In this document: positions 1 to 64,000 of the stretch, in pieces | Position numbering within the stretch: the first letter of the stretch is position 1 | How the letters are laid out: every line of letters begins with the position of its first letter | Assembly (NCBI GenBank): GCA_039964305.1 | Contig: JBDVXS010000100.1 | Location: 4,924 to 68,923 of the forward strand | Source of the DNA: Hyphomicrobiales bacterium | GTDB taxonomy: Bacteria; Pseudomonadota; Alphaproteobacteria; Rhizobiales; JACESI01 | DNA: 64,000 nt | Direction: 5' to 3' | The notes under the pieces: model-generated | Databases searched by the model: none | Seen by the model: the letters and a program-made list of their open reading frames with translations, nothing else | What the model was told of the DNA's origin: nothing | Program-made: the position numbers and the translations under genes

Positions 1-135
1 GATCCAACAAAGAATAATTACCACGGGCAAGAACGCGGTGTTTTATGGATTGAGGTCGGTGTGCTTACAACTGTTGCTGGCACCATCATCTCTATTTTTT
101 ACGCCTTCGCAGGACGGGGACGTCTGGAAAAATGA
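1..135 (+). CDS. mnhB: Na+/H+ antiporter subunit B, C-terminal fragment (truncated by window start)
   Basis: Frame 1 reads ...GQERGVLWIEVGVLTTVAGTIISIFYAFAGRGRLEK*, a typical MnhB C-terminal helix; stop overlaps the mnhC start (ATGA). Confidence 0.8.
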   Translation, partial: DPTKNNYHGQERGVLWIEVGVLTTVAGTIISIFYAFAGRGRLEK

Positions 136-530
136 TCGAAGATATCGTCACCAATTATAATTATTTCATCACCATCTTCTTGATGTCGTGTGGCCTTTAT
201 ATCGTGGTTGCTCGAGGCAATATGGTGAAGAAGTTGATCGGTCTTGGCTTGTTCCAAACCTCGGTCTATTTGCTTTATCTTTCACCCGGTAAAATCCTTG
301 GCGGCACACCGCCGATTATCGGTGAAGGCTATGAAGTTTATTCAAACCCACTGCCGCATGTGTTGATTCTAACTGCCATCGTGGTGGGTGTTGCAACGCT
401 TGGCCTTGGGCTGGCGCTGGTAGTGCGCATTAATGAAGCTTACGGCACGATTGAAGAAGACGACCTCTTCGGCAAGGGCGGTATTGCGGATGAAGAAGAC
501 GCGGATCAGGGCATGGGAGGCGGCGCATGA
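132..530 (+). CDS. mnhC: Na+/H+ antiporter subunit C
   Basis: NMVKKLIGLGLFQ and NPLPHVLILTAIVVGVAT motifs; three TM segments. Confidence 0.93.
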   Translation: MIEDIVTNYNYFITIFLMSCGLYIVVARGNMVKKLIGLGLFQTSVYLLYLSPGKILGGTPPIIGEGYEVYSNPLPHVLILTAIVVGVATLGLGLALVVRINEAYGTIEEDDLFGKGGIADEEDADQGMGGGA

Positions 531-2056
531 GTGCAGATGCATCCCACGCAACAGCGGCTTTTTCTGTGATGGAACATTTGCCAATTTTGCTTGTCGCCGT
601 ACCAATGATTGGTGCTGCCGTTGTCGCAATGACACGCAACAGTAATCTTGCTTGGTTCATTTCTCTTGTCATCAGCCTTGCCATGCCAATTCTTGCAGGC
701 TTGCTCCTGCATGAAGTTTATAAGGCAGGCGTTATCTCCTATGCCCTTGGTGGCTGGGAACCTCCTTACGGTATTGAATATCGCGTTGATGTTGCAAACG
801 CGTTTGTTCTGCTGATCGTTTCCGTTATGGCGACTTTCGCGCTGCTCTATGCAAAGCGCGTGGTAGAAGAAGACATCGCCGACCATAACAGACCGTGGTT
901 CTACACCATGTATTTGTTGTGTCTTTGCGGGCTTCTCGGCATTGCGGTTACGGGCGACGCATTCAATGCTTTCGTCTTCCTCGAAGTTTCGTCACTTTCA
1001 ACCTACGCAATGATTGCAATGGGCCGTGATCGCCGTGCCTTGGTTGCAGCTTACCAATATCTTGTCATGGGTACGATTGGCGCGACACTTTATGTGTTGG
1101 GCGTTGGTATCTTGTTTGCCATGACGGGCACGCTGAACTTCGCCGACATGGCGGAGCGGTTGAAAGACGTTGAAGAAACGCGGCCTGTTTTCGCAGCGCT
1201 TGCCTTCATCACGGTTGGTTTGAGCCTCAAGATTGCGCTCTTCCCACTTCATAAATGGCTGCCAAATGCCTATGCCTACGCGCCTTCTATGGCGACCGTG
1301 TTTTTGGCGTCGACGGCAACCAAAGTTGCAATCTATCTTCTGGTTCGCTTCATCTATTCAATCTACGCACCGATTGTTGACTTTGGCAGCTCATCCTCGG
1401 TCTCCGTGATCGTTGGTCTTTCACTGCTTGCCATGTTCACCGCGTCCTTCGTGGCGTGCACGCAAAAGAACGTTGAGCGGATGCTAGCCTTCTCATCAGT
1501 CGCGCAGATTGGTTACATCACGTTGGGCGTTTCATTCGGTTCCAAGCTTGGTCTGACAGGCGGCTTGGTTCACCTGCTAAACCACGCTGTTATGAAGGGT
1601 GCGCTGTTTATGTGTACCGGTGCGATTATGCTGCGACTTGGTTCGGTGAAGCTTGATGATATGGCGGGTATCGGTCGCAAAATGCCGATTACGATGGCGC
1701 TGTTTGTCCTTGCAGGTCTCAGCCTTATTGGTGTTCCTGGCACTGTGGGCTTCGTTTCCAAATGGTACTTGGCACTCGCTTCCTTTGAAGCAGGGCATGG
1801 CTGGCTTGCTTTTGCCATTATGGCCTCGTCACTTTTGGCCGTTGTTTATATTGGTCGGGTTGTTGAAGTTGCTTATTTCAGAGAGCCGACGATGAAAGTT
1901 ATGATGTCAAAAGAACCGCCCGTTATGATGTTGGTTCCAATGGTATTGTTGGTCGTTGCCTGCTTCTACTTCGGTATTGATGCGGAATACACCGCAGAGA
2001 CAGCTGAAAAAGCAGCTGATGTCTTTCTTACAGGTATGGGAGGGGCTGCCCAATGA
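527..2056 (+). CDS. mnhD: Na+/H+ antiporter subunit D (proton-conducting membrane transporter)
   Basis: GGWEPPYGIE, TGDAFNAFVFLEV, ALFPLHKWLPNAY motifs; many TM helices. Confidence 0.92.
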   Translation: MSADASHATAAFSVMEHLPILLVAVPMIGAAVVAMTRNSNLAWFISLVISLAMPILAGLLLHEVYKAGVISYALGGWEPPYGIEYRVDVANAFVLLIVSVMATFALLYAKRVVEEDIADHNRPWFYTMYLLCLCGLLGIAVTGDAFNAFVFLEVSSLSTYAMIAMGRDRRALVAAYQYLVMGTIGATLYVLGVGILFAMTGTLNFADMAERLKDVEETRPVFAALAFITVGLSLKIALFPLHKWLPNAYAYAPSMATVFLASTATKVAIYLLVRFIYSIYAPIVDFGSSSSVSVIVGLSLLAMFTASFVACTQKNVERMLAFSSVAQIGYITLGVSFGSKLGLTGGLVHLLNHAVMKGALFMCTGAIMLRLGSVKLDDMAGIGRKMPITMALFVLAGLSLIGVPGTVGFVSKWYLALASFEAGHGWLAFAIMASSLLAVVYIGRVVEVAYFREPTMKVMMSKEPPVMMLVPMVLLVVACFYFGIDAEYTAETAEKAADVFLTGMGGAAQ

Positions 2057-3510
2057 TGACGATGGATAGCCTTTTACTATTCACCATTCTGCTGCCTTTA
2101 TTGGCTGCGGTCGGTATCCTTGTTTTCTCGCGTTATCCAAACATGCGCGAAGGCATTACTATCGTGACAGCAATCGTTCTGCTGTTTGAAGTAATCAACG
2201 TCTATGATTATTTCCAAGGTGGGCAGGTGCCAGCTGTTGGGCCATTCCAAGTTCTGCCGGGCCTCGAAATTGCCTTTAATGTTGAACCATTGGGCATGTT
2301 GTTTGCGCTGATTGCTTCGATTTTGTGGATCATTAATTCGATCTATTCAATCGGCTATATGCGCGGCAATAACGAGCCTCGCCAAACGCAGTTTTATATC
2401 TGTTTTGCCGTATCTATCTTCGGTGTCATGGGTATTGCGTTTTCTGCAAACCTCTTCACGCTGTTCTTGTTCTACGAAGTTTTGACACTCGCGACATATC
2501 CGCTGGTGACACATAAAGGCAATGACGATGCTAAGAAGGGTGGACGCCTCTACCTTTTGATCCTGCTTGGCACATCAATGCTGTTGTTACTGCCTGCAAT
2601 CATCTGGACTGGCTTCCTTGCTGGAACAATGGACTTCACCGCTGGTGGCATCTTAGACGGCAAGGCATCATCTGGCGTGCTTCTGGTTCTCATGCTGCTC
2701 TTCATGTTTGGCATAGGTAAAGCAGCACTCATGCCGTTCCATTTCTGGCTACCTGCTGCCATGGTTGCACCGACACCTGTATCAGCCCTGCTCCACGCTG
2801 TGGCTGTTGTGAAGGCGGGCGTGTTTACGGTTGTCAAAGTCATTGTCTATGTCTTCGGCATTGATTTGTTGAAGGAAACAGGGGCGGGCGATTGGCTGCT
2901 TTATGCGGCAGGGTTTACCGTCATTGCGGCCTCTCTTGTTGCGATCCGCCAAGACAACATCAAAAAGCGGCTTGCATACTCAACCGTCAGTCAACTCTCC
3001 TACGTGGTGCTTGCTGCGGCCATCTTAGCGCCGATCTCCATGATTGGTGCAGCCATGCATATTGCAGCGCACGCCGTCTCCAAGATTACCCTCTTCTTTG
3101 CTGCGGGTTCGATCTACACGGCGGCTCACAAGACAGAAGTAAGTCAGTTAAACGGTATTGGCTGGAAGATGCCAATCACCATGGCAGCCTTTGCTGTCGG
3201 TGCGCTTTCCATGATTGGCTTGCCGCCAACGGCTGGTTTCCTTGGCAAATGGTTCATGCTTTCGGGTGCCGTTTCAACGGGGCAATGGTTTGCCGTTGGC
3301 GTGATTGTGGTGTCCACCATGTTGAACGCTGGCTATTTCCTTCCAATCTTGTACCGCGCCTTCTTAATGAAGCCGGACGTTGAAGGCGACCACGGCGAAG
3401 CGCCACTTGGCATTTTAATCGCAATCTCCGCAACCGCCATTGGAACGATCTTGTTGTTCTTGTTCCCAGGCGTTGCCTTTGACCTAGCATCCAAAATGGT
3501 TGGGCTTTGA
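2053..3510 (+). CDS. MnhD/NuoL-like antiporter subunit (second paralog)
   Basis: KAALMPFHFWLPAAMVAPTPVSALLHAVAVVKAG and KRLAYSTVSQLSY motifs. Confidence 0.9.
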   Translation: MMTMDSLLLFTILLPLLAAVGILVFSRYPNMREGITIVTAIVLLFEVINVYDYFQGGQVPAVGPFQVLPGLEIAFNVEPLGMLFALIASILWIINSIYSIGYMRGNNEPRQTQFYICFAVSIFGVMGIAFSANLFTLFLFYEVLTLATYPLVTHKGNDDAKKGGRLYLLILLGTSMLLLLPAIIWTGFLAGTMDFTAGGILDGKASSGVLLVLMLLFMFGIGKAALMPFHFWLPAAMVAPTPVSALLHAVAVVKAGVFTVVKVIVYVFGIDLLKETGAGDWLLYAAGFTVIAASLVAIRQDNIKKRLAYSTVSQLSYVVLAAAILAPISMIGAAMHIAAHAVSKITLFFAAGSIYTAAHKTEVSQLNGIGWKMPITMAAFAVGALSMIGLPPTAGFLGKWFMLSGAVSTGQWFAVGVIVVSTMLNAGYFLPILYRAFLMKPDVEGDHGEAPLGILIAISATAIGTILLFLFPGVAFDLASKMVGL

Positions 3511-3511
3511 T

Positions 3512-3769
3512 ATGAGTGAACAAAAACCAGATAGCGACCACTGGCTTGTGCGTCCAAGAACAATCCGATTGATATGGATTTGGTCCATTATCATTTTGGC
3601 ACTCTTGGTGCTTGGCGATTTTCTTGTTCATCATCACAGCTATTTTGGCCTTGATGGAACCTTTGGTTTTGGCGCGTGGTACGGCTTTATAAGCTGCGTT
3701 GTTCTAGTGGTAGGATCGAAGCTGGTTGGCTTGATCCTGAAACGTCCGGATACATATTATGATGAGTGA
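3512..3769 (+). CDS. Small two-TM membrane protein of the Mrp operon
   Basis: HWLVRP...GFGAWYGFISC...LKRPDTYYD; tightly coupled between two MnhD-like genes; start could be 3500. Confidence 0.75.
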   Translation: MSEQKPDSDHWLVRPRTIRLIWIWSIIILALLVLGDFLVHHHSYFGLDGTFGFGAWYGFISCVVLVVGSKLVGLILKRPDTYYDE

Positions 3770-5447
3770 TACACTCCTTCCACCTGGTCTCATCCTCATT
3801 CTCATAGGTTTGCTGCTTCCGCTGCTTAAAGATACGTGGCGTAGCATTGCCTTGGTGCTTGGCCCGCTGTTGGTCTTAGTCAGTGTTTGGTCTTTGCCAG
3901 ATGGAAATGTCGTAAAGGCGAGCTATCTCGGTTACGAGCTGGTGCTTGTTCGGGCAGATGAATTATCACGCTTGTTTGCTACAGTCTTTTCGCTCATGGC
4001 AGCAGCCGGTGGTTTATACGCCATCAGTCAATCTAAAACGCGCGAGCTTTCAGCAGCCTTCGTTTATGCAGGGTCGGCCATTAGTGTGGTCTTTGCAGGT
4101 GACTTGATTACCGTCTTCATCTTCTGGGAAATCATGGCAATCGCCTCCACAATAGTGGTCTGGTCCGGTGGGGCAGGGGCAAAAGCGGCAGGGCAACGCT
4201 ATGCGGTTGTGCACTTCTTAGGTGGCGTTCTCCTTATGGCAGGCATTGCAGGAGAAGTTGCGACAACAGGCTCCATTGCCTTTGACGTGATGGAAGCAAA
4301 CTCTTGGTCACGTTGGTTGATCCTCGGTGGCTTCTTAATCAATGCAGGTGCACCGCCATTTTCTGCATGGCTTCCAGATGCCTACCCAGAAGCTTCATGG
4401 TCTGGAACAGTATTCTTGTCAGCCTTTACGACGAAGACAGCTGTCTATGTTTTGATGCGGACGTTCCCAGGCACTGAGATTTTAATTTATATCGGCCTGT
4501 ATATGGTCTTCTACGGCATCGTGTATGCGATTTTAGAAAATGATATGCGCCGCATCTTAGCCTACTCAATCATCAACCAAGTTGGCTTTATGATTGTTGG
4601 TATCGGCATCGGTAGTGAGATGTCGCTGAACGGTGCGGCGGCTCATGCCTTTGTTCATATTATCTACAAGGCACTTTTGTTGATGTCGGCTGGTGCTGTG
4701 CTTTACCAAACTGGCAAACACAAATGTACGGATTTGGGTGGCTTGTTCAGAACCATGCCAATCACGATGATTTGTGGAACGATCGGAGCGCTAGCGATTT
4801 CGGCTTTCCCGTTTACGTCAGGGTTTGTGGCCAAGTCTGTCATCTCACAAGGGGCAGCAGACGCGCACCTTGGTTTTGTTTGGTATTTGCTCGCTGCGGC
4901 TTCTGCTGGCGTGTTTCTTCATGCAGGCATTAAATTCCCGTGGTTTGTCTTCTTCCAAAAAGATTCAGGCATGAGGCCAAGTGAGCCACCACGCACCATG
5001 ATATGGTCAATGGTGCTTCTGTCAGCTGCGTGTATATTGATCGGTATATTCCCCGATGTACTCTATAGCCTATTGCCGCATGCTGTGGATTATGTGCCAT
5101 ACACGGGCGCGCATATTGTGTTCCAGCTACAACTCTTACTCTTCTCTGGGCTTGCCTTCTTTGTGCTACTGCCAATGTTAAAGAGAACTCTGACAATAAC
5201 ACTTGATTTTGATTGGTTTTACAGAAGCTTTGGTAAAGCCGTTGCCAAGGTATTTGATGCAGTAACGACTACATTGTGGGGAAGTATTGTGAGTTTCAGT
5301 AAAGGAATCGCAAAATCTGCAGTCAATTTTATCCTGAGACTACATGGACCAAGCGGTGTATTTTCTGAAACTTGGTCGACTGGTGTGATGGCGTTTTGGA
5401 CGACTGTGCTACTAGGTTTGCATTTGCTTGTATACTTTACTTGGTAG
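3759..5447 (+). CDS. Na+/H+ antiporter subunit D-like (third paralog)
   Basis: AWLPDAYPEAS, FLSAFTTKTAVY, ENDMRRILAYS, AGIKFPWFVFF motifs. Confidence 0.9.
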   Translation: MMSDTLLPPGLILILIGLLLPLLKDTWRSIALVLGPLLVLVSVWSLPDGNVVKASYLGYELVLVRADELSRLFATVFSLMAAAGGLYAISQSKTRELSAAFVYAGSAISVVFAGDLITVFIFWEIMAIASTIVVWSGGAGAKAAGQRYAVVHFLGGVLLMAGIAGEVATTGSIAFDVMEANSWSRWLILGGFLINAGAPPFSAWLPDAYPEASWSGTVFLSAFTTKTAVYVLMRTFPGTEILIYIGLYMVFYGIVYAILENDMRRILAYSIINQVGFMIVGIGIGSEMSLNGAAAHAFVHIIYKALLLMSAGAVLYQTGKHKCTDLGGLFRTMPITMICGTIGALAISAFPFTSGFVAKSVISQGAADAHLGFVWYLLAAASAGVFLHAGIKFPWFVFFQKDSGMRPSEPPRTMIWSMVLLSAACILIGIFPDVLYSLLPHAVDYVPYTGAHIVFQLQLLLFSGLAFFVLLPMLKRTLTITLDFDWFYRSFGKAVAKVFDAVTTTLWGSIVSFSKGIAKSAVNFILRLHGPSGVFSETWSTGVMAFWTTVLLGLHLLVYFTW

Positions 5448-5592
5448 ACTTAAATTTTTGAAAAAATAAACTGATACATAGGTGGATTTATTCCAAATAC
5501 TATGTATATTTAATTCAAACGAACGGGTGGGATCTCACTGTTTGTTTAGCTAAAAAAATATTGTAATAAGAAAAGTTTGATGAGGTTCTACT

Positions 5593-6036
5593 ATGGGCAT
5601 GCTGGGTGATAAAGACGCATTAGTTGACGAACAAAAAGGCGACATGATGGTCGACTTAACGTCAGAAATTATATGTTCCTATGTCGCGAACAACTCTATA
5701 CCCGTCGATGACCTGCCAAAACTGATTGGTCAGATACACGCAACGCTCGTATCTATTTCTGGCGCACAACAAAAAACTGTTCAAGAACCTCAAAAACCAG
5801 CTGTTTCAATAAAGCGTTCTATTACGCCGGATTATTTGGTTTGTTTAGAAGATGGTCAAAAGTTTAAATCGTTGAAGCGTCACTTACGATCAAAATATAA
5901 TCTTTCACCTGATGAGTATCGTGCGAAATGGCGACTTCCGTCAGATTATCCAATGGTGGCCCCAAACTATGCCGCAGCACGCTCACAACTTGCTATGAAA
6001 ATGGGCCTCGGTCAGAAAAATTCACGCAATAAATAG
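5593..6036 (+). CDS. mucR: MucR/Ros family zinc-finger transcriptional regulator
   Basis: PAVSIKRSITPDYLVCLEDGQKFKSLKRHL...YRAKW.LPSDYPMVAPNYA signature. Confidence 0.96.
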   Translation: MGMLGDKDALVDEQKGDMMVDLTSEIICSYVANNSIPVDDLPKLIGQIHATLVSISGAQQKTVQEPQKPAVSIKRSITPDYLVCLEDGQKFKSLKRHLRSKYNLSPDEYRAKWRLPSDYPMVAPNYAAARSQLAMKMGLGQKNSRNK

Positions 6037-6179
6037 AGACAATATATAATATAAGTAAAATATACTGAAATATAAGTGATTGATTGCCTTTTTTTAAAAC
6101 TAAATTCGGTGATAAGATTTAAATTAATCCCCTATCGTCAATAAAAAATAAAATTGATGAGTAATTTGGGGATTATGAA

Positions 6180-6587
6180 ATGCGGCAAGATCTAAATAAT
6201 CTGAAAACGGTTGATTGCGGACCGTGCAGGCTCTTCTACCTAAAAAGTAGCTATACGTGCGATTTTATAAAATATTCGACCGCAAAAGCATTTGGCATAA
6301 AGTCGGATGACTTAGATTCAAAAACAAGAAAACAAGCAGATATTGCTTTTGCTCGGCAAATTGCGATGTATATCGCGCATGTACGCCTCGGGCTCAATTT
6401 GGGAGAAGTTGGTAAAGTATTCCAACGCGATAGAACAACTGTCGGTCATGCTTGTCGACTAATTGAAGACAGACGGGATGATGAACAAGTTGATTTTTTA
6501 ATCAACTGTTTGGAGCGAGCCGTCGAGGAATGGTCGCAAATTGCCCTCCATCACCATCCTTATTGTATGGTCGCGAGGGATGAGTAA
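6180..6587 (+). CDS. gafY: DnaA C-terminal-like HTH protein; GTA activator GafY homolog
   Basis: AFARQIAMYIAHV...FQRDRTTVGHACRLIEDRRDD; coupled to a DUF6456 gene between mucR and sufE, the position typical of gafYZ. Confidence 0.8.
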   Translation: MRQDLNNLKTVDCGPCRLFYLKSSYTCDFIKYSTAKAFGIKSDDLDSKTRKQADIAFARQIAMYIAHVRLGLNLGEVGKVFQRDRTTVGHACRLIEDRRDDEQVDFLINCLERAVEEWSQIALHHHPYCMVARDE

Positions 6588-7297
6588 TGAGCGATGTTGA
6601 TATACACTTGATAAAGGCTCTACGCTCTTTAGCTGCTCGTTCAAGAAGTAGCACGGCAAAAGGTGAGGGTTTAAACAAGTCCCGTGAAGATCGGGTAATC
6701 CTCGATAAGCTTCTCGCCCGTGCGCTGATTAAGCAGAACAAAACTGATAATTACTCCCTGACAAAAGAAGGTGTGCGTTTTTTAAAGCGCGCCCAATGCG
6801 ATGAAGGTGTTGCCTATCAACGGCAACATCAAAATGTAGTTATTGGCGAAATTGACGCCGGTGAAAAAGTTTCAATCAACCAGAATGAAAGTCCGCTCGC
6901 CCGCTTGTATCATCGACGAGGAAAATCAGGAGTGCGTCTTTTATCGAAACTCCAGTATGAAGCGGGGGAGAGTTTGCGACGTGATTTTGAGGCCTCAAAA
7001 TTTACTCCGAAGCTTGGCATGACATTAGGCCCCAAAGTGGATGGGGGTGGTTATAATGATGCTGTATCAACTGCAATGACGGGATCGCTTGCCGCAAAGA
7101 AAAGAATTGAGTGTGCTATTTCTTCAGTCGGCCCAGAGCTTGGTGCTTTGTTGCTTGATGTGTGTTGCTATCTAAAAGGCTTAGAGCTGGTGGAGCGGGA
7201 ACGACAGTGGCCTGTTCGTTCAGCAAAGGTGGTCTTGGGGGTAGCGCTCAACCAACTTGCTGTGCACTACGGTCTTACTAATCGGGCGATAGTATAG
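6587..7297 (+). CDS. gafZ: DUF6456 protein; GTA activator/antiterminator GafZ homolog
   Basis: NESPLARL...AGESLRRDFE...DVCCYLKGLELVERERQWPVRSAKVVL...LAVHYG signature; start overlaps gafY stop. Confidence 0.82.
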   Translation: MSDVDIHLIKALRSLAARSRSSTAKGEGLNKSREDRVILDKLLARALIKQNKTDNYSLTKEGVRFLKRAQCDEGVAYQRQHQNVVIGEIDAGEKVSINQNESPLARLYHRRGKSGVRLLSKLQYEAGESLRRDFEASKFTPKLGMTLGPKVDGGGYNDAVSTAMTGSLAAKKRIECAISSVGPELGALLLDVCCYLKGLELVERERQWPVRSAKVVLGVALNQLAVHYGLTNRAIV

Positions 7298-7336
7298 TCT
7301 TCGCAATTACCCCGTCGCGGCTCGGCGTAATCTGGC

Positions 7337-7756
7337 TTAAGCGGTGAGTGCCGCTTCTGCATCTGCCTTGATGCGTTGTACCATGGAGTTCAAACCATTT
7401 GAGCGCTGTGGGGTTAAGTGCTCATTGAGGCCAATTTGTTTGAGGAGGGCATCGGTATCAAATGCCTTGATCTCGCTTGCCTTTCTTCCCGATAGTGCTG
7501 CTAAAACGATGGCAACCAGTCCCTTTACAATATGGGCATCGCTATCACCGCGATAATTTATTGTTGGGTCGTTGGTCTCGTCGGAAACTGTTTTAATAAG
7601 CCAAACCTGACTAACGCATCCTTCGACTTTGTTTTCCGCCGTCTGATTTTCTTCTGCGAATTCAGGCATGGTGCGCCCTAATTCAATGACATAGCGGTAT
7701 TTATCTTCCCAATCATCGAGAAATTCAAAATTGTCTAAGATAGTTTGCAAGTCCAT
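7337..7756 (-). CDS. sufE: SufE family cysteine desulfuration protein
   Basis: DDWEDKYRYVIELG, NKVEGCVSQVW, GDSDAHIVKGL, HLTPQRSNGL. Confidence 0.95.
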   Translation of the reverse strand: MDLQTILDNFEFLDDWEDKYRYVIELGRTMPEFAEENQTAENKVEGCVSQVWLIKTVSDETNDPTINYRGDSDAHIVKGLVAIVLAALSGRKASEIKAFDTDALLKQIGLNEHLTPQRSNGLNSMVQRIKADAEAALTA

Positions 7757-7865
7757 TAGAGGCGTGTCCAGATTATATTAGCATGCACACTCTCGGCTAT
7801 CATGCAGTGTTAGGAAGCGCAACCTAATGAAGAGCAGGATTGGTTAGAAACAAGTCTTTCTGTTT

Positions 7866-8189
7866 CTAAGAGGCTTGTTTTTCTGGGTTTGATAGGGCCG
7901 CTTCTGCTGTTTTCTCAGCGAATTGCTCATCAAGGAACTTGTAAAGCAGGCCAGAAGCATGGACAGCTTTCACGCCGAAAGCGTTCGCGAAATCACGACC
8001 TTTCTCACAGACTTCAGGATTACGGCCACAAAAACTCGCAAGATCAGCAATCGCGCCACTGGCGATCTCAATCGCACCGGCTGTCGAAACGGTCTGCGCA
8101 ACAGCAGCGTCCGTTTTGGTTTTATCAATCGGCAAGATCAATACGATTAAACTAACCCAAAACACGGTTCTTACAAAAAACATGATCAT
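7866..8189 (-). CDS. DUF5330-like exported protein
   Basis: N-terminal TM (FFVRTVFWVSLIVLILP) and DLASFCGRNPEVC motif; usual position next to sufE/divJ. Confidence 0.7.
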   Translation of the reverse strand: MIMFFVRTVFWVSLIVLILPIDKTKTDAAVAQTVSTAGAIEIASGAIADLASFCGRNPEVCEKGRDFANAFGVKAVHASGLLYKFLDEQFAEKTAEAALSNPEKQAS

Positions 8190-8418
8190 CTTAAATTCCC
8201 CATCGTTCGCTTCATTCCCACAGCGTTGATCCGACCATAGCGAGAGTGTTTCAATATCAAATGGAGATTGGTGGGTAGTTTTGAAGCAAACTGTCTACAA
8301 ATTTAATTAAAATTGTAATTTCCCAGAATTTCGAGGGCTAATTTAGATCAAAAAACATAACCTATTGAAATTGTTCAGTAAAATTTGATTTTGGACTATT
8401 TCAGGGTCGGAAATTTTA

Positions 8419-8438
8419 TTAAGAACTTGGCAACCATG
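8419..8438. promoter_or_regulatory. Degenerate CtrA-like box upstream of divJ
   Basis: TTAA-gaacttg-GCAACCAT versus consensus TTAA-N7-TTAAC. Confidence 0.35.
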
Positions 8439-8499
8439 TTGAGCAAAAGCAGGTAATAAAAGCTGTTTATCCCGCTTTTAGGTGTTTTAGAGCCCCTAG

Positions 8500-10422
8500 T
8501 TGATCCTCATTTTAGCGGTTTTTTTAATACCCCGTGAGATGCTGTTAAAACAAGAAAAGCCCAAAAAGGGGCTGCAACAGGGTCATAGTCGCGTGTTTTT
8601 TAGAGTATCTGAAAACCTATTTTCTGGTGATTTGTTCGGTGAACAGGATTGGTCTTTGTTAGAACGCCAATTCTTAGTAACTCAGATTTCCTCTAGCGTT
8701 TTCGCACTTGTCGCATTTCCAATTTGGCTATTGTGGAGTGGCACACTCACTTATGAGATGGCTGTTTCATTTGTATGGTTACTTGGTCCACTTACAGCCG
8801 CATTGGTTCTTGTCCGTTCGCGCTCACTGGAGCTGGCCTTTTTGGTATCAGCGACAACGCTTGCGGGCTTAATTGCCACCATTTGTGCTTTCACAGGCGG
8901 TATTCAGTCTTTTGCATTGGTATGGTTGCTCATTATTCCAGCCGAAGCAGCGCTTGCGAAACGAAAATGGGTGATTTCTTATTCTTTAGTGCCGTTGTCT
9001 GTTGCCTTGGCGTTTTTGTTCCATGGAACACACGCCAATTGGTTCAATACATATGATGTTATTAGCAGTACGTCAGAATTTGGCACCGTCGTCGGTCCGC
9101 TTGCTCTTATTCTTTATGTTGCAGCGCTGACTTTCCGCGTTCAATCAACGTATTCTGCAAGCCAGCACCGCCTTAGCGTCAATCAAGAGCGATATCGTTT
9201 GTTGGCAAACAACACGACTGATCTCATTACGCAACATGAGGCCTCAGGTGAAATACTCTTTGCTTCACCAGCGGCAAAAACATTGCTTGGTGTTGCGCCA
9301 TTTGAAATTTGCAACCAAGGGCTTTTTGATCGAGTGCATATTGCCGATCGTCCAGCCTACCTTAAGCTGTTTTCAGATGTTGTTGCTCGGGGACTACCCC
9401 TTAAAGCTGAATTTCGCCTTCGTACATCTGTGCTTCGCAACGGTAATGAAGAAGGCAATTTGACTTTTCACAGCGATAGCGAATTTAGCTGGATGGAAAT
9501 GCGTTGCCGACCAATCTGGGATAGCAATGAAGTTGTCACTGGAATTGTTGCAACGACGAGAGACATTAGTGAGCGACGCTCTCAGCAAGATGCACTTGAG
9601 GCAGCTCACTTGGATCTACAGCAGCTAAGTGACGCAAAAACACGCTTTTTGGCCAATATGAGCCATGAATTGCGCACACCTCTTAATGCAATCATTGGGT
9701 TTTCAGAGATATTGCAGCAGGAGCTGTTTGGCGAGCTGAAGAACGAGAAGCAAGAAGAATATGTGAACCTTATCCATGATTCAGGTAGTCATTTGCTTCA
9801 GATCGTGACCGATATTTTGGACATGTCGAAGATTGAAAGCGGTACATTTGATATTGTGCCAGAATCTTTCGATGTCGATCGGCTTATTAAATCATGTACG
9901 GGTATTATGAGCCAACAGGCCGATATGCGTGGGATTAATTTGGTTCCGACTATCCCTCATGATCTGCCTGAAGCCGTGGCCGATTCACGTGCTTGCCGTC
10001 AAATTTTGATCAATTTGATATCGAATGCCCTTAAGTTCTCAGACAAAAATGACACCGTAACCGTCGGTGTTCGTGTTGAGGGTGACAAGCTTGCCTACTT
10101 CGTTCGTGATACCGGGATTGGCATGGGTAAAGCCGACCTTAAGCGGATTGGGCAGCCGTTCTTTCAAGCTGATAGTGCGCATGACAGACGTTATGAGGGC
10201 ACTGGGCTTGGTGTATCTGTCGTGAAGGGGCTGACTGAGCTCCACAAAGGACGAGTTGAATTTGAAAGTGAACTGGGAGAGGGGACGTGTGTGACAGTCT
10301 TCATTCCGCTGGATTGTGAAGCGGATTCGAACACTGTTGAAGTCTTCACTCCAATATCAAAGCAACCTGATCTGTCTGATCTGGAAACGTTGATACAAGC
10401 GAAGGCTTGCAAAATAGCCTAA
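8500..10422 (+). CDS. divJ: Membrane PAS sensor histidine kinase, DivJ homolog
   Basis: Multi-TM N-terminus, PAS domain, FLANMSHELRTPLNAIIGFSE H-box of the DivJ/PleC class, HATPase; near mucR/sufE; real start may be GTG at 8593. Confidence 0.8.
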   Translation: MILILAVFLIPREMLLKQEKPKKGLQQGHSRVFFRVSENLFSGDLFGEQDWSLLERQFLVTQISSSVFALVAFPIWLLWSGTLTYEMAVSFVWLLGPLTAALVLVRSRSLELAFLVSATTLAGLIATICAFTGGIQSFALVWLLIIPAEAALAKRKWVISYSLVPLSVALAFLFHGTHANWFNTYDVISSTSEFGTVVGPLALILYVAALTFRVQSTYSASQHRLSVNQERYRLLANNTTDLITQHEASGEILFASPAAKTLLGVAPFEICNQGLFDRVHIADRPAYLKLFSDVVARGLPLKAEFRLRTSVLRNGNEEGNLTFHSDSEFSWMEMRCRPIWDSNEVVTGIVATTRDISERRSQQDALEAAHLDLQQLSDAKTRFLANMSHELRTPLNAIIGFSEILQQELFGELKNEKQEEYVNLIHDSGSHLLQIVTDILDMSKIESGTFDIVPESFDVDRLIKSCTGIMSQQADMRGINLVPTIPHDLPEAVADSRACRQILINLISNALKFSDKNDTVTVGVRVEGDKLAYFVRDTGIGMGKADLKRIGQPFFQADSAHDRRYEGTGLGVSVVKGLTELHKGRVEFESELGEGTCVTVFIPLDCEADSNTVEVFTPISKQPDLSDLETLIQAKACKIA

Positions 10423-10431
10423 GGAAAGACC

Positions 10432-11274
10432 ATGAATAAAAACAAAGACTTTCTTGCCGATATTGGTGCCGAGCCACAACCTGGTGCGCGCGTAAAAAGA
10501 CAAGCTCCAGAAACGGAAAGTGAAATGTTTGATGAAGGTCAAACATTCGCGCAGCTGCTCGCTACAAAAGCGCTAGCGTTTGCTTATTCAAACCGACGTC
10601 AGCTTGCTGTCAGCATAACAGTATTTGCATTGGTTGGCGCTGCCAGCATCAACACCTTGTTTTTACAAGAAGGTAAGCATCCAGCTCCAATTTTTGGCGC
10701 AGGCACCCAGCAGGTCGCTTCTGCTGAACTTACACCTTCTCAATCAAGCGAAATTGTTCTGGAACAAGCTGGTGATCAAGAATTAGCTGATCCAGTGGTG
10801 CGTGAAATACAGGCTCACCTTACTGCTCGTGGTTATTATGATTCAGATATTGATGGCTTGATTGGTGCAAGAACACGCGCTGCCATTGGTCTTTATCAGC
10901 GGGCAAACAATGAACCTGTAACAAATGAACCAAGCAAGAAATTGCTGGAGCATATTCGTCTTTCACGGCCAGATGATGCCTACCATATCGCAGCACGCCA
11001 AAAAATTGCTGATCAAAACAAGGCCGCAGGCATTGCATCGTCAGTGCCGAGTATCATTAAGGCGAAATCCGAAGTGATAAGTGACCCGCTCATGATCAAG
11101 CAAATTCAAGAAGCGCTCGCAAGTCTTGGGTATAACAATGTCACAGCAGATGGTGTTGTCGGTCCAATTACCCGCGAAGCGGTTTTGAATTTCAAAAAGA
11201 AACACGGTCTCAATGGTGATGGTATCATGACGACGGCACTCTTGGATGAATTGTCTAAATTGACCGAGCTTTGA
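10432..11274 (+). CDS. Peptidoglycan-binding domain protein (two PG_binding_1 domains)
   Basis: IQAHLTARGYY...IDGLIGARTRAAI and IQEALASLGY...ADGVVGPITREAV repeats after one TM. Confidence 0.88.
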   Translation: MNKNKDFLADIGAEPQPGARVKRQAPETESEMFDEGQTFAQLLATKALAFAYSNRRQLAVSITVFALVGAASINTLFLQEGKHPAPIFGAGTQQVASAELTPSQSSEIVLEQAGDQELADPVVREIQAHLTARGYYDSDIDGLIGARTRAAIGLYQRANNEPVTNEPSKKLLEHIRLSRPDDAYHIAARQKIADQNKAAGIASSVPSIIKAKSEVISDPLMIKQIQEALASLGYNNVTADGVVGPITREAVLNFKKKHGLNGDGIMTTALLDELSKLTEL

Positions 11275-11279
11275 TTGTA

Positions 11280-11621
11280 ATGCGTTTAAGCTCAGAATTT
11301 TGGGTAAGTGCTTATATACGCCAATGTCAGTCGGATGGTGATTTTGCGGCCCTTTCAAAACGGGGCGTCTCCCATGGGGGAGCTGTTTTCGTTCTCATCA
11401 ATCGGCTAGATGGAACAAATGACCTTTACGGTCCTGCACCGCAATCGTTGCTGGATGGAAGTCACGATGTGAATGAACGCGTATTCTATAAGCTTATTTC
11501 ACAGGGCTCTCAGGAAGACTTAGATACCCAACTGGGCAAAGAGCAGCGCTTTGATACTGATCTTTGGGTCGTTGAACGGGAAAGCCGCACTGGTGAGCAT
11601 GGCCTAATGGTTGTGAGTTGA
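11280..11621 (+). CDS. DUF1491 family protein
   Basis: MRLSSEFWVSAYIR...GAVFV...LYGPAPQS...RFDTDLWVVE.E signature. Confidence 0.85.
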   Translation: MRLSSEFWVSAYIRQCQSDGDFAALSKRGVSHGGAVFVLINRLDGTNDLYGPAPQSLLDGSHDVNERVFYKLISQGSQEDLDTQLGKEQRFDTDLWVVERESRTGEHGLMVVS

Positions 11622-11635
11622 TGGCATAAGCCTGA

Positions 11636-12943
11636 TTATCGTCTCGCAACAGTGCGCTGCACGGTATCGTCCAATTTTACAGCTTTTCTTTGAGTGGAAG
11701 ACGCTTCAGCCATTTCTGTTCGAGATTTTCCAGAATGAACTGGCTTATGCTCAACAGATGTTGGTTTCGTATCAGCTGGTTGCCAATCCTCAATTACGCT
11801 ATGGGCTGCCGTTGGGGTGATTTGCCCATAAAACCAATTCAGCAAAAATATCTGCTCTTTATTGGTTCCAAGGTTTTTATTCAGCAACAAGAATGCTTCA
11901 TTGGCGACATGCTTTGGGAGAGCCAATGATTTGAGACATACAGCGAGTGCAAATCCATGATCATCTTCAATTACTCTCGTGGCGTCATCCTGTGAAAGGT
12001 TGCATTCTTTAAGTAAAAGCGCTGCAAATTGCTCTGTGTTCTGCTCACGTGCCAGTACCGTAAAATCACGCGCCCTGTCCGCTCTGCGATAAGCCTGCTT
12101 AAGGATCAATGCTGGATTGACTTTGACTTTAGAGGCGTCTTCAACAGCGGTGTGAACATAGGTTAAAACATGTGCGTGTTCCATGGAAAGGAACCGATCA
12201 AGCCCAGAGAGAGGTGTGCTGGTTGCTTTGCGCCGCACCTTAATTCGAGTATCTGATTGAGCCGCAGCAATAAGGCGCTTAGTCGCGTGTTCCACATCAA
12301 CATCCATATCAAGACGCGCTTTGTTGTCTTGATTTGTAGGCTTGCTTATCTCTCGTTCAATCGTTGAACGTTCAGGAACAGCGGTCATTTCAGCGTGCAC
12401 ATCGGAGCTAATTTCTTCCTTATCGACTTGTTCTAATTTAGAACTTTTGTCGACTATCGTAACTTCAATAGTAGAAGACGCACTGCTGAGCGCAGGGTAA
12501 TCGACAGACGTCTTGAAAGTTGGTAGCGCCTTTTTAGAAATGACTAGCATGACAGTATCTGACAGGTTCGCACGCCCCGCGATCGCCAAAGCATGAAGTT
12601 CGCTGCCGCGCGCCAAGATTGTAAGTAAGTCAGTATCGTTAAAGCTTGTATAGTGGTGCAATAGTGGGGCAGCCACAGCAATGTCATCTTTAGCCATGGT
12701 CAAGGCGATTGTTTTTGGAAGTGCAGAACAACGCGCTAAACGTTCCGCAATATCGCTTCTGGCTTGAAGGTTTAACTTCGGCAACAACCGCAAGCATAAT
12801 TCCTCAAAATGTAAGGCGTCTTCCCAGGAGGGGGTTTCCTTACTCGCAAATAGCTCGCTGGCCGCGTTCAAGACTGCTTGACGTCTATTTTCTTTATCTG
12901 CCTGAACCAAGGTATCAAACTCGTTTTTTATAAGCTGCTGCAC
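11636..12943 (-). CDS. DUF2336 domain protein (putative polar/cell-cycle protein)
   Basis: ARSDIAERLA...MAKDDIAVAAPLL...DTDLLTIL...HALAIAGR pattern; GTG start. Confidence 0.75.
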   Translation of the reverse strand: MQQLIKNEFDTLVQADKENRRQAVLNAASELFASKETPSWEDALHFEELCLRLLPKLNLQARSDIAERLARCSALPKTIALTMAKDDIAVAAPLLHHYTSFNDTDLLTILARGSELHALAIAGRANLSDTVMLVISKKALPTFKTSVDYPALSSASSTIEVTIVDKSSKLEQVDKEEISSDVHAEMTAVPERSTIEREISKPTNQDNKARLDMDVDVEHATKRLIAAAQSDTRIKVRRKATSTPLSGLDRFLSMEHAHVLTYVHTAVEDASKVKVNPALILKQAYRRADRARDFTVLAREQNTEQFAALLLKECNLSQDDATRVIEDDHGFALAVCLKSLALPKHVANEAFLLLNKNLGTNKEQIFLLNWFYGQITPTAAHSVIEDWQPADTKPTSVEHKPVHSGKSRTEMAEASSTQRKAVKLDDTVQRTVARR

Positions 12944-12994
12944 GATACACCCAAAACGCTACGAACTCTCACATCCTACAATGACAGAAATTCG

Positions 12995-13026
12995 TTAGCG
13001 CTCTGTTAACTTTACTAATGTCTTAA
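12995..13026. promoter_or_regulatory. Two tandem CtrA-like boxes in the divergent DUF2336/small-ORF spacer
   Basis: TTAG-cgctctg-TTAAC (12995-13010) and TTAC-taatgtc-TTAA (13012-13026), one mismatch each. Confidence 0.55.
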
Positions 13027-13121
13027 TGGGGTGTCGCAAATTGGAACGACTGATTTGTGATTCTTCGTATAGCAGCGTGTTGAGTTTTCCTGCATCGAGC
13101 CACCAACCTATGGGGTCCGAA

Positions 13122-13301
13122 ATGGATAAGCCAGTAAGCCTTGAAGACTATCGGCAACGCCGAAAGGCAGATAAATCTGTCACGAATGTTGCTATCCCTG
13201 CAAAGGGAGCCAAAATATTGCTCTTCACCGGTATTCAAGTGGAATATACAGACACGTCTATTGTGGCGCGGTCGCCATCTCCTTTTGCACGGCAAAACTA
13301 G
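13122..13301 (+). CDS. Small hypothetical protein
   Basis: MDKPVSLEDYR...AKILLFTGIQVE resembles the ILLFTG small-protein motif seen at this locus in rhizobia; GGGG SD upstream. Confidence 0.55.
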   Translation: MDKPVSLEDYRQRRKADKSVTNVAIPAKGAKILLFTGIQVEYTDTSIVARSPSPFARQN

Positions 13302-13331
13302 ACCGCGTAATTGGATAGAAAAGAGTAAGAA

Positions 13332-14216
13332 ATGAGCGTGTTTTCGGTCAATCACAAGACTAACTTGTGCTTGCTTTGGGCAGCGATTGCGTGCGCTTTT
13401 TTGACCGGTTGCTCTAGACCAACGGGTGACTTTGGCCGTGCAGCGCCCAATTTTGCCCATGACCAACTGGGGCCGAATGTTGGCAAATTATTTGCTCATC
13501 GGCGCGAAGAAACCGTTTCACTTTTTGCAAGAACCGACGAAGAGCTAAAGCTTGAAAACGTTGTTTGGACTATCGTTCGGCCTGTTCATACCAAAGATTG
13601 GATATCAGGTAGCCTTATAGAGGGGCGTAGAACGCGCATTTTCCCAAATATAGATAAAGTGTTGGATTATCGTGCTTATTTGTTCTGGCACCGTGTTGAG
13701 CGTTTCAATTCAAGTGAAGCGCGTTGGAACCGGATAATCTCTGATATTAGGGCTGACCAAGGTGCTGTTTCGCCTTTTTACGATCAGGCTCGCGTTGTTT
13801 ATGTAATTGATTCTCAACGCTTGAAATTCTTAGAAGAGACGGATGGTCTTGAGCCAATCTATCGCAAAAACACGCGTGCAAGACTTGTTGAAAATGAACA
13901 GCTCATGGATCTAGCGCTCCGTAGTCTTCAATTCCGTTATAAAGCTTATGAATTTGCGATCCCACGTATGCTTTTGGAGTTTCCATCGCCACGTGCGAAA
14001 TTCGCTCAAGAAGAGCTTGAACGCTACAAAGTCCTCATCGAACGAGGTGGTGAGCGCGGCCTCCCATTTATTGATAACCCTGAGCTTTTATCGTCCCGTA
14101 TCTCTCTTGAGGCCAATGAGGACGATTCTTCTAAGGGTGGCAAAGAAGGTGCTTCATCTGTTGCGGGTAAGGGCAAAAAGAAAAAATGGGGTGATGACGC
14201 AGGTATCATCAAATAG
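13332..14216 (+). CDS. Conserved hypothetical lipoprotein
   Basis: Lipobox LTGC followed by PTGDFGRA; 294 aa ORF. Confidence 0.8.
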   Translation: MSVFSVNHKTNLCLLWAAIACAFLTGCSRPTGDFGRAAPNFAHDQLGPNVGKLFAHRREETVSLFARTDEELKLENVVWTIVRPVHTKDWISGSLIEGRRTRIFPNIDKVLDYRAYLFWHRVERFNSSEARWNRIISDIRADQGAVSPFYDQARVVYVIDSQRLKFLEETDGLEPIYRKNTRARLVENEQLMDLALRSLQFRYKAYEFAIPRMLLEFPSPRAKFAQEELERYKVLIERGGERGLPFIDNPELLSSRISLEANEDDSSKGGKEGASSVAGKGKKKKWGDDAGIIK

Positions 14217-14217
14217 G

Positions 14218-14868
14218 TTATTTGCATTCCGCCGTGATGAGCGTCTCTTCCACTGCGGAAGCAAAACTGCGCGATGATCTGAAAATCTTGAAAACCACAT
14301 AAGCCTGTTCAGTCTTCAGAACGGTTTTAACAATCGACGTATCTTCCTCACCAGTCTCAGCTTCAGCTTTTGCAACCGCCAGTTCACTTTCTGTCAAAGG
14401 CCGTGTGAAGGGGACTGGAATGCCAGCTTTAGGGCGTCCGGCAGCTTCAGGGGTGTTGTTGTCGTCAAGCGTGCTTTGGGCTTTTTGAATGGTCTTCAAG
14501 CTTCTAATTTCAAGATTAAGTTGCTTGGTTTGAGAGACACCATCATGCAGGCTATAGATCACAGCGCTTTCAGTGTTGTAGATCGTTACTTGCCAAAAAT
14601 CAGTTGGTCCATCTGATGTAAGCGTGACTGGGCCATTGTTAAGGTCAAAACGGCAAATTGCATACGCCATTGCAGGGTCTGCTTGGCCGAGTAGTTTAAT
14701 TGCATCTTCGTTGGTTTTTAATGGCATCAATTGTCTTGGCTCACTCTCAGTTACGAGGTTTTGCCATATTTTTTGACCAGCAAAAAACGGTGTCGCCAAA
14801 ATTGCAAATATGTGAACCAAGCCGCTGAGAACAACAAGCAAGAGTAGCATTCTTATAAGATACATCAT
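14218..14868 (-). CDS. DUF1254-like exported protein
   Basis: N-terminal TM with VHI, DPAMAYAICRFDLNNGPV; coupled to the DUF1214 gene. Confidence 0.7.
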   Translation of the reverse strand: MMYLIRMLLLLVVLSGLVHIFAILATPFFAGQKIWQNLVTESEPRQLMPLKTNEDAIKLLGQADPAMAYAICRFDLNNGPVTLTSDGPTDFWQVTIYNTESAVIYSLHDGVSQTKQLNLEIRSLKTIQKAQSTLDDNNTPEAAGRPKAGIPVPFTRPLTESELAVAKAEAETGEEDTSIVKTVLKTEQAYVVFKIFRSSRSFASAVEETLITAECK

Positions 14869-15434
14869 ATGCAGCTAACCCTCTCGATAAGAGGGGTTTT
14901 TATTGCTGCATCAAGGGCACCGCTGGTCAGTGGTGTGTCATAGACCCGCAATGTAAGTGTAAAGCCACTTTTCGATGTGAGAGGTAGCCAGTTTCCTGGT
15001 TGTGCCGTTTTAGAAATATAGATTTCTAACTGTTCGTTTTCGCTCCAGATGACGTCATCAGACGTGATATAGGCTGGGCTGATACCGCTGTTCAATTTGC
15101 CCGTTTCGATATAGCTCAGCGTCCAAAGGCGGCCTCTTGGAATGATGCCTGTTAGTCTGTATTCGCAGTTGCTGGCATAGGTCTCGCCATTATTGTCCTT
15201 GCTTGAGAAGAACGCCAAACCCTCAGTCGTGCTCATCCATATTTTACCAAGTCTGGCGAGATAGGCTTGTGTATAAGGGTCTGCTGATGGGTCGGCGGCT
15301 TTAGGCCAGATATCCCATTGTCCAATTTTAACTTTTTGAAACTTTAGGTCGCCTTGCAAGGTAAACCATGCAGAACCGACACCTATGATGGCGGCTGCTA
15401 AACTAACGAGGATGAATACAATGGCGTGACGCAC
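14865..15434 (-). CDS. DUF1214 domain protein
   Basis: ADPYTQA, RLWTL, PGNWLP, FTLTLRVYDTP motifs. Confidence 0.85.
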   Translation of the reverse strand: MRHAIVFILVSLAAAIIGVGSAWFTLQGDLKFQKVKIGQWDIWPKAADPSADPYTQAYLARLGKIWMSTTEGLAFFSSKDNNGETYASNCEYRLTGIIPRGRLWTLSYIETGKLNSGISPAYITSDDVIWSENEQLEIYISKTAQPGNWLPLTSKSGFTLTLRVYDTPLTSGALDAAIKTPLIERVSCI

Positions 15435-15444
15435 GATTTCAGGC

Positions 15445-17610
15445 CTATAGTTGACCTGCTAAAGTCTTAATGCCGTCAGCTTCGGCTTTCTTCAAAGGCA
15501 CAAAGCCTTTTACCACTTTATCCTGTTTCTCTTCGAGCAATTGGCCGATGTTTCTCAAAACTTTGGTGGAGTTTGCTGATAGCGCTCTGATTTGATCAAT
15601 CGATTTAATCTTCACGTCATTGCCTTGGGCATCAAGTTCCACAAGTTTGATGTCAGAGCGTCCATCACTACCAAGATAAGGGATAGGGCGCTTGTCGACA
15701 CCTTGGTGGGCGAAGGTCATAATATCTTTCCATGTCATCGCTGGAAGACGTCCACCTGTTAGGCGGCGTGTTGGTGTGTAGTTGTCATTGCCGTACCAAA
15801 CAGCAGAAACATAATTACCAGTATAGCCAATAAACCAAGCATCGCGGTACGATTGTGTGGTTCCGGTTTTACCCGCAGTTTTACGATCATCCAGTTTACC
15901 ACGGCGGCCAGTTCCCCATTCAGGGACTTGCGACAAAATTTCGTTCATTGAAGCAACAGAGCTTGCTTTCAAAACGCGCTCTTTTTGTTGGTTGCCGCCA
16001 AAGTCTCTAATGAGATCACCTTTTGAATTGTAAATACGGATGGCGGCCTTCGCTCTTGGTTTGTAACCGCCATTAGCAAAAACGGAGTAGCCTGTCGTCA
16101 TATCCAAAACGGATACTTCGGATGTACCAATTGGCAAGCTTGGGTTTGCCCGCAATTTTGCGTTGACGCCCATGCTGTGTGTTGTTTCGACAATCTTCTT
16201 TGCACCCAACTGCAAACCAATTTTTACCGGAATGGTATTGATTGATTTTACCAGTGCTGTGGTGAGCGTTTGGCTACCAGAGTAACTGCGGGTGTAGTTT
16301 TTAGGAGACCAGCCTTTTACCCAGACAGGACCATCTACAATACGCGTTGAAGGGGTCATGCCTGCTTCCATCGCCGCTGAATAAACAAAGGCTTTGAAAG
16401 TAGAACCAGGAGAACGCAGTGCATCAACCGCGCGGTTAAATTGGCTTTGGCCATAATCACGGCCACCAACCATTGCCCGCACAAAGCCATCCGGTGTCAT
16501 AACAACGGTTGCGCCTTGGGTAATGTTGTATGCTTTGCCGTTTTCGACCAAGTAACGATTAATAGTCCGCTCAGCGTGCTCTTGGATTGATTGATCCAAT
16601 CCTGTCACCACCGTCAAGACACGGTCTTCTTGAATGTTCATCTTCAAGATATCTTGGTAAGCCCAATCAAGGAAATAGTCCGGTCTGTTTTCACGTTTGC
16701 GATTGACGGCAGACGCTGGGTTTTGTCGAGCGGTTAGAACTTGCCCCTCAGTCAAGAAATCAGCCTGCACCATGTTGGTCAAAACTTCATTCGCGCGTTC
16801 CCGTGCCGAAGCCAAATTAATGTGCGGGGCAAAGTTGGTTGGCGCTTTGAAAAGGCCAGCAAGCATTGCCGATTCTGCAAGGGTTAGGTCAGCATAATCT
16901 TTGTCGAAATAAAATTCAGCCGCTGCTGGAATACCAAAGGCACCACCGCCAAGATAAGCGCGGTTGAAGTAAAGTTCCAAAATCTCTTGTTTCGTTAAAT
17001 TCGCATCAAGCCATAATGCCAAGAAGGCTTCTTTAGCTTTTCGCGAAAGGGTGCGTTCGTTGCTCAAGAAAATGTTCTTCGCAACCTGCTGTGTGATGGT
17101 CGAACCACCCTCAACAACGCCGCCAGCCTTTACGTTCGTGGCAAAAGCACGAGCGATGCCGAAGATATCAACACCAAAATGAGAAAAGAAGCGCCGGTCT
17201 TCAGTCGCAAGTGTTGCTTTGACCACATGATCGGGTAGCCGTTCCAAATCAATTGGTTTGTTCTGGAAAACCCCGCGCCTTCCAACAACTTTTCCTGATC
17301 GATCAACAAAAGTGACGGAATAATCGTCTTGTTTGCGCCAATCTGTGTTGGTTGCCAAAATTGCTGGTTGAGCAAGCCCCAACATCAGCAACATGCCGAC
17401 CGCACCCCATGTGAGGGCTTCATTGGCAAGTTCTACTGGGATACGCTGCCAACCCAAAACGCGGAAACGTCGCATGAATGTGGAGTAACGCGCGTATAAA
17501 TCGCGTATCCAACCGAAACTTGAAAATAGGCCACCATCGATGGCACTATCCAATTCGAGCATTCTGCTTGTCAGCTTATTGCGTCTGTTATGGGAAAGCG
17601 GATCGTTCAA
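15445..17610 (-). CDS. Class A penicillin-binding protein (PBP1A family transglycosylase/transpeptidase)
   Basis: EDRRFFSHFGVD, GGSTITQQ, SPGSTFK (SxxK), SIN (SxN), KTG motifs. Confidence 0.95.
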   Translation of the reverse strand: MNDPLSHNRRNKLTSRMLELDSAIDGGLFSSFGWIRDLYARYSTFMRRFRVLGWQRIPVELANEALTWGAVGMLLMLGLAQPAILATNTDWRKQDDYSVTFVDRSGKVVGRRGVFQNKPIDLERLPDHVVKATLATEDRRFFSHFGVDIFGIARAFATNVKAGGVVEGGSTITQQVAKNIFLSNERTLSRKAKEAFLALWLDANLTKQEILELYFNRAYLGGGAFGIPAAAEFYFDKDYADLTLAESAMLAGLFKAPTNFAPHINLASARERANEVLTNMVQADFLTEGQVLTARQNPASAVNRKRENRPDYFLDWAYQDILKMNIQEDRVLTVVTGLDQSIQEHAERTINRYLVENGKAYNITQGATVVMTPDGFVRAMVGGRDYGQSQFNRAVDALRSPGSTFKAFVYSAAMEAGMTPSTRIVDGPVWVKGWSPKNYTRSYSGSQTLTTALVKSINTIPVKIGLQLGAKKIVETTHSMGVNAKLRANPSLPIGTSEVSVLDMTTGYSVFANGGYKPRAKAAIRIYNSKGDLIRDFGGNQQKERVLKASSVASMNEILSQVPEWGTGRRGKLDDRKTAGKTGTTQSYRDAWFIGYTGNYVSAVWYGNDNYTPTRRLTGGRLPAMTWKDIMTFAHQGVDKRPIPYLGSDGRSDIKLVELDAQGNDVKIKSIDQIRALSANSTKVLRNIGQLLEEKQDKVVKGFVPLKKAEADGIKTLAGQL

Positions 17611-17624
17611 AGGGTTGTTTCCAG

Positions 17625-17650
17625 TAAATAAAGTCTTAACAATTTCTAAA
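17625..17650. promoter_or_regulatory. CtrA-like boxes upstream of the PBP1A gene
   Basis: TAAA-N7-TTAAC overlapping TTAA-N7-TAAA. Confidence 0.35.
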
Positions 17651-17707
17651 TAAGCGTTATTGCTGAAATATGCCAGCCGCCTTCGTATTAAATATGAGAT
17701 TTAGTTA

Positions 17708-18190
17708 ATGGAAAACGCACCTTTTTGGAAGACCACCCCCTTAGAAAAACTATCAAATGAGCAATGGGAATCCCTTTGTGACGGTTGTGGTCGGTGCTGT
17801 TTGAACAAACTTGAAGATGAAGATACGGGCGAAATTGCTTGGACAAACATTGCTTGTTCACTTCTTGATGATGAAACTTGCAAATGTGGTGATTATCCAA
17901 ATCGTTCGACTTTAGTCCCTGATTGTATTCAGTTAACAGCTAAAAACGTGAGAGATTTGAGTTGGTTACCTGCAACGTGCGGCTATCGTCTAGTGCGTGA
18001 TGGCGAGGATTTATACTGGTGGCATCCTCTGGTTTCTGGTGATCCTGATACGGTTCACATGGCGGGCATCGCAGTTAGAGGCATGACTATTAGCGAAGAA
18101 CATGTTGAGGTTGAGGACTACGAAAACTATCTGGTTTCTTGGCCTGACGAGGATCCGTATAAAGATGTGGATTCAGAAATAGGAAAATAA
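17708..18190 (+). CDS. YcgN/UPF0260 family cysteine cluster protein
   Basis: [36 protein letters not shown]. Confidence 0.93.
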
Positions 18191-18222
18191 TCCTTGACAG
18201 CGTACGATGGTTCAGCTATAAA
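18182..18222 (+). promoter_or_regulatory. Sigma70 promoter of the former GTA cluster with an adjacent inverted-repeat operator
   Basis: TTGACA (18194-18199), 17 bp spacer, TATAAA (18217-18222); GGAA-N4-ATCC at 18182-18193 abuts the -35. Confidence 0.7.
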
Positions 18223-18373
18223 CCGTATCGTCGCAGAAGTGTGACATTCCTTTGAAAACTTGATCCTTTATCCCCCTTAGCCGTGGGACGTTTTTGCATG
18301 CTTTGGTTTGCGTCGGCGTCTTGCAACGCGTGGAGGGATGTTTGGCGTCGCTTTTGAAAGCTGGTTCGAACGA

Positions 18374-18425
18374 ATGCCCGACTGGTTAAAAATCCGCGAG
18401 GCTTATTTACATTTGGCGGTGCCAG
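18374..18425 (+). pseudogene. N-terminal stub of a small-terminase-like first GTA gene
   Basis: MPDWLKIREAYL resembles the PDW..I..AY N-terminus of terminase small subunits; recognisable similarity ends after about 17 codons. Confidence 0.45.
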
Positions 18426-18450
18426 CTTGCGGTCGTTTAAAAACTAATTT

Positions 18451-18564
18451 GTGGATTTCACACTCAAAATCGTGCCGGATAATGCTTCGCTTCAGCTTGT
18501 TGGTACAGTTGGCGGTTTTCTTGCTCTTTACGGTCGCTTGTCAGCTCAAAAAACAATCTCATGA
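18451..18564 (+). pseudogene. C-terminal remnant of a phage/GTA holin
   Basis: Frame reads ...SLQLVGTVGGFLALYGRLSAQKTIS*, matching the LQ...G..A.YGR..A...I holin tail; in-frame TAA at 18445; stop overlaps the spanin ATG. Confidence 0.6.
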
Positions 18565-18806
18565 TCGCCACTGCACTTGGTGTTTTATCGGCTTTGATGA
18601 AGCTCGTAGAGTTGCTTGTTCAAAGCCGTTTCAAGGTTCAAAAAGATCGACAAGACTATGAAACCATCCTTATGCTTAGACAATACCGTGAGCGGCTTGA
18701 AAAGGCTTTGCAAGCCCGCAAAGGCGCCTCTAAAAGCCATGCTGATGTTCTCGATGATGGGCATGATGGTGACAGCTTGCCAGACGACGGGTTTCGTCGC
18801 GACTGA
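18561..18806 (+). CDS. Putative inner-membrane spanin (Rz-like)
   Basis: N-terminal hydrophobic helix, charged helical body and DDGFRRD C-terminus; overlapped by a +1-frame lipoprotein gene. Confidence 0.65.
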   Translation: MIATALGVLSALMKLVELLVQSRFKVQKDRQDYETILMLRQYRERLEKALQARKGASKSHADVLDDGHDGDSLPDDGFRRD

Positions 18807-18933
18807 CATTTCCTGTGACGCTTTTCGTCCAATCAGCTGGTCGAAAAGTGATACCTTAGAAACAACCCTACAAATTCGTGAACACAATGCAGCTTGGCGT
18901 TCGCTCTGTGACGCGTTAGGCAGTAAAAAGTGA
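18697..18933 (+). CDS. Putative outer-membrane lipoprotein spanin (Rz1-like)
   Basis: Likely TTG start, basic n-region, lipobox VTAC (Cys at 18778), mature C..FRPISWSKSDT.ET..QIREHNAAW..LC; +1 frame overlap with 18561-18806. Confidence 0.7.
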   Translation: MKRLCKPAKAPLKAMLMFSMMGMMVTACQTTGFVATDISCDAFRPISWSKSDTLETTLQIREHNAAWRSLCDALGSKK

Positions 18934-18954
18934 GTGGGATGCAGTCGTAATTCC

Positions 18955-18971
18955 ATTCAGACTTTATTCAG
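18955..18971 (+). promoter_or_regulatory. OmpR/PhoP-type direct repeat upstream of feuNPQ
   Basis: ATTCAG-N5-ATTCAG with 11-bp period. Confidence 0.5.
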
Positions 18972-18983
18972 CCGTATTCTGGC

Positions 18984-19289
18984 ATGATCGGATTTATGAA
19001 AAATATTATTGTCCATTGCGCAGTGTTTGCGATCTTTGCTGCTCTCTTTGTTTTTGAGAGCACAGGGTCGTCTCATGCGCAATCGTGCCTAAACCCCGCT
19101 GAACAACGCAAAGCTGTGTCATCTGGTGCCGTAAGGCCGTTTGGTGCGATTGCCTCCCAAGTGCGGGGTGAACTTGTGAATGCGCGTCTTTGTAAAAGTG
19201 GTGGCAGGCTTGTCTATGTTGTCACTGTGTTACGTGGTAGTAAGCGTGTGAATGTGCGGTTTGATGCCCGAAATGGTCAGCGCCTTTAA
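18984..19289 (+). CDS. PepSY-like periplasmic protein (FeuN-like)
   Basis: Signal peptide ending AHA-like (SHA-Q), CL...RKAV.SG and ARLC...LVYVVTVL...FDARNG; upstream of feuPQ; start may be 18996. Confidence 0.75.
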   Translation: MIGFMKNIIVHCAVFAIFAALFVFESTGSSHAQSCLNPAEQRKAVSSGAVRPFGAIASQVRGELVNARLCKSGGRLVYVVTVLRGSKRVNVRFDARNGQRL

Positions 19290-19329
19290 CGCACAGTTAT
19301 TTGGGATTTAGGGTAGGTAAGTTCGACTT

Positions 19330-19998
19330 ATGAGAATTTTAGTCGTTGAAGATGATACAGATTTAAACCGACAATTGCGTGAAGCGCTCACGGATGCTGG
19401 CTATGCCGTCGATACGGCTTTCGATGGTGAAGAAGGCCATTTCCTTGGCGATACTGAACCTTATGATGCTATAGTCCTTGATATCGGCCTGCCAAATAAA
19501 GATGGCATTAGCGTTCTTGAAGAATGGCGGCGCAATGATCGCAATATGCCAGTTCTCGTTCTAACGGCGCGTGATCGCTGGAGCGATAAAGTGCAAGGCA
19601 TTGATGCGGGCGCTGATGATTATGTCGCGAAGCCATTTCATATGGAAGAAGTTCTCGCGCGGCTCAGAGCTTTGACCCGCCGTGCAAGTGGTCATGCCTC
19701 GAACGAATTTGTATGTGGGCCGGTTCGACTTGATGCGAAAACAAGTCGTGTTACCAGTGGCAACGATGTCATCAAATTAACGTCTCACGAATTCCGCGTT
19801 TTGAAATACCTCATGCATCACCCTGATCGCATCGTTTCGCGCACAGAACTTACAGAGCACTTATACGATCAAGATTTTGATCGTGATTCAAACACGATTG
19901 AAGTGTTCGTCGGCCGTCTCCGCAAAAAGTTGGGCGTCAATATCATCGAGACTGTTCGAGGTATGGGGTATCGACTGAGCGAGCCTGATGACGCTTAA
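19330..19998 (+). CDS. feuP: OmpR/PhoP family response regulator FeuP
   Basis: DGEEGHFLGDTEPYDA, WSDKVQGIDAGADDY, HLYDQDFDRDSNTIEVF. Confidence 0.85.
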   Translation: MRILVVEDDTDLNRQLREALTDAGYAVDTAFDGEEGHFLGDTEPYDAIVLDIGLPNKDGISVLEEWRRNDRNMPVLVLTARDRWSDKVQGIDAGADDYVAKPFHMEEVLARLRALTRRASGHASNEFVCGPVRLDAKTSRVTSGNDVIKLTSHEFRVLKYLMHHPDRIVSRTELTEHLYDQDFDRDSNTIEVFVGRLRKKLGVNIIETVRGMGYRLSEPDDA

Positions 19999-21343
19999 CT
20001 CACTCGCGCTCCGTCTGCTGCTGTCGTCTATTCTTTGGAGCATTATGGCGCTTCTGGTTGCAGGCTTTCTTCTCTCGACGCTTTATCAGCAAAGCGTTGA
20101 ACGGGGGTTTGACCAACGCCTCAATGTTTATTTGAAAATTTTGGTGGCAGCTCAAGCGGAAGCCGAAGACCCCATGCGCATGGAAGCACCAAGGTTGACG
20201 GAACCTAATTTCGATTTGGTGCTCTCTGGTTGGTACTGGCAAGTGGCGGAAATGGATGGCGACGTTGTTATCGCCTCAAGGTCGCTTTTCGCTGAAACTC
20301 TCCCCGATATAGATTTCAAAGAACTAGAACTCAACACTGACGGCAGTGTCTCGTTTTATACCATTGGACCAGCCAACAATACGCTGCGCCTTGTTGCGAG
20401 AAACATCACAACGGACCAACATGACCCTGTGATTATTGTTGTTGCTGGTAATGCCAGCGACATTCAACAAGATATCGCACAGTTCAGGCAACGTGTATTT
20501 TTAACCCTTGCCGTTCTTGGTCTTGTTCTGGCTATCTCCACGTTAGTCCAAGTTAAATGGGGGCTTCGGCCACTGCGTAGAATTGCGCGTGGTTTGAATG
20601 ATATTCGTGAAGGGCGCTCGCAAGATTTGCAGGGGAGTTTTCCAACTGAAATTCAACCCTTGGTCAGCGAACTTAATGCATTGATTGGTTTTAATAAGAA
20701 GGTCATTACGCGGGCACGCACCCATGTTGGCAATCTTGCGCATGCATTGAAAACCCCAATCAGTGTTTTACGCAATGAATCGCGTGATTATAAAACACCG
20801 CTGTCAGAAATGGTGGTCGAGCAAACGGACGCCATGCAAAGTCAGGTCAATTACCATCTCGACCGTGCTCAAATTATCGCACGGCGCGGTGTTCTAAGTG
20901 CAGCCAATCCAGTGAAGCCGATATTGGATGGCCTTCTTCGAGCCATGAATAAAATTTACAGCGACAAAAACCTATCCATTACTGAAGATGTAGAAGCAGG
21001 CTTGAAGTTTGCTGGTGAGAGGCGTGACCTTGAAGATGCGCTTGGTAATTTGATCGACAACGCGTGTAAATGGGCTGAAACCCGTGTGGTGGTTACAGCA
21101 TATAAGGAACAGAGTTTTCTTGTTTTATGTATAGAAGATGATGGTCCTGGATTAACCGAAGAAGAACAGGAAAAAGCCAGAAAGCGGGGCGAACGACTTG
21201 ATGAACAAACACCGGGCTCTGGTCTTGGGCTTTCTATCGTTCATGATCTGGTAAATGCCTACGATGGGGCGTTCTCAATGGGCCGATCTGAGCTTGGGGG
21301 CTTGATTGCTGTGCTTTCTTTCCCAATTCCTGAAATCCCTTAA
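19988..21343 (+). CDS. feuQ: Sensor histidine kinase FeuQ
   Basis: SGWYWQ periplasmic motif, HAMP, RARTHVGNLAHALKTP H-box. Confidence 0.82.
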   Translation: MTLNSLALRLLLSSILWSIMALLVAGFLLSTLYQQSVERGFDQRLNVYLKILVAAQAEAEDPMRMEAPRLTEPNFDLVLSGWYWQVAEMDGDVVIASRSLFAETLPDIDFKELELNTDGSVSFYTIGPANNTLRLVARNITTDQHDPVIIVVAGNASDIQQDIAQFRQRVFLTLAVLGLVLAISTLVQVKWGLRPLRRIARGLNDIREGRSQDLQGSFPTEIQPLVSELNALIGFNKKVITRARTHVGNLAHALKTPISVLRNESRDYKTPLSEMVVEQTDAMQSQVNYHLDRAQIIARRGVLSAANPVKPILDGLLRAMNKIYSDKNLSITEDVEAGLKFAGERRDLEDALGNLIDNACKWAETRVVVTAYKEQSFLVLCIEDDGPGLTEEEQEKARKRGERLDEQTPGSGLGLSIVHDLVNAYDGAFSMGRSELGGLIAVLSFPIPEIP

Positions 21344-21409
21344 GTCTTTGTTTACGATAACAATTAAGGTGGCATTAGTTACAGTGCGTCATAATTAACC
21401 CTCGTTTAT
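21340..21409. promoter_or_regulatory. Three CtrA-like boxes upstream of the surface lipoprotein gene
   Basis: TTAA-N7-TTTA (21340-21354), TTAA-N7-TTAG (21364-21378), TTAA-N7-TTAT (21395-21409). Confidence 0.5.
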
Positions 21410-21479
21410 GTGGCTACCTAACTGCTGGCATACATAGCTATCTGTTTCGAGTACCAACCGTTCAACTGAGGGAATTCTC

Positions 21480-21947
21480 ATGTTCAAAACCATCGCTTCT
21501 ATTGCTTGTTTATCTTTTTGTCTCGCTGGTTGCCAAACCGGCAATTTGTTAACTGGCCAAAATGCCGGTGCCCTTGGCGGAGCTGCCCTTGGTGGCTTTG
21601 TTGGTAATAAATTCGGTGCGGGTAAAGGTCGCGTGCTTACGACCGCAGGCGGTACCATTTTAGGCGGTGCGGCTGGTAGCATTCTGGGCGGCCGTCTAGA
21701 CCAGCGTGATGTTAGCAGTGCACAACAAGCACAAACCACTGCTTTGCAGCAGCAAGCAGGCCAGCCTATTTCTTGGACAAACCCAAATACGGGGACTGCG
21801 GGCCAAGTGGTTAGTGGTGCAAGTTATGCCATTAATGGTCGCGAATGCCGTGACTATACCCATACGCTCAATGTGAACAATCAACCAGAGCAATTGCGCG
21901 GTGTTGCTTGTCGCCAGCCAGATGGTAGCTGGCAAGCGGTCTCATAG
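21480..21947 (+). CDS. 17-kDa surface antigen-like glycine-zipper lipoprotein
   Basis: Lipobox LAGC, glycine zipper, W.NP.TG, CRDYTHT, G.ACRQPDGSW. Confidence 0.9.
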   Translation: MFKTIASIACLSFCLAGCQTGNLLTGQNAGALGGAALGGFVGNKFGAGKGRVLTTAGGTILGGAAGSILGGRLDQRDVSSAQQAQTTALQQQAGQPISWTNPNTGTAGQVVSGASYAINGRECRDYTHTLNVNNQPEQLRGVACRQPDGSWQAVS

Positions 21948-22010
21948 AGATTTTTTCTAAGACGAATTCACGTCATTTCACGTTTTAGATATCGCTGATT
22001 GGTTTACTGG

Positions 22011-22039
22011 CGTTTATGGTTACCTTAAAACCATAAACG
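22011..22039. promoter_or_regulatory. Perfect 11-bp inverted repeat upstream of the OsmC-fusion gene
   Basis: CGTTTATGGTT-accttaa-AACCATAAACG. Confidence 0.5.
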
Positions 22040-22067
22040 TCATATTCCAATTACAGGGTTATCTTCC

Positions 22068-23297
22068 ATGCCATCTCCCCAACGCGTCTCCTTTCAAGGA
22101 GCTTTTGAAAACAAGCTCGCCGGCCGCCTCGATTTGCCGACTGGCCCAATACGCGCTTACGCGTTGTTTGCCCACTGCTTCACTTGCTCGAAAGATATTT
22201 TCGCAGCCAAACGAGTGGCCGCCGAACTGTCTGGCAAAGGGATCGCTGTCTTGCGGTTTGATTTCACCGGACTTGGTTCCAGTGAAGGCGAATTTTCAAA
22301 CACGAATTTTTCTTCCAACATTCAAGACTTAGAACACGCGGTAGATTTCATGAGGGATACTTATGAAGCGCCGTCAATCTTGATTGGCCATTCGCTTGGT
22401 GGTGCCGCTGTTTTATCTGTTGCGGGTTCAATTCCAGAGGTCAAAGCAGTCGTAACCATCGGCGCGCCTTCTGATGCTGCTCATGTGGCTCACAATTTTG
22501 GTGCAAACCTTGATAAGATTGAGCAAGAGGGTGAAGTCTCTCTTCAACTTGCAGGTCGTCCCTTCACCATCAAAAAGCAGTTCATTGACGATTTGCATGC
22601 AGTCAGTGTTGCTGATCGTGCCGCCACGATGAAGAAAGCACTGATGGTTCTTCATTCACCTATCGATAGTACAGTGGGCATTGAAAATGCAGCGGCGATA
22701 TTTGCAGCGGCTAAACATCCAAAGAGTTTTGTGTCGTTGGATGATGCCGATCACCTGTTAACTCGTCCACAAGATGCTTCTTATGCAGCAACGGTCATTG
22801 CAGCTTGGGTATCGCGCTTTGTTGGCGGTGATGAAACGGCGGATATTGATCACGAAGGTGGTGTATTGGTTGCTGAAACAGGGCAGGGCAAATTTCAAAA
22901 TGTTATCCGCGCAGGTAAGCATCATCTAATAGCGGATGAACCAACTAAGGTTGGCGGGCTGGACACGGGGCCAGGACCTTACGATTATCTAGCAGCAGCG
23001 CTTGGTTCTTGCACCACAATGACCCTTCGCATGTACGCTGATTTCAAAAAACTTGATCTTGGGCGCATCTCTGTTGAGGTCAATCACGGCAAGGTCTATG
23101 CGAAAGATTGCCATGAATGTTCACAAAGCATGATTGAGCGCGGTGGTAAGGTTGATCGGTTCGAACGCAAAATCACCGTGCAAGGTGAGATTGATGCGGA
23201 AACAGAGGCTAAACTTCTTGAAATCGCTGATAAATGTCCTGTTCACAAAACACTAGAACACAATGCTGCCGTGGTGACGAACATTACAAAATCGTAA
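22068..23297 (+). CDS. Bifunctional alpha/beta hydrolase / OsmC family protein
   Basis: FAHCFTCSKD, GHSLGG, ADEP..VGG.D.GP.PYD.L..ALGSCT.MT, IADKCPVH. Confidence 0.93.
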   Translation: MPSPQRVSFQGAFENKLAGRLDLPTGPIRAYALFAHCFTCSKDIFAAKRVAAELSGKGIAVLRFDFTGLGSSEGEFSNTNFSSNIQDLEHAVDFMRDTYEAPSILIGHSLGGAAVLSVAGSIPEVKAVVTIGAPSDAAHVAHNFGANLDKIEQEGEVSLQLAGRPFTIKKQFIDDLHAVSVADRAATMKKALMVLHSPIDSTVGIENAAAIFAAAKHPKSFVSLDDADHLLTRPQDASYAATVIAAWVSRFVGGDETADIDHEGGVLVAETGQGKFQNVIRAGKHHLIADEPTKVGGLDTGPGPYDYLAAALGSCTTMTLRMYADFKKLDLGRISVEVNHGKVYAKDCHECSQSMIERGGKVDRFERKITVQGEIDAETEAKLLEIADKCPVHKTLEHNAAVVTNITKS

Positions 23298-23300
23298 TGT
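23281..23300. promoter_or_regulatory. Inverted repeat upstream of degP (possible response-regulator site)
   Basis: ACATTAC-N6-GTAATGT overlapping the stop of the upstream gene. Confidence 0.3.
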
Positions 23301-23406
23301 TCACGAAAGGCAATTGTAAGGTTGGGTATTCCATATTGTTGACAACGAACTGGTTATAGGGCGCGAGTGCGCTCTGTAATCTCGTCAATCAATATGGAGC
23401 CCCCAA

Positions 23407-24954
23407 ATGAAATCTTCATCTACTTCTTTTCGTAAATCTTTCCGCGCTGCAATTCTGGGCGCAACCAGCCTTGGCCTTGCCGGTTTTGTTGCTGCACCCA
23501 CTCTTTTAAGCACTTCGACAGCTGCTTATGCTGAACCTGTTCGTGTGGAAGGCCAACAAGTCATCGGTTTTGCTGATGTGGTGGAAAAAGTGACGCCGGC
23601 CGTGGTTAGCGTGCGCGTGAAGTCAGATGTGAAAACACGTAATTTCAGCCAGAGTGGTGGCAACCCGCTAGATATCATTCCAGGCTTCCGTGACCTGCCA
23701 AAAGATCACCCTTTTAATCGTTTCTTCCGTGAGTTCGGCGAGCGTGGCGAACGTGGTGAGCAACAAGGCCAAAAGAAAAAAGACGGCACTGAAACACCTC
23801 GCCGTCGCTTTAGTGGCCAAGGGTCAGGCTTCTTCATCACAGAAGATGGATTGGTTGTAACCAACAATCACGTTGTTGATGGTGGTGCCGAATTTTTTGT
23901 TGTGACAAATGATGGCACAGAGCTTGAAGCTGAATTGATCGGTAAAGATGCCCGCACTGACTTGGCGTTGTTGCAAGTTAAAGAGAAAAAGAAGTTCACC
24001 TATGTGAAGTTCGCTGATGCAGATAGCCGTGTTGGTGAATGGGTCGTGGCAGTTGGTAACCCGTTTGGTTTGGGTGGCACAGTAACGGCTGGTATTATCT
24101 CAGCGCGTGGTCGTGACATTGGTGCAAGCCGTTACAATGACTTCATCCAAATCGATGCAGCCGTCAACAAAGGTAACTCGGGCGGTCCTGCGTTCAATTT
24201 GAATGGTGAAGTAATTGGTATCAACACGGCAATCTTCTCCCCTTCAGGTGGTAACGTTGGTATTGCTTTCGCAATCCCTGCTGAGACTGCAAAGTCAGTC
24301 ATCACGGATCTAAGAAGCGACGGTAAAGTGGTGCGTGGTTTCCTTGGTGTTCAAATTCAAGATATCACCCGCGATCTTGCCGATGGCATTGGTCTAGCTG
24401 ATACGGCTGGGGCATTGGTGGCATCGACGACGCCTGAAACGCCTGCTGGTAAAGCTGGCGTGAAGTCTGGCGATGCAATCATCGCGGTTAATGGCGAGAA
24501 AGTGGAAGACACGAAAGACTTGTCCCGCCGTATTGCAGGCTTCCGCCCAGATACAAAAGTGGCGCTGACAGTATTCAGAGCTGGAGAATCGCAAGACATC
24601 GAAGTAACGCTTGGCACCTTGCCAGAGCGCATTAGACAAGCAGCTGTCAAACCAGAGCCTGCAAAACCAGCAGAGCCTGAAGCAATGGAAGAGTTTGGTC
24701 TTGAGCTTAAAACGGCAGAAGGCGGCGATGGCTTGGAAGTGACACAAATTTCTCCAACTAGCGTATTGGTCGGTAAAGCATTGCGTGTTGGCGACAAGAT
24801 TTCGCAAATTGACAGCCAAGATGTCGATACGCCGAAAGCGGCAAAGGACGTTATTGCAGCCGCTCGTGAGAAGGGCAAAAAAGCAGTCCTTCTGCGTGTG
24901 GAAAGTGCCAATGGCATCCGTTTCGTGGCTTTGCCTTTGAAGAAAAAAGGCTAA
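23407..24954 (+). CDS. degP: Do/DegP family periplasmic serine endoprotease with two PDZ domains
   Basis: GSGF, VTNNHVV, TDLALL, DAAVNKGNSGGP catalytic motifs. Confidence 0.93.
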   Translation: MKSSSTSFRKSFRAAILGATSLGLAGFVAAPTLLSTSTAAYAEPVRVEGQQVIGFADVVEKVTPAVVSVRVKSDVKTRNFSQSGGNPLDIIPGFRDLPKDHPFNRFFREFGERGERGEQQGQKKKDGTETPRRRFSGQGSGFFITEDGLVVTNNHVVDGGAEFFVVTNDGTELEAELIGKDARTDLALLQVKEKKKFTYVKFADADSRVGEWVVAVGNPFGLGGTVTAGIISARGRDIGASRYNDFIQIDAAVNKGNSGGPAFNLNGEVIGINTAIFSPSGGNVGIAFAIPAETAKSVITDLRSDGKVVRGFLGVQIQDITRDLADGIGLADTAGALVASTTPETPAGKAGVKSGDAIIAVNGEKVEDTKDLSRRIAGFRPDTKVALTVFRAGESQDIEVTLGTLPERIRQAAVKPEPAKPAEPEAMEEFGLELKTAEGGDGLEVTQISPTSVLVGKALRVGDKISQIDSQDVDTPKAAKDVIAAAREKGKKAVLLRVESANGIRFVALPLKKKG

Positions 24955-24969
24955 CACCAACAACTAATA

Positions 24970-25006
24970 AATCGGCTGCCCTTGCATTAAGCATCGGCAG
25001 CCGATT
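24970..25006. terminator. Stem-loop after degP (terminator or mRNA stability element)
   Basis: AATCGGCTGCC-N15-GGCAGCCGATT; no strong U tract on the + strand. Confidence 0.5.
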
Positions 25007-25041
25007 ATCTCAACTTCGACGACTGTTCGGGGTTTTACCAA

Positions 25042-25728
25042 ATGCGCATCCTCCTCATTGAAGACGATACTGAAGCAGCAAGCTATTTGACCAAGGCGCT
25101 CAATGAAGCAGGTCACGTGGTTGAGCAAGCAAGCGACGGCGAGGAAGGTTATTTCCTTGCAAGTGGCAGTGACTACGATGTTTTGGTCGTGGACCGCATG
25201 TTGCCTAAGCGTGATGGCTTGTCCGTAATTGCTAGTTTGCGAGCGGAAGATAATCAAACCCCCGTTCTGATCCTTTCCGCTCTTGGCCAAGTTGATGACC
25301 GTGTAGAAGGTTTGCGGGCAGGCGGGGATGACTATCTCACCAAGCCTTATGCTTTTATTGAATTGCTTGCCCGCATTGAAGTTCTGGCGAAACGTCGTGG
25401 TGGCGTTAATGAGCAAGACACGACGTTAAAAGTAGCCGACCTTGAGCTTGACCGCCTCGCACACTCTGTTCATCGTGGAGGCACCGAGATTGTGCTTCAA
25501 CCGAGGGAGTTTCGCCTGCTTGAATTTCTCATGAAGAATGCGGGCCAAGTGGTCACCCGCACGATGCTTTTGGAAAACGTTTGGGATTATCATTTTGATC
25601 CGCAGACAAATGTCATCGACGTCCACATCTCCCGCCTGCGTTCTAAAATAGACAAAGGCTTTGACGAACCTTTGGTCCACACCATGCGCGGTGCTGGCTA
25701 TGTGTTGAAGTCGGCAAAGAGGAAATAG
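25042..25728 (+). CDS. OmpR family response regulator
   Basis: Receiver domain (DRMLP, GGDDYLTKP) plus winged helix (VWDYHFDPQTNVIDVHISRLR). Confidence 0.93.
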   Translation: MRILLIEDDTEAASYLTKALNEAGHVVEQASDGEEGYFLASGSDYDVLVVDRMLPKRDGLSVIASLRAEDNQTPVLILSALGQVDDRVEGLRAGGDDYLTKPYAFIELLARIEVLAKRRGGVNEQDTTLKVADLELDRLAHSVHRGGTEIVLQPREFRLLEFLMKNAGQVVTRTMLLENVWDYHFDPQTNVIDVHISRLRSKIDKGFDEPLVHTMRGAGYVLKSAKRK

Positions 25729-25732
25729 GGCG

Positions 25733-27127
25733 GTGTTCGGCGCGTTCTTCAAAACCACGGCTGTTAAACTAACGCTGATCTACATGACAGTGTTCATCGC
25801 CTTTACAATCGCGATGGTTGGTTATCTTGCTTACACGCTGAACAATCAGTTGAGCACGCAGTTAAACCAGACGATTAGTTCTGAACTTGCGGGTCTTAAT
25901 GATCACTACGATCAAAATGGTATTCGCGGCCTACTCGATCATCTCGATTCAAGAAGTCGGTTGCCGGGCGCACCTGCGTTGCTGGTGACAAACTTCCAAG
26001 GCCGTGGGCTTGCTGGCAACATACCGAACCTGCCGCCAGATTTTCTTTCCTTAGACCGTCAAGCCCTGCATCCTCTTCCCTATAATCGCCTGCGCTCGAA
26101 TGGCGATATTGAGAATACGGTTGCGATGGTTCGTATTTTCAATCTGCCCAGCGGCTTTTATCTCATCATTGGTCGTGATGTTGGTGAGCGCGAAGAATTC
26201 AAGCAGATTATATCGGGCTTTATCTTGATTATGATGGTCTCCCTTGTGATTTTGGGGTTCTTAAGCTGGTTCCTCGTGGGGCGACGAGTGTTGCGGCGCA
26301 TTGATACGATGTCTGCAACCAGCCAGACGATTGTCGCTGGAAACCTGTCAGAGCGATTGGCGATTGATGGGTCAGGTGATGAGTTTGATCGGCTAGCTGG
26401 TAATCTCAATGATATGTTGGACCGCATTGAAGCGCTACTGAATGGCCTCAAGGATGTTTCCGACAACATTGCCCATGATTTAAAAACGCCGCTCACACGC
26501 ATGCGAAACCGTGTGGAGTCCGTTCTTGCTAGTAAAGCGGGCAAAGGGGATATGAAAGAAGCGCTAGAAGGAACGATTGTTGAATCAGATCAATTGATCA
26601 ATATCTTCGATGCGCTGTTACGCATTGCGCGCGTTGAGGCGGGGTCATCGATTGGAACCGATCAAAGTATCAATCTTGATGCGATGGTTGCGGATGTGGT
26701 GGAGCTTTATGAGCCAGTTGCAGAAGATGAAGGGCTGACGCTCACTCATCACTCATCTGGTGAAACCCGCGAGTTAGCCGTAAACCGTGAACTGTTAAGT
26801 CAAGCGATTGCTAACTTGGTCGACAACGCGATCAAATATGCGGGTAGAGGGGCCAAAATTGAAACGGCTGTTACCTTTGAGCCTAGCAGGGCTATAATAA
26901 CGGTTGCCGATGATGGGCCTGGCATTGATGCAAAGGACTTTGAACGCGTGAAAAAGCGGTTTACCCGATTGGATGAAAGCAGAAGCAAGTCTGGCAGTGG
27001 CTTGGGTTTGAGCCTCGTTTCTGTGGTTGCCAAGTTGCATGGTGGGGCGCTTGATTTTGACAATAATAATCCAGGGTTGATTGCTCAAATTGAACTGCCG
27101 ATCACCCGCAAAGGAGCTACCCATTGA
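25733..27127 (+). CDS. HAMP-domain sensor histidine kinase
   Basis: Two TM, DEFDRLA HAMP, NIAHDLKTPL H-box, NLVDNAIKY; GTG start. Confidence 0.93.
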   Translation: MFGAFFKTTAVKLTLIYMTVFIAFTIAMVGYLAYTLNNQLSTQLNQTISSELAGLNDHYDQNGIRGLLDHLDSRSRLPGAPALLVTNFQGRGLAGNIPNLPPDFLSLDRQALHPLPYNRLRSNGDIENTVAMVRIFNLPSGFYLIIGRDVGEREEFKQIISGFILIMMVSLVILGFLSWFLVGRRVLRRIDTMSATSQTIVAGNLSERLAIDGSGDEFDRLAGNLNDMLDRIEALLNGLKDVSDNIAHDLKTPLTRMRNRVESVLASKAGKGDMKEALEGTIVESDQLINIFDALLRIARVEAGSSIGTDQSINLDAMVADVVELYEPVAEDEGLTLTHHSSGETRELAVNRELLSQAIANLVDNAIKYAGRGAKIETAVTFEPSRAIITVADDGPGIDAKDFERVKKRFTRLDESRSKSGSGLGLSLVSVVAKLHGGALDFDNNNPGLIAQIELPITRKGATH

Positions 27128-30042
27128 GTTCTGCTTCTGGTCGTCCCTTCCAATCATTGCCAATTTATGATGAAGAGCTAGCGCAAGAGCGGGTAGAGGA
27201 ATTCTTTGGTCGCCTAGAGGGCGAGGGGCAAGCAATCGCGGCTGCGATTAAGGCTGCCCCTACACGATTAAGCTTCCTATCTGCTACCATTTGCGCTGCG
27301 CCATTCATTCGAGATTGTTTGCTTGAGCACGCTGACTTCGCCGCTGACCTATTAGCTTTTCCTGAAGACGAAAAAATTACAACCCTCATCGAAGACGTGA
27401 CGGCGCTTGATCATCAAACAATTTCTGAAAGTGAATTGATGCAGGCCCTGCGTGGGTTGAAGCGGCAAATGGCATTGGGTCTTGCTCTGTTTGATCTTGG
27501 CGGTGTTTGGCCTATGGAGCGCGTCACAAGGGTTCTCTCAGAATTTGCAGATGCAGCTTTGCTTGTAGCTATTCGCTTCGCCTTGTTTCAAGAAACCCAG
27601 CGAGGAAAACTCCAACTTGCAAACAATGCCAAGCCTGAAGAAGACAGCGGCCTTATTGTGCTGGCTATGGGTAAACACGGGGCCTTTGAGCTTAATTATT
27701 CCAGCGACATCGACATCATCGTTTTTTATGAAACAAGCAAGGTGCAGATATCAGATCGATTTGAACTGCAACCAAGCCTTGTTCGCGTCACCAAACGGAT
27801 TGTCAAAATTCTGCAAGAACGTACCGAGCATGGCTATGTGTTTCGTACAGACTTGCGTTTGCGCCCTGATCCGGGGGCGACAGCGGTTGCGATTTCTACG
27901 GAAGCGGCCCTCAACTATTATGAGAGCATTGGACTGAACTGGGAGAGAGCCGCCTTTATCAAAGCACGGCCTGTATCTTGTGATGTTGAAGCAGCTGAAG
28001 CATTTTTAAAAGACCTCAGTCCGTTTGTGTGGCGTAAATATATGGACTTTGCGATGATCGCCGATGTCCATGCGATGAAGCGACAAACCCATCTTCATAA
28101 AGGACACGCGACCATTGCGCTCGCGGGTCATAATGTGAAGCTTGGACGCGGCGGTATTCGTGAAATTGAGTTTTTTGTGCAGACACAGCAGCTCATCGCT
28201 GGTGGCAGAAATTCTCAGTTGCGCGTAACAGGCACACTTGAAGGTCTGCAATTGCTTGCAGAAGCAGGGTGGATTGATGAGCAAACAGCCGAAGTGCTCT
28301 CAGACCATTATCGTTTCTTGCGCAATGTTGAGCACCGTATACAAATGCGTTTCGACGAGCAGACGCATACTTTACCAAAAGAGGATGACGCGTTCGAAGC
28401 GATTGGCTGCTTAATGGGGTTTGCAACGCGGACTGAGTTTGAGGCTGCATTGCTCGCCTGTTTTCAGTCTGTTTCTTCCCACTACGCCAATCTGTTTGAG
28501 GCTGACGATGAAGACGCATTATCAACCATTGCCTTTCCCGCAGACAATGATGACCCAGCCACATTGCAAGCTCTTGAAGAGCTAGGGTTTGAAAACAGTG
28601 TGCAGGTCTCAACGACCATTCGCCAATGGCAATCAGGGCATTATAAAGCCATGCGATCAGAGAAGGCGCGGGAAGCTTTGGCGGTTATGCTGCCGAAATT
28701 ATTGATGGCGCTTTCGCGTAATGGAACGCCAGATAGTGCTGTTTTTACTTTTGATGAGTTTTTGAAAAACTTGCCCGCAGGCGTGCAATTGTTCGGGCTG
28801 CTTAAAGCCAATGACCACCTGCTTGACCTGCTCGCATCTTTAATGGGCAGTGCACCGAGGCTTGCGCAGACGATAGCGCGGCGCCCGCATATTTTTGACG
28901 CGTTGTTAGAGCCTGCATTTTTTGGCACCATCCCAACATCGTCGCAATTGACAGAGCAATTGGCTCAGAGTTTTAACAATGCGATAGACTATCAAGATTG
29001 TCTTGATCGCGTCCGAATTTTCGTTCAAGAGCAGCGCTTCTTGATTGGCACGCGGCTCTTGTCAGGCACCATCACGCCGCAAGAATCTCAAACGCTTTAT
29101 TCTGATCTCGCCGATGTTGTCGCCGTTGGCCTTTTGCCGCTGGTGATGGAGGAGGTGGCGCGAAATCATGGGCTTGTTGGTGGTGCGGATGTAACCATTC
29201 TTGCCATGGGTAAATTGGGCGGACGCGAGATGTCGCCGACCTCAGACCTTGATTTGATCTTGATCTACGATGCTGACCCGAATGTCAGGGAATCGGACGG
29301 GCGCCGTCCTCTTGCCGTGAGCCAATATTTTGCGCGAGTAACGCAACGTTTCATTGCTGCGCTGTCAGCGCAGACAGGTGAGGGCGTTGCTTATGAAGTT
29401 GACATGCGTCTGCGGCCTTCAGGTAAAGCAGGGCCGCTTGCAACAGAAGTCGATAGTTTTGTCAGGTATCAAAATGAAGCGGCGTGGACATGGGAGCACC
29501 TGGCGCTAACACGGGCACGCGCGATTGGCGGTAGCGACGAATTGCGGGCGCGTATCAATGGTGCCATTGATGATGTGGTGAACAAAACGCGCGATTTGGC
29601 GACGCTACGAAAAGATGTGGCGGAGATGAATGATCGGTTACATGAGGCCAAAGAAGCGCGAACGGTTTTCGGGTTGAAAGAAGCACGCGGTGGCTTGGTG
29701 GATATCGAATTTATCGCCCAATTTATTCAACTGGCGGAAAGTAACAATGCGTCCACACGCTCACCCAATACGCGGCAGGCCTTGGTGAATTCCAATATCC
29801 CAGAAGTGCTGAACGTTGAAGATAAAGAGATACTGCTTGCAGCTTTCGATCTGTTTAGTGATCTCATTCAACTCATGCGTCTTTGCGTTGTGAATGAATT
29901 CGATCCGAACACGGCACCCAATGAGCTAAAAGAGCGGCTGTTTGATCAGGCCGATATGCCAGACTTTGCAAGGCTGGTTTCTCATTTGGAAGAAAGCCAG
30001 CTTGCCGTGCGGGCCATTTATCAAAAGCTGTTGGAACAATAG
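27124..30042 (+). CDS. glnE: Glutamine synthetase adenylyltransferase/deadenylyltransferase
   Basis: Duplicated NT domains: MGKHGAFELNYSSDID/DLRLRP and MGKLGGREM...SDLD/DMRLRPSG. Confidence 0.95.
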   Translation: MSSASGRPFQSLPIYDEELAQERVEEFFGRLEGEGQAIAAAIKAAPTRLSFLSATICAAPFIRDCLLEHADFAADLLAFPEDEKITTLIEDVTALDHQTISESELMQALRGLKRQMALGLALFDLGGVWPMERVTRVLSEFADAALLVAIRFALFQETQRGKLQLANNAKPEEDSGLIVLAMGKHGAFELNYSSDIDIIVFYETSKVQISDRFELQPSLVRVTKRIVKILQERTEHGYVFRTDLRLRPDPGATAVAISTEAALNYYESIGLNWERAAFIKARPVSCDVEAAEAFLKDLSPFVWRKYMDFAMIADVHAMKRQTHLHKGHATIALAGHNVKLGRGGIREIEFFVQTQQLIAGGRNSQLRVTGTLEGLQLLAEAGWIDEQTAEVLSDHYRFLRNVEHRIQMRFDEQTHTLPKEDDAFEAIGCLMGFATRTEFEAALLACFQSVSSHYANLFEADDEDALSTIAFPADNDDPATLQALEELGFENSVQVSTTIRQWQSGHYKAMRSEKAREALAVMLPKLLMALSRNGTPDSAVFTFDEFLKNLPAGVQLFGLLKANDHLLDLLASLMGSAPRLAQTIARRPHIFDALLEPAFFGTIPTSSQLTEQLAQSFNNAIDYQDCLDRVRIFVQEQRFLIGTRLLSGTITPQESQTLYSDLADVVAVGLLPLVMEEVARNHGLVGGADVTILAMGKLGGREMSPTSDLDLILIYDADPNVRESDGRRPLAVSQYFARVTQRFIAALSAQTGEGVAYEVDMRLRPSGKAGPLATEVDSFVRYQNEAAWTWEHLALTRARAIGGSDELRARINGAIDDVVNKTRDLATLRKDVAEMNDRLHEAKEARTVFGLKEARGGLVDIEFIAQFIQLAESNNASTRSPNTRQALVNSNIPEVLNVEDKEILLAAFDLFSDLIQLMRLCVVNEFDPNTAPNELKERLFDQADMPDFARLVSHLEESQLAVRAIYQKLLEQ

Positions 30043-30055
30043 CAACGAGCCATTG

Positions 30056-32404
30056 CTAAATCTCCATCGGCTTTACTTCAGGCAGTTTGGCATCTTCTAC
30101 AGAAAGCGGTAACTCAATGGTGACCGTTGTGCCTTCGCCAAGCGCTGACTTGATCGTCATCTCACCTTGGTGCATCTCCACAACCGACTTACAGATAGCA
30201 AGGCCTAAACCCGAGCCTGTGTGGTTTTTTGTGAATTGATTTTGCACCTGCTTAAACGGCTTGCAAACTTCTTTCAGCTGCTCTGATGCAATACCAATGC
30301 CTGTGTCTGAAACACTGACGGTCAACGTATCGTTCTGTTTTTTGGCAATGACTGTAACGAAGCCACCTGCTTGATTGAATTTGATCGCGTTGGTCAAAAG
30401 ATTATGGATGACTTGCTTCACCACACGACGGTCCGCATTGAGTCGAATGTCTTTTGATATTTCACTGTTGATGCTAACGCCGCTTAGTTCTGCATCAGCC
30501 ATTTTGCCGTCGATACAATTATTGATTACGTCGGTCGCATCAAAGCTCTCTTTGTCCAGTTGGAAACGTCCAGCTTCAATTTGCGACATGTCCAAAACAT
30601 CATTGATGAAGGCCAGCATATAGGTGCCACTCTTGTTGATGTCTTCACAGTATTCAGCGTATTTGTCGCTTCCAAGTGGCCCAAAAGCCCCTTGTTTCAT
30701 CATATCGGAAAACCCGATGATGGCATTGAGTGGCGTGCGCCATTCATGGGAAATATTGGCGAGAAACTCTGCTTTCTCACGGTTGGCATCTTGCGCGATT
30801 TCTTTTTGATGTGAATATTGAGCCGCGAGTTTGCGCAATTCTGTTTGCGAGTGTTCAAGATCACGCACCGATGCTTCAAGTTCCTGTTCGCGGGTGCGCA
30901 GTTCTTCTTGGTTGAGTTTGATCTTAGTGATGTCTGTACCAATGGTAACGTAGCACCCGTCATCTGTGCGGTGTTCGTTGATTTGTAGCCAGCGTCCATC
31001 GCTTAAAGCTGTTTCAAACGAACGGTTTTTGGCATCTGTTTGGTTGGTGTCTTCGTCCATGATGAGAGGCTGAGGGCCGTTGGCGTTGTTCATCACTTCG
31101 GCATATGGGGCGCCAGGGATAGCAAGTTCTGGTCGGATCTGATTAAGCTCGCGGTATTTCTCATTGCAAACAACGAGACGATTTTTCGCGTCCCATAATA
31201 CGAAAGCTTCTGAGAGCGTTTCAATTGAATCGCGCAGCCGACCGTTGGCAGTCTTATTGTCGCGTTCCAAACGAACTTGGTCAGAAACGTCGATACAAAT
31301 GCCAACAAGATGGGGAGGTTCATCTGCATGGGTGACAACCGCTTCGCCTTGAACACGAACCCATAGCCAATGGCCATCTGCATGGCGCATACGGTAGGTG
31401 TGATCCACCTGTTCGGTTTTACCGTCAAGAACACGTTCTGCTAATTCAAGCAGGTCAATGTCATCTTTATGGATGATTTCTGAAACTTCACCAAAACCGA
31501 TCAAAGCTTGTCTGGGAGGGAGGCCAAGAATTTCGTACATAGAGGGGGACCAAAAGGCGCGCCCCCGTGCAATGTCCCAATCCCATATGCCGCATTTGCC
31601 ATGAGTGAGGGCCGTATCAAATCGGTCATAGGTTTTGTGATAAATTCGATCGGCCTCATCAGCCCGCGCTGTCTGATTGAAGAAGGCGTAAAGGACGACT
31701 GTTAGAAGCAGGCCAGTGCCAATGAAGATGGAGGCGTTGAGACTAACGTCCGCGCGCCATTGTGTTAAAATGGCTTCGTTCGGCTGATAAACAGTCAAAG
31801 CGCCAATATTGCCACCAAGCTGGCGGGTGGTTGCGATTGCCTTCCCTTCAGTCTCCAGCATGGTCACAGTCATCACACCCGCACGCTCACCAAAAGTTAG
31901 GAGTGGCTGGGTTGGCTCTAAAAGGTCTGAGAGGTAGATATTTTGTTGGCCAAAATTTGGTTCTTGCGCGATTACTTTGCCCATATGATCTGTAATCAGC
32001 AAAACGCGACCATCTTTGGTTGAGCCATTTGGTGCGTAGTCTGCAAGCGCTGCGATGAGTTTGTTTGAAAGTTGATGCGCTGGGGTATCTGGTGAAACCG
32101 ATGCGAGGTCTTTTTCAAGAAGCGATGTAATGAGCGTGAGGTTTTCTTCAGCGCGTATAAGGGTCTCTTTGTGATTTTCCCAAATTTGTGCGCCACGTGC
32201 CAGACCTATAAGGACGATGAAGGTTATGATGAAAACGGGTATTAGTCGTCTGAACCACGGCTCTGCATCAAGTAGTTTTTGGTAGGTTGGATGAGCGATA
32301 ATTCTCGCGTGCCCGCTGGCCGACGAAGAATTTTCGTCTCGCTGCCAAAAGGTTAGAATCCCCCGTATAGCCGCATAAGCGCTAGCTCCTTGCGTCATAA
32401 TCAT
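30056..32404 (-). CDS. pleC: PAS sensor histidine kinase PleC
   Basis: HPTYQKLL.AEPWFRR N-terminus, CGIWDWDIARG PAS, FLANISHEWRTPLNAIIGFS; between glnE and pepN as in rhizobia. Confidence 0.85.
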   Translation of the reverse strand: MIMTQGASAYAAIRGILTFWQRDENSSSASGHARIIAHPTYQKLLDAEPWFRRLIPVFIITFIVLIGLARGAQIWENHKETLIRAEENLTLITSLLEKDLASVSPDTPAHQLSNKLIAALADYAPNGSTKDGRVLLITDHMGKVIAQEPNFGQQNIYLSDLLEPTQPLLTFGERAGVMTVTMLETEGKAIATTRQLGGNIGALTVYQPNEAILTQWRADVSLNASIFIGTGLLLTVVLYAFFNQTARADEADRIYHKTYDRFDTALTHGKCGIWDWDIARGRAFWSPSMYEILGLPPRQALIGFGEVSEIIHKDDIDLLELAERVLDGKTEQVDHTYRMRHADGHWLWVRVQGEAVVTHADEPPHLVGICIDVSDQVRLERDNKTANGRLRDSIETLSEAFVLWDAKNRLVVCNEKYRELNQIRPELAIPGAPYAEVMNNANGPQPLIMDEDTNQTDAKNRSFETALSDGRWLQINEHRTDDGCYVTIGTDITKIKLNQEELRTREQELEASVRDLEHSQTELRKLAAQYSHQKEIAQDANREKAEFLANISHEWRTPLNAIIGFSDMMKQGAFGPLGSDKYAEYCEDINKSGTYMLAFINDVLDMSQIEAGRFQLDKESFDATDVINNCIDGKMADAELSGVSINSEISKDIRLNADRRVVKQVIHNLLTNAIKFNQAGGFVTVIAKKQNDTLTVSVSDTGIGIASEQLKEVCKPFKQVQNQFTKNHTGSGLGLAICKSVVEMHQGEMTIKSALGEGTTVTIELPLSVEDAKLPEVKPMEI

Positions 32405-32444
32405 CCCCGTATTTTTGTTTTTTTAGATCCAGCGCCACCCTGCC

Positions 32445-32519
32445 GAATCACCCCTATTTGAATCGACGCGAATCGACTTGTCTAGAGTCCCGAATCAATA
32501 AATTTTAATTATTTGTTAG
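32445..32519 (-). promoter_or_regulatory. pleC upstream region: five GANTC (CcrM) sites and a CtrA-like box
   Basis: GANTC at 32445, 32460, 32470, 32485, 32492; TTAA-N7-TTAG at 32505-32519. Confidence 0.65.
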
Positions 32520-32555
32520 GGATTAGGAAAAACCTTTTGAAACAAAGGGGATTGC

Positions 32556-35210
32556 TTAATTTCCGAGGGTGCGGTTCACGATGTCACGCACGTCAGTCGA
32601 CAAGCCAGCGCTATTTGAGATGCGTTTTAGCGCCCGTCCTGCCCGTTCGCGGCGATTTGGTTCAAGCATGGTCCAACTGCTAAAGCAGGTTAAGAGCCGA
32701 GCTGCCACTTGTGGGTTAACATCATCTAAGTCGACAATGAGGTTTGACACAAATTGATAGCCAGCACCATCGGCGCGATTGAATTGCACCTGATTGCCGT
32801 TTGCAAAACTACCAATCAAAGCGCGGATACGATTTGGATTGGTAATTGAGAAACTTGGGTGGCGCATAAGCTCTTTTACAGTCGCGAGTGCTTCTTCCTG
32901 TGGGGCCATAGCCTGAGCAGCAAACCATTTGTCCATTACAAGCGGGTTGGTGCGGTAGCGTCTGTCAAAGTCGTTAAGGACATCAGCTGCCGTGTCATGT
33001 TTGTTGAGCACGAGAGCAGATAGAGCGGCGAAACGATCTGTGAGATTGTCTGCTTCGTCATATTGTTGTTTGGCGAAGCGGCGGCCATCGGGTCCGTATT
33101 TACAAAGCATGGCAAGTGCTGAGTTTTTGAGGTTGCGTTGTCCAACTTGCTCGCCACTTGGGTCATAGGGCACACGAACTTGGTTTTTCTCAAAAACCGA
33201 AATCAAGGTCTCGCCTGAGCGCTTCACCAGCTCTTGTTTTAGCCATTCTGTTGCTTGATGGATAATTGCAGGGTCAACATCTTCGCGGAGTTGTTGCGCA
33301 ATATCGGCATCTGTTGGGAAGGCTAAGAACTGCGCTCTAAAAGACGGTTCAAGAGCCTCATCAGCAATGGATGCATCAACGGCATCAAAGAAGTGGTCGT
33401 AATTGTCTTGGACGTCTGCGCCAGTTTTGAGCGCATTGACTTTTTCAAGCAGGATGCGAACGGCAAGTGTTTGCATTGCTTGCCAGCGATTAAACGGATC
33501 GCTGTCCTTTGCGGCCAAATGAATGAGATCATTCACTGAAAGCGCAATGTCCAATTTGACGGGGGCTGAAAACCCTCTCAGCAAGGACGGAACAGGGCGC
33601 TCTTTCAAGCCGGAAAATACAACTTCTTGGCTGACTTGCGTCAAATGTAAAACATCGCCCGTAACGTTTGCGCCTTGCACATCACTATAGCTGAGGTCAG
33701 TGCCATCTTGGCCAACCAGCGCAAAGCGAATTGGAATGTGTAGCGGCTTCTTAGATGACTGCCCCGGTGTTGGGGATGTGGTTTGTGTCAGCTCTAAGGT
33801 CGCAGTGCCTTTTGCTTCGTTGTAAGAATAGCCTACCAGCACATTTGGTGTGCCTGCTTGTTGATACCATGTTTTGAAATGTGAAAGATCGCCTTGCCCG
33901 CCTTCTTCGAGGGCTGCAATGAAATCTTCAATTGTTGCAGCATCGCCATCGTGTCGATCAAAGTAAAGGTCGAGCCCTTTGGAGAAATTATCGTCCCCCA
34001 AAATAGTCTTGATCATGCGCACCAGTTCGGCGCCTTTTTCATAAACGGTTGCCGTATAGAAGTTGTTTATCTCGTGATAAACTTCAGGACGGACGGGGTG
34101 TGCAAGCGGGCTTGCATCTTCTGGGAATTGGCGCGCACGCAATTGCCGAACATCGTTGATCCGCTTTACTGGCCGCGAGCGCATATCGGATGTGAATTCT
34201 TGATCGCGGAAAACAGTAAGGCCTTCTTTCAAGCAAAGCTGGAACCAGTCACGGCAGGTGATCCGGTTGCCAGTCCAATTGTGAAAATACTCATGCGCGA
34301 TGATGGCTTCAATGTTGACATAGTCAGCATCCGTCGCAGTCTTGGTGTCAGCCAGTACGTATTTGTCGTTGAAGATGTTGAGGCCTTTGTTTTCCATGGC
34401 CCCCATGTTGAAATCGCTAACAGCGACAATCATGAAAATGTCGAGGTCATATTCGCGACCAAACACTTCTTCGTCCCATTTCATGCAGCGCTTCAAAGAT
34501 AGCATGGCCCAATCGCACAAATGCTCTTTGCCGCGCTCGACATAAATTCGAAGCTCGACCTCGCGGCCACTCATGGTCGTAAACGTATCTGAGATATGCG
34601 CGAGATCACCAGCAACCAAGGCAAACAGATATGACGGTTTTGGGTGTGGGTCGTGCCAAATGGCATAACAACGATCTGTGCCTGGAATCGATCCTTTTTC
34701 GACCATATTGCCATTGCCGAGCAGGTCTTTAATTTCTCGCGCTGCGCCTTCAATGCGGGTTGTGTATTTGGTCAGCACGTCTGGGCGATCTAGGAAATAG
34801 GTAATCCGTCGAAAACCTTCTGCCTCACACTGTGTGCAATAAATACCAGAACTTAGATAAAGCCCCATCAACTTCGTATTTGTGGTCGGATTGATACGCG
34901 TTGTGATTTGAAGCTCGAAAGGACCGTCTGGAATTTTCGGAATAACCAATTCGCTAGGCGTCATGTTGTAAGCGTTGATTGGTAGGTCATGCTTGTTGAT
35001 GCTAACAAAGTCTAATGCCAACTCGTCACCACACAGCACGAGGGGAGCATCCTTATCTGACTCTGAATTCGCGACCCGTTCAATTGTCATAGTTGAAATG
35101 ACAACCGTCTGCTCAGGGTCCAAACGGATGTCTAAATATATGTCATGAACTGTAAAATCTGGTGCTTTGTAATCGACTAGATTCACTGATTGCCCGCTGT
35201 TCGTACGCAT
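32556..35210 (-). CDS. pepN: Aminopeptidase N (M1 family)
   Basis: CTQCEAEGFRRIT, GAMENKG, HEYFH-x18-E. Confidence 0.97.
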   Translation of the reverse strand: MRTNSGQSVNLVDYKAPDFTVHDIYLDIRLDPEQTVVISTMTIERVANSESDKDAPLVLCGDELALDFVSINKHDLPINAYNMTPSELVIPKIPDGPFELQITTRINPTTNTKLMGLYLSSGIYCTQCEAEGFRRITYFLDRPDVLTKYTTRIEGAAREIKDLLGNGNMVEKGSIPGTDRCYAIWHDPHPKPSYLFALVAGDLAHISDTFTTMSGREVELRIYVERGKEHLCDWAMLSLKRCMKWDEEVFGREYDLDIFMIVAVSDFNMGAMENKGLNIFNDKYVLADTKTATDADYVNIEAIIAHEYFHNWTGNRITCRDWFQLCLKEGLTVFRDQEFTSDMRSRPVKRINDVRQLRARQFPEDASPLAHPVRPEVYHEINNFYTATVYEKGAELVRMIKTILGDDNFSKGLDLYFDRHDGDAATIEDFIAALEEGGQGDLSHFKTWYQQAGTPNVLVGYSYNEAKGTATLELTQTTSPTPGQSSKKPLHIPIRFALVGQDGTDLSYSDVQGANVTGDVLHLTQVSQEVVFSGLKERPVPSLLRGFSAPVKLDIALSVNDLIHLAAKDSDPFNRWQAMQTLAVRILLEKVNALKTGADVQDNYDHFFDAVDASIADEALEPSFRAQFLAFPTDADIAQQLREDVDPAIIHQATEWLKQELVKRSGETLISVFEKNQVRVPYDPSGEQVGQRNLKNSALAMLCKYGPDGRRFAKQQYDEADNLTDRFAALSALVLNKHDTAADVLNDFDRRYRTNPLVMDKWFAAQAMAPQEEALATVKELMRHPSFSITNPNRIRALIGSFANGNQVQFNRADGAGYQFVSNLIVDLDDVNPQVAARLLTCFSSWTMLEPNRRERAGRALKRISNSAGLSTDVRDIVNRTLGN

Positions 35211-35500
35211 TCAAAATACCCATCTATAGATCTCAATGTGTGGAAACCGCGCACACCCACACTTTTTAACTTTCGTAAAGCGCCGTGTCGCCTCAACTTC
35301 AATCACATTGTGCTGATAGTTCTCTTTTTCGTGATGTCTTGCGTGATGATTGTCAAGTTTTTCACGAATCGTTCACGATAAAACGCAACGCCTTTTCCAT
35401 GTTTTTATGAGATAAATTGAGGAAAGTTGGTGTAATATCGGAAATCAGCGTGGCGATGGCGGGACCATAAAGCCAAAATTGCCAAAACTGGGGATGTTAA

Positions 35501-36790
35501 ATGAGTACCGATCGTGGTGAGCGTGCGCTCGAGATTTTGGCTGAGAATGACCGTGGTGGATATACTATTCCAACCGCCGGACTTTATCCATTTCAATGGA
35601 ACTGGGATTCTGCCTTCGTCGCCCTTGGCTTTGCCTCTTTTGATGAAAATCGCGCATGGTTGGAAATTGAAAATCTATTGCAAGGCCAATGGCAAAACGG
35701 TTTCCTGCCGCATATCGTGTTTCGCCGCGATGATCCGACCTATTTTCCTGGGCCTTCTGAATGGGGCACCGAGAAACATCATTGGATGCCAACATCAGGC
35801 ATTTCACAGCCGCCAGTTCTTGCAACCATTGTGCGTGAAATCGTTCAAAAAAGCACAACAGGCCTTGGCCAACAGCGCGCAAAGCCGCTGTTTGAAAAGT
35901 TATTAAATTGGCACCGTTGGTACCATGAGAACCGTGACCCAGATGGAACAGGTTTGATTGCGACCGCCCACCCTTGGGAAACGGGACGAGATAATCTGCC
36001 TGATTGGGATGAGCCACTTGGCAACATCGATATTTCGGATCTTGAAAGTTATGTGCGCAAGGATGTGATCCACGTCAATCAGGATATGCGCCCGCAGCAA
36101 TATGATTATGATCGCTATGTGCGCCTTGTTCATTTTGGTCGTGATTGCGGTTGGGACAGGGAAACGATTGCACGCAAAAACCCGTTCTGGGTGGCAGATG
36201 TTGGTTTGACTTGCATATTGCTTCGCGCTGATCGCGATTTATTGGCTCTTGCAAAAATGTTTGGTGAGGATGATGCCGTTGCTCAGTTGGAGCGCTGGGT
36301 TAGCAAAGGCGAAGAGGGTGTCGAGAAACTCTGGAATGATGAAGTGTTCGGTTATACGTCCCTTGATCTTCGCACGGGTAAGCGCAGCAATATGTTGAAT
36401 GCAGGCACACTGCTACCGTTTTATGCAGGTGTTTCTAACCCTAACCATACAGATGCTCTTCTTGGCCATATGGCGCGTTGGTGGGAAAAGGTGGAGTTTG
36501 GCGTGCCAAGTTTTGACCCAGATCATAAAGAGTTCGATTCCATTCGTTATTGGCGCGGCCCTGTTTGGGCTGTGGTGAACTGGCTCATTGCGCGTGGTCT
36601 TGCAGACGAGGGCTTTAATCTTCAAGCAAATCGCGTCAAATCGAATACGATTGATTTGATTGAAAACGCAGGTTTTCGCGAGAATTTTTGTCCTGCAACT
36701 GGCATGGGTTGTGGTGGCCATGAGTTCTCATGGACAGCAGCAATTTGGCTCGATTTAAAACATCAAAATGCTGCCCAAGCTGCGGCTTAA
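35501..36790 (+). CDS. MGH1-like glycoside hydrolase (GH63-related; mannosyl/glucosylglycerate hydrolase-like)
   Basis: LYPFQWNWDSAF, SQPP, HPWETGRDN, YWRGPVW, FSWTAA. Confidence 0.85.
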   Translation: MSTDRGERALEILAENDRGGYTIPTAGLYPFQWNWDSAFVALGFASFDENRAWLEIENLLQGQWQNGFLPHIVFRRDDPTYFPGPSEWGTEKHHWMPTSGISQPPVLATIVREIVQKSTTGLGQQRAKPLFEKLLNWHRWYHENRDPDGTGLIATAHPWETGRDNLPDWDEPLGNIDISDLESYVRKDVIHVNQDMRPQQYDYDRYVRLVHFGRDCGWDRETIARKNPFWVADVGLTCILLRADRDLLALAKMFGEDDAVAQLERWVSKGEEGVEKLWNDEVFGYTSLDLRTGKRSNMLNAGTLLPFYAGVSNPNHTDALLGHMARWWEKVEFGVPSFDPDHKEFDSIRYWRGPVWAVVNWLIARGLADEGFNLQANRVKSNTIDLIENAGFRENFCPATGMGCGGHEFSWTAAIWLDLKHQNAAQAAA

Positions 36791-36951
36791 ACCTTGGTGC
36801 TTATTCAATACCTTCCCCTATAGCTTTTTGGGTCGCATTCAGTGCGGCTTATTTTGTTCGCTTTGGTCGCAAATGGGCTTGTGTTGAACCCATTGGCGTG
36901 AGACGTTCGCGTTGAATTTAGATGGACGACTGGGAATTGGGGAATAGTTTG

Positions 36952-37845
36952 ATGATCATTGATGGCAAAGCCGTTGGCGCAGAGGTTGTTGAAAAGGTGA
37001 AAGCTGGTACGCAAGACTTGATTGCGAAGACGGGTGTAACACCGGGCATTGCTGTTGTGATTGTTGGTGAAGATCCAGCCAGTCAGGTTTATGTGCGCAA
37101 TAAAGGTCTTCGGGCTGAAGAATGTGGCTTTAAATCCATTACGCACAAACTGCCGGAAGAGACGTCAGAAGAAGACCTCTTAGCACTCGTCAGTCAGTTA
37201 AACGGCGATGACAGCATTCACGGTATCTTGGTGCAGCTTCCTGTTCCAGACCATATTGATGATGGCAAAGTTATTCAGACAATTGCTCAACACAAAGACG
37301 TTGATGGCTTCCATTTCATCAATGTCGGCATGCTTGGTACGGGAGAGACAGACAAGGCGCTTGTTCCTTGCACGCCAGCAGGGTCCATGGTGCTGCTTCG
37401 CCAAGCCCGTGGTGATGATTTGTCAGGCCTTCATGCTGTTGTGGTTGGTCGTTCAAATATTGTTGGCAAGCCAATGGCGAACCTTTTGTTGCAAGCCAAT
37501 GCGACGGTGACTGTCGCTCATAGTCGCACGAAAGACCTACCCGCTGTATGCCGCGAAGCGGATATTCTTGTTGCAGCTGTTGGCCGTCCTGAAATGATCA
37601 AAGGCGATTGGGTGAAGCCGGGTGCAACCGTGATTGATGTGGGTATCAACCGCATCGACGCACCAGAACGCGGTGAGGGTAAATCCCGCCTTGTGGGCGA
37701 TGTTGCTTATGATGAAGCTTTCCCTGTGGCGGGTGCCATCACGCCCGTTCCAGGTGGTGTTGGTCCGATGACCATTGCCATGTTGATGGCAAACACCTTG
37801 AAAGCAGCATGCGTTGCTACAGGCGCAGAGGCGCCTTCAATCTAG
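36952..37845 (+). CDS. folD: Methylenetetrahydrofolate dehydrogenase/cyclohydrolase
   Basis: [38 protein letters not shown]. Confidence 0.97.
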
Positions 37846-37859
37846 TTGAGATTATTCGC

Positions 37860-38366
37860 TTACGACTTTGTTGGCGCTGGCATAATCATGCAAGTGGATG
37901 ATCCACTGGCAACCAGCTTGCCGTTTGCATCATAAAGCTTTGCCTCCGATGCGGCAGCTCTGCGGCCTCTGGATATGCAGACACCTTCGCAGGTAAGATC
38001 GCCCGTTTCTGGCAAGATCGCGCGGTGGTAGATGATTTTTATTTCCATCGTGGTGTAAGCTTCGCCAGCAGCCAGTGTTGAATGCACCACGCAGCCAAGG
38101 GCTGTATCAAGAACTGTTGCTGCATAACCGCCATGGATTGTGCCAATCGGGTTGAAGAACCGAGGATCGGGACGGGCAACAACGCTGATCTTGCCTTTTT
38201 CAACGGCGGTAAAATCCATCGGCATGGATCCCATAATTGGCGGCGGTGGAAATTTGCCACCAATCACGCCTTCAAAAAAGCTAACGCCATCCATCGCGAA
38301 GACGTCTTCAATTGGCATCGTGCCTGTCTGCGCACCTTTTAGGGTTTTTGGTAAGTCCGTCATCAT
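37860..38366 (-). CDS. PaaI family thioesterase
   Basis: NPIGTIHGGYAATVLDTALGC hot-dog fold motif. Confidence 0.92.
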   Translation of the reverse strand: MMTDLPKTLKGAQTGTMPIEDVFAMDGVSFFEGVIGGKFPPPPIMGSMPMDFTAVEKGKISVVARPDPRFFNPIGTIHGGYAATVLDTALGCVVHSTLAAGEAYTTMEIKIIYHRAILPETGDLTCEGVCISRGRRAAASEAKLYDANGKLVASGSSTCMIMPAPTKS

Positions 38367-38374
38367 TGCCTCGT

Positions 38375-39061
38375 CTAGCGTCCAAATCTCATAAAGCGAA
38401 GTATATTAAGCAGACTCATAAGGGCTGCTGCAACATAGGTCATGGCCGCCGCTTTCAAGACTGAGCGTGCGGCGGGTAAATCTTCTGTGTTAAGGTAGCC
38501 GCCTTGTTCCAAAATAGGCAGGGCTTTTTTGAAGCTTGCGTCAAATTCCACGGGCAGGGTGACCAGTTGCACCACCACGCGCATGGCCATCAAACCAATC
38601 CCCAAGACACTCATTAGCAAAAAGACAGCGGGCGAGCGCGCAATCAGTGCCAACAAGGGCGCGACTGAAAAGAAGATGAAGGCGAAACGGTCTGTCCAAA
38701 TCAGAAGTTTCGCCAGCGATTGACGCAGAGCAAGCATTCGTTCGCCGCTTGCGTGTTGAATGGCATGGCCAACTTCATGGGCTGCGATGGCGACGGCACT
38801 AATGGATGAACCGCTGTAATTATCTGCACTCAAACAAACGGTCCTGCTTTCAGGGTCGTAATGATCGCCTTTATCCGTCATTTCGACGCCGACACCATTA
38901 AGCTGGTAATGCTCAATTAAGTGCTCAGCAAGTTCTCCACCGGTGCCCTGCAAGTCTGGGCGCGGTTCAGCGTGTTTCTTGATGACGTGCTTGACCCAAT
39001 ATTGTGGCCCGAAAATAAGGCCAAGGATCAGCACAATGCCGACGATAATCAATAGTCCCAT
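38375..39061 (-). CDS. Membrane zinc metallopeptidase (Zn_peptidase_2)
   Basis: GDHYDP, AAHEVGHAIQ, TLPVEFDAS, AAAMTYVA. Confidence 0.92.
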   Translation of the reverse strand: MGLLIIVGIVLILGLIFGPQYWVKHVIKKHAEPRPDLQGTGGELAEHLIEHYQLNGVGVEMTDKGDHYDPESRTVCLSADNYSGSSISAVAIAAHEVGHAIQHASGERMLALRQSLAKLLIWTDRFAFIFFSVAPLLALIARSPAVFLLMSVLGIGLMAMRVVVQLVTLPVEFDASFKKALPILEQGGYLNTEDLPAARSVLKAAAMTYVAAALMSLLNILRFMRFGR

Positions 39062-39135
39062 AAAGCACTAGCCAGTTGGTTGCCTCTCTCTTTCAATATA
39101 GGACTTTACCCAGCTAAACCAAACAAAGCTTTTGT

Positions 39136-39615
39136 CTAAACGATCTTACAGTTCATCTCGCGAAGCCTGATGAACAAACTTGTCATGAACCAACTTGCAA
39201 GCACACCGGGAAACCAGCCGAGTAAGGCTAGTTGGATGCTGAGCGTTGCGCCCAATAGTGCATTCAACAAAAGGAATATTGAGAATATCACGATGCCAAA
39301 TGACAGGCCATCAATGCTCCAGTGCCGTGTTGGCGAGAGAAAAGACATGATAGGGCGCCATATAAAGAAATAGGCTGGCGACAACACGGCAAGAGAAATT
39401 ACGAGATATATAAATTCGGCTTGTAGTCGGCTCTCAATGCCAAGCACTTCTTGGAATAAGGCGGCGACAGATAGTTCTGTACCAAAAACCAAAGGCGCTA
39501 AATGCCTTGCCCAAATATCCCAAGTAGAAAGAGCAAGCATGCCCGCCATGCCGAGGGTGCGCGTGATGTGATAGGGGTCGACGGGGTGGCCCTCGTCAAA
39601 TTCGAAATAAGCCAT
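39136..39615 (-). CDS. Hypothetical 4-TM membrane protein (paralog A)
   Basis: Four hydrophobic segments; colinear similarity with the adjacent ORF; alternative start 39627. Confidence 0.75.
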   Translation of the reverse strand: MAYFEFDEGHPVDPYHITRTLGMAGMLALSTWDIWARHLAPLVFGTELSVAALFQEVLGIESRLQAEFIYLVISLAVLSPAYFFIWRPIMSFLSPTRHWSIDGLSFGIVIFSIFLLLNALLGATLSIQLALLGWFPGVLASWFMTSLFIRLREMNCKIV

Positions 39616-39726
39616 ATTGTTCACCAAAATCGTTGTTTAAGTTTACATAAGCATCGAATATCGGTGTTAAAGGGGGTAAAAGCCTCACATCGGTGAACAA
39701 TATGTTCATCAATCTGTTGATGTCGC

Positions 39727-40209
39727 TTAAATTTCAATCTGGTTGAGTTCGCACAGCCTAATCATGCCGCCGAGGGATAAGCTAGCAAAAACAATGCTGA
39801 CCGCTAGTGGCGATAGGGTGCCGAAACTGACTGACGGATCACTCACAAAAAGTTTTGTCATCATCGTCACAAAGCCTGAAAAAGTCATCCCAAACCCAAT
39901 TGAATGCATGAGCCAGTTTCGTGTTTCAAGCAGTTGCGCCGCGATTGGCCGCCAGATGAAGACATAGGCTAGGGGGAGGATTGCTGCCAAGATGAGAAAC
40001 GTCACGATCTCAGCTGCGATTAAATTATAGCCGTGTAGGCTGGAAAAGGTTGAGGAAATGGGATCGAAAACATTGATACCCAACCAAGGTACGAATGCAC
40101 GTGCAAACCCAATAAAAGCTGCGCTCGCAACAAACCCAGCCATCAAGAGCGATTGAATCACATAAGAAGTGTCGACTGTTTGCCCACGGTCGAGTTTGAA
40201 ATACGACAT
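39727..40209 (-). CDS. Hypothetical 4-TM membrane protein (paralog B)
   Basis: GGAG SD; shares M.YF..D.G..VD, AY.FIWRPI...TR.W, IRL.E.N with paralog A. Confidence 0.78.
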   Translation of the reverse strand: MSYFKLDRGQTVDTSYVIQSLLMAGFVASAAFIGFARAFVPWLGINVFDPISSTFSSLHGYNLIAAEIVTFLILAAILPLAYVFIWRPIAAQLLETRNWLMHSIGFGMTFSGFVTMMTKLFVSDPSVSFGTLSPLAVSIVFASLSLGGMIRLCELNQIEI

Positions 40210-40471
40210 GCCCTGTTCTCCAGTAATGGAGGCCCAATCCGGCCAGATCTTGCGTCCGGCTCGGATTCATTATGCGAAAATTGTTCAAAGGAATCGTTGA
40301 TGCAAAGGTGAATGTTCAGATTTGTTTGAATGTGGTTTAACAAAAGACGAATTGAACTGTTCAAATACAACTTTTACCTACGGCTTGAATGCGTCGCATT
40401 TGAGCGCGTGGGTGGAATGTGCTTTTTGTAGGGTTCTGGAAAATAAACAATATGAATATGGATGTTAAACG

Positions 40472-42988
40472 ATGGTGACAGAAGTTAGAGCAGTAGTTGT
40501 CGGTGGTGGTGTGGTTGGCGTTGGCACACTGTATCACCTCGCTAAAAAAGGCTGGTCTGATAGCGTTTTGATTGAGCGCAAAGAGCTCACCTCTGGCTCA
40601 ACATGGCATGCAGCTGGTTTGCTTCCGCTTTTCAATATGAGTTACTCGGTTGGCCAGATCCATAAATACTCAGTCAAGTTTTATAGCGAGCTAGAAGCTG
40701 AAACAGGAATGAATGCGGGGCTTTCTGCGGTCTCTAACATTCGCCTTGCGCAAACCAAAGACCGCATGGATGAATATGAATATTATGCAGGCATCGCGGA
40801 AACCATCGGCATTGATGTGAAGTTCTTGACGCCTGAGCAAGTGAAAGAAGTGTGGCCACTGGCGGATACGGATGGCCTGATTGGTGCAATCCAGCACCCT
40901 GAAGATGGTTATATTCAGCCGGCCGATTTGACCCAAGCAATGGCCAAAGGCGCTCGTGATATGGGCGCGACCATTAAGCGGAACTGTGCTGTAACCTCGA
41001 TTGAGCAACAAGACGATGAGCGTTGGCTCGTGCGCACAGACCAAGGCGACTATTTATGTGAGCATGTCGTTTCTTGTACAGGGAACTTTGTGCGTAAAAC
41101 AGGCGAAATGGTTGGATTGAAAATTCCTGTCATTCCTGTTGAACACCAATATATCGTAACGGAGGCGCACCCTGATATTGTCGCCCGCAAAGAACAAGGC
41201 TTGCCAGAAATGGGCGTGCTTCGTGAAAGCGACGGCTCTTGGTATTTGCGCGAAGAGGCGGGTGGTCTCATCCTTGGCCCTTATGAAAAAGGCGCTCCAG
41301 TTTGTTATGTTGATAGCCCAAGTGACCAAAGCGAATATGAACTTTTCCAAGAAGACTTAGAACGCTTAGAACCACACATTGAATCTGCAATTGCTCGTGT
41401 GCCAGCCTTTGGCGAAGTGGGCATTAAGAAAGTTTACAATGGTGCGATTTGCTATACGCCGGATGGCTCACCAGCAATTGGCCCTGCATGGGACTTGAAA
41501 AACTTTTGGCTCAATGAAGGCCATTCATTTGGTGTTACCGCAGCAGGTGGCGCAGGCTGGCAATTGGCTGAGTGGATTGTAGAAGGCGAGCCAACTATTG
41601 ATATGATGGGTGTTGACCCACGTCGCTTTGGTCCAGACCTTCCAGAAGGCTATCTGCGCGAGAAAAACGAAGAAGCCTATCGCAATGTCTTCACCGTGCA
41701 TTTTCCTGATGAAGAACGCGCTGCTGGTCGTCCATTGAAGACGACACCATGTTATGGCCGCATGAAAGAACTGGGCGCGGTCTTTGGCGTTGCCAACCAA
41801 TGGGAACGACCAAACTGGTTTATGCCATCGAAAGACTATGCACTCACAGCTGAAGAGCTGAACCAAGACGATACGCTTACCAATGAGAACCATGCACCAG
41901 CGCTTGAAGATGGACGCATTGTTGAAAAATGGTCGTTCCGTCGCTCAAACTATTTTGAGCATGTTGGCAATGAAGTGAAGCATGTAACCAATAACGTTGG
42001 TCTGCTTGATATGTCTGCCTTCGCCAAAATGTTGGTAACGGGCAAGGGCGCCCGCGCATGGCTTGAGAGCATTCTTGCAAACTCATTGCCAAAGAAGCAG
42101 GGCCGCGTTGCTCTTTGCCACTTGCTAACAACACGCGGCGGTGTGCGCTCTGAGTTTACGGTCTATGAGCGCAGCCCAGGCGAGTTCTATCTGGTTTCTG
42201 CAGGTGCTTTTGAACTGCACGACCACGATACATTGCGCAAGCTCTTGCCGAAGGATGGCTCTGTGCAATTGCAATCCATCACCGAGCAAAATGGTGTGCT
42301 GGTGCTTGCTGGCCCCCGTGCGCGTGATGTGCTGGCGAAGGTCACCCATGCTGATGTTTCACACAAAGCGTTCCCGTGGCTTTCAGGTCAGCGCATTAAT
42401 GTTGGGCGTGCTGGTTGTCATGCAATCCGCGTAAACTTTGTTGGCGAGTTGGGCTTTGAATTCCACCACCCAATGAACCAGCAGAACTTGCTGTTTGATA
42501 CATTGATGGAAGCGGGCGAAGAGTTTGGCATTAAGCCGTTCGGTATTCGCGCGATGGATTCAATGCGTCTTGAAAAATCCTACCGCCTCATTCCGCGCGA
42601 ATTATCTATTGAGTATTCTGCGTATGAGAGTGCGCTTGACCGCTTTATCAAGCCTGAAAAAGACTTCATCGGGCGCGACGCGCTGATGGCATGGGAAGAG
42701 CGTGGCCGCTCATGGCGCTTTGTTACCATGGAAGTGCATGGTGTTACCGACGCTGATGCGCGTGGATCTGAAGCGATCTATAAGGATGGTGAACTTTGTG
42801 GTCGCGCTACATCGGGCGGCTATGGCTGGCGTTTGGGCAAGTCATTGGCGCTTGCAATGGTGAAACCAGAACTTGCTGACATTGGCACCGAGATGGAAAT
42901 TAAAATCTTGGGCCAAATGTATAAAGTGACAGTGATTGAAGAAAGCCCGTTTGATCCAACGAATGAGCGCTTACGCGCTGCTGACTAA
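40472..42988 (+). CDS. Dimethylglycine dehydrogenase-like FAD oxidoreductase (GcvT family)
   Basis: GGGVVG, ELTSGSTWHAAG, WERPNWF, C-terminal THF-binding GcvT domain (SMRLEKSY). Confidence 0.9.
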   Translation: MVTEVRAVVVGGGVVGVGTLYHLAKKGWSDSVLIERKELTSGSTWHAAGLLPLFNMSYSVGQIHKYSVKFYSELEAETGMNAGLSAVSNIRLAQTKDRMDEYEYYAGIAETIGIDVKFLTPEQVKEVWPLADTDGLIGAIQHPEDGYIQPADLTQAMAKGARDMGATIKRNCAVTSIEQQDDERWLVRTDQGDYLCEHVVSCTGNFVRKTGEMVGLKIPVIPVEHQYIVTEAHPDIVARKEQGLPEMGVLRESDGSWYLREEAGGLILGPYEKGAPVCYVDSPSDQSEYELFQEDLERLEPHIESAIARVPAFGEVGIKKVYNGAICYTPDGSPAIGPAWDLKNFWLNEGHSFGVTAAGGAGWQLAEWIVEGEPTIDMMGVDPRRFGPDLPEGYLREKNEEAYRNVFTVHFPDEERAAGRPLKTTPCYGRMKELGAVFGVANQWERPNWFMPSKDYALTAEELNQDDTLTNENHAPALEDGRIVEKWSFRRSNYFEHVGNEVKHVTNNVGLLDMSAFAKMLVTGKGARAWLESILANSLPKKQGRVALCHLLTTRGGVRSEFTVYERSPGEFYLVSAGAFELHDHDTLRKLLPKDGSVQLQSITEQNGVLVLAGPRARDVLAKVTHADVSHKAFPWLSGQRINVGRAGCHAIRVNFVGELGFEFHHPMNQQNLLFDTLMEAGEEFGIKPFGIRAMDSMRLEKSYRLIPRELSIEYSAYESALDRFIKPEKDFIGRDALMAWEERGRSWRFVTMEVHGVTDADARGSEAIYKDGELCGRATSGGYGWRLGKSLALAMVKPELADIGTEMEIKILGQMYKVTVIEESPFDPTNERLRAAD

Positions 42989-43008
42989 ACCAAACACAGT
43001 AAGCGCTC

Positions 43009-44235
43009 TTAATGGGCGCTTACTGTTTTGTTTCGCTTTTGCTGGCCAATATCGGCAAGCAAATCGTCGAACCATTTCTCATCTATGTTGAAGGCTTTGC
43101 CGCCAGCGATGCGAGAAAATTCAATGGCGCGAAGTTCGTCATTGCGCTCTTCGTCTTCACCAATAACACCGCTGACACCCGCCATGGCGCATTCAACCGC
43201 CTTGTAGCAGCAAGCTTTGATCAGCGCTTGATCCGTTTCATTTGAAGCTGCTGCGCGGGAGTAATATCCTGATTTTTGGGTGAGCACTTTTTCTGCGCCA
43301 AGCATGTCAGCAAATTGCTTGCCGAACCAAGCACCCGGATTGACCACATCTAATTTGACATGACCAAACGCGTCGCGAGGCACATCTTCGCCTGCGGCTT
43401 CCATTTCTTTGACAATGGCCTCAGTGCCAGCCCCTTCAGAGATGAAGATGTTGACGTTGCCCTGCTCATCCATCACTTTTTTCAAGCGGGCGGCTTCGGC
43501 AATAATGTCGATTTCCATTTCAGGAACGAAGACGGCGTGGACAGCTTTGCGCTGTTTGGCCAATCCAATTTCAGGCAAGAAGTTGAGTGTGTTTAAATCA
43601 TCTTGATAATCTTTGGCCGTATAGGCCGTTAGCCAACCGCAATGACGACCCATCACTTCGTGAATGATCAACATGCGCGGGTTTGCGCCGTGTTCAGCCA
43701 CCACATTCGCGAAAAACTTTGCACCTTCTTCAGCCGCAGTCCAAGCACCTAAGCTTTGCTTGATCGGCACCACATCATTATCAATGGTTTTAGGCAGGCC
43801 AACCACGTGAAGGGCATAGTCATTTTCGGCCAAATATTCGGCAAGACTGGCCGCCGCCATATTCGTATCGTCGCCTCCGATTGTATGAAGCACTTCCACC
43901 CCATCTTTGACGAGTTGCTCGGCAGCTACTTCAAGAGGATTTTCGCCCTCTTGAACCAAGCCACGTTTTACACAGTCTTCAATGTTGGTGAGTTTCACTC
44001 GGCTGTTTCCAATAGGGCTGCCACCATGCTGGAAAAGGACATGCGCATTGTCTCGAATGTCAGAGGAAACGGTAACGCTGTCACCCAAGAGCAGACCTTT
44101 ATAACCATCAAAATAGCAGATGATTTCCGTCTGTGGTGAGGTCTCTGTATAGCGCTGTATCAAATGCCCGATGGAAGAGGAAAGGCAGGGCGCTAAGCCA
44201 CCAGCCGTTAGGATTGCCACTTTTTGTATCGACAT
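43009..44235 (-). CDS. pfp: Pyrophosphate-dependent 6-phosphofructokinase
   Basis: TAGGLAPC, GGDDT (PPi-type Asp), PKTIDND, MGRHCG; GGGGAG SD before MSIQKV. Confidence 0.92.
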   Translation of the reverse strand: MSIQKVAILTAGGLAPCLSSSIGHLIQRYTETSPQTEIICYFDGYKGLLLGDSVTVSSDIRDNAHVLFQHGGSPIGNSRVKLTNIEDCVKRGLVQEGENPLEVAAEQLVKDGVEVLHTIGGDDTNMAAASLAEYLAENDYALHVVGLPKTIDNDVVPIKQSLGAWTAAEEGAKFFANVVAEHGANPRMLIIHEVMGRHCGWLTAYTAKDYQDDLNTLNFLPEIGLAKQRKAVHAVFVPEMEIDIIAEAARLKKVMDEQGNVNIFISEGAGTEAIVKEMEAAGEDVPRDAFGHVKLDVVNPGAWFGKQFADMLGAEKVLTQKSGYYSRAAASNETDQALIKACCYKAVECAMAGVSGVIGEDEERNDELRAIEFSRIAGGKAFNIDEKWFDDLLADIGQQKRNKTVSAH

Positions 44236-44436
44236 TGTTACTCCCCACGCGTGTTTCGAGAATGCGTAGCCCAATATTTATTTTAGCGCTCGAACTTATG
44301 CTAATACTTTTACGGATGGTGGTTACACTTTTGATGAAAAGTTTGCAAAAATTGCTCTGTGATAATAGTTTTTTATGGCAAAACTTTTGAATCAGAGGCA
44401 ACCTAAATCCCTTGGCTCAGCAAAAGGGGGATAGGC

Positions 44437-45264
44437 ATGGGAAAGAAACTAACAGACGAGCAAGTGGCTTCTTTCCATCGTGATGGGTTTCTCTCACCCG
44501 TCGATATTTTCAGCCAAGAAGAAGCAACCCGTTTGCGCCTTGAGCTTGAAGACGCCGAAAAGAAATGGCCAGAAGCCTTCGAAGGTTCCGCCCGCAATAA
44601 TGCCCATTACAATATTATGGTGCTTGATGAGATTACCCATAACAAGGTGCTTGTTGATGCGGTGGAGGATTTGATTGGGCCTGATATATTAAACTGCGGC
44701 ACGGTGCTGTTCATCAAAGAAGCGCAAGATCCGGGTTTTGTAAGCTGGCACCAAGATGGCCGCTATATGGGACTTGATCCGCTGGTCGGCGTTACGGCGT
44801 GGGTCGCCCTTTCACCTGCCACTGAGGTATCCGGCTGCATGGCGATGGTGCCCGGTAGCCACAAGCAGATGCAGGAACACAAAGACACATTCGGCGAAGA
44901 AAACATCCTCACCCGTGGGCAAGAAATTGCCAATGTCGATGAAGCAAGTGCTGTTCTAACGCCGTTGCAACCGGGGCAGGTGTCATTCCATAGCCAAACG
45001 GTAATCCATAGCTCCAAGCCAAACCAAAGCAACGACCGCCGCATCGGTTTCGCCATCCAATCCTACATCCCACCGCATGTCGCGCAAACACTCGGCCGCA
45101 CCCACGCTCAACTCGTACGCGGCACCGACCCTTTCGATCATTTCGACAGAACACACAGACCGCAAGGAAACATGAACACCAGCGATGTGGAGATGCGTGA
45201 CCATGTCAATGATGTGTGGTCAGACGTGCTGTATCATGGAGCGGAGAAACGGCGGAATTATTAG
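44437..45264 (+). CDS. Phytanoyl-CoA dioxygenase (PhyH) family Fe(II)/2OG enzyme
   Basis: WHQD (HxD), VTAWVALS, distal His and DRRIG. Confidence 0.9.
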   Translation: MGKKLTDEQVASFHRDGFLSPVDIFSQEEATRLRLELEDAEKKWPEAFEGSARNNAHYNIMVLDEITHNKVLVDAVEDLIGPDILNCGTVLFIKEAQDPGFVSWHQDGRYMGLDPLVGVTAWVALSPATEVSGCMAMVPGSHKQMQEHKDTFGEENILTRGQEIANVDEASAVLTPLQPGQVSFHSQTVIHSSKPNQSNDRRIGFAIQSYIPPHVAQTLGRTHAQLVRGTDPFDHFDRTHRPQGNMNTSDVEMRDHVNDVWSDVLYHGAEKRRNY

Positions 45265-45304
45265 GAGGGTGGTTGCCGCTGTTCTAAGGAATGGACGATT
45301 TACA

Positions 45305-45853
45305 CTATCCATTATAGGCGAAAACGATGCGATTATCCTCTGGTATGATCAAGAGTAAGCGTGATCTACTAATTGAATAAAATGCACCTTTTGAAAAAAT
45401 TGCTGCATTTATCTCGCGTTCTATCTCCTCGTCGAGATCAAGAGAGCTGCCCCCGTGACCCAAAAAACCTGAGACGCTTGGACATCCGTTTTTAAATAGG
45501 ATGAGATGAATATCCGCTCGAAATTCAGAGCATCTGTCTTTGTCAGCCCAAGTGACCTCTGTGGATACTGGCGTCGGTTCCCAATTTGGAAAGCATCGCT
45601 TTCTCCCAGCACAGGGTAATGATTTCAACCAGCTTATACCGTTGTTCTCAATCTCTTCACGCGTTTTTTCTGGCATGGCAAAAACGATTATCCCAGCTTC
45701 ATTCCCGCTAGGGCCAAAACCAAAGGATTTTTCCGCACTGTATTGTATCCACCATGCCCCAAGGGGGGCAGGAATAAGGTTCACATGATGGCGGTAAACA
45801 AATAATTTCCATCCGATGACGCAAATAAATATGAAGACAAGAGCCTTTTTCAT
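45305..45853 (-). CDS. Hypothetical protein with N-terminal membrane anchor
   Basis: MKKALVFIFICVIGW; starts 1 nt after the VOC gene stop; no family recognised. Confidence 0.65.
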   Translation of the reverse strand: MKKALVFIFICVIGWKLFVYRHHVNLIPAPLGAWWIQYSAEKSFGFGPSGNEAGIIVFAMPEKTREEIENNGISWLKSLPCAGRKRCFPNWEPTPVSTEVTWADKDRCSEFRADIHLILFKNGCPSVSGFLGHGGSSLDLDEEIEREINAAIFSKGAFYSISRSRLLLIIPEDNRIVFAYNG

Positions 45854-45854
45854 C

Positions 45855-46232
45855 CTACCCCAAATCAATCGCCACATGCAGCTTGTTGCCGTCTAGATCC
45901 CGCGCATAAGCGCCATAGTAACCGGGGTGGTAACTGCGAGGGCCAGGGGCGCCGTCGTCTGTGCCGCCGCATTGTAGAACCATTGCGTGAAATGCTTTCA
46001 CGCCTGCTTCATCGGCTGCATAAAACATCACCTGCGTCCCATTGCCAAAATTTGCGGCTTTCTCATTATACGGCGTGAGAACGAAGAACGTCGTCTTGCC
46101 ATTACTGCCCGCATAGCCAATTTCGTTCGGCTTATTCACCGTGCGTTCCATGCCAAGGGTGGCCATAACTTTGTCATAAAAAACGCTGGCTGCTTCGAGA
46201 TTATTGGTGCCGATACAAACGCCTGATAACAT
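45855..46232 (-). CDS. VOC/glyoxalase family protein
   Basis: FYDKV, GNGTQV, GGTDDGAPGPR, YYGAYARDLDGNKL. Confidence 0.92.
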   Translation of the reverse strand: MLSGVCIGTNNLEAASVFYDKVMATLGMERTVNKPNEIGYAGSNGKTTFFVLTPYNEKAANFGNGTQVMFYAADEAGVKAFHAMVLQCGGTDDGAPGPRSYHPGYYGAYARDLDGNKLHVAIDLG

Positions 46233-46409
46233 GATTTTCCGTCCAAATTTTAAGTTAGGTATAGGGTGTTATTGGGAACGCTACAGAAAGACTTCGGGGA
46301 AATCAAAGGACTATCGTCCACTAACAACATTGTGACATATTGACGATACTGTTTTAATGCCATCAAGTGCTATCTTTGGCAAAATCGAACAGGACAAAAC
46401 AGGTTTCCC

Positions 46410-46880
46410 ATGAGCGAACAACGCCCTCCATTCCCTCCGTTTAACGCAGAAACTGCAGCGCAAAAGGCGCGTAAGGCTGAGGATGCTTGGAACAATCAGG
46501 ATCCAGTGAAAGTTTCACTGGCTTATACACAAGATAGCTGGTGGCGTAACCGATCTGAGTTCGTGCAAGGCCGCGATGAGATTGTCGCGTTTCTTGCTAA
46601 TAAGTGGGACAACGAGCTGGAATATCGCCTGATTAAAGAAGTCTGGGCGTTTCATAGCAACCAGATTGCGTGCCGTTTCCAGTATGAATATCACAACAAG
46701 GCAGGCAATTGGTTCCGTGCTTATGGCAATGAGCAATGGCGCTTTGATGAAAACGGTTTGATGATGCGGCGTGAGGCGAGCATCAATGATGTGCCGATTG
46801 ATGAAAAGGACCGCAAATTCATCTGGCCACAAGGCCCGCGCCCTGAGGATTATCCCGGTTTGACTGAGTTGGGCATGTAA
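46410..46880 (+). CDS. DUF1348 / SnoaL-like (NTF2 fold) protein
   Basis: RPPFPPF, AEDAWN, WRNRSEF, YRLIKE.WAF, YGNE.W.FDENGLM. Confidence 0.92.
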
Positions 46881-46883
46881 GCG

Positions 46884-47789
46884 CTACTCCAACAAAATCA
46901 ACATAATCGCGCAGACAATTAGCAAAATTCCGACGACCTCCATCCATGTGGCCTTCTCGCGAAAGAAGAACACACTGGCGATGAAGGTGAAGACCAATTC
47001 TACCCGTCCAAGTGCGCTGACATAGGCTGCGTTTTGAAGGGAGAAGGCGGTGAACCAACAGACGGAACCCGCCATGCCGATAACGCCCACGGGTGCTGCA
47101 TAGCGCCATTCGCGCACCACTTTTTGAAGTTCAACCTTATCAAAAATCAAAAACCAACCGCCCATCAAAAGCGTTTGGAATATCAAATTAACCGCCAGTG
47201 CAAAGGCGGCTGCCATGATGAAGTGCGGTGTGTCGACAGATAGCGTCGCGCCACGAAAAAACACGATGGAAATACCCAACAGTGATGCTGACAATAGGCC
47301 GACCAGCGTGGCTTTTTCAGTCAACCCTCGCACCATGCCGCTCATGGTCAGCTTGGTGTCTTGAAACGACAAAAACAGCGTGCCAACGGATCCAATGACA
47401 ATAGCCGCAATGGCGATGGGGCCAATGGTGTCGCCCAGCAGCACCGCGCCAAAAATTGCAATCAAAATCACATCTAGTTTGGAGAACGTGGTGCCAACGG
47501 CAAAACTTCGAAACGAAAACATCCAAAGCAAAACGACAGTAAACAATATCTGCGCGATGCCGCCTGCAAAGCAGTAGAGCAAGAACGTTATGTTGACGTT
47601 TGGCACTTCATAACCGCCAAAGTGATACAGCGCCCACACATATAAAACCGCCAAGGGCCAAGCATAAAAGAACCGCGCATAGGCCGCACCTGCCGTTGAA
47701 AGCCTGCCCTTAAGCGACTTTTGCAGTGCCGAGCGTAGGTTTTGACAAAACGCAGCGGCAAGGGTGATCGGTATCCAGAGGCTCAACAT
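46884..47789 (-). CDS. DMT/EamA family transporter
   Basis: About 10 TM; WIPITLAAAFCQNLRSALQK, RSFAVGTTFSK. Confidence 0.9.
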   Translation of the reverse strand: MLSLWIPITLAAAFCQNLRSALQKSLKGRLSTAGAAYARFFYAWPLAVLYVWALYHFGGYEVPNVNITFLLYCFAGGIAQILFTVVLLWMFSFRSFAVGTTFSKLDVILIAIFGAVLLGDTIGPIAIAAIVIGSVGTLFLSFQDTKLTMSGMVRGLTEKATLVGLLSASLLGISIVFFRGATLSVDTPHFIMAAAFALAVNLIFQTLLMGGWFLIFDKVELQKVVREWRYAAPVGVIGMAGSVCWFTAFSLQNAAYVSALGRVELVFTFIASVFFFREKATWMEVVGILLIVCAIMLILLE

Positions 47790-47897
47790 CGCACTTTGTC
47801 TGTGTTTGAGTTTCTAAGTCCTTGCTCGTCACCCAACAGCGTGACAAATTGGGCTTAGATACACAAGCACATCCGCCCAATAAACTGGAACCACCTC

Positions 47898-48743
47898 ATG
47901 AAAATTACCGAACTTCATAGCTATCCCATCAAAGGTATGCGCGGATTAAGCCATAATGAAATGAAGATCGAGGAACGCGGCCCTGCGGGGGATCGTCGTT
48001 GGTTGTTGGTTGATAATGAAAACCATTTTATCACGCAGCGCGAGACGTCAGGGCTTGCGAAAATCACCGTCGCTGAAACCGCCAATGGTTTGGAGATTTC
48101 GCCAGAGGCTGGTGGTGTGATTAAAGCTGCAATTCCTGATGGTGAAACGCGGGCGAATGTGAAAATTTGGGATGATGTGGTTTATGCAGCTGTTTGTGCG
48201 GATGCGACCAATGCAGCCTTGAGTGAGGCGCTGCAACGCGAGGTGAAGCTCGTTTTTATGGATGACGAAGCGCCGCGTATAGTAGGCGCAGAGATTGTTG
48301 TAACCCATAATGAAGTGAGTTTCGCTGATGCCCATCCGCTGCTTGTCACCAATGAGAAGTCGCTCGCTGCTTTGAATGATCAAATCTTGGGTTCAGCTGG
48401 CGAGGCTGTGCCCATGGACCGCTTCCGCAGTAACTTGGTGGTTGATGGTGCCAGTGCATGGGAAGAAGACAGCTGGTCTGTGGTTGAATGCGATGGCGTC
48501 ATCTTCGATGCTGATATCCCCTGTTCACGTTGTGTCGTGACAACGCAAGACCAACAAAGCGGCGAAGGGGCGACAGACAATCAACCGATTAGAGCGCTTA
48601 CCCAAATCAGGCGCTCTGGCGATCCGCGTGTTAAGGGTGTTTTGTTCGGTTTGAACCTTATCCCACGGGAAAGCGGCACAATTAACGTCGGCGCTGAATT
48701 CAATGTTTTAGAAACACGCGAGAAATGGAAGATCGCTCAATAA
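47898..48743 (+). CDS. MOSC domain protein
   Basis: YPIKG, DRRWLLVD, FADAHP, RFRSNLVV, PCSRCVVT. Confidence 0.93.
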   Translation: MKITELHSYPIKGMRGLSHNEMKIEERGPAGDRRWLLVDNENHFITQRETSGLAKITVAETANGLEISPEAGGVIKAAIPDGETRANVKIWDDVVYAAVCADATNAALSEALQREVKLVFMDDEAPRIVGAEIVVTHNEVSFADAHPLLVTNEKSLAALNDQILGSAGEAVPMDRFRSNLVVDGASAWEEDSWSVVECDGVIFDADIPCSRCVVTTQDQQSGEGATDNQPIRALTQIRRSGDPRVKGVLFGLNLIPRESGTINVGAEFNVLETREKWKIAQ

Positions 48744-48752
48744 CGGTTGGGC

Positions 48753-49763
48753 TTAAGTAATAGGCACTTCGCGCTGCTGTCGTTCTTGCTGTGGAGAGCG
48801 GGTGTAAAGTTCGCGGTAGCATTTAGAAAAATGCGACGCAGAAACAAAACCACAGGCAACGCCGACTTCCACAATTGGGATGTTGGATTGCAAGAGGAGG
48901 TGCCGTGCACGATCGAGGCGAAGCTCGAGGTAATAGCGGGCAGGGGACCGTCCAAGGTTTTTGTGAAACAACCGTTCAATTTGGCGACGGGACAGGCCAA
49001 CCCTGCCAGCAATATCCACCAACGACAAAGGCTCTGAAAGGCTCGTTTCCATCATTTCAATAATGGTCAAAAGCTTGGAGTTCTGTACGCCAAGACGAGC
49101 ACGAAGCGGCAAGCGCTGGCGGTCGCGTGGATTGCGCACACGGTCAGTCAAACACATTTCGCAAACGCGATTGACCACATTGCTATCGTGATCTTCATCA
49201 ATAAGGTGAAGCATGAGGTCGAGGGCAGCCGTTCCACCTGCGCAGGTGTAAATATCGCCATCAACTTCAAAAAGGTCAGCATAAACATCCGCTTCTGGGA
49301 AGCGCTCGGCAAAGCCTGGCAGGTTTTCCCAGTGGATAGCACAGCGTTTATCGTCCAAAAGGCCCGCATCCGCCATAATCCATGCGCCGGTACAAAGGCC
49401 TGCAATGGATGTTTTGCGACCAAGGGATGCGCGAAGCCATGCATTCAGCGTTTTGTTCGAGTAGTTTTCAATGCCCATGCCTGCGCAAACGACAATCATG
49501 TCTGCGCGTTCATCCACGTGAATGCGGCGGCGTTCTTCTTCTAAGGAGCCATCAACAGAACATTGCACATGGTTACTGGCAGTAACCGCTTCGCCGTCAT
49601 TTGAAATGAGACGCCAAGTATAAACATCACGGCCATAATAACGATTGGTTAGCCGCAACGGTTCCAGCGCCATGGTAAAGGCGATCATGGAAAAGTTAGG
49701 AGCTAGAAAAAACACATAGTGTTTTCGCTTGGGGGTGGCCATTGATGGCGAAGTGGCTTCCAT
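48753..49763 (-). CDS. GlxA/GbdR-like AraC family regulator with DJ-1/PfpI domain
   Basis: FSMIAF..ALEPLR, GLCTGA, IHWEN, TCAGG, LSRRQIERLF, CGFVSASHFSKCYR; divergent from soxB. Confidence 0.92.
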   Translation of the reverse strand: MEATSPSMATPKRKHYVFFLAPNFSMIAFTMALEPLRLTNRYYGRDVYTWRLISNDGEAVTASNHVQCSVDGSLEEERRRIHVDERADMIVVCAGMGIENYSNKTLNAWLRASLGRKTSIAGLCTGAWIMADAGLLDDKRCAIHWENLPGFAERFPEADVYADLFEVDGDIYTCAGGTAALDLMLHLIDEDHDSNVVNRVCEMCLTDRVRNPRDRQRLPLRARLGVQNSKLLTIIEMMETSLSEPLSLVDIAGRVGLSRRQIERLFHKNLGRSPARYYLELRLDRARHLLLQSNIPIVEVGVACGFVSASHFSKCYRELYTRSPQQERQQREVPIT

Positions 49764-49988
49764 GCGTCTAAACCCTCACACGGCAGTGATAACTTAAAAA
49801 TTGTTAGCAGAGAGTTTTAAAGTTTCAAACAGAATATTCACCTTGAAATGGGTTTTGTTTTGAAGACGACAAATCCATCGCCCAACGTGTCGCAAGATAG
49901 CTTGATATATTAGCTCTGTTCATTACAAGAATTTGTGTTATCAGCTACACCAATAATAATTAAAAGTCCGAGACGGGATGGAGAGCAC

Positions 49989-51242
49989 ATGCGTAATTAC
50001 TCCGTAATGAACCTCTTAAAACAAGGCCTTAAGGGTCATAAAGATTGGGAGCCAGCGTGGGGCCTTTCGACAACACCTAAGGATTCCTATGACGCTGTGA
50101 TAATCGGCGGCGGTGGTCACGGATTAGCGACGGCTTATTACATGGCCAAAGAGCACGGCATGACCAATATCGCCGTTATCGAAAAGGGTTGGATTGGCGG
50201 CGGTAATGCGGGCCGTAACACCACAATCATTCGCTCAAACTATCTCTATGATGAAAGTGCTGCGATTTACGACCATGCGCTAGACCTGTGGAAAACACTT
50301 GGTCGTGAGCTGAACTACAACATTATGATGAGCCACCGTGGCGTGTTGAACGTTGCCCATGATGAAGGCGAAGCGCGTACGATTAAGCGCCGTGTTGAGG
50401 CGAACCGTTTGAACGGCATTGAAGCTGAATGGCTTGATGCAAAGCAAGTTAAAGAATTTTGCCCACTTGTGAACATTAGCCCTGATGTGCGCTATCCAAT
50501 TGTTGGTGGCTCGCTCCAACGCTCAGGTGGTTCAAACCGCCATGATGCTGTGGTCTGGGCGTTTGCCCGTGCGGCTCACCAGCTTGGTGTTGATATTGTT
50601 CAACAATGCGAAGTGACAGGCTTTAAGATTGAAGGCGGTCAAATCACTGGTCTTTCCACAACCAAAGGCGATATCAAAACGCCGAAAGTTGCGTCTGTTG
50701 TGGCTGGTCATTCCAGCGTTATGGCGAAGATGGCAGATTTGAAATTGCCAATTGAAAGCCATCCGCTGCAAGCTTTGGTATCAGAGCCTGTAAAACCGAT
50801 TATGCCATGTGTATTAATGTCCAACCAAGTGCACGTTTATGTGTCACAATCGGACAAAGGCGGCATGGTGATTGGTGCTGGTATTGATCCTTATTGCTCA
50901 TACAGCCAGCGCGGCGGCTTCAATATTATTGAAGAGCAGATGGCAGCCGTCATGGAATTGTTCCCGATGATGTCGCGCCTTCGCATGGTGCGCCAATGGG
51001 GCGGTATTGTGGATGTTTGCCCTGATGCAAGTCCACTCATTACGAAGACACCCGTTAAGGGGTTCTACATTAATGCAGGCTGGGGCACAGGCGGCTGGAA
51101 GGCCACGCCGGGGTCTGGTCATGTGTTTGCCGACCTCGTCGCAAATGATGAGCCGAACGATATCGCTGCCCCATTCACAATGGAGCGTTTTGCAACAGGT
51201 AAGCTGGTCGCCGAACACGGCGCTGCAGCGGTTGCTCACTAA
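49989..51242 (+). CDS. soxB: Sarcosine oxidase subunit beta
   Basis: [42 protein letters not shown]. Confidence 0.95.
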
Positions 51243-51256
51243 GAGGGGATGAAACA

Positions 51257-51628
51257 ATGTTTATAATTAAGTGCCCCTATTGCGGCGAACGTGACCAATC
51301 AGAGTTTACTCATGGTGGTGAAGCTCATATTGACCGACCAGAATGGCGTGATGACATGACCGACGCTGAATGGTCTGATTTCGTGTTTTTGCGTCACAAC
51401 GAAAAAGGCGTTATCGCCGAACGTTGGATGCATGCAGCCGGTTGCGGCAAATGGTTTAATGGCCTTCGCAGCACAATTACCGATGAGATCTATGGGTTTT
51501 ATAAAATAGGTGAGAAGCCACCTAAGGTTGATACAGCTGAGCCTGCAACGCCAGCTGGTGAGCTATTGGGTTCAGGCAATGATGCCGTAAAAGTTGTGGC
51601 AGAGCTTTCCGAAGGAGACGCGAAATGA
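51257..51628 (+). CDS. soxD: Sarcosine oxidase subunit delta
   Basis: CPYCGER..EF..GGEAHI.RP, ERW.H..GC. Confidence 0.95.
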   Translation: MFIIKCPYCGERDQSEFTHGGEAHIDRPEWRDDMTDAEWSDFVFLRHNEKGVIAERWMHAAGCGKWFNGLRSTITDEIYGFYKIGEKPPKVDTAEPATPAGELLGSGNDAVKVVAELSEGDAK

Positions 51629-54600
51629 GTACCTATCGTCTCGATAAAGGCGGTCTAATTGACCGCACAAAACCGCTGCGTTTTACCTTTGATGGTAAGC
51701 CTGTATTGGGTTTTGAAGGGGATACAATTGCCTCTGCGATGATCGCCAATGGTCAGCATATGGTTGGCCGCTCTTTCAAATATCACCGTCCGCGCGGTAT
51801 TTTGGGCATAGGCTCAGAAGAGCCAGCAGCACTCGTGCAAATGGGTGACGGCAATGCTGAAACCACGCCAAACGTGCGGGTGACAGAGCAAGAAGTATTT
51901 GCGGGCCTTTCCGTGCGTTCCCAAAATGCATGGCCATCCCTAGAATTTGATGTTGGTCGTATGAACGACTATGCATGGCGGTTCATTCCAGCTGGCTTCT
52001 ATTACAAAACGTTCATGGGCCCTCCGGGTGCTTGGATGATGTTTGAGCCGATTATTCGGAAAGCAGCGGGTCTCGGCAAAAGCCCGACGGAAGCTGACCC
52101 AGACAACTACGAGCACGTAAATCGTCACTGCGATGTGCTGGTCATTGGTGGCGGTCCTTCAGGCATTATGGCAGCAGAAGCTGCAAGCCTTGCTGGCGCG
52201 CGCGTTATCTTGGTTGATGAGAGCAATCAGCTTGGTGGCCAGTTGCTTGGTGAAACGACTGAAACAACGTTGAATGACCAAGAACCTGTTGAATGGGTGG
52301 TGGCTGCTGAGGCGGCTCTTCGTGCCCGTGAAAATGTCACTATTTTAAACCGCACAACTGCCTTCGGCTATTACGCGGAAAACTTTGTTGGCCTTTGGGA
52401 AAAATGCACTGATCACTTGGCCCCATCTGATCGTCCTGAGCGTGCGCCTCGCGAGCGTTTATGGCGGGTACGGGCAAAGCACGTTGTTTTAGCAACGGGT
52501 GCCATCGAACGCTCCATCGCGTTTCACGAAAATGATCGCCCAGGCATTATGCTTGCCAGTGCCGCGCAGACTTATGCCTATCGCTATGGCGCGTTGCCGG
52601 GCAAAAACATTCTTGTCTTTGCCAACAATGATGCCGCATGGACAAATGCTTTTGCGCTTAAAGAAGCAGGTGCGAACATCGCGGGCATCGTTGATGCGCG
52701 GCCAAGTATAGATGCGGGCCTTCTTGCAAAAGCTGCTGAAGTCAGCATTGATCTCTTCCCACGTTCTGGCATTGTTGGAACGAAGGGGCATGCGCGGGTG
52801 AAAGAAGCCTCAATCCGCACACTTGGCGAAGATGGTCAGCCAACAGGCGCGACCAAGCAAGTTGAATGTGATTTAATCGCTGTTTCTGGTGGCTATAATC
52901 CAAACGTATCCTTGTTCTCACAATCGCGCGGCAAGCTGAAATATGATGAAAATATTGCAGGCTTCCGCCCAGCGCATTCATGGCAAAAGGAAACATCTGC
53001 GGGCAGTTGTAACGGCGCGTTTGATCTTGCAAGCTGCCTAACAGAAGGCGTAAAAGCAGGAACGAACGCAGCAATTGCTGTGGGCTTCAAGGAAGCGAAA
53101 GTTGCGTCTTTGACCCTGAAATCTAATCAGAAGACAGCAGCAGAAACGTTTGAGCTTTGGGATGTGCCAAGCGGCACAGGTATCCAGCGTGCTTGGGTTG
53201 ACCTTCAAAACGATGTGACGGCTAAAGATTTGCGCCTTGCTGTGCAGGAAGGCTATAGCTCTGTTGAACACGCCAAGCGCTACACGACTATGGGCATGGG
53301 CACGGATCAAGGCAAAACGTCTGGCGTAACGGCCTTTGGTATTCTAGCCCAGACAATGGGTAAATCGATCCCAGAGGTTGGTGTTACAACCTACCGTCAG
53401 CCTTATAAATCTGTCAGCCTTGGCGCGATTGCGGGTCAGCATATGGGCGAACTATATGCACCACGACGCGGCACACCAATGCATGAATGGCACCGCGAGG
53501 CGGGCGCTCATTTTGAAACAGTTGGCGATTGGTTGCGGGCGTGGGTCTATCCACAAACGGGCGAGACTTGGCAGCGTGCAGTTCAGCGCGAATCCAAAGC
53601 GGCTCGGACGGGCATCGGCATCTTAGATGCTTCAACGCTTGGTAAGATTGATATTCGCGGCAAAGATTCCCGTGAGTTCTTGAACCGTATTTACACCAAC
53701 GCGTGGTCTAAGCTTGGCATCGGCAAATGCCGTTATGGCCTCATGCTCAAAGAAGACGGTATGGTGTTTGATGATGGTGTGACGACTTGCCTTGCTGATG
53801 ACCATTTTCACATGACAACAACCTCAGGCGGGGCGGCTGGTGTGCTGTCTCATTTGGAAGATTATCTCCAAACTGAATGGCCAGACCTTGATGTTTGGTG
53901 CACGTCTGTCACCGAAGAATGGGCAGTGTCTTCTATCTGTGGACCAAAGTGTCACCAGTTGATCGCTGACTTGTTTGGCGATGGATACGGTCCCGACGAT
54001 ATGCCGTTTATGACCATGAAGGAAACGGAACTAGAAGGTGTGCCTGTGCGCATCTTCCGCATTTCGTTTACGGGTGAGCATTCTTACGAGATCAATGTGC
54101 CATCTGAATATGGTCGCTGGTTCTGGGATACCTTGATGGAACATGGCGCACAATATGACATCACGCCATATGGCACTGAAGCGATGCACTTGTTGCGTGC
54201 TGAAAAAGGTTTCATCATTGTTGGCCAAGAAACTGACGGCACCATCACGCCGCATGATTTGCGGATGGACTGGATTGTAAGCCAGAAGAAGGGTGACTTT
54301 GTTGGTAAGCGTTCGTTGTTCCGCTCAGATACAGTGCGCAAAGACCGCCATCAATTGGTGGGACTTATCACCGAAGACCGCTCAAAAGTGGTGGATGAAG
54401 GGGCGCATATCATTGCAACGTCTACGGAGCCTGCGCCACCCGTTCCAATGCTCGGCCATGTAACCTCCAGTTATTATAGCCCGAACATTCAACGTTCCAT
54501 CGCGCTCGCCTTGGTGAAAGGCGGCGGGGATCGCATGGGTGAAACAGTTTATGTGACACAACGTGGCAATGGCGAACCAATTCAAGCGACCATTACCGAT

Positions 54601-54633
54601 GTCGATTTTCTTGCTGAAGGAGCCGCATCATGA
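51625..54633 (+). CDS. soxA: Sarcosine oxidase subunit alpha
   Basis: GRSFKYHRPRG, DLQNDVT, KRYTTMGMGTDQGK, GcvT C-terminal domain. Confidence 0.96.
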   Translation: MSTYRLDKGGLIDRTKPLRFTFDGKPVLGFEGDTIASAMIANGQHMVGRSFKYHRPRGILGIGSEEPAALVQMGDGNAETTPNVRVTEQEVFAGLSVRSQNAWPSLEFDVGRMNDYAWRFIPAGFYYKTFMGPPGAWMMFEPIIRKAAGLGKSPTEADPDNYEHVNRHCDVLVIGGGPSGIMAAEAASLAGARVILVDESNQLGGQLLGETTETTLNDQEPVEWVVAAEAALRARENVTILNRTTAFGYYAENFVGLWEKCTDHLAPSDRPERAPRERLWRVRAKHVVLATGAIERSIAFHENDRPGIMLASAAQTYAYRYGALPGKNILVFANNDAAWTNAFALKEAGANIAGIVDARPSIDAGLLAKAAEVSIDLFPRSGIVGTKGHARVKEASIRTLGEDGQPTGATKQVECDLIAVSGGYNPNVSLFSQSRGKLKYDENIAGFRPAHSWQKETSAGSCNGAFDLASCLTEGVKAGTNAAIAVGFKEAKVASLTLKSNQKTAAETFELWDVPSGTGIQRAWVDLQNDVTAKDLRLAVQEGYSSVEHAKRYTTMGMGTDQGKTSGVTAFGILAQTMGKSIPEVGVTTYRQPYKSVSLGAIAGQHMGELYAPRRGTPMHEWHREAGAHFETVGDWLRAWVYPQTGETWQRAVQRESKAARTGIGILDASTLGKIDIRGKDSREFLNRIYTNAWSKLGIGKCRYGLMLKEDGMVFDDGVTTCLADDHFHMTTTSGGAAGVLSHLEDYLQTEWPDLDVWCTSVTEEWAVSSICGPKCHQLIADLFGDGYGPDDMPFMTMKETELEGVPVRIFRISFTGEHSYEINVPSEYGRWFWDTLMEHGAQYDITPYGTEAMHLLRAEKGFIIVGQETDGTITPHDLRMDWIVSQKKGDFVGKRSLFRSDTVRKDRHQLVGLITEDRSKVVDEGAHIIATSTEPAPPVPMLGHVTSSYYSPNIQRSIALALVKGGGDRMGETVYVTQRGNGEPIQATITDVDFLAEGAAS

Positions 54634-55238
54634 CTTCGATAAAAGCCCCTTTTAAACAATCACCCCTTGGGCATCGTAGTGCCTTAACGGGCGATGGTGT
54701 TCAAATGAGCGAACGGGCTCACCTGAACAAGACGATGTTGCGTGGAGACTTGGAAACGCTTGGTTCAGCTGTAGCCTCTGTTGCAGGTGCCAATGCGCCA
54801 ACGGCGAGCCAATCAACCTATACTAAAACGTGTGATGTCCATTGGATTGGGCCAGACACGTTGATGGTTTTGGCGGGCGAAGGCGAAGCGCTTGCTGACA
54901 GTTTTTCAAGCGAACTGGATGGCAAAGCTTGTCAGGTAGCGAACATTTCCAACAACTACACCGTGATTGAATTATCAGGTGCTAGGGCGAGAGATGTTTT
55001 GCAAAAACTTTCAACGCTGGATTTGGATGCTGCAGCCTTTGGTAAGGGCGCGGTTGCGGGCACTGTGTTTGCTCATTCAAATGTTGTGTTGGCTTGCCGC
55101 CTCGATGCGCCCGATACTTTTGACATCGTAATCCGCCGTTCTCATGCGGATTATCTTTGGTGCCTCATCGCTGATGCTGGCTACGAATATGGTTTCGATA
55201 AACAGGCAATCGTTGCCGGTGAAACACTGCGCCAATAG
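54630..55238 (+). CDS. soxG: Sarcosine oxidase subunit gamma
   Basis: WIGPD, LSGARARDVL, RRSHADYLW; last gene of the sox operon. Confidence 0.9.
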   Translation: MTSIKAPFKQSPLGHRSALTGDGVQMSERAHLNKTMLRGDLETLGSAVASVAGANAPTASQSTYTKTCDVHWIGPDTLMVLAGEGEALADSFSSELDGKACQVANISNNYTVIELSGARARDVLQKLSTLDLDAAAFGKGAVAGTVFAHSNVVLACRLDAPDTFDIVIRRSHADYLWCLIADAGYEYGFDKQAIVAGETLRQ

Positions 55239-55270
55239 GCGCAGTGTTTTCTCAAAGCCCCAAAGGGTGC

Positions 55271-55570
55271 TTAGAGTTTGTTTGAAAGTCGTGCATATCT
55301 GACTTTCTGTAATTCGCAGGCTGCGTTTTGATCAATCGGTAGTTTTGATGCCCATGTGACATCTCCTGCTGTCAGGCCAATATCATCCAATGTACGACGA
55401 TCAAGGGTTTGCAGGTTCTTAAATGCATCCCGCCGCTCAGCATGGGCGCGGTAGGTTGCGATTGCCTGTTGCAGTTTACCAAATGTATTTTCAATGCTGA
55501 TTAAAAGTTGATCGAAAAGGCTGTGCTGAGTGCTGTCTGGATGGGCGTTCATTTGTTCACATAAAGTCAT
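55271..55570 (-). CDS. DUF1127 domain protein
   Basis: L..LDRRTLDDIGLT.GDV motif; divergent from a LysR gene. Confidence 0.85.
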   Translation of the reverse strand: MTLCEQMNAHPDSTQHSLFDQLLISIENTFGKLQQAIATYRAHAERRDAFKNLQTLDRRTLDDIGLTAGDVTWASKLPIDQNAACELQKVRYARLSNKL

Positions 55571-55671
55571 TGTATTATCCTTTGATTTAGAAAAGCTTCA
55601 TTTCGTCTTGTCTTGTTCAACAATATTGATGATAAAGCTTGTTCAATCAAACGAAATGATCTAATGTGTAA

Positions 55672-55688
55672 GTTCAGAAAAATTGAAC
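55672..55688. promoter_or_regulatory. LysR-type T-N11-A inverted repeat
   Basis: GTTCA-gaaaaat-TGAAC between the divergent DUF1127 and LysR genes. Confidence 0.55.
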
Positions 55689-55712
55689 TGACCGTTCCAA
55701 TGAGGTTTCATC

Positions 55713-56621
55713 ATGAACAAGCACTCAGACGCTCCGGTGAATTTCAACGTACTCGCTCTCGAGTTGGACTTGTTGAAGACGTTCACAGCGATCGTTGATA
55801 CAGGCAGCTTTAAAGGGGCGGCGGAGCTTGTCTTGCGCACGCCTTCCGCCATCTCCATGCAGGTGAAGAAGCTTGAGGACATTGTCGGACGCCCGTTGTT
55901 TATTCGTGATGCACGTTCGGTAAACCTTACGCAGGACGGTGAAGTGTTGCTTGCTTATGCAAGGCGTTTGCTCAGTCTTTCAGATGAAGCGCTTGGCCAT
56001 TTTAGAAAGCCACAAATGGAAGGCGTTGTTAGCCTTGGCGCGCCAGATGATTATGGCAGTCGTTTCTTACCGAGCATTCTAAAACGGTTTTCCGTCACGC
56101 ACCCAGGTGTCGTAGTGGATGTGGTGATTGATCAAAGCTCTGCTTTGCGTGATCGGGTGAAAAAGGGGAAGCTCGACTTAACCCTAATCTCCTGTGATGG
56201 CGCGGTTGCGAGTGATCCTGATATTGAAGTGATCTTGGAAGAAAAACTCGTTTGGACAGGGGTCAAAGGCGGTTGCGCCCATTTGCAAGACCCGCTTCCT
56301 GTTTCCATGTGGGAAGAGGGCTGTGCGTGGCGCTCTAATGCTGTTTCAGCGCTTGCAACCAAGGGGCGTGACTATCGGGTTGCTTATATGAGCGCCCATA
56401 GTTCTGGGCAAAAAGCAGCGGTGCTCGCTGATCTTGCCGTTGCGCCTTTTCCAAAAAGCTTGCTTGATCATCCCATGCAAGAGCTGCGCGAAGAAGACGG
56501 TATGCCAGAGCTCAATACCTATAATATCGGCCTGTATAAAAAACCAAATGCGGGCGATGCTGTGCTTGCTGTTGCAAGTCACATTCGTTCTGCTTTTGAG
56601 GAACATCAAGCGCGTATTTAA
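55713..56621 (+). CDS. LysR family transcriptional regulator
   Basis: LKTFTAIVDTGSF..AA...RTPSAISMQVKKLE HTH, LGAPDDY. Confidence 0.95.
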   Translation: MNKHSDAPVNFNVLALELDLLKTFTAIVDTGSFKGAAELVLRTPSAISMQVKKLEDIVGRPLFIRDARSVNLTQDGEVLLAYARRLLSLSDEALGHFRKPQMEGVVSLGAPDDYGSRFLPSILKRFSVTHPGVVVDVVIDQSSALRDRVKKGKLDLTLISCDGAVASDPDIEVILEEKLVWTGVKGGCAHLQDPLPVSMWEEGCAWRSNAVSALATKGRDYRVAYMSAHSSGQKAAVLADLAVAPFPKSLLDHPMQELREEDGMPELNTYNIGLYKKPNAGDAVLAVASHIRSAFEEHQARI

Positions 56622-56627
56622 ACCGCG

Positions 56628-58718
56628 TTAGCCACGCCTTGCTCGTCCGCCACGTCTGCGTCTGCCACCGCCTGCAGGGTCACTGCCTTCAGCAGGCGCT
56701 GTTTTTTCTGGCAGGGCCACTTCTTTTGCAAGATTTGGAAACGGGTCCACCTTGTTCGGCAATGCCATCGCATTGACGAACAGTTCTTGGAACGCAGGTT
56801 CAAGGGCTGTTTCAATCTTTTCGATCTTTCCAACCATCTGTTCAATCTCGTCGCGGTAGCCTTTATTCAAAAGCGCCATGCGCGCGCCAGTGCCTGCGGC
56901 ATTACCAACAGCGTTGACCTCACTAAGGTCGCAATCAGGGATAAGACCAAGCACCATCGCGTATTTCGGGTCAATGAAGTTTCCAAACGCGCCTGCAAAT
57001 TTGATTCTGTGCACTTGCGTAACGCCAAGCTTATCCATCAAAAGGCGTACACCCGCATAAAGGGCCGCTTTTGCAAGCTGGATCGCGCGGATGTCTGTTT
57101 GTTTGATGATGAGATCAGGGTTTCCATTCTCACCACGCCAAGCGACATAAGAGAAGGTGCGACCATCTTCAATCACGCGGTCTGACAGGGCCGCTTTTGT
57201 GCCATCAATAATGCCGTCTTCGGTGATAACGCCTGCAAGAAACATTTCTGCCACGACTTCGATAATGCCAGAACCACAAACGCCGGTAACGCCTGTTTCT
57301 TTTACCTCGTCCACAAACCCTTCATCATCAGACCATTTCTCAGATCCAATAACGCGGATCCGCGGCTCGAGTGTTTCTGGGTTGATGCGAATGCGCTCGA
57401 TAGCACCGGGTGCTGCGCGTTGGCCGCAAGAAATTTCAGCGCCTTCAAAGGCGGGGCCAGTGGGTGATGAAGCTGCAACCGTGCGGTCTTTTGAACCAAG
57501 TACGATTTCTGCATTGGTGCCCACATCAACCAGCAGTGTAATCTCGTCTTCTTCATAAGGCCGCTCTGCTAATGTCGCAGCAGCAGCATCAGCCCCCACA
57601 TGGCCTGCAATACACGGCAAGGTGTAAACCCGTGCACCTTCGTTGAGGTTTATCTCAAGGTCACGTGCTGGCAGGGTGAGGGCATCTGATACGGTAAGGG
57701 CAAACGGTGCTTGGCCAATTTCTGTTGGATCAAGCCCGAGGAACAAGTGGTGCATGATTGGATTGCCAACAAAGGTGGCCTCCAATATGTCGTCACGCGC
57801 CACTTCAGATTGCTCGCAAATATCAGCAATCAATCCATCAATCGCTTCGCGCACAGATTTGGTAAGCGCTACTTCGCCGCCTTTGTTCATCATCACATAA
57901 GAAACGCGAGACATCAGGTCTTCGCCGAAACGGATTTGTGGGTTGGCAACACCAGCAGAAGCAATTGTGTCACCTGTCATCATGTCAGATAGGTGCATCG
58001 CGATGGTGGTAGAGCCGATGTCGCAGGCAAGGCCGTAGAGCTTTTCGCGGTAACCAGGCCATAGGGCTGTTACCGTGTGCACACCGCCTGCTGAATGGAC
58101 AGCCGCAGTCACGGCCCATTCGCCTTTGCGAAGGACGGATTGCAGGGTTTTGTAGAGATGAAAATCAACGCTGAGATTATCATAACCCCAGTCTTCTTTC
58201 AGTTGACGAACAAGACGGTCCGCATCACCGAGCGGCTTATGCATGTCTGGTTCTTCAACTTCCACGTAACGAAGATGGGTCGCCAAATCGCGCGGAATGT
58301 CGCGGGTGTCGGCGGCCTTGCGCACCATTTGATTGTTGGCGCTGGCTGCTTGCGGAATATCAATGACGAGGTCGCCATTAATCTTCGATGAGCAAGAAAG
58401 ACGGCGGTCATCTGCAAGCTCGCGCTTAGATTTATAGCGTGCTTCCGTATCAGAGAATTGCGAGAGATTGTCGGCACTACTGGTGATGCCGTGTTTGGCA
58501 AATTGACCTTCCGCGACACTGACCTGACACTTACCGCAAATGCCGCGACCACCGCAGACACTTTCGACATAAACGCCGAGTTCTCTTGCTGCATCAAGCA
58601 CGGGCGTGCCAACGGCAAAGCGCCCGCGTTTGCCTGATGGCATAAACAGCACAAGCGCGTCATCTTTTGATGGCGCGCCTGTGGTTGAAATTGTATCTGG
58701 TTTTGGCTGCTCGTTCAT
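56628..58718 (-). CDS. ASKHA-family ATP-dependent corrinoid reductive activator (RACo/RamA-like) with [2Fe-2S] domain
   Basis: CGGRGICGKC...RLSC ferredoxin, DIGSTT, DVGTNAE, GPAFEG, GVCGSG, LAGAFG-like FAGAFG. Confidence 0.9.
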   Translation of the reverse strand: MNEQPKPDTISTTGAPSKDDALVLFMPSGKRGRFAVGTPVLDAARELGVYVESVCGGRGICGKCQVSVAEGQFAKHGITSSADNLSQFSDTEARYKSKRELADDRRLSCSSKINGDLVIDIPQAASANNQMVRKAADTRDIPRDLATHLRYVEVEEPDMHKPLGDADRLVRQLKEDWGYDNLSVDFHLYKTLQSVLRKGEWAVTAAVHSAGGVHTVTALWPGYREKLYGLACDIGSTTIAMHLSDMMTGDTIASAGVANPQIRFGEDLMSRVSYVMMNKGGEVALTKSVREAIDGLIADICEQSEVARDDILEATFVGNPIMHHLFLGLDPTEIGQAPFALTVSDALTLPARDLEINLNEGARVYTLPCIAGHVGADAAAATLAERPYEEDEITLLVDVGTNAEIVLGSKDRTVAASSPTGPAFEGAEISCGQRAAPGAIERIRINPETLEPRIRVIGSEKWSDDEGFVDEVKETGVTGVCGSGIIEVVAEMFLAGVITEDGIIDGTKAALSDRVIEDGRTFSYVAWRGENGNPDLIIKQTDIRAIQLAKAALYAGVRLLMDKLGVTQVHRIKFAGAFGNFIDPKYAMVLGLIPDCDLSEVNAVGNAAGTGARMALLNKGYRDEIEQMVGKIEKIETALEPAFQELFVNAMALPNKVDPFPNLAKEVALPEKTAPAEGSDPAGGGRRRRGGRARRG

Positions 58719-58764
58719 TGCGCCAATATATCCTTAATTCCTAGATGAAACCTTGGTTTTAAGC

Positions 58765-59694
58765 TTAGCCTCGGCGTGACGCACGGCCACCGCGACGACG
58801 CCCACCACCAGCACCTGCGCCTGCTTCGGCACCAGGCGTTGGCTCACGGTAGGTCGCAATCCAATTTGCACAATGCTCATCTGTCGACATCAACACATTT
58901 GCTGCACGCACCATTTCCATCTCTTGCGGACGGCATGGGTTCATAATGGCGGATGTCATGCCAGAGGCGATTGCCATCGGCAAGAAGGCAGCATTGATGC
59001 CGTGACGGTGTGGCAGACCGAATGACACATTTGATGCGCCACACGTTGTATTCACACCCAGCTCTTCGCGCAAACGACGCACAAGGGCAAACACCTGAAG
59101 GCCAGCCGTTCCCATCGCGCCAATCGGCATAACAAGAGGGTCGACAACGATGTCATGGGGAGGAATGCCATAATCGGCAGCATGCTCGACAATTTTTTTT
59201 GCAACCTCAAAACGCACATCAGGGTCTTCTGAAATGCCTGTCTCGTCATTAGAAATGGCAACCACTGGCACGTTGTACTTCTTGATAAGCGGAAGGATCT
59301 CTTCAAGCTTTTCAGTTTCACCTGTCACAGAGTTCACCAAAGGGCGACCTTCTGTTACAGCCAAGCCTGCTTCAAGGGCGGATGAAACGGAGCTATCAAT
59401 ACAAATTGGAACATCAACCAAGCTTTGTACAAGCTTCAAGGTTTCAACAAGCAGTGGCGGCTCGGTTGTGTTGGGATCAACGGCGGTAACGCCTGCGTTT
59501 ACATCCAACATGGTCGCACCAGCAGCAACTTGCTCCAATGCGTCTTTTGTCACGGTATCAAAGTTACCAGCCTGCATTTCAGCAGCTAGCTTTTTGCGGC
59601 CTGTTGGGTTGATGCGCTCACCGATGACGCAAAATGGTTCATCGAACCCAATATAAGATTCTTTGGTTTTAGAAGCGACGAGAGTGCGCGTCAT
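58765..59694 (-). CDS. Methyltetrahydrofolate:corrinoid methyltransferase (pterin-binding domain)
   Basis: IGERINPTGRK, LDVNAG, IDSS, VNSV, GASNVSFGLP. Confidence 0.92.
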   Translation of the reverse strand: MTRTLVASKTKESYIGFDEPFCVIGERINPTGRKKLAAEMQAGNFDTVTKDALEQVAAGATMLDVNAGVTAVDPNTTEPPLLVETLKLVQSLVDVPICIDSSVSSALEAGLAVTEGRPLVNSVTGETEKLEEILPLIKKYNVPVVAISNDETGISEDPDVRFEVAKKIVEHAADYGIPPHDIVVDPLVMPIGAMGTAGLQVFALVRRLREELGVNTTCGASNVSFGLPHRHGINAAFLPMAIASGMTSAIMNPCRPQEMEMVRAANVLMSTDEHCANWIATYREPTPGAEAGAGAGGGRRRGGRASRRG

Positions 59695-59798
59695 TTGATG
59701 TTCCTTAAGTGTGACTGCTCTCTAGCACCAGACACAGGAAGAGCGTCTGGGCAAAAGCATGACCAAAATTCTAAACAAGAAGGGAGGTGTGGGCAGCG

Positions 59799-60728
59799 TT
59801 AAAGCTGATTCACATCTTTCTCATTATCATATAAAGATATGTTTATATCCCATGAGCCGCGTTCTACAAGCCATTCGGACGATTTTTTTAGCCCTCCGAA
59901 CGGAAAAACGTGCATTTGGGCGAGTGGACCCTCAGAATTCTCCTGCCAAAACGCCTCAATCGGCTCAACAACTGGTTCTGGAGAGTGTGATGTTGCAAGG
60001 GCTGTCAGGGCGCCTGCACGCTTTTTGAGGAAGGTGAGGGAGTTGCCCACACCACTCATGGCAGCGAATTTGATAAGGGTCGTAATCTTTGCAGGGCCAG
60101 CAACACCAAGATGGATTGGTAGGTCAATGCCCATGGCTTTCACATGCCAAGCCCAGTTTGCAAAAGCTTCGCCGTCAAAACCGAACTGTGTGACGATACG
60201 CAAAGCGGCGTCGGTTTCGCTTTGAAACTCTGCCTTCTCGCGCAAGATATTATAGACTTCACCTTCAGGGGCAGATGGATTGCCTTCAGGGTGACCTGCA
60301 ACGCCCATGCCCTTAATGCCGTATCGATCAAAAACGCCTGTCCGCATCACTTCAATAGCAGATGAATAAGGACCCATTTGGCGGTTTGCTTCACCAGCAA
60401 TAACCAGCACATCATCAAGACCACCCACTTCTGTGAGGCGCTTAATGTGGCTTTCTAATTCGTCTTCTGAAGCCAGACGGCGCGCGGCGATGTGTTGAAC
60501 GGGCTTATAGCCTGCATCCACAAGGCGCTTTGACACTTCTGCCAGCTGCTCGTGGCTATGCGTGCCAATGTCTGTCACATAAGTGCGCGTACCTGCTGGG
60601 AAAAGGCCGATATATTCGTCCTTTTCGAGGATGTGTTTTGGGGACACTTCAATAGAGGCGGGGATATGGGCATTAGCAGCGCTCATTGGTGTCTCCGCGT
60701 TCAACATGTCAGCCGTCTTGTGGGCCAT
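59799..60728 (-). CDS. metF: Methylenetetrahydrofolate reductase-like flavoprotein
   Basis: SIEVSP, HIAARR, GVAGHPEG, IVTQFGFD, HVFPFGG; GGAGG SD before MAHK. Confidence 0.82.
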   Translation of the reverse strand: MAHKTADMLNAETPMSAANAHIPASIEVSPKHILEKDEYIGLFPAGTRTYVTDIGTHSHEQLAEVSKRLVDAGYKPVQHIAARRLASEDELESHIKRLTEVGGLDDVLVIAGEANRQMGPYSSAIEVMRTGVFDRYGIKGMGVAGHPEGNPSAPEGEVYNILREKAEFQSETDAALRIVTQFGFDGEAFANWAWHVKAMGIDLPIHLGVAGPAKITTLIKFAAMSGVGNSLTFLKKRAGALTALATSHSPEPVVEPIEAFWQENSEGPLAQMHVFPFGGLKKSSEWLVERGSWDINISLYDNEKDVNQL

Positions 60729-61038
60729 CCTCAAATCCTCCAGCATGAACGAGATTTTTCACCCGTTCCTTGGTGTAGGCAGCTTCCAATTCGGCAGCTG
60801 CCTGTTCTGCTTCGGCTTCGAGGTCTTCTCCACAGGGAATAGGATCACTCTTGCGCCATTGCTCTAAATAAGCATCAGATTGATCGAGACCAGTGCGCAT
60901 CGCGCAAGCGTCAATCGCCGTGATGAAACGTTTATCGAGTTCGCGCTTTGCTGTTGTCCGCCCAGCCTTGCAAATAACTTGCGCTGGGATATCCCGCCAA
61001 TAGACAATGTGTTTTTGAGCGGCTTTAGAACGTGGCAT
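60709..61038 (-). CDS. Virulence_fact family small protein
   Basis: IVYWRDIPAQV...RF..AID..AM...DAYL.QWR signature; coupled to metF. Confidence 0.85.
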   Translation of the reverse strand: MPRSKAAQKHIVYWRDIPAQVICKAGRTTAKRELDKRFITAIDACAMRTGLDQSDAYLEQWRKSDPIPCGEDLEAEAEQAAAELEAAYTKERVKNLVHAGGFEDGPQDG

Positions 61039-61175
61039 AGTGTTTCCTCTTGGGCTTGAAGGTGATCGTTATTCGCTAAACACGATGATTTGCCCGCGAC
61101 TTGTCAATGTCGGATTTAGGCTTGTTTGTGGGAAACTTGGTCTAATGCTTAATGAAGGCACGGAATACTTAGGGG

Positions 61176-61868
61176 TTAAGCCTTTAAATGAGAAAGGCTG
61201 TTCGCCAAATCACCATAACCTGTTGCGCGATATTCAAAGTCGAGTTTCAACCGCTCAGCAATCTCTTTTGCCCGCTTTAAGAGCGCCTCATCCTCGATTT
61301 GCGCGAGATAGACGACCTTTTCATAAGCACCGAAATACATGTCTAGCAGTTCGGGATGTTTTTCCATACCAAGCGGACCCCAAGTGAGGCCATCGAAGTG
61401 GCGGGCTAGGAAGTCGGTTAGGAAGAAAGCGCGCATGTCTTCTTCTTCGCGCTCTTTGAAATCATCAACGCCCGAAAAGAACGCATAACAATGCGCACCG
61501 GGCAGGCGGTCAACGTTTTCACGCTCTAGCAATGCATCAAGTTGCCCCCCGGTGCCGCAATCAGCATATCCGCAATAGATATGTTGAAACCCAGCATCAC
61601 GCGCATCGGCAATGGCGCGTTCCACGGCGGGCGTAATTGCTTGCGGTTCGTTATGAAGTTTTGCGGGAAGGCAGGTCAGCGAGATGTGGTCGAGGTTATT
61701 TAACTTAACAACATCAAGTATTTCGTGTGCCAAAGCACCACAGGCGATAACGCAGACAGCTTCTGCGTTTACGGGTTTTGTGTAATTGGGCGCGCCTTTT
61801 TCAACGAGCGGCTCAACAGACGAGACTTCTTGAAGTCTCGCCGATCTGCCACCTCGTCGTTTAGACAT
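61176..61868 (-). CDS. DUF1638 domain protein
   Basis: IACGAL, CLPAKLHN.P, YADCGTGG, HCYAFF, FFLTDFL. Confidence 0.9.
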   Translation of the reverse strand: MSKRRGGRSARLQEVSSVEPLVEKGAPNYTKPVNAEAVCVIACGALAHEILDVVKLNNLDHISLTCLPAKLHNEPQAITPAVERAIADARDAGFQHIYCGYADCGTGGQLDALLERENVDRLPGAHCYAFFSGVDDFKEREEEDMRAFFLTDFLARHFDGLTWGPLGMEKHPELLDMYFGAYEKVVYLAQIEDEALLKRAKEIAERLKLDFEYRATGYGDLANSLSHLKA

Positions 61869-61882
61869 GACGTGTGCCGCCT

Positions 61883-62578
61883 TTAAGCGCGCTGGTTGTG
61901 GCGACGTGCGATCATCTCTGATGCTTTTTCAACAGTCACCGCCGCATCGCGACAATAAGAATCGGCACCAATCGCGTCACCAAACTCTTCGTTGAGTGGC
62001 GCACCACCAACAAGAACGATGTATTTATCGCGGAGTTCTTTTTCTTTCAGCTGATCAATCACAACCTTCATGTAAGGCATTGTGGTTGTAAGCAGCGCCG
62101 ACATCCCAAGGATATCTGGCTCATGTTCTTCAAGAGCTGCCAGAAATTCGTCCGCATCAGTGTTGATGCCAAGGTCATGGACATCAAAGCCCGCGCCTTC
62201 CATCATCATCCCAACAAGGTTTTTACCAATGTCGTGAATGTCGCCTTTAACGGTGCCAATAACCATAGAGCCAAGCTTCGGCGCACCTGTTTCAGCAAGG
62301 AGTGGGCGCAAGATAACCATGCCAGCCTTCATCGCATTGGCAGCAAGAAGAACCTCAGGCACAAACAAAATGCCGTCACGAAAATCAACACCGACAATAC
62401 GCATGCCTTCAACCAGCGACTTGGTCAAAATATCATAAGGTGTCCACTTGCGTTCAAGCAGGATTTCAACCGCCTCAACAATCTCTTCTTTCAGACCATC
62501 ATAAAGGTCATCCATCATCTGAGCGACAAGATCGTCATCGTTCAATTCGGATAAGATGATTTCTTCTTCATCGGACAT
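61883..62578 (-). CDS. Stand-alone cobalamin-binding (corrinoid) protein
   Basis: FVPEVL, GTVKGDIHDIGKNLV (DxHxxG), SALLTTT, GGAP. Confidence 0.95.
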   Translation of the reverse strand: MSDEEEIILSELNDDDLVAQMMDDLYDGLKEEIVEAVEILLERKWTPYDILTKSLVEGMRIVGVDFRDGILFVPEVLLAANAMKAGMVILRPLLAETGAPKLGSMVIGTVKGDIHDIGKNLVGMMMEGAGFDVHDLGINTDADEFLAALEEHEPDILGMSALLTTTMPYMKVVIDQLKEKELRDKYIVLVGGAPLNEEFGDAIGADSYCRDAAVTVEKASEMIARRHNQRA

Positions 62579-62798
62579 TCAAAAATTCCTTACAAGCTAC
62601 AGGCTAAATGTTTTAGCTCATTCGACGCTACGGTAAATACCTTAATATTGAATTTGCCATAAGAAATACGCAAGCGGCGTCAAAAACAGGGCGCAAACAA
62701 GCCATTCAATAAAAAAATCTCATTCTATTTACAATACAGAAGATTAATTGATGCTATTTCTTTTTGTGCATCAGCGATGAACGAGGACATTTTTAGCG

Positions 62799-64000
62799 AT
62801 GAGTACGAGCGAAACGGAAGAAAATCAGGGTGGACGCAGCAGGCGTGCGGGCCGTGGTGGCGGTCGCGACGCACGGCGGGCTAAACGCGGTGGTACAGCC
62901 AGCGTCAAGCTTCCGTATATCCAGCGCAAACTCAAACCTTTTGAAGTGTTTGATGATGAAATGGCCGAAAAGATTGAAGCGAATGCTGATGTCATTTTGG
63001 AAGAAATAGGCATTGAGTTTCGTGATGACCCTGAAGCGATAGCTATGTGGCGTGAAGCGGGCGCTGATATTGATGGCGAACGGGTGCGTTTTCCTAAAGG
63101 TATGTTGCGTGAACTTATCAAGACAGCGCCACGTGAATTTACACAGCACGCCAGAAATCCAGCACGTTCCGTGCAAATTGGTGGCAACAATACAGTGTTT
63201 GCCCCTGTTTATGGCCCTCCTTTCGTGCGCACACTGGAAGGTGAGCGCCGTTATGCGACGATTGAAGATTTTCGCAGTTTCGTAAAGCTCGCCTATCTGG
63301 CGCCGGCTATGCACCATTCGGGTGGCACGGTCTGTGAGCCTGTCGACATTCCTGTCAATAAACGTCACCTCGATATGGTCTATAGCCATATCCGCTATTC
63401 TGACATGCCCTTTATGGGGTCGGTCACGGCACCTGAGCGGGCGCAAGATTCGGTTGATATGGCCAAGATCGTTTTTGGCGACGATTTTGTTGATCAAAAC
63501 TGTGTTTTATTGAATCTCATCAACGTCAATTCACCAATGACTTATGATGACACCATGTTGGGTGCGGCCAAAGTTTATGCCCGTAACAATCAAGCGTGCA
63601 TCATCTCGCCGTTCATTTTGGCAGGTGCCATGTCTCCTGTGACGGTTGCTGCGACACTTTCACAAATTCTGGCTGAAGCAATGGCTGGTATTGCGTTTAC
63701 GCAGTTGTGTCGTCCAGGTGCCCCAGTTTTGTTCGGCACATTTGCTAGTTCCATCTCCATGCAATCAGGCGCGCCAACATTTGGCACGCCAGAGCCAGCC
63801 TTGGTGCTTTATGGTGCGGCTCAACTGGCACGACGCTTAGGCGTTCCGTTCCGTTCTGGTGGTTCACTGTGTGGTTCTAAAGTAGTTGATGCACAGGCAG
63901 CCTATGAGAGCGCACAGACCATCACACCAACGGTTATGGGGGGCGTGAATTTCGCACTCCATTCAGCCGGTTGGTTAGAAGGTGGCCTTGTGTCGTCTTT
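62799..64000 (+). CDS. Non-pyrrolysine MttB-superfamily methyltransferase (MtgB-like), truncated by window end and absent from the ORF track
   Basis: Own translation from ATG 62799: MSTSETEENQGGRSRR...ILEEIGIEF...FAPVYGPPFV...SGGTVCEPVD...NSPM...PFILAGAMSP...GAPTFGTPE...RSGGSLCGSK...DAQAAYES; Leu (CTG 63867) at the Pyl-equivalent site. Confidence 0.93.
   Translation, partial: MSTSETEENQGGRSRRAGRGGGRDARRAKRGGTASVKLPYIQRKLKPFEVFDDEMAEKIEANADVILEEIGIEFRDDPEAIAMWREAGADIDGERVRFPKGMLRELIKTAPREFTQHARNPARSVQIGGNNTVFAPVYGPPFVRTLEGERRYATIEDFRSFVKLAYLAPAMHHSGGTVCEPVDIPVNKRHLDMVYSHIRYSDMPFMGSVTAPERAQDSVDMAKIVFGDDFVDQNCVLLNLINVNSPMTYDDTMLGAAKVYARNNQACIISPFILAGAMSPVTVAATLSQILAEAMAGIAFTQLCRPGAPVLFGTFASSISMQSGAPTFGTPEPALVLYGAAQLARRLGVPFRSGGSLCGSKVVDAQAAYESAQTITPTVMGGVNFALHSAGWLEGGLVSS

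Follow-up and report, generated by a model that had tools for sequence, protein, structure and literature searches.

The gene transfer agent (GTA) system closest to the locus analyzed here is RcGTA of R. capsulatus, whose head-tail cluster runs from g1 to g15 (rcc01682-rcc01698). Large RcGTA-like clusters within one order share conserved flanking genes (PMC5721377). The endolysin-holin pair of R. capsulatus, rcc00555-rcc00556, occupies a separate locus (PMC5026251), and Caulobacter is described in the cited account as having no canonical holin-endolysin (PMC13236601). GafA carries a DnaA-like domain at its N-terminus, and DUF6456 is the annotation given to its homologues (PMC9638019). Loss and decay of GTAs have already been published. 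Shakya et al. (2017) regarded small clusters as possibly decaying remnants and detected putative pseudogenes (PMC5721377), and Kogay et al. (2024) reported that the clusters were pseudogenised or lost altogether in multiple lineages and saw possible recent cheaters in the pseudogenised ones (PMC10883770). The locus described here is a well-resolved new instance. It differs from the published losses in that it is resolved to the base, belongs to a genus with three different nested deletions and shows evidence of a scar that is polymorphic among strains approximately 98% identical, although the supplements of these surveys may list comparable cases.

We analyzed a window of 64,000 nucleotides, which is the whole stretch of DNA under study, from a marine Hyphomicrobiales bacterium. 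We are highly confident that an RcGTA-type head-tail cluster of approximately 14.75 kb was lost from this window between a ycgN-like gene and feuNPQ-like genes, and that the resulting scar spans positions 18374-18564. The features of the scar and of its surroundings are as follows:

17708-18190, + strand: ycgN-like gene, 160 aa, conserved left flank (Pfam PF03692 CxxCxxCC, E 1.4e-12; stop TAA 18188-18190)
18191-18373, + strand: kept intergenic region upstream of g1, with a promoter-like site and a small hairpin (18230-18245)
18374-18406, + strand: g1 (small terminase) stub, codons 1-11, MPDWLKIREAY, from alignment with g1 of relatives G003 and G001
18407-18487, no strand: filler of 81 bp between the two breakpoints, including an in-frame TAA (18445-18447)
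18488-18564, + strand: holin stub, last 24 codons and stop of a 68-codon gene (tblastn, alignment and profile)
18561-18806, + strand: i-spanin-like gene, 81 aa, intact (position, hydrophobic N-terminus, conserved C-terminal DDGFRRD)
18658-18933, + strand: o-spanin lipoprotein gene, intact, in the +1 frame over the i-spanin gene (phrog_1275 Rz-like spanin, E 1.5e-13)
18984-19289, + strand: feuN-like small exported protein, right flank (ORF; weak PepSY match, E 0.064)
19330-19998, + strand: OmpR-family response regulator, feuP-like, right flank (Pfam PF00072 and PF00486)
19988-21343, + strand: sensor histidine kinase, feuQ-like, right flank (Pfam HATPase_c and HAMP)

The ATG at 18374 reads through the 11 residues of the g1 stub and then into L. 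Homology to g1 is confined to these first 11 codons and the 12th codon (L) is already filler, which puts the left breakpoint at 18406|18407, directly past g1 codon 11. The right breakpoint lies at 18487|18488, at holin codon 44/45. Positions 18490-18564 encode the holin stub LQLVGTVGGFLALYGRLSAQKTIS and its stop. An in-frame TAA (18445-18447) lies ahead of the stub, upstream of a GTG at 18451. Between the equivalent positions in G002, a genome of the same genus, the missing stretch measures 14,755 nt. The loss would have removed the remainder of g1, TerL, portal, protease, capsid, connectors, tail genes, g15 and holin codons 1-44, and the g1 start codon would now open a chimeric frame of 95 codons (18374-18661). 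The preliminary description of this DNA had taken the stub at 18374 for the first GTA gene and had recognized a holin C-terminal stub behind an in-frame stop. Both readings hold, with g1 of the relatives aligning over 11 codons and the last 24 codons after the TAA matching the holin of the relatives. The junction that it had proposed, at 18425-18480, falls within the actual filler. The scar region would otherwise be annotated as two or three small hypothetical ORFs.

Both stubs can be traced to the corresponding genes of relatives. From ycgN through position 18406, the DNA aligns with that of G003 without interruption (83% identity over 699 nt), and the last 57 nt before the left breakpoint share 87.7% identity with it (E 1.9e-10). 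The g1 protein of the relatives matches phrog_1206, a small terminase family (E 1.3e-10). The holin stub is 83% identical over 24 aa to the holin of G004 (E 2.7e-6, tblastn against the whole genome) and matches a profile of six holin sequences with an E of 4e-6, with coverage of only positions 42-67 of 68. The 68-aa protein of the relatives in turn matches the holin family phrog_34682 (E 1.1e-12). The window does not encode the full-length, two-segment holin of this family, as the N-terminal 44 residues with the first hydrophobic segment are missing. Because the alignment with G003 is unbroken and the holin is recovered by both tblastn and the profile, the similarity of the two stubs, as judged from these alignments, exceeds chance.

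In relatives, the same site hosts a cluster with the gene order and families of RcGTA: TerS, TerL, portal, S78 protease, HK97-type capsid, connector, head completion, tail completion, tube, two chaperones, tape measure, DUF2460, hub, NlpC/P60 and g15 with GTA_TIM. The g15 domains of the relatives are GTA_TIM, Phage-tail_3 and Rcc01698_C. G002 has 17 ORFs at the site, 14 of which belong to canonical Pfam families in RcGTA order, and G005, also of the same genus, has capsid and g15 there. In both genomes, the cluster is followed by holin, i-spanin, o-spanin and feuNPQ. Outside the family, ycgN is directly followed by the cluster in three of five order-level loci (G010, G023 and G031), and a response regulator and a kinase occur within 20 kb after the cluster in G010 and G023. 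Over the order, GTA_TIM was detected in 149 of the 201 genomes sampled. The preliminary description had placed a GTA cluster between ycgN and feuP in many Hyphomicrobiales, and a cluster at this site is found in G002, in G005 and in the three order-level loci. All the relatives compared are metagenome-assembled genomes, so their structures rest on assemblies too. Compared to RcGTA, this window keeps only the 11 codons of g1, and in this order the holin, with or without spanins, comes directly after g15.

The list of lost genes given in the preliminary description has to be amended in one point. Terminase, capsid and tail genes are indeed missing, but the endolysin that it had included does not fit this genus, as no endolysin gene lies between g15 and holin in G001, G002, G004 and G005. 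The NlpC/P60 peptidase g14 was lost along with the cluster. In G010, which belongs to another family, a CHAP/GH108 enzyme fused to a holin-like segment follows g15, and a partial match to this enzyme is present on another contig of our genome.

Two further genomes of the genus have lost parts of the cluster. In G003, TerL is joined at aa 360 to o-spanin at aa 77, and in G001 the portal is joined at aa 289 to g15 at aa 1178. Judging from their endpoints, which differ from those of the scar, these deletions are independent. In G004, a close relative, neither capsid nor GTA_TIM was found, but this assembly is 91% complete and contig ends break the locus on both sides.

We searched the rest of the genome (98.55% complete, 163 contigs) for the missing genes. 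A search with 31 proteins of G010, G001 and G004 recovered only ycgN, the stubs, the spanins, feuN/P and the partial match to the G010 enzyme mentioned above. None of the 17 cluster proteins of G002 matched this genome at E <= 1e-2, and PF13547 had no matches in it. None of the genes that a functional carrier would have, namely TerL, portal, capsid, tail and g15, was found. GTA particles could presumably be neither made nor released by the cell any more, and what is left of the system would have no function of its own.

Contigs from metagenome runs allowed us to compare the scar with closely related strains. A contig of 32,599 nt from run X15 covers 17700-19400 with 0 differences. Only this run shows the left junction (18406|18407), and X15 may be the source sample of the genome itself. 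A contig from run X16 covers 18413-19184 with 6 differences and supports the junction between filler and holin stub. In this run, however, the filler (18413-18487) occurs without the left junction and is attached to other DNA. In the sister strain represented by X16, the left flank continues for 8 more letters of g1 past 18406 and then enters the end of an insertion sequence (IS). This end is a 22-mer with 3 mismatches to the end of an IS3-family element of this genome (C143:53635-53656), for which we estimate about 0.02 matches expected by chance, and the transposase adjoining it on C143 has HTH_Tnp_1, HTH_21 and rve domains. With two flank letters added, the left loose end of X16 matched none of five genomes at <= 3 mismatches. 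A search with a 17-mer of the loose end at <= 4 substitutions was discarded as too permissive to be meaningful.

Other strains keep g1 and holin sequence at the breakpoints. A contig from run X1 matches 18289-18406 with 3 differences and then continues for 399 nt; among the first 30 of these letters, 25 agree with g1 of G003. The X1 and X16 contigs match the window up to 18406 and diverge from it after this position. On the other side, the match of contigs from runs X1 and X2 begins at 18488, with holin-coding letters in front of it. Stretches without contig cover in these two runs were left out of the evidence. Exact-pattern scans of the metagenome contig collection with a 27-mer of the filler and a 27-mer of the g1 stub returned nothing. 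The scar is therefore not fixed, as contigs from other studies with approximately 98% identity extend into g1 and the holin. Since such similar strains keep g1 and holin sequence at both breakpoints, the loss of the cluster would be recent, a reading based on short contig ends.

By our inference, at least two events were needed for the loss, or else a single deletion that took up filler DNA. The involvement of an IS is a tentative possibility that we take seriously. The preliminary description had proposed one large deletion; the cluster is lost as it stated, but the filler of 81 bp and the IS end in the sister strain speak against a single clean event. In its simplest form, this explanation requires one illegitimate recombination from g1 codon 11 to the holin, with the 81 bp captured in the same event. 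There is just one junction region, G003 and G001 each show what looks like a single clean joint, and end joining is known to leave filler where a deletion is closed. On the other hand, 81 bp is long for filler and has no local match: a blastn-short search of the entire genome and of all the loci retrieved (word size 7) returned only chance words of 11-14 nt. In addition, the X16 filler without the left junction and the left flank running into an IS end point to intermediate states. Because the filler is unmatched and an IS end lies at the same junction in the sister strain, we consider one clean deletion unlikely.

A second explanation is that the cluster is present and was skipped or collapsed during assembly or binning, or that the contig is chimeric. 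The genome is indeed split into 163 contigs, and related samples also contain close strains that carry g1 and holin sequence. The preliminary description had itself named an assembly artefact as a reading that would overturn it. Against this reading, more than 23 kb of the 71,268-nt contig extend on either side of the scar, both flanks are syntenic neighbors found in relatives, there is no repeat able to cause a collapse, and no fragment of a head-tail gene occurs on other contigs. Moreover, the separate X15 assembly gives the same sequence over its 32.6-kb contig, including the identical junction, and X16 repeats the right one. An artefact is thus very improbable. That the cluster was never in this lineage and was gained by the relatives through insertion at this site has practically no credibility, since nothing beyond the absence of the genes speaks for it, whereas 11 codons of g1 and 24 of the holin are kept in the correct order and orientation, the site is occupied by the cluster in several families of the order and GTA_TIM occurs in 149 of 201 genomes.

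The loss of the cluster left the flanks in place. The ycgN gene lies upstream of g1 in G001, G002, G003, G010, G023 and G031, and the block 18183-18242 is conserved in G003, G004, G001 and G002. The promoter-like site consists of TTGACA (18194-18199), a spacer of 17 nt and TATAAA (18217-18222). The preliminary description had called it a consensus promoter; the site exists, but it agrees with the consensus at 11 of 12 positions and is therefore nearly consensus. Our promoter scan omitted it, as the rule of the scan demands T at the last base of the second hexamer. The output of the scan, two sites and three terminator-like hairpins, was no better than that of shuffled controls. An Rfam scan of 17600-19400 gave no match at E <= 1. 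On the right, the feuN-like ORF holds the same position in G001-G005; its name follows the synteny given in the preliminary description and is putative. Two other ORFs were considered. The ORF at 18308-18661 (117 aa) was rejected as a gene, with a weak VPR match below the cut-off (E 0.0077) and a non-conserved frame that runs through stub and filler, and the antisense ORF at 18585-18956 (123 aa) had no family matches.

A pair of genes that may activate the GTA is retained upstream in the window:

6180-6587, + strand: gafY-like gene, 135 aa, DnaA-type helix-turn-helix, intact (Pfam PF08299 Bac_DnaA_C, E 7.4e-19)
6587-7297, + strand: gafZ-like gene, 236 aa, DUF6456, intact (Pfam PF20057, E 1.3e-38)

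The stop of the first gene overlaps the start of the second, so that a DnaA-like DNA-binding domain and DUF6456 are encoded in adjacent, coupled genes. We presume that this split corresponds to GafY and GafZ of Caulobacter. The gafZ-like gene is syntenic, approximately 10-11 kb upstream of the GTA locus, in all five genomes of the genus that were searched. From its domains and position, the pair is a putative GTA activator. Known GTA activators are R. capsulatus GafA and Caulobacter GafYZ. The pair has the domains described for GafA and its homologues, in coupled genes, but here it outlives its presumed main target.

Because GTAs kill the cells that release them, theory predicts the emergence of non-producing cheaters. 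Among six genomes, we observed three different nested deletions, in addition to a variant bearing an IS, and the activator pair and ComEC are retained despite the loss of the cluster. A G8 tract in dprA (C67) shows a frameshift that may be genuine or a sequencing error. It is conceivable, though somewhat doubtful, that producers and non-producers coexist in one marine Hyphomicrobiales species and that the genus is losing the cluster repeatedly and recently. If this coexistence were true, it would represent a natural GTA cheater polymorphism of the predicted kind, with breakpoints known at the base level. What is new here are these base-level breakpoints, the recurrent loss with different endpoints in sister species, and the close environmental strains with sequence across the breakpoints. 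With breakpoints, recurrence and close carrier strains known, the frequency of producers and non-producers becomes measurable in metagenomes by a simple junction assay.

The spanin pair survives downstream of the holin stub. The start of the i-spanin-like ORF overlaps the holin stop (ATGA), and its 81-aa product is 78% identical to that of G004, with every invariant column kept. It had no family match in Pfam or PHROG, and we call it i-spanin-like from its position, hydrophobic N-terminus and conservation. The o-spanin gene has an uncertain start (TTG 18616, ATG 18658 or ATG 18739). Its product resembles its family, with a VTAC lipobox, the Cys of which is codon 55 counted from 18616, and with all the invariant residues of the alignment. 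The overlapped spanin-like pair noted in the preliminary description is thus recovered, with the o-spanin identified by phrog_1275 and its partner as a candidate i-spanin from position and conservation. As in phage two-component spanins (PHROG 1275), a lipobox lipoprotein o-spanin is encoded by a gene that begins within the i-spanin-like gene and ends beyond it, a layout that we liken to the P2 LysB/LysC-type arrangement. Unlike in those systems, the i-spanin-like protein has just 81 aa and no family match, and the pair is left as an orphan that lacks an intact neighboring holin. Translational coupling of the spanin genes with a complete holin would be gone as well. When compared to G004, dN/dS is 0.23 for the i-spanin and 0.35 for the o-spanin, values that come from short overlapping genes and fit recent loss and continuing selection alike.

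In this order, the GTA cluster ends on its 3' side with a phage-type holin, which in the genus is followed by the overlapped spanin pair. This g15-holin-spanin layout is a candidate release mechanism, unlike the separate lysis locus of Rhodobacter and LypABC of Caulobacter. A scan for related loci with the o-spanin alignment returned five, all from metagenome-assembled genomes and none from a named cultured organism, including one Ancalomicrobiaceae locus with holin and o-spanin.

The interval between the ycgN-like and feuNPQ-like genes of the window is very probably the scar left by deletion of a gene transfer agent (GTA) cluster. All the sequence features listed there in the preliminary description are present, as judged by sequence and ORF reading. 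The locus is composed as follows:

17708-18190, + strand: ycgN-like gene (PF03692; stop TAA at 18188-18190)
18191-18373, + strand: intergenic region of 183 nt, with TTGACA (18194-18199), a 17-nt spacer and TATAAA (18217-18222)
18374 onward, + strand: start of the stub of g1, the small terminase gene (ATG; MPDWLKIREAY, then L; read from sequence)
18374-18406, + strand: g1 part of the scar, 11 codons (comparison with relatives and run contigs)
18407-18487: filler of the scar, 81 bp between both breakpoints
18445-18447, + strand: TAA in frame with a GTG at 18451 (read from sequence)
18488-18564, + strand: holin part of the scar, last 24 codons (alignment, profile and run contigs)
18490-18564, + strand: holin stub LQLVGTVGGFLALYGRLSAQKTIS, then stop (read from sequence)
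18561-18806, + strand: 81-aa ORF at the i-spanin position, starting in an ATGA overlap with the holin-stub stop
18616/18658-18933, + strand: o-spanin lipoprotein ORF in the +1 frame (phrog_1275 'Rz-like spanin', E 1.5e-13)
18984 onward, + strand: small exported protein, OmpR-type response regulator and histidine kinase (ORF and family matches)

The hexamer pair described earlier as a consensus promoter exists, and that wording goes too far, as 11 of the 12 consensus positions are matched (18194-18222). A promoter scan tool did not list the TTGACA/TATAAA site since the second hexamer ends in A, and an Rfam search of the scar region matched no family. A block directly 3' of the ycgN stop (18183-18245) is conserved in G000, the genome of the window, and in four relatives of the same genus (G001 to G004). 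It contains a palindrome with a compensatory change (CAGCGT..ACGCTG in G002, CACCGT..ACGGTG in G001). This palindrome may act as a terminator hairpin, or as a dimer-binding site that overlaps the two hexamers of the promoter-like site.

The same site hosts a GTA cluster of the Rhodobacter capsulatus type (RcGTA) in relatives. In G002, ycgN is followed by 17 ORFs, a 68-aa two-segment protein, an 80-aa protein, an overlapping lipoprotein and feuN-, feuP- and feuQ-like genes. By Pfam, 14 of the 17 ORFs fall into the canonical families and are ordered as in RcGTA (TerL, portal, S78 protease, capsid, connector, head completion, tail completion, tube, two chaperones, DUF2460, hub, NlpC/P60, g15 with GTA_TIM, Phage-tail_3 and Rcc01698_C); the same search returned no match for g1, a 108-aa ORF and a tape-measure-sized ORF. 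PHROG profiles identified the first cluster gene as small-terminase type (phrog_1206, E 1.3e-10, G003 copy), the 68-aa protein as a holin (phrog_34682, E 1.1e-12, G001 copy) and the lipoprotein as an o-spanin (phrog_1275, E 4e-15). G005 has the same arrangement over two contigs, with capsid and g15 found among the part of the genes that was checked. Its second g15-like gene, on another contig (L038/L039, G005:C11:64584-69023), was matched as two segments, the first of which contains one TGA. At the order level, ycgN precedes g1-g15 within a few hundred bases in three of five loci (G010, G023 and G031), and the synteny given in the preliminary description, with an RcGTA-like cluster between ycgN and feuP, was therefore verified. 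In G010 and G023, the 20 kb examined also include a response regulator and kinase downstream of the cluster. The cluster is not directly 3' of ycgN in the other two loci, where a GTA_TIM match (G025, same contig) and a holin match (G030) lie approximately 28 kb and 37 kb downstream, respectively.

Both stubs proved homologous to the first GTA gene and the holin of these relatives. In a DNA search against 41 genomes, G003 shares 83% identity with the window from ycgN to 18406, covering the intergenic region and the first 33 nt of g1, and resumes only from 18825; G004 shares 77% identity from 18490 onward. The right stub can be aligned with the C-terminal part of each of the four holins from the genus and keeps every residue that is invariant there; it also matches a six-sequence holin profile (E 4e-6) at positions 42-67 of 68 only. 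We also used contigs from public sequencing runs that are 97-99% identical to the window. Those of X1 and X16 match up to 18406 and differ beyond, while matches of X1 and X2 start at 18488, with holin-coding letters before that. Relatives and run contigs together place the breakpoints exactly after 18406 and before 18488; the equivalent positions are 14,755 nt apart in G002.

No trace of a relocated cluster was found in G000. When 31 proteins from G010, G001 and G004 were compared with all 163 contigs (tblastn), ycgN, the holin stub, the spanins and feuN/P were matched, and the sole further match was part of the G010 post-g15 enzyme, on contig C91. The 17 G002 cluster proteins had no match in G000 at E <= 1e-2, nor did a PF13547 search. 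At 98.55% completeness, the assembly could conceivably have missed a copy; nothing points to one, and we consider the cluster lost rather than relocated.

We checked whether the junction was an assembly artifact. Each end of the 71-kb contig is more than 23 kb away from the scar, whose flanks neighbor the cluster in relatives, and a search at the scar found no repeats able to collapse the assembly. A 32,599-nt contig from X15, a separate assembly, spans 17700-19400 with no differences; this agreement checks the assembler only, because X15 may be the source sample. The right joint, from filler to holin stub, is confirmed in X16, another sample of the same study, whose contig spans 18413-19184 with 6 differences; the left joint (18406|18407) was found only in X15. 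X15 also contains a 221-nt contig (window 18222-18275, depth 2.9) that resembles the G003 intergenic region after 18275, so a second, related lineage seems to be present in that sample.

The proposal that one large deletion produced the scar was not borne out as a single clean event. The 81 bp of filler have no match in G000 or in any of the loci compared, a 27-mer from them has no exact match in the metagenome contig collection, and the locus has a different state in X16. There, the left contig continues past 18406 with 8 letters agreeing with the X1 g1 continuation, followed by a 22-mer that agrees at all but 3 positions with the end of an IS3-family element (C143:53635-53656 of G000; transposase domains HTH_Tnp_1, HTH_21 and rve); approximately 0.02 such matches would be expected by chance, by our estimate. 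The 30 letters that precede the right contig's match agree, apart from 1 mismatch, with C87:6496-6525 of G000, where a transposase fragment lies 165 nt away. In the X16 strain, these contig ends place the end of a mobile element, or else a rearrangement, precisely at the left breakpoint (18406-18413), and the filler is present there without the left joint. Both observations speak against a single-step origin, which we regard as unlikely. Removal of the X16 insert does not yield the window sequence (8 letters in X16, 6 different ones in the window), and the two states are therefore not linked by one simple insertion. An IS-mediated route to the loss might be envisaged, at roughly a little under even chances; the contig ends are only 30 letters, too short to fix the order of events.

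Loss recurs within the genus, where three different scars are seen: in G000 (g1 codon 11 to holin codon 45), in G003 (TerL residue 360 to o-spanin residue 77; holin, i-spanin and part of the o-spanin gone) and in G001 (portal residue 289 to g15 residue 1178; holin and spanins intact). Contigs approximately 98% identical to the window, from two other studies, carry native sequence at both breakpoints (X1, 25 differences in 1,388 aligned letters) or at the right one (X2, 4 differences in 317). Judging from these contigs, which cover the breakpoints, the scar has not gone to fixation in the species-level population, and the loss would be recent. In G004, the ycgN contig stops 43 nt after the stop codon, another contig begins inside g15, and searches of the 91%-complete assembly found neither capsid nor GTA_TIM. 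The ends of contigs G004:C10 and G004:C128 flank the GTA site, breaking the assembly on either side; mixed strains with different locus states would produce this pattern. GTA_TIM was detected in 149 of 201 sampled genomes of the order (135 of 176 high-quality ones), so its absence is common.

That RcGTA-like clusters decay and are lost is already published. Passages in PMC5721377 propose small clusters as possible decaying remnants and report common conserved flanks for the large clusters of one order, and others in PMC10883770 describe pseudogenization and complete loss in multiple lineages, with pseudogenized clusters proposed as recent cheaters. The scar adds to this known process a new case that is resolved to the base. 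Worth following are the different nested deletions in one genus, the polymorphism among close strains and, in a sister strain, the end of a mobile element located at the junction.

The spanin pair left in the window keeps all invariant residues. Its dN/dS against G004 (i-spanin 0.23, o-spanin 0.35; feuN 0.17, feuP 0.02) would fit a recent loss, as consistency and not proof. Approximately 11 kb upstream of the scar (6180-7297), two intact, translationally coupled genes encode a 135-aa DnaA-HTH protein and a 236-aa DUF6456 protein. The pair resembles a split GafA/GafYZ GTA activator and is putative; GafA homologs, according to a passage in PMC9638019, are annotated DUF6456 and occur in Hyphomicrobiales. 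The DUF6456 gene is at equal distance in five of five genus genomes searched, irrespective of GTA state, and the activator-like pair lies approximately 11 kb upstream in G001, G003 and G005, whereas in G002 the pair and the locus are on separate contigs. ComEC is intact in G000. Outside the window, dprA (C67, ~2752-3367), which is required for DNA uptake, is split into two frames by a shift inside a run of eight G; the shift may be genuine or a homopolymer/sequencing error.

The holin profile has matches in 56 of 201 order genomes. We compared their positions with those of GTA_TIM by hand from coordinate lists. Among the 60 holin matches listed, 41, in 41 different genomes, lie 2-8.5 kb downstream of GTA_TIM on the same contig and strand, 5 are on another contig than the GTA_TIM match, 4 are elsewhere in the genome, 2 are beside a g15 remnant (G001 and G004), 1 is the stub in the window and 7 have no placement relative to GTA_TIM (18 GTA_TIM matches lie beyond those listed). 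According to passages in PMC5026251, the endolysin-holin genes of R. capsulatus are at a separate locus. Caulobacter is described in part of PMC13236601 as devoid of canonical holin-endolysin genes. The parts covered of the literature on GTAs with holin and spanin, or on GTAs with holin in Rhizobiales/Hyphomicrobiales, contained no description of a holin and spanins at the end of a GTA cluster, which is not proof of absence. In the genus (G001, G002, G004 and G005 loci), the stretch from g15 to the holin contains no endolysin gene. In many order genomes, the holin-like segment forms the C-terminus of a 300-500-aa frame. The gene after g15 in G010 (L028:15783-17099) encodes 438 aa with CHAP, GH108, PG_binding_3 and a C-terminal holin-like segment, an apparent endolysin-holin fusion. 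In G023 (L029:15795-17222) and G031 (L032:17206-18813), g15 is followed by a gene for a DUF2793 protein of 475-535 aa, which in G023 precedes the holin.

Follow-up and report, generated by a model that had tools for sequence, protein, structure and literature searches.

What do the arginine-rich termini do that recur on unrelated enzymes encoded around one small corrinoid protein? The question arises in a Hyphomicrobiales bacterium (JACESI01; assembly GCA_039964305.1), from which we studied a 64,000-nt window (contig JBDVXS010000100.1, positions 4,924-68,923). The genes and segments concerned, numbered within the window, are:

56628..58718, minus strand: RamA/RACo-like reductive activase of the corrinoid protein, 696 aa (Pfam Fer2, RACo_linker, Raco_middle, RACo_C_ter)
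56631..56672, minus strand: activase C-terminal tail GGGRRRRGGRARRG, then stop (DNA and translation)
58765..59694, minus strand: MtgD, methyl-THF:corrinoid (pterin-binding) methyltransferase, 309 aa (Pfam Pterin_bind; NCBIfam NF005719 over residues 21-286)
58768..58809, minus strand: MtgD C-terminal tail GGGRRRGGRASRRG, then stop, preceded by a variable Ala/Gly/Pro linker (DNA and translation)
59799..60746, minus strand: MetF2-like methylenetetrahydrofolate reductase, without a tail (Pfam MTHFR)
60709..61038, minus strand: Virulence_fact (PF13769) protein, without a tail (Pfam)
61176..61868, minus strand: DUF1638 protein, 230 aa (Pfam DUF1638)
61833..61868, minus strand: DUF1638 N-terminal Arg cluster MSKRRGGRSARL, lineage-specific (DNA and translation)
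61883..62578, minus strand: MtgC-type corrinoid protein, 231 aa, with a cap and a B12-binding Rossmann domain (Pfam B12-binding_2, B12-binding)
62459..62578, minus strand: acidic N-terminal 40 residues of MtgC, predicted to form a flexible extension of ~13 residues and the first two cap helices (composition, AF2 model)
62799..64000, plus strand: MttB-superfamily methyltransferase (MtgB-like), extending beyond the window, 522 aa on the contig (Pfam MTTB)
62829..62894, plus strand: MttB N-terminal Arg/Gly segment GGRSRRAGRGGGRDARRAKRGG, residues 11-32 (DNA and translation)

Pfam bore out the assignments across the locus (Fer2 and RACo domains, Pterin_bind, DUF1638, B12-binding_2 and B12-binding, MTTB, MTHFR, Virulence_fact). 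Full-length MttB matches model positions 1-500 of 500 in Pfam MTTB, and its residues 8 to 522 match PDB 4yyc (E 2e-254). The gene for MtgE, the homocysteine methyltransferase, lies just past the window end, and its product carries a fifth Arg tail. The locus encodes a known aerobic system, MtgB/MtgC/MtgD(/MtgE), which demethylates glycine betaine and acts as a split methionine synthase, accompanied by a RamA-like activase and DUF1638. This MtgBCD(E) system, a three-part split methionine synthase, has been described in Phaeobacter inhibens (Price et al. 2018, PMC5764234, in excerpt) and Ruegeria pomeroyi (Mausz et al. 2025, PMC12478193). Gene set and domain content are alike, the enzymes themselves do not differ, and several MttB paralogues occur per genome here as in both reports; MtgC is 77-78% identical to corrinoid proteins of Ruegeria loci and 78-79% identical to those of Sinorhizobium loci. 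What we add are the Arg tails on the enzymes that MtgC serves (its clients) and the acidic extension of MtgC itself, neither of which is mentioned in these papers: supplements aside, the words "arginine", "tail", "terminus" and "disordered" occur 0 times in Mausz et al., and the excerpted text of Price et al. has no relevant occurrence of such terms.

The first-pass annotation had pointed to four Arg/Gly stretches, on the activase, MtgD, DUF1638 and MttB, and all four are present in the sequence. It was also right that they are no DNA repeat, the best matches between tail DNAs being a 15-nt family at 80% and a 21-nt inverted pair at 76%. The activase tail closes a 41-residue C-terminal extension (the NCBIfam AcsV model stops at residue 655). 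The MtgD tail is predicted to be disordered, with a confident core in the AF2 model and pLDDT < 50 over residues 290-306. In MttB, the conserved core begins near residue 38, downstream of the Arg/Gly segment, and all four MttB paralogues of this genome have an Arg cluster before the core.

Such tails are rare in this genome (3.33 Mb, GC 48.5%). Among stop-to-stop ORFs of at least 100 aa, only 5 of 6771 end in a 16-mer with R>=5 and R+G>=9. Three of these encode the activase, MtgD and MtgE of this locus; the remaining pair comprises a ribosomal-S3-like protein, identified by eye from its sequence, and a probably spurious 123-aa ORF. The pattern at the locus therefore exceeds chance. Relaxing the cut-off to at least 5 Arg in 12 residues lowers specificity: 20 C-termini and 44 N-termini then qualify among 3089 ORFs of 150 aa or longer. 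Unrelated proteins of this genome with similar Arg clusters include the ribosomal-S3-like protein, an ExbD-like protein and others.

We then counted Arg clusters over orthologues from 80+ related loci. At least 5 Arg in 12 C-terminal residues were present in 37/37 activases. MtgD orthologues had at least 4 Arg in 12 in 39/39 cases and at least 5 in 27/39; MtgE orthologues carried a tail in 48/48, and 36 of 41 MttB orthologues had at least 4 Arg in 12 before the core. All 30 MttB paralogues fetched from five other genomes (24-62% identical to the window protein) also have an Arg cluster before the core, which fits many donors sharing one carrier. The tails do not depend on gene linkage: in five genomes where the genes are unlinked, they are kept on MtgD (5/5) and the activase (5/5), and this was repeated in five more genomes. 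Tails are hence conserved on proteins that are obliged to contact the corrinoid protein, as first proposed for MttB, MtgD and the activase, and likewise on MtgE, outside the first-pass view. By contrast, C-terminal Arg clusters were found in none of the non-client neighbours (MetF2, 0/13; Virulence_fact, 0/47; a Cys-rich 227-aa protein, 0/20), which agrees with the earlier claim for the first two; MtgC itself has one in 0/86 sequences.

Conservation concerns composition. An alignment of 49 MtgD sequences shows at least 90% conservation at R300, R301, G303, R304 and R307 but no consensus in the linker. Across clades, the constant element is an Arg cluster within a disordered terminus, with no fixed motif common to all families, so the idea of a single shared motif was not sustained; the tail sequence differs between clades, and there is thus no defined binding motif. 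This would suit tails that bind polyanions in general (RNA, DNA, polyphosphate or acidic lipids) and gather the enzymes at a cellular site or condensate, with MtgC recruited indirectly if at all. In composition the tails are similar to RG-rich tails that bind nucleic acids, Arg/Gly termini being typical of RNA- and polyanion-binding proteins, and the same type of cluster sits on the ribosomal-S3-like and other unrelated proteins of this genome. We nevertheless consider general polyanion binding unlikely, since it leaves unexplained why only MtgC clients in the locus bear tails while MetF2 and Virulence_fact have none, and why tails and the acidic extension of MtgC are gained and lost jointly, as described below.

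The carrier is charged in the opposite sense. As the first-pass annotation had it for residues 1-38, the first 38-40 residues of MtgC contain 15 Asp/Glu and 1 Lys; residues 1-40 have a charge of -14, and the whole protein has a net charge of -24 and a pI of 4.36. The AF2 model (pLDDT 88) has residues 1-8 as low-confidence coil and helices at 14-26 and 30-42. This acidic N-terminus is conserved in 80/80 related corrinoid proteins, which are 76-89% identical to MtgC. Anaerobic relatives begin later: their corrinoid proteins lack the first 12-20 residues of window MtgC, anaerobic MtgC profiles start at its residue 16, and the NCBIfam anaerobic MtgC models match it below their cut-offs.

A sister clade of 21 metagenome loci has the same operon (MttB, corrinoid protein, pterin methyltransferase, activase and DUF1638), with HcyMT and MTHFR as well at two loci. 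None of its proteins scored for tails had one (0/21, 0/11, 0/2 and 0/11), and its corrinoid protein begins ~10 residues later, without the acidic N-terminal extension. The first 30 residues of that protein have a charge of -1 to -5 versus -10 here, and the corrinoid protein as a whole is much less acidic (-11 versus -20). Both tails and acidic extension are also absent from L084, another corrinoid cluster of an alphaproteobacterium, and from two-piece MetH. No Arg tail was found on any fused or two-piece MetH gene product in the genomes examined, a terminal Arg cluster occurs in only 2 of 28 stand-alone pterin methyltransferases that represent their clusters, and the solved anaerobic MtgB, MtgA, MeTr and RACo chains, judged by their chain boundaries, begin or end at the core with no terminal tail. 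The survey of co-occurrence that the first-pass annotation had proposed thus gave joint presence in the proteobacterial clade and joint absence in the sister clade, L084, two-piece MetH and solved anaerobic homologues. Since tails and extension are missing together in sister-clade, anaerobic and fused relatives, five features change together, although this co-variation is one evolutionary transition in related lineages and not a set of independent replicates.

The sister clade bears on three further explanations. First, the tails might offset the charge of very acidic enzymes or help to keep them soluble, or each might act in cis on an acidic surface of its own enzyme, with no role in finding MtgC. 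The client cores are indeed all acidic (activase -30, MttB -18, MtgE -15, MtgD -14), but the tail-less sister-clade cores are equally or more so (MttB, -23 versus -16), acidic non-client neighbours such as MetF2 (-14) are tail-less, and a +5 tail barely shifts the net charge of a -30 protein. We regard this as improbable; the tails follow the acidity of the carrier, not that of the clients. Second, the tails could be tolerated low-complexity extensions without function. The sister clade runs the same split system without them, so they are not required in principle, and their sequence differs between clades. Yet no complete orthologue examined lacks them, across four unrelated folds and a genomic GC range of 48% to well over 60%, while the adjoining linkers vary freely, and we find an absence of function very hard to credit.

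Third, the docking site of the tails may lie on some other common partner (DUF1638, the activase, or a protein for cobalamin delivery or chaperoning) instead of the MtgC N-terminus, or the tails may drive client oligomerisation. DUF1638 is an acidic protein (core -16) described as without known function in the excerpted text of Price et al. (2018, PMC5764234), and its gene adjoins that of the corrinoid protein in 77/80 loci. However, seven tail-less sister-clade loci retain DUF1638, the activase bears a tail itself, and among the features compared only the acidic MtgC extension tracks the tails; we regard docking elsewhere as improbable too. The first-pass annotation had instead predicted, from its own tail, that DUF1638 is a partner of the corrinoid protein. 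This prediction failed: an N-terminal Arg cluster occurs in 3/78 orthologues when the first ATG is taken as the start, and in no more than 14/78, a frequency equal to the background seen on the N-side of other families. The tail on DUF1638 does exist here but is confined to a few lineages, and it gives no support to partner status. Genetics in Phaeobacter shows that the system needs this protein (Price et al. 2018, PMC5764234, in excerpt), yet it is usually tail-less, so a tail is no general mark of a functional partner; the link of DUF1638 to the system rests on gene adjacency and these published genetics.

From the directly observed anatomy, conservation, restriction to clients and joint presence or absence of tails and acidic extension, we infer, at even odds, that the tails contact MtgC as electrostatic tethers between the clients and its acidic cap, and that this contact matters for activity; the first-pass interpretation as a whole is partly supported. 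One small carrier, MtgC, serves four kinds of client in succession: MttB-family methyl donors, MtgD as methyl-THF methyltransferase, MtgE as homocysteine methyltransferase and the ATP-dependent RamA-like activase. Each client has a terminus, predicted to be disordered, made of a variable Gly/Ala/Pro linker and then a cluster of 5-8 arginines, and the putative counterpart on MtgC is its conserved acidic N-terminal extension and very acidic cap. Such tethers would raise the encounter rate and the local concentration of each client on MtgC; because the cap is the putative target, they may also help keep it away from cobalamin during methyl transfer.

The chemistry is shared with anaerobic three-component corrinoid methyltransferases (D. 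hafniense MtgB/MtgC/MtgA; Methanosarcina MttB-MttC and MtaB-MtaC; RACo/RamA activases), which have the same folds and the same logic of donor methyltransferase, corrinoid protein with a movable cap, acceptor methyltransferase and ATP-dependent activase. The termini differ. The D. hafniense MtgB chain, whose tag is described in PMC13080624, starts at about residue 44-47 of window MttB, RACo (3zyy) stops 9 residues past the core, and MtgA (4o0q) and MeTr stop at the core, whereas the activase and MtgD here extend with tails. In MttB-MttC, docking displaces the cap; specificity comes from cap contacts with the dimerisation loop in that pair and from an extra N-terminal domain in MtaC, and the excerpted text of PMC9842639 attributes neither to charged tails.

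The Hcy, pterin, cap and B12 modules of MetH are homologous to MtgE, MtgD and MtgC, but they are covalently linked there and separate proteins here, and reactivation falls to an AdoMet domain in MetH and to the RamA-like activase here. The tails would replace, in function, the covalent linkers that join the modules of single-chain methionine synthase. Acyl carrier protein, with its acidic helix II facing basic patches, and SSB, with its acidic C-terminal tip, are likewise small, very acidic shuttles or hubs that serve many enzymes by complementary charge. Their partners offer the basic element as a surface patch or pocket on a folded protein, whereas in this system every client would supply it as a disordered Arg tail, whose binding is putative. 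Judged from sequence, the conserved pairing of tails with an acidic front end looks like an undescribed electrostatic docking device.

The genes of interest occupy the 56.6-64.0 kb region of the window and continue past its end on the same contig (C100), within a host assembly of 3.33 Mb and 48.5% GC:

56.6-64.0 kb region, minus strand: activase (RamA/RACo-like), 696 aa, with a 2Fe-2S ferredoxin domain and three RACo domains
56.6-64.0 kb region, minus strand: MtgD, pterin-binding methyltransferase, 309 aa (PF00809)
56.6-64.0 kb region, minus strand: MTHFR-like protein (MetF2)
56.6-64.0 kb region, minus strand: Virulence_fact protein, 109 aa (PF13769)
56.6-64.0 kb region, minus strand: DUF1638 protein, 230 aa
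56.6-64.0 kb region, minus strand: MtgC, corrinoid carrier, 231 aa, with a B12 cap and a B12-binding domain (PF02607 and PF02310)
Crossing the window end, plus strand: MttB-family methyl-donor methyltransferase, 522 aa on the contig (PF06253, 1-500 of 500 positions)
Locus L081:3377-4060, just past the window, between MttB and MtgE, plus strand: Cys-rich protein, 227 aa, with CxxCxxxxC...C motifs
C100 70059-71075 (L081:4057-5076), past the window end, minus strand: MtgE, homocysteine methyltransferase, 339 aa (PF02574)

By gene content, this locus is the aerobic MtgBCDE/RamA/DUF1638 system, all of whose sequence features were found: MtgC, MttB, separate MtgD and MtgE, and an activase together with DUF1638. 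The available text of Price et al. (2018; PMC5764234) describes the same genes in Phaeobacter inhibens as a three-part split methionine synthase with RamA-like and DUF1638 proteins, and that of Mausz et al. (2025; PMC12478193) describes them in Ruegeria pomeroyi as the MtgB/MtgC/MtgD/MtgE glycine-betaine demethylase and methionine synthase. MtgC is 76-89% identical to the corrinoid proteins of 80 related loci, including Ruegeria, Leisingera, and Sinorhizobium records, and scored below the cut-offs of the anaerobic MtgC models NF047995 and NF047996 of NCBIfam (183.9 versus 310 bits and 194.5 versus 370), both matches beginning at its residue 16. The MttB frame is open over 522 aa with no internal stop and falls in the non-pyrrolysine MttB superfamily, and MtgE gives a full-length match to the NCBIfam "betaine--homocysteine S-methyltransferase" model. 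The Cys-rich protein, for which no match was found in Pfam or NCBIfam, may be an Fe-S protein acting in reactivation. In the ORFs as listed, the Virulence_fact and MetF2-like genes overlap by 38 nt (window 60709-60746); the MetF2-like start may lie further downstream. Upstream, the window stretches 51625-55238 and 55271-56621 together hold genes for proteins of 1002 aa and 202 aa that, reading by eye, we take to be sarcosine oxidase alpha and gamma subunits, followed by a DUF1127 protein and a divergent LysR-type regulator; this putative gene set would fit a complete betaine-to-glycine demethylation neighborhood.

The first-pass annotation had reported Arg/Gly-rich terminal stretches on four of these proteins, all of which were recovered in place; a fifth, on MtgE, is encoded beyond the window and was out of that annotation's view:

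Activase C-terminus: GGGRRRRGGRARRG, then stop
MtgD C-terminus: GGGRRRGGRASRRG, then stop
DUF1638 N-terminus (61833-61868): MSKRRGGRSARL
MttB residues 11-32: GGRSRRAGRGGGRDARRAKRGG
MtgE C-terminus: NAPRRERRGRRRG, then stop

We considered whether these tails have a trivial origin. In agreement with the first-pass annotation, they are not a DNA repeat, the best inter-tail DNA matches being 15 nt at 80% and 21 nt at 76%, and a GC artefact is ruled out by the genome GC of 48.5% and the mixed Arg codons. A Tat signal at the MttB N-terminus was also rejected: beyond its Arg segment comes GGTASVKLPYIQRKLKPFEVFDDE, which lacks a hydrophobic stretch, and three tails are C-terminal. Within the window's own 48.5%-GC genome, to which all genome-wide counts refer, a strict rule (C-terminal 16-mer with R>=5 and R+G>=9) picked out 5 of the 6771 stop-to-stop ORFs with 100 aa or more, namely activase, MtgD, MtgE, and two outside the locus. 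One of the latter (123 aa) is probably spurious, and the other, read by eye, is presumably ribosomal protein S3. Ten ORF segments genome-wide have R+G>=10 in a 12-residue window, three of them within this locus. A looser rule (at least 5 Arg in 12) marked 20 C-termini and 44 N-termini among 3089 ORFs of at least 150 aa, with many doubtful frames and some unrelated proteins, so the mere presence of an Arg cluster does not single out this system.

To assess conservation, we scanned one genome per species and obtained 598 stretches encoding MtgC relatives. The best 80 of these loci (76-89% identical) belong to Alphaproteobacteria, among them Roseibium, Hoeflea, Sinorhizobium, Ruegeria, Leisingera, and SAR116. 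At a distance of up to 10 kb from the corrinoid gene (blastp E < 1e-10), DUF1638 was found near or beside mtgC in 77 of the 80 loci, MtgE in 47/80, Virulence_fact in 44/80, MttB, MtgD, and activase in 39/80 each, the Cys-rich protein in 34/80, and MetF2 in 16/80. Tails were counted in these 80 loci plus seven from other genomes, taking orthologs with at least 40% identity, at least 60% query coverage, and a complete terminus. We adopted the number of Arg in 12-residue windows because an earlier criterion (net charge of at least +5 in 16 residues) missed Glu-containing tails, giving for example only 16/48 for MtgE.

Arg-rich termini of MtgC clients (orthologs with at least 5 and at least 4 Arg in a 12-residue window)
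Activase C-terminus: at least 5 Arg, 37/37; at least 4 Arg, 37/37
MtgD C-terminus: at least 5 Arg, 27/39; at least 4 Arg, 39/39
MtgE C-terminus: at least 5 Arg, 47/48; at least 4 Arg, 48/48
MttB, 45 residues preceding the core: at least 5 Arg, 19/41; at least 4 Arg, 36/41

In MttB, the tail is longer and has two parts (GRRxRG...AARRAAR). As first noted from the window, MetF and Virulence_fact lack the feature: at least 5 Arg at the C-terminus occurred in 0/13 MetF2 and 0/47 Virulence_fact proteins, and likewise in 0/86 MtgC, 1/78 DUF1638, 0/20 Cys-rich, and 0/40 MttB C-termini. In an alignment of 49 MtgD sequences, R300, R301, G303, R304, and R307 each reach 90% conservation or more, and the linker before them has no consensus. 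A homolog search with MtgD gave at least 120 proteins, those listed all being close relatives (at least 80% identical). With the tails kept across these orthologs and the linkers free to vary, we regard it as very improbable that the tails are functionless. In a scan of the 80 loci for more tailed proteins, 168 of 267 matches were unassigned ORFs, reflecting Arg-rich alternative frames of high-GC DNA.

The first-pass annotation had proposed a short linear motif on each partner, and no fixed residue pattern was found to run through the four or five families and the clades. GGR-x-x-RR is seen in MtgD and a good many MttB proteins; most activase tails are simple runs of 5-7 Arg, MtgE tails resemble RRERRGRRRG, and residue order differs in other clades. 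The sole element common to all clients is an Arg cluster in a predicted-disordered terminus; in an AF2 model of MtgD, pLDDT is below 50 over residues 290-306.

Tails also occur on proteins whose genes lie apart. Five genomes were reached by way of Rhodobacterales-type loci, and all have a tailed MtgD (5/5) and a tailed activase (5/5), as do five further genomes (again 5/5 and 5/5), one of which yielded no MttB. The five Rhodobacterales-type genomes encode 5-11 MttB paralogs each (44 matches in total). All 30 that were fetched, one with an uncertain start (L129), have at least 4 Arg in the 12 residues directly ahead of the core, and 24/30 have at least 6 Arg in 24, although their identity to the window MttB is only 24-62%. 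The four MttB paralogs of the window's own genome all begin with Arg clusters. In that genome, the three further to the window MttB, each with an Arg-rich N-terminus, are:

Contig C153:1276-2805
Contig C158:1612-3159
Contig C27:13281-15032

Those on C153 and C158 adjoin genes for proteins of ~810-835 aa, which we take from their N-terminal sequence, read by eye, to be dimethylglycine-dehydrogenase-like, and not a corrinoid gene. We rejected pyrrolysine in the C158 paralog, as the TAG lies past the end of its 516-aa open frame and is the gene's own stop codon. In one genome (G164; loci L085, L134, and L141), MtgC is present and DUF1638, MtgD, and activase are tailed, and no MttB-family gene was found; there, the system may serve only as a split methionine synthase. 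Separately, the PDB entry 4yyc ("putative trimethylamine methyltransferase", 525 residues) matches residues 8 to 522 of the window MttB (E 2e-254), and its deposited chain includes the Arg-rich N-terminus.

DUF1638 does not follow this pattern. A partnership with the corrinoid protein had been predicted from its tail, and that tail is not conserved: when the start was required to lie downstream of the corrinoid gene's stop, it was present in 3/78 orthologs from the first ATG and in at most 14/78 from any start codon. Counting at least 5 Arg on the N-terminal side gave 12/78, equal to the background from upstream read-through in high-GC DNA (activase 7/39, Virulence_fact 5/47), and many orthologs have no room for an N-terminal tail. 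The credible tails are those of the window and of L001, its nearest relative, of L011 and L053, which are two assemblies from a single Roseobacter species, of L085, and perhaps of L044; G164, for instance, has MTNEPAPRKRRRRHAG... and the Roseobacter species has VRRGGRSARR, and most orthologs have none. These Arg clusters look like separate acquisitions in a few lineages, and the tail gives no basis for calling DUF1638 a partner. The idea rests instead on gene adjacency and on the methionine auxotrophy and phylogenetic profile in the available text of Price et al. (2018; PMC5764234).

We then turned to the carrier. MtgC has the acidic start that had been described: its first 38-40 residues include 15 Asp/Glu and a single Lys, and the protein has a net charge of -24 and a pI of 4.36. 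The acidic start is conserved in 80/80 loci. In an AF2 model (pLDDT 88), residues 1-8 form a low-confidence coil, and the remaining acidic residues lie on cap helices 14-26 and 30-42. Across 401 genomes of the phylum, including one unpublished genome (G383), MtgC matches are bimodal, at least 68% identical in 37 and otherwise MetH-like (at most 38%). MttB occurs in 37/401, 36 of them shared with MtgC, with one carrier-only genome and one holding only an MttB fragment; this co-occurrence leaves no set of MttB-without-MtgC genomes for comparison in the phylum. In two MtgC-positive genomes from other families of the phylum (L082 and L083), the acidic start occurs together with the tails.

Systems without tails provide the converse. 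A locus in a genome of the same taxonomic order (L084, G284:C59) encodes a distinct corrinoid protein clustered with an activase and a pterin-binding protein (36%, 32%, and 27% identical) with no tails, and none were found in two-piece MetH (L089 and L090). Solved anaerobic homologs, judged by chain boundaries with which NCBIfam profiles agree, differ in the same way: D. hafniense MtgB has its first residue at query position 44-47 (its N-terminal tag is covered in the available text of PMC13080624); RACo (3zyy) ends 9 residues past the core; MtgA (4o0q) and MeTr stop at the core; and the chains of the corrinoid proteins 1y80, 7xcn_M, and 4jgi set in at residues 13-22 of the MtgC query. Searching MtgD against 1.84 billion cluster representatives, 88 of the best 150 covered the core, 60 of them fused or longer; of the 28 stand-alone representatives, only 2 (65.5% and 41.7% identical) have at least 5 Arg in 12 near the end. 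The nearest tail-less representative is 53% identical to MtgD, and its metagenome relatives form a sister clade of 21 loci (L142-L162; GC 66-71%) whose operon encodes MttB, corrinoid protein, pterin methyltransferase, activase, and DUF1638, with HcyMT and MTHFR in two loci. Here, tails were found on 0/21 pterin methyltransferases, 0/11 activases, 0/2 HcyMT, and 0/11 MttB proteins; the activase ends 0-1 residue past the core, and in 8 of the 11 MttB proteins an upstream stop codon leaves at most 16 residues. The corrinoid protein begins ~10 residues later, with a first-30 charge of -1 to -5 versus -10 in the window MtgC.

Tails and the acidic N-terminus, whose co-occurrence across orthologs the first-pass annotation had proposed to survey, are thus jointly present in the 80-locus clade, L082, and L083 and jointly absent in the sister clade: four tails and the carrier extension change together, on five different proteins. 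By its gene content, the sister clade shows the tails to be an addition and not a necessity. Could the tails offset the acidity of their own proteins? Median core charges in the sister and proteobacterial clades are -11 versus -20 for the corrinoid protein, -23 versus -16 for MttB, and -23 versus -18 for activase. The tail-less client cores are equally or more acidic, so the tails track carrier acidity and not client acidity, and charge or solubility compensation, or an action in cis, seems improbable. Docking on another shared partner such as DUF1638, a gene close to mtgC and present in the tail-less operon too, is improbable to a similar degree. The tails resemble RG/RGG-type nucleic-acid-binding tails in Arg/Gly-rich composition and, for MtgD 290-306, predicted disorder; general polyanion binding or condensate formation, which this likeness would suit and beside which the coupled change of the carrier must be set, is unlikely, if less so than the two preceding readings.

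We suggest, with about even confidence, that the tails tether the clients electrostatically to MtgC, at its acidic cap and N-terminal extension. Each client would be brought to the carrier by its tail, which would take over the role of the covalent linkers of MetH. A complex prediction of MtgC with MtgD residues 262-309 scored 0.00 against a mark of 0.32, in a run without controls and with the partner fold uncertain, and weighs on neither side. The cap leaves cobalamin when a methyltransferase docks, according to the available text on MttB-MttC (PMC9842639), and we speculate that a cap-bound tail might also stabilize this open state. A bolder version of the tether, which we consider rather unlikely, is a portable address system in which Arg tails and the acidic cap would define one carrier's clientele and tail-cap binding would do mechanical work. 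Every donor, acceptor, and repair enzyme using MtgC would then be tagged, including as many as 11 MttB paralogs in a genome and also the DUF1638 proteins of a few lineages, and a cap-bound tail would keep the cap off cobalamin. Alternatively, a dynamic multi-enzyme cluster around MtgC might limit Co(I) exposure in the oxic cytoplasm. Under this version, new MtgC clients could be predicted from their tails by sequence alone, and the tag pair could be transplanted to wire enzymes to a carrier.

The enzyme system is already known; the tails were not found described in the open full-text literature, subscription journals aside, and a term search of the main texts of Mausz 2025, Price 2018, a 2025 bioRxiv MtgBCD preprint, and a 2026 MtgB paper gave nothing relevant on them. 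According to the available text of Mausz et al. (2025; PMC12478193), MtgBCDE is highly expressed and is a major route by which marine and soil bacteria demethylate glycine betaine and make methionine. The portions of the MtgBCDE literature examined do not explain how a single 25-kDa corrinoid protein can serve many donors along with two acceptors and a repair enzyme, and a charge-based tether on every client would be a simple answer. The tail-less sister clade offers a natural comparison system. If the tethering reading is true, the tails would be a sequence mark by which clients of the carrier are recognized, and the locus would show how a multi-domain, MetH-like enzyme splits into separate proteins with its efficiency kept.
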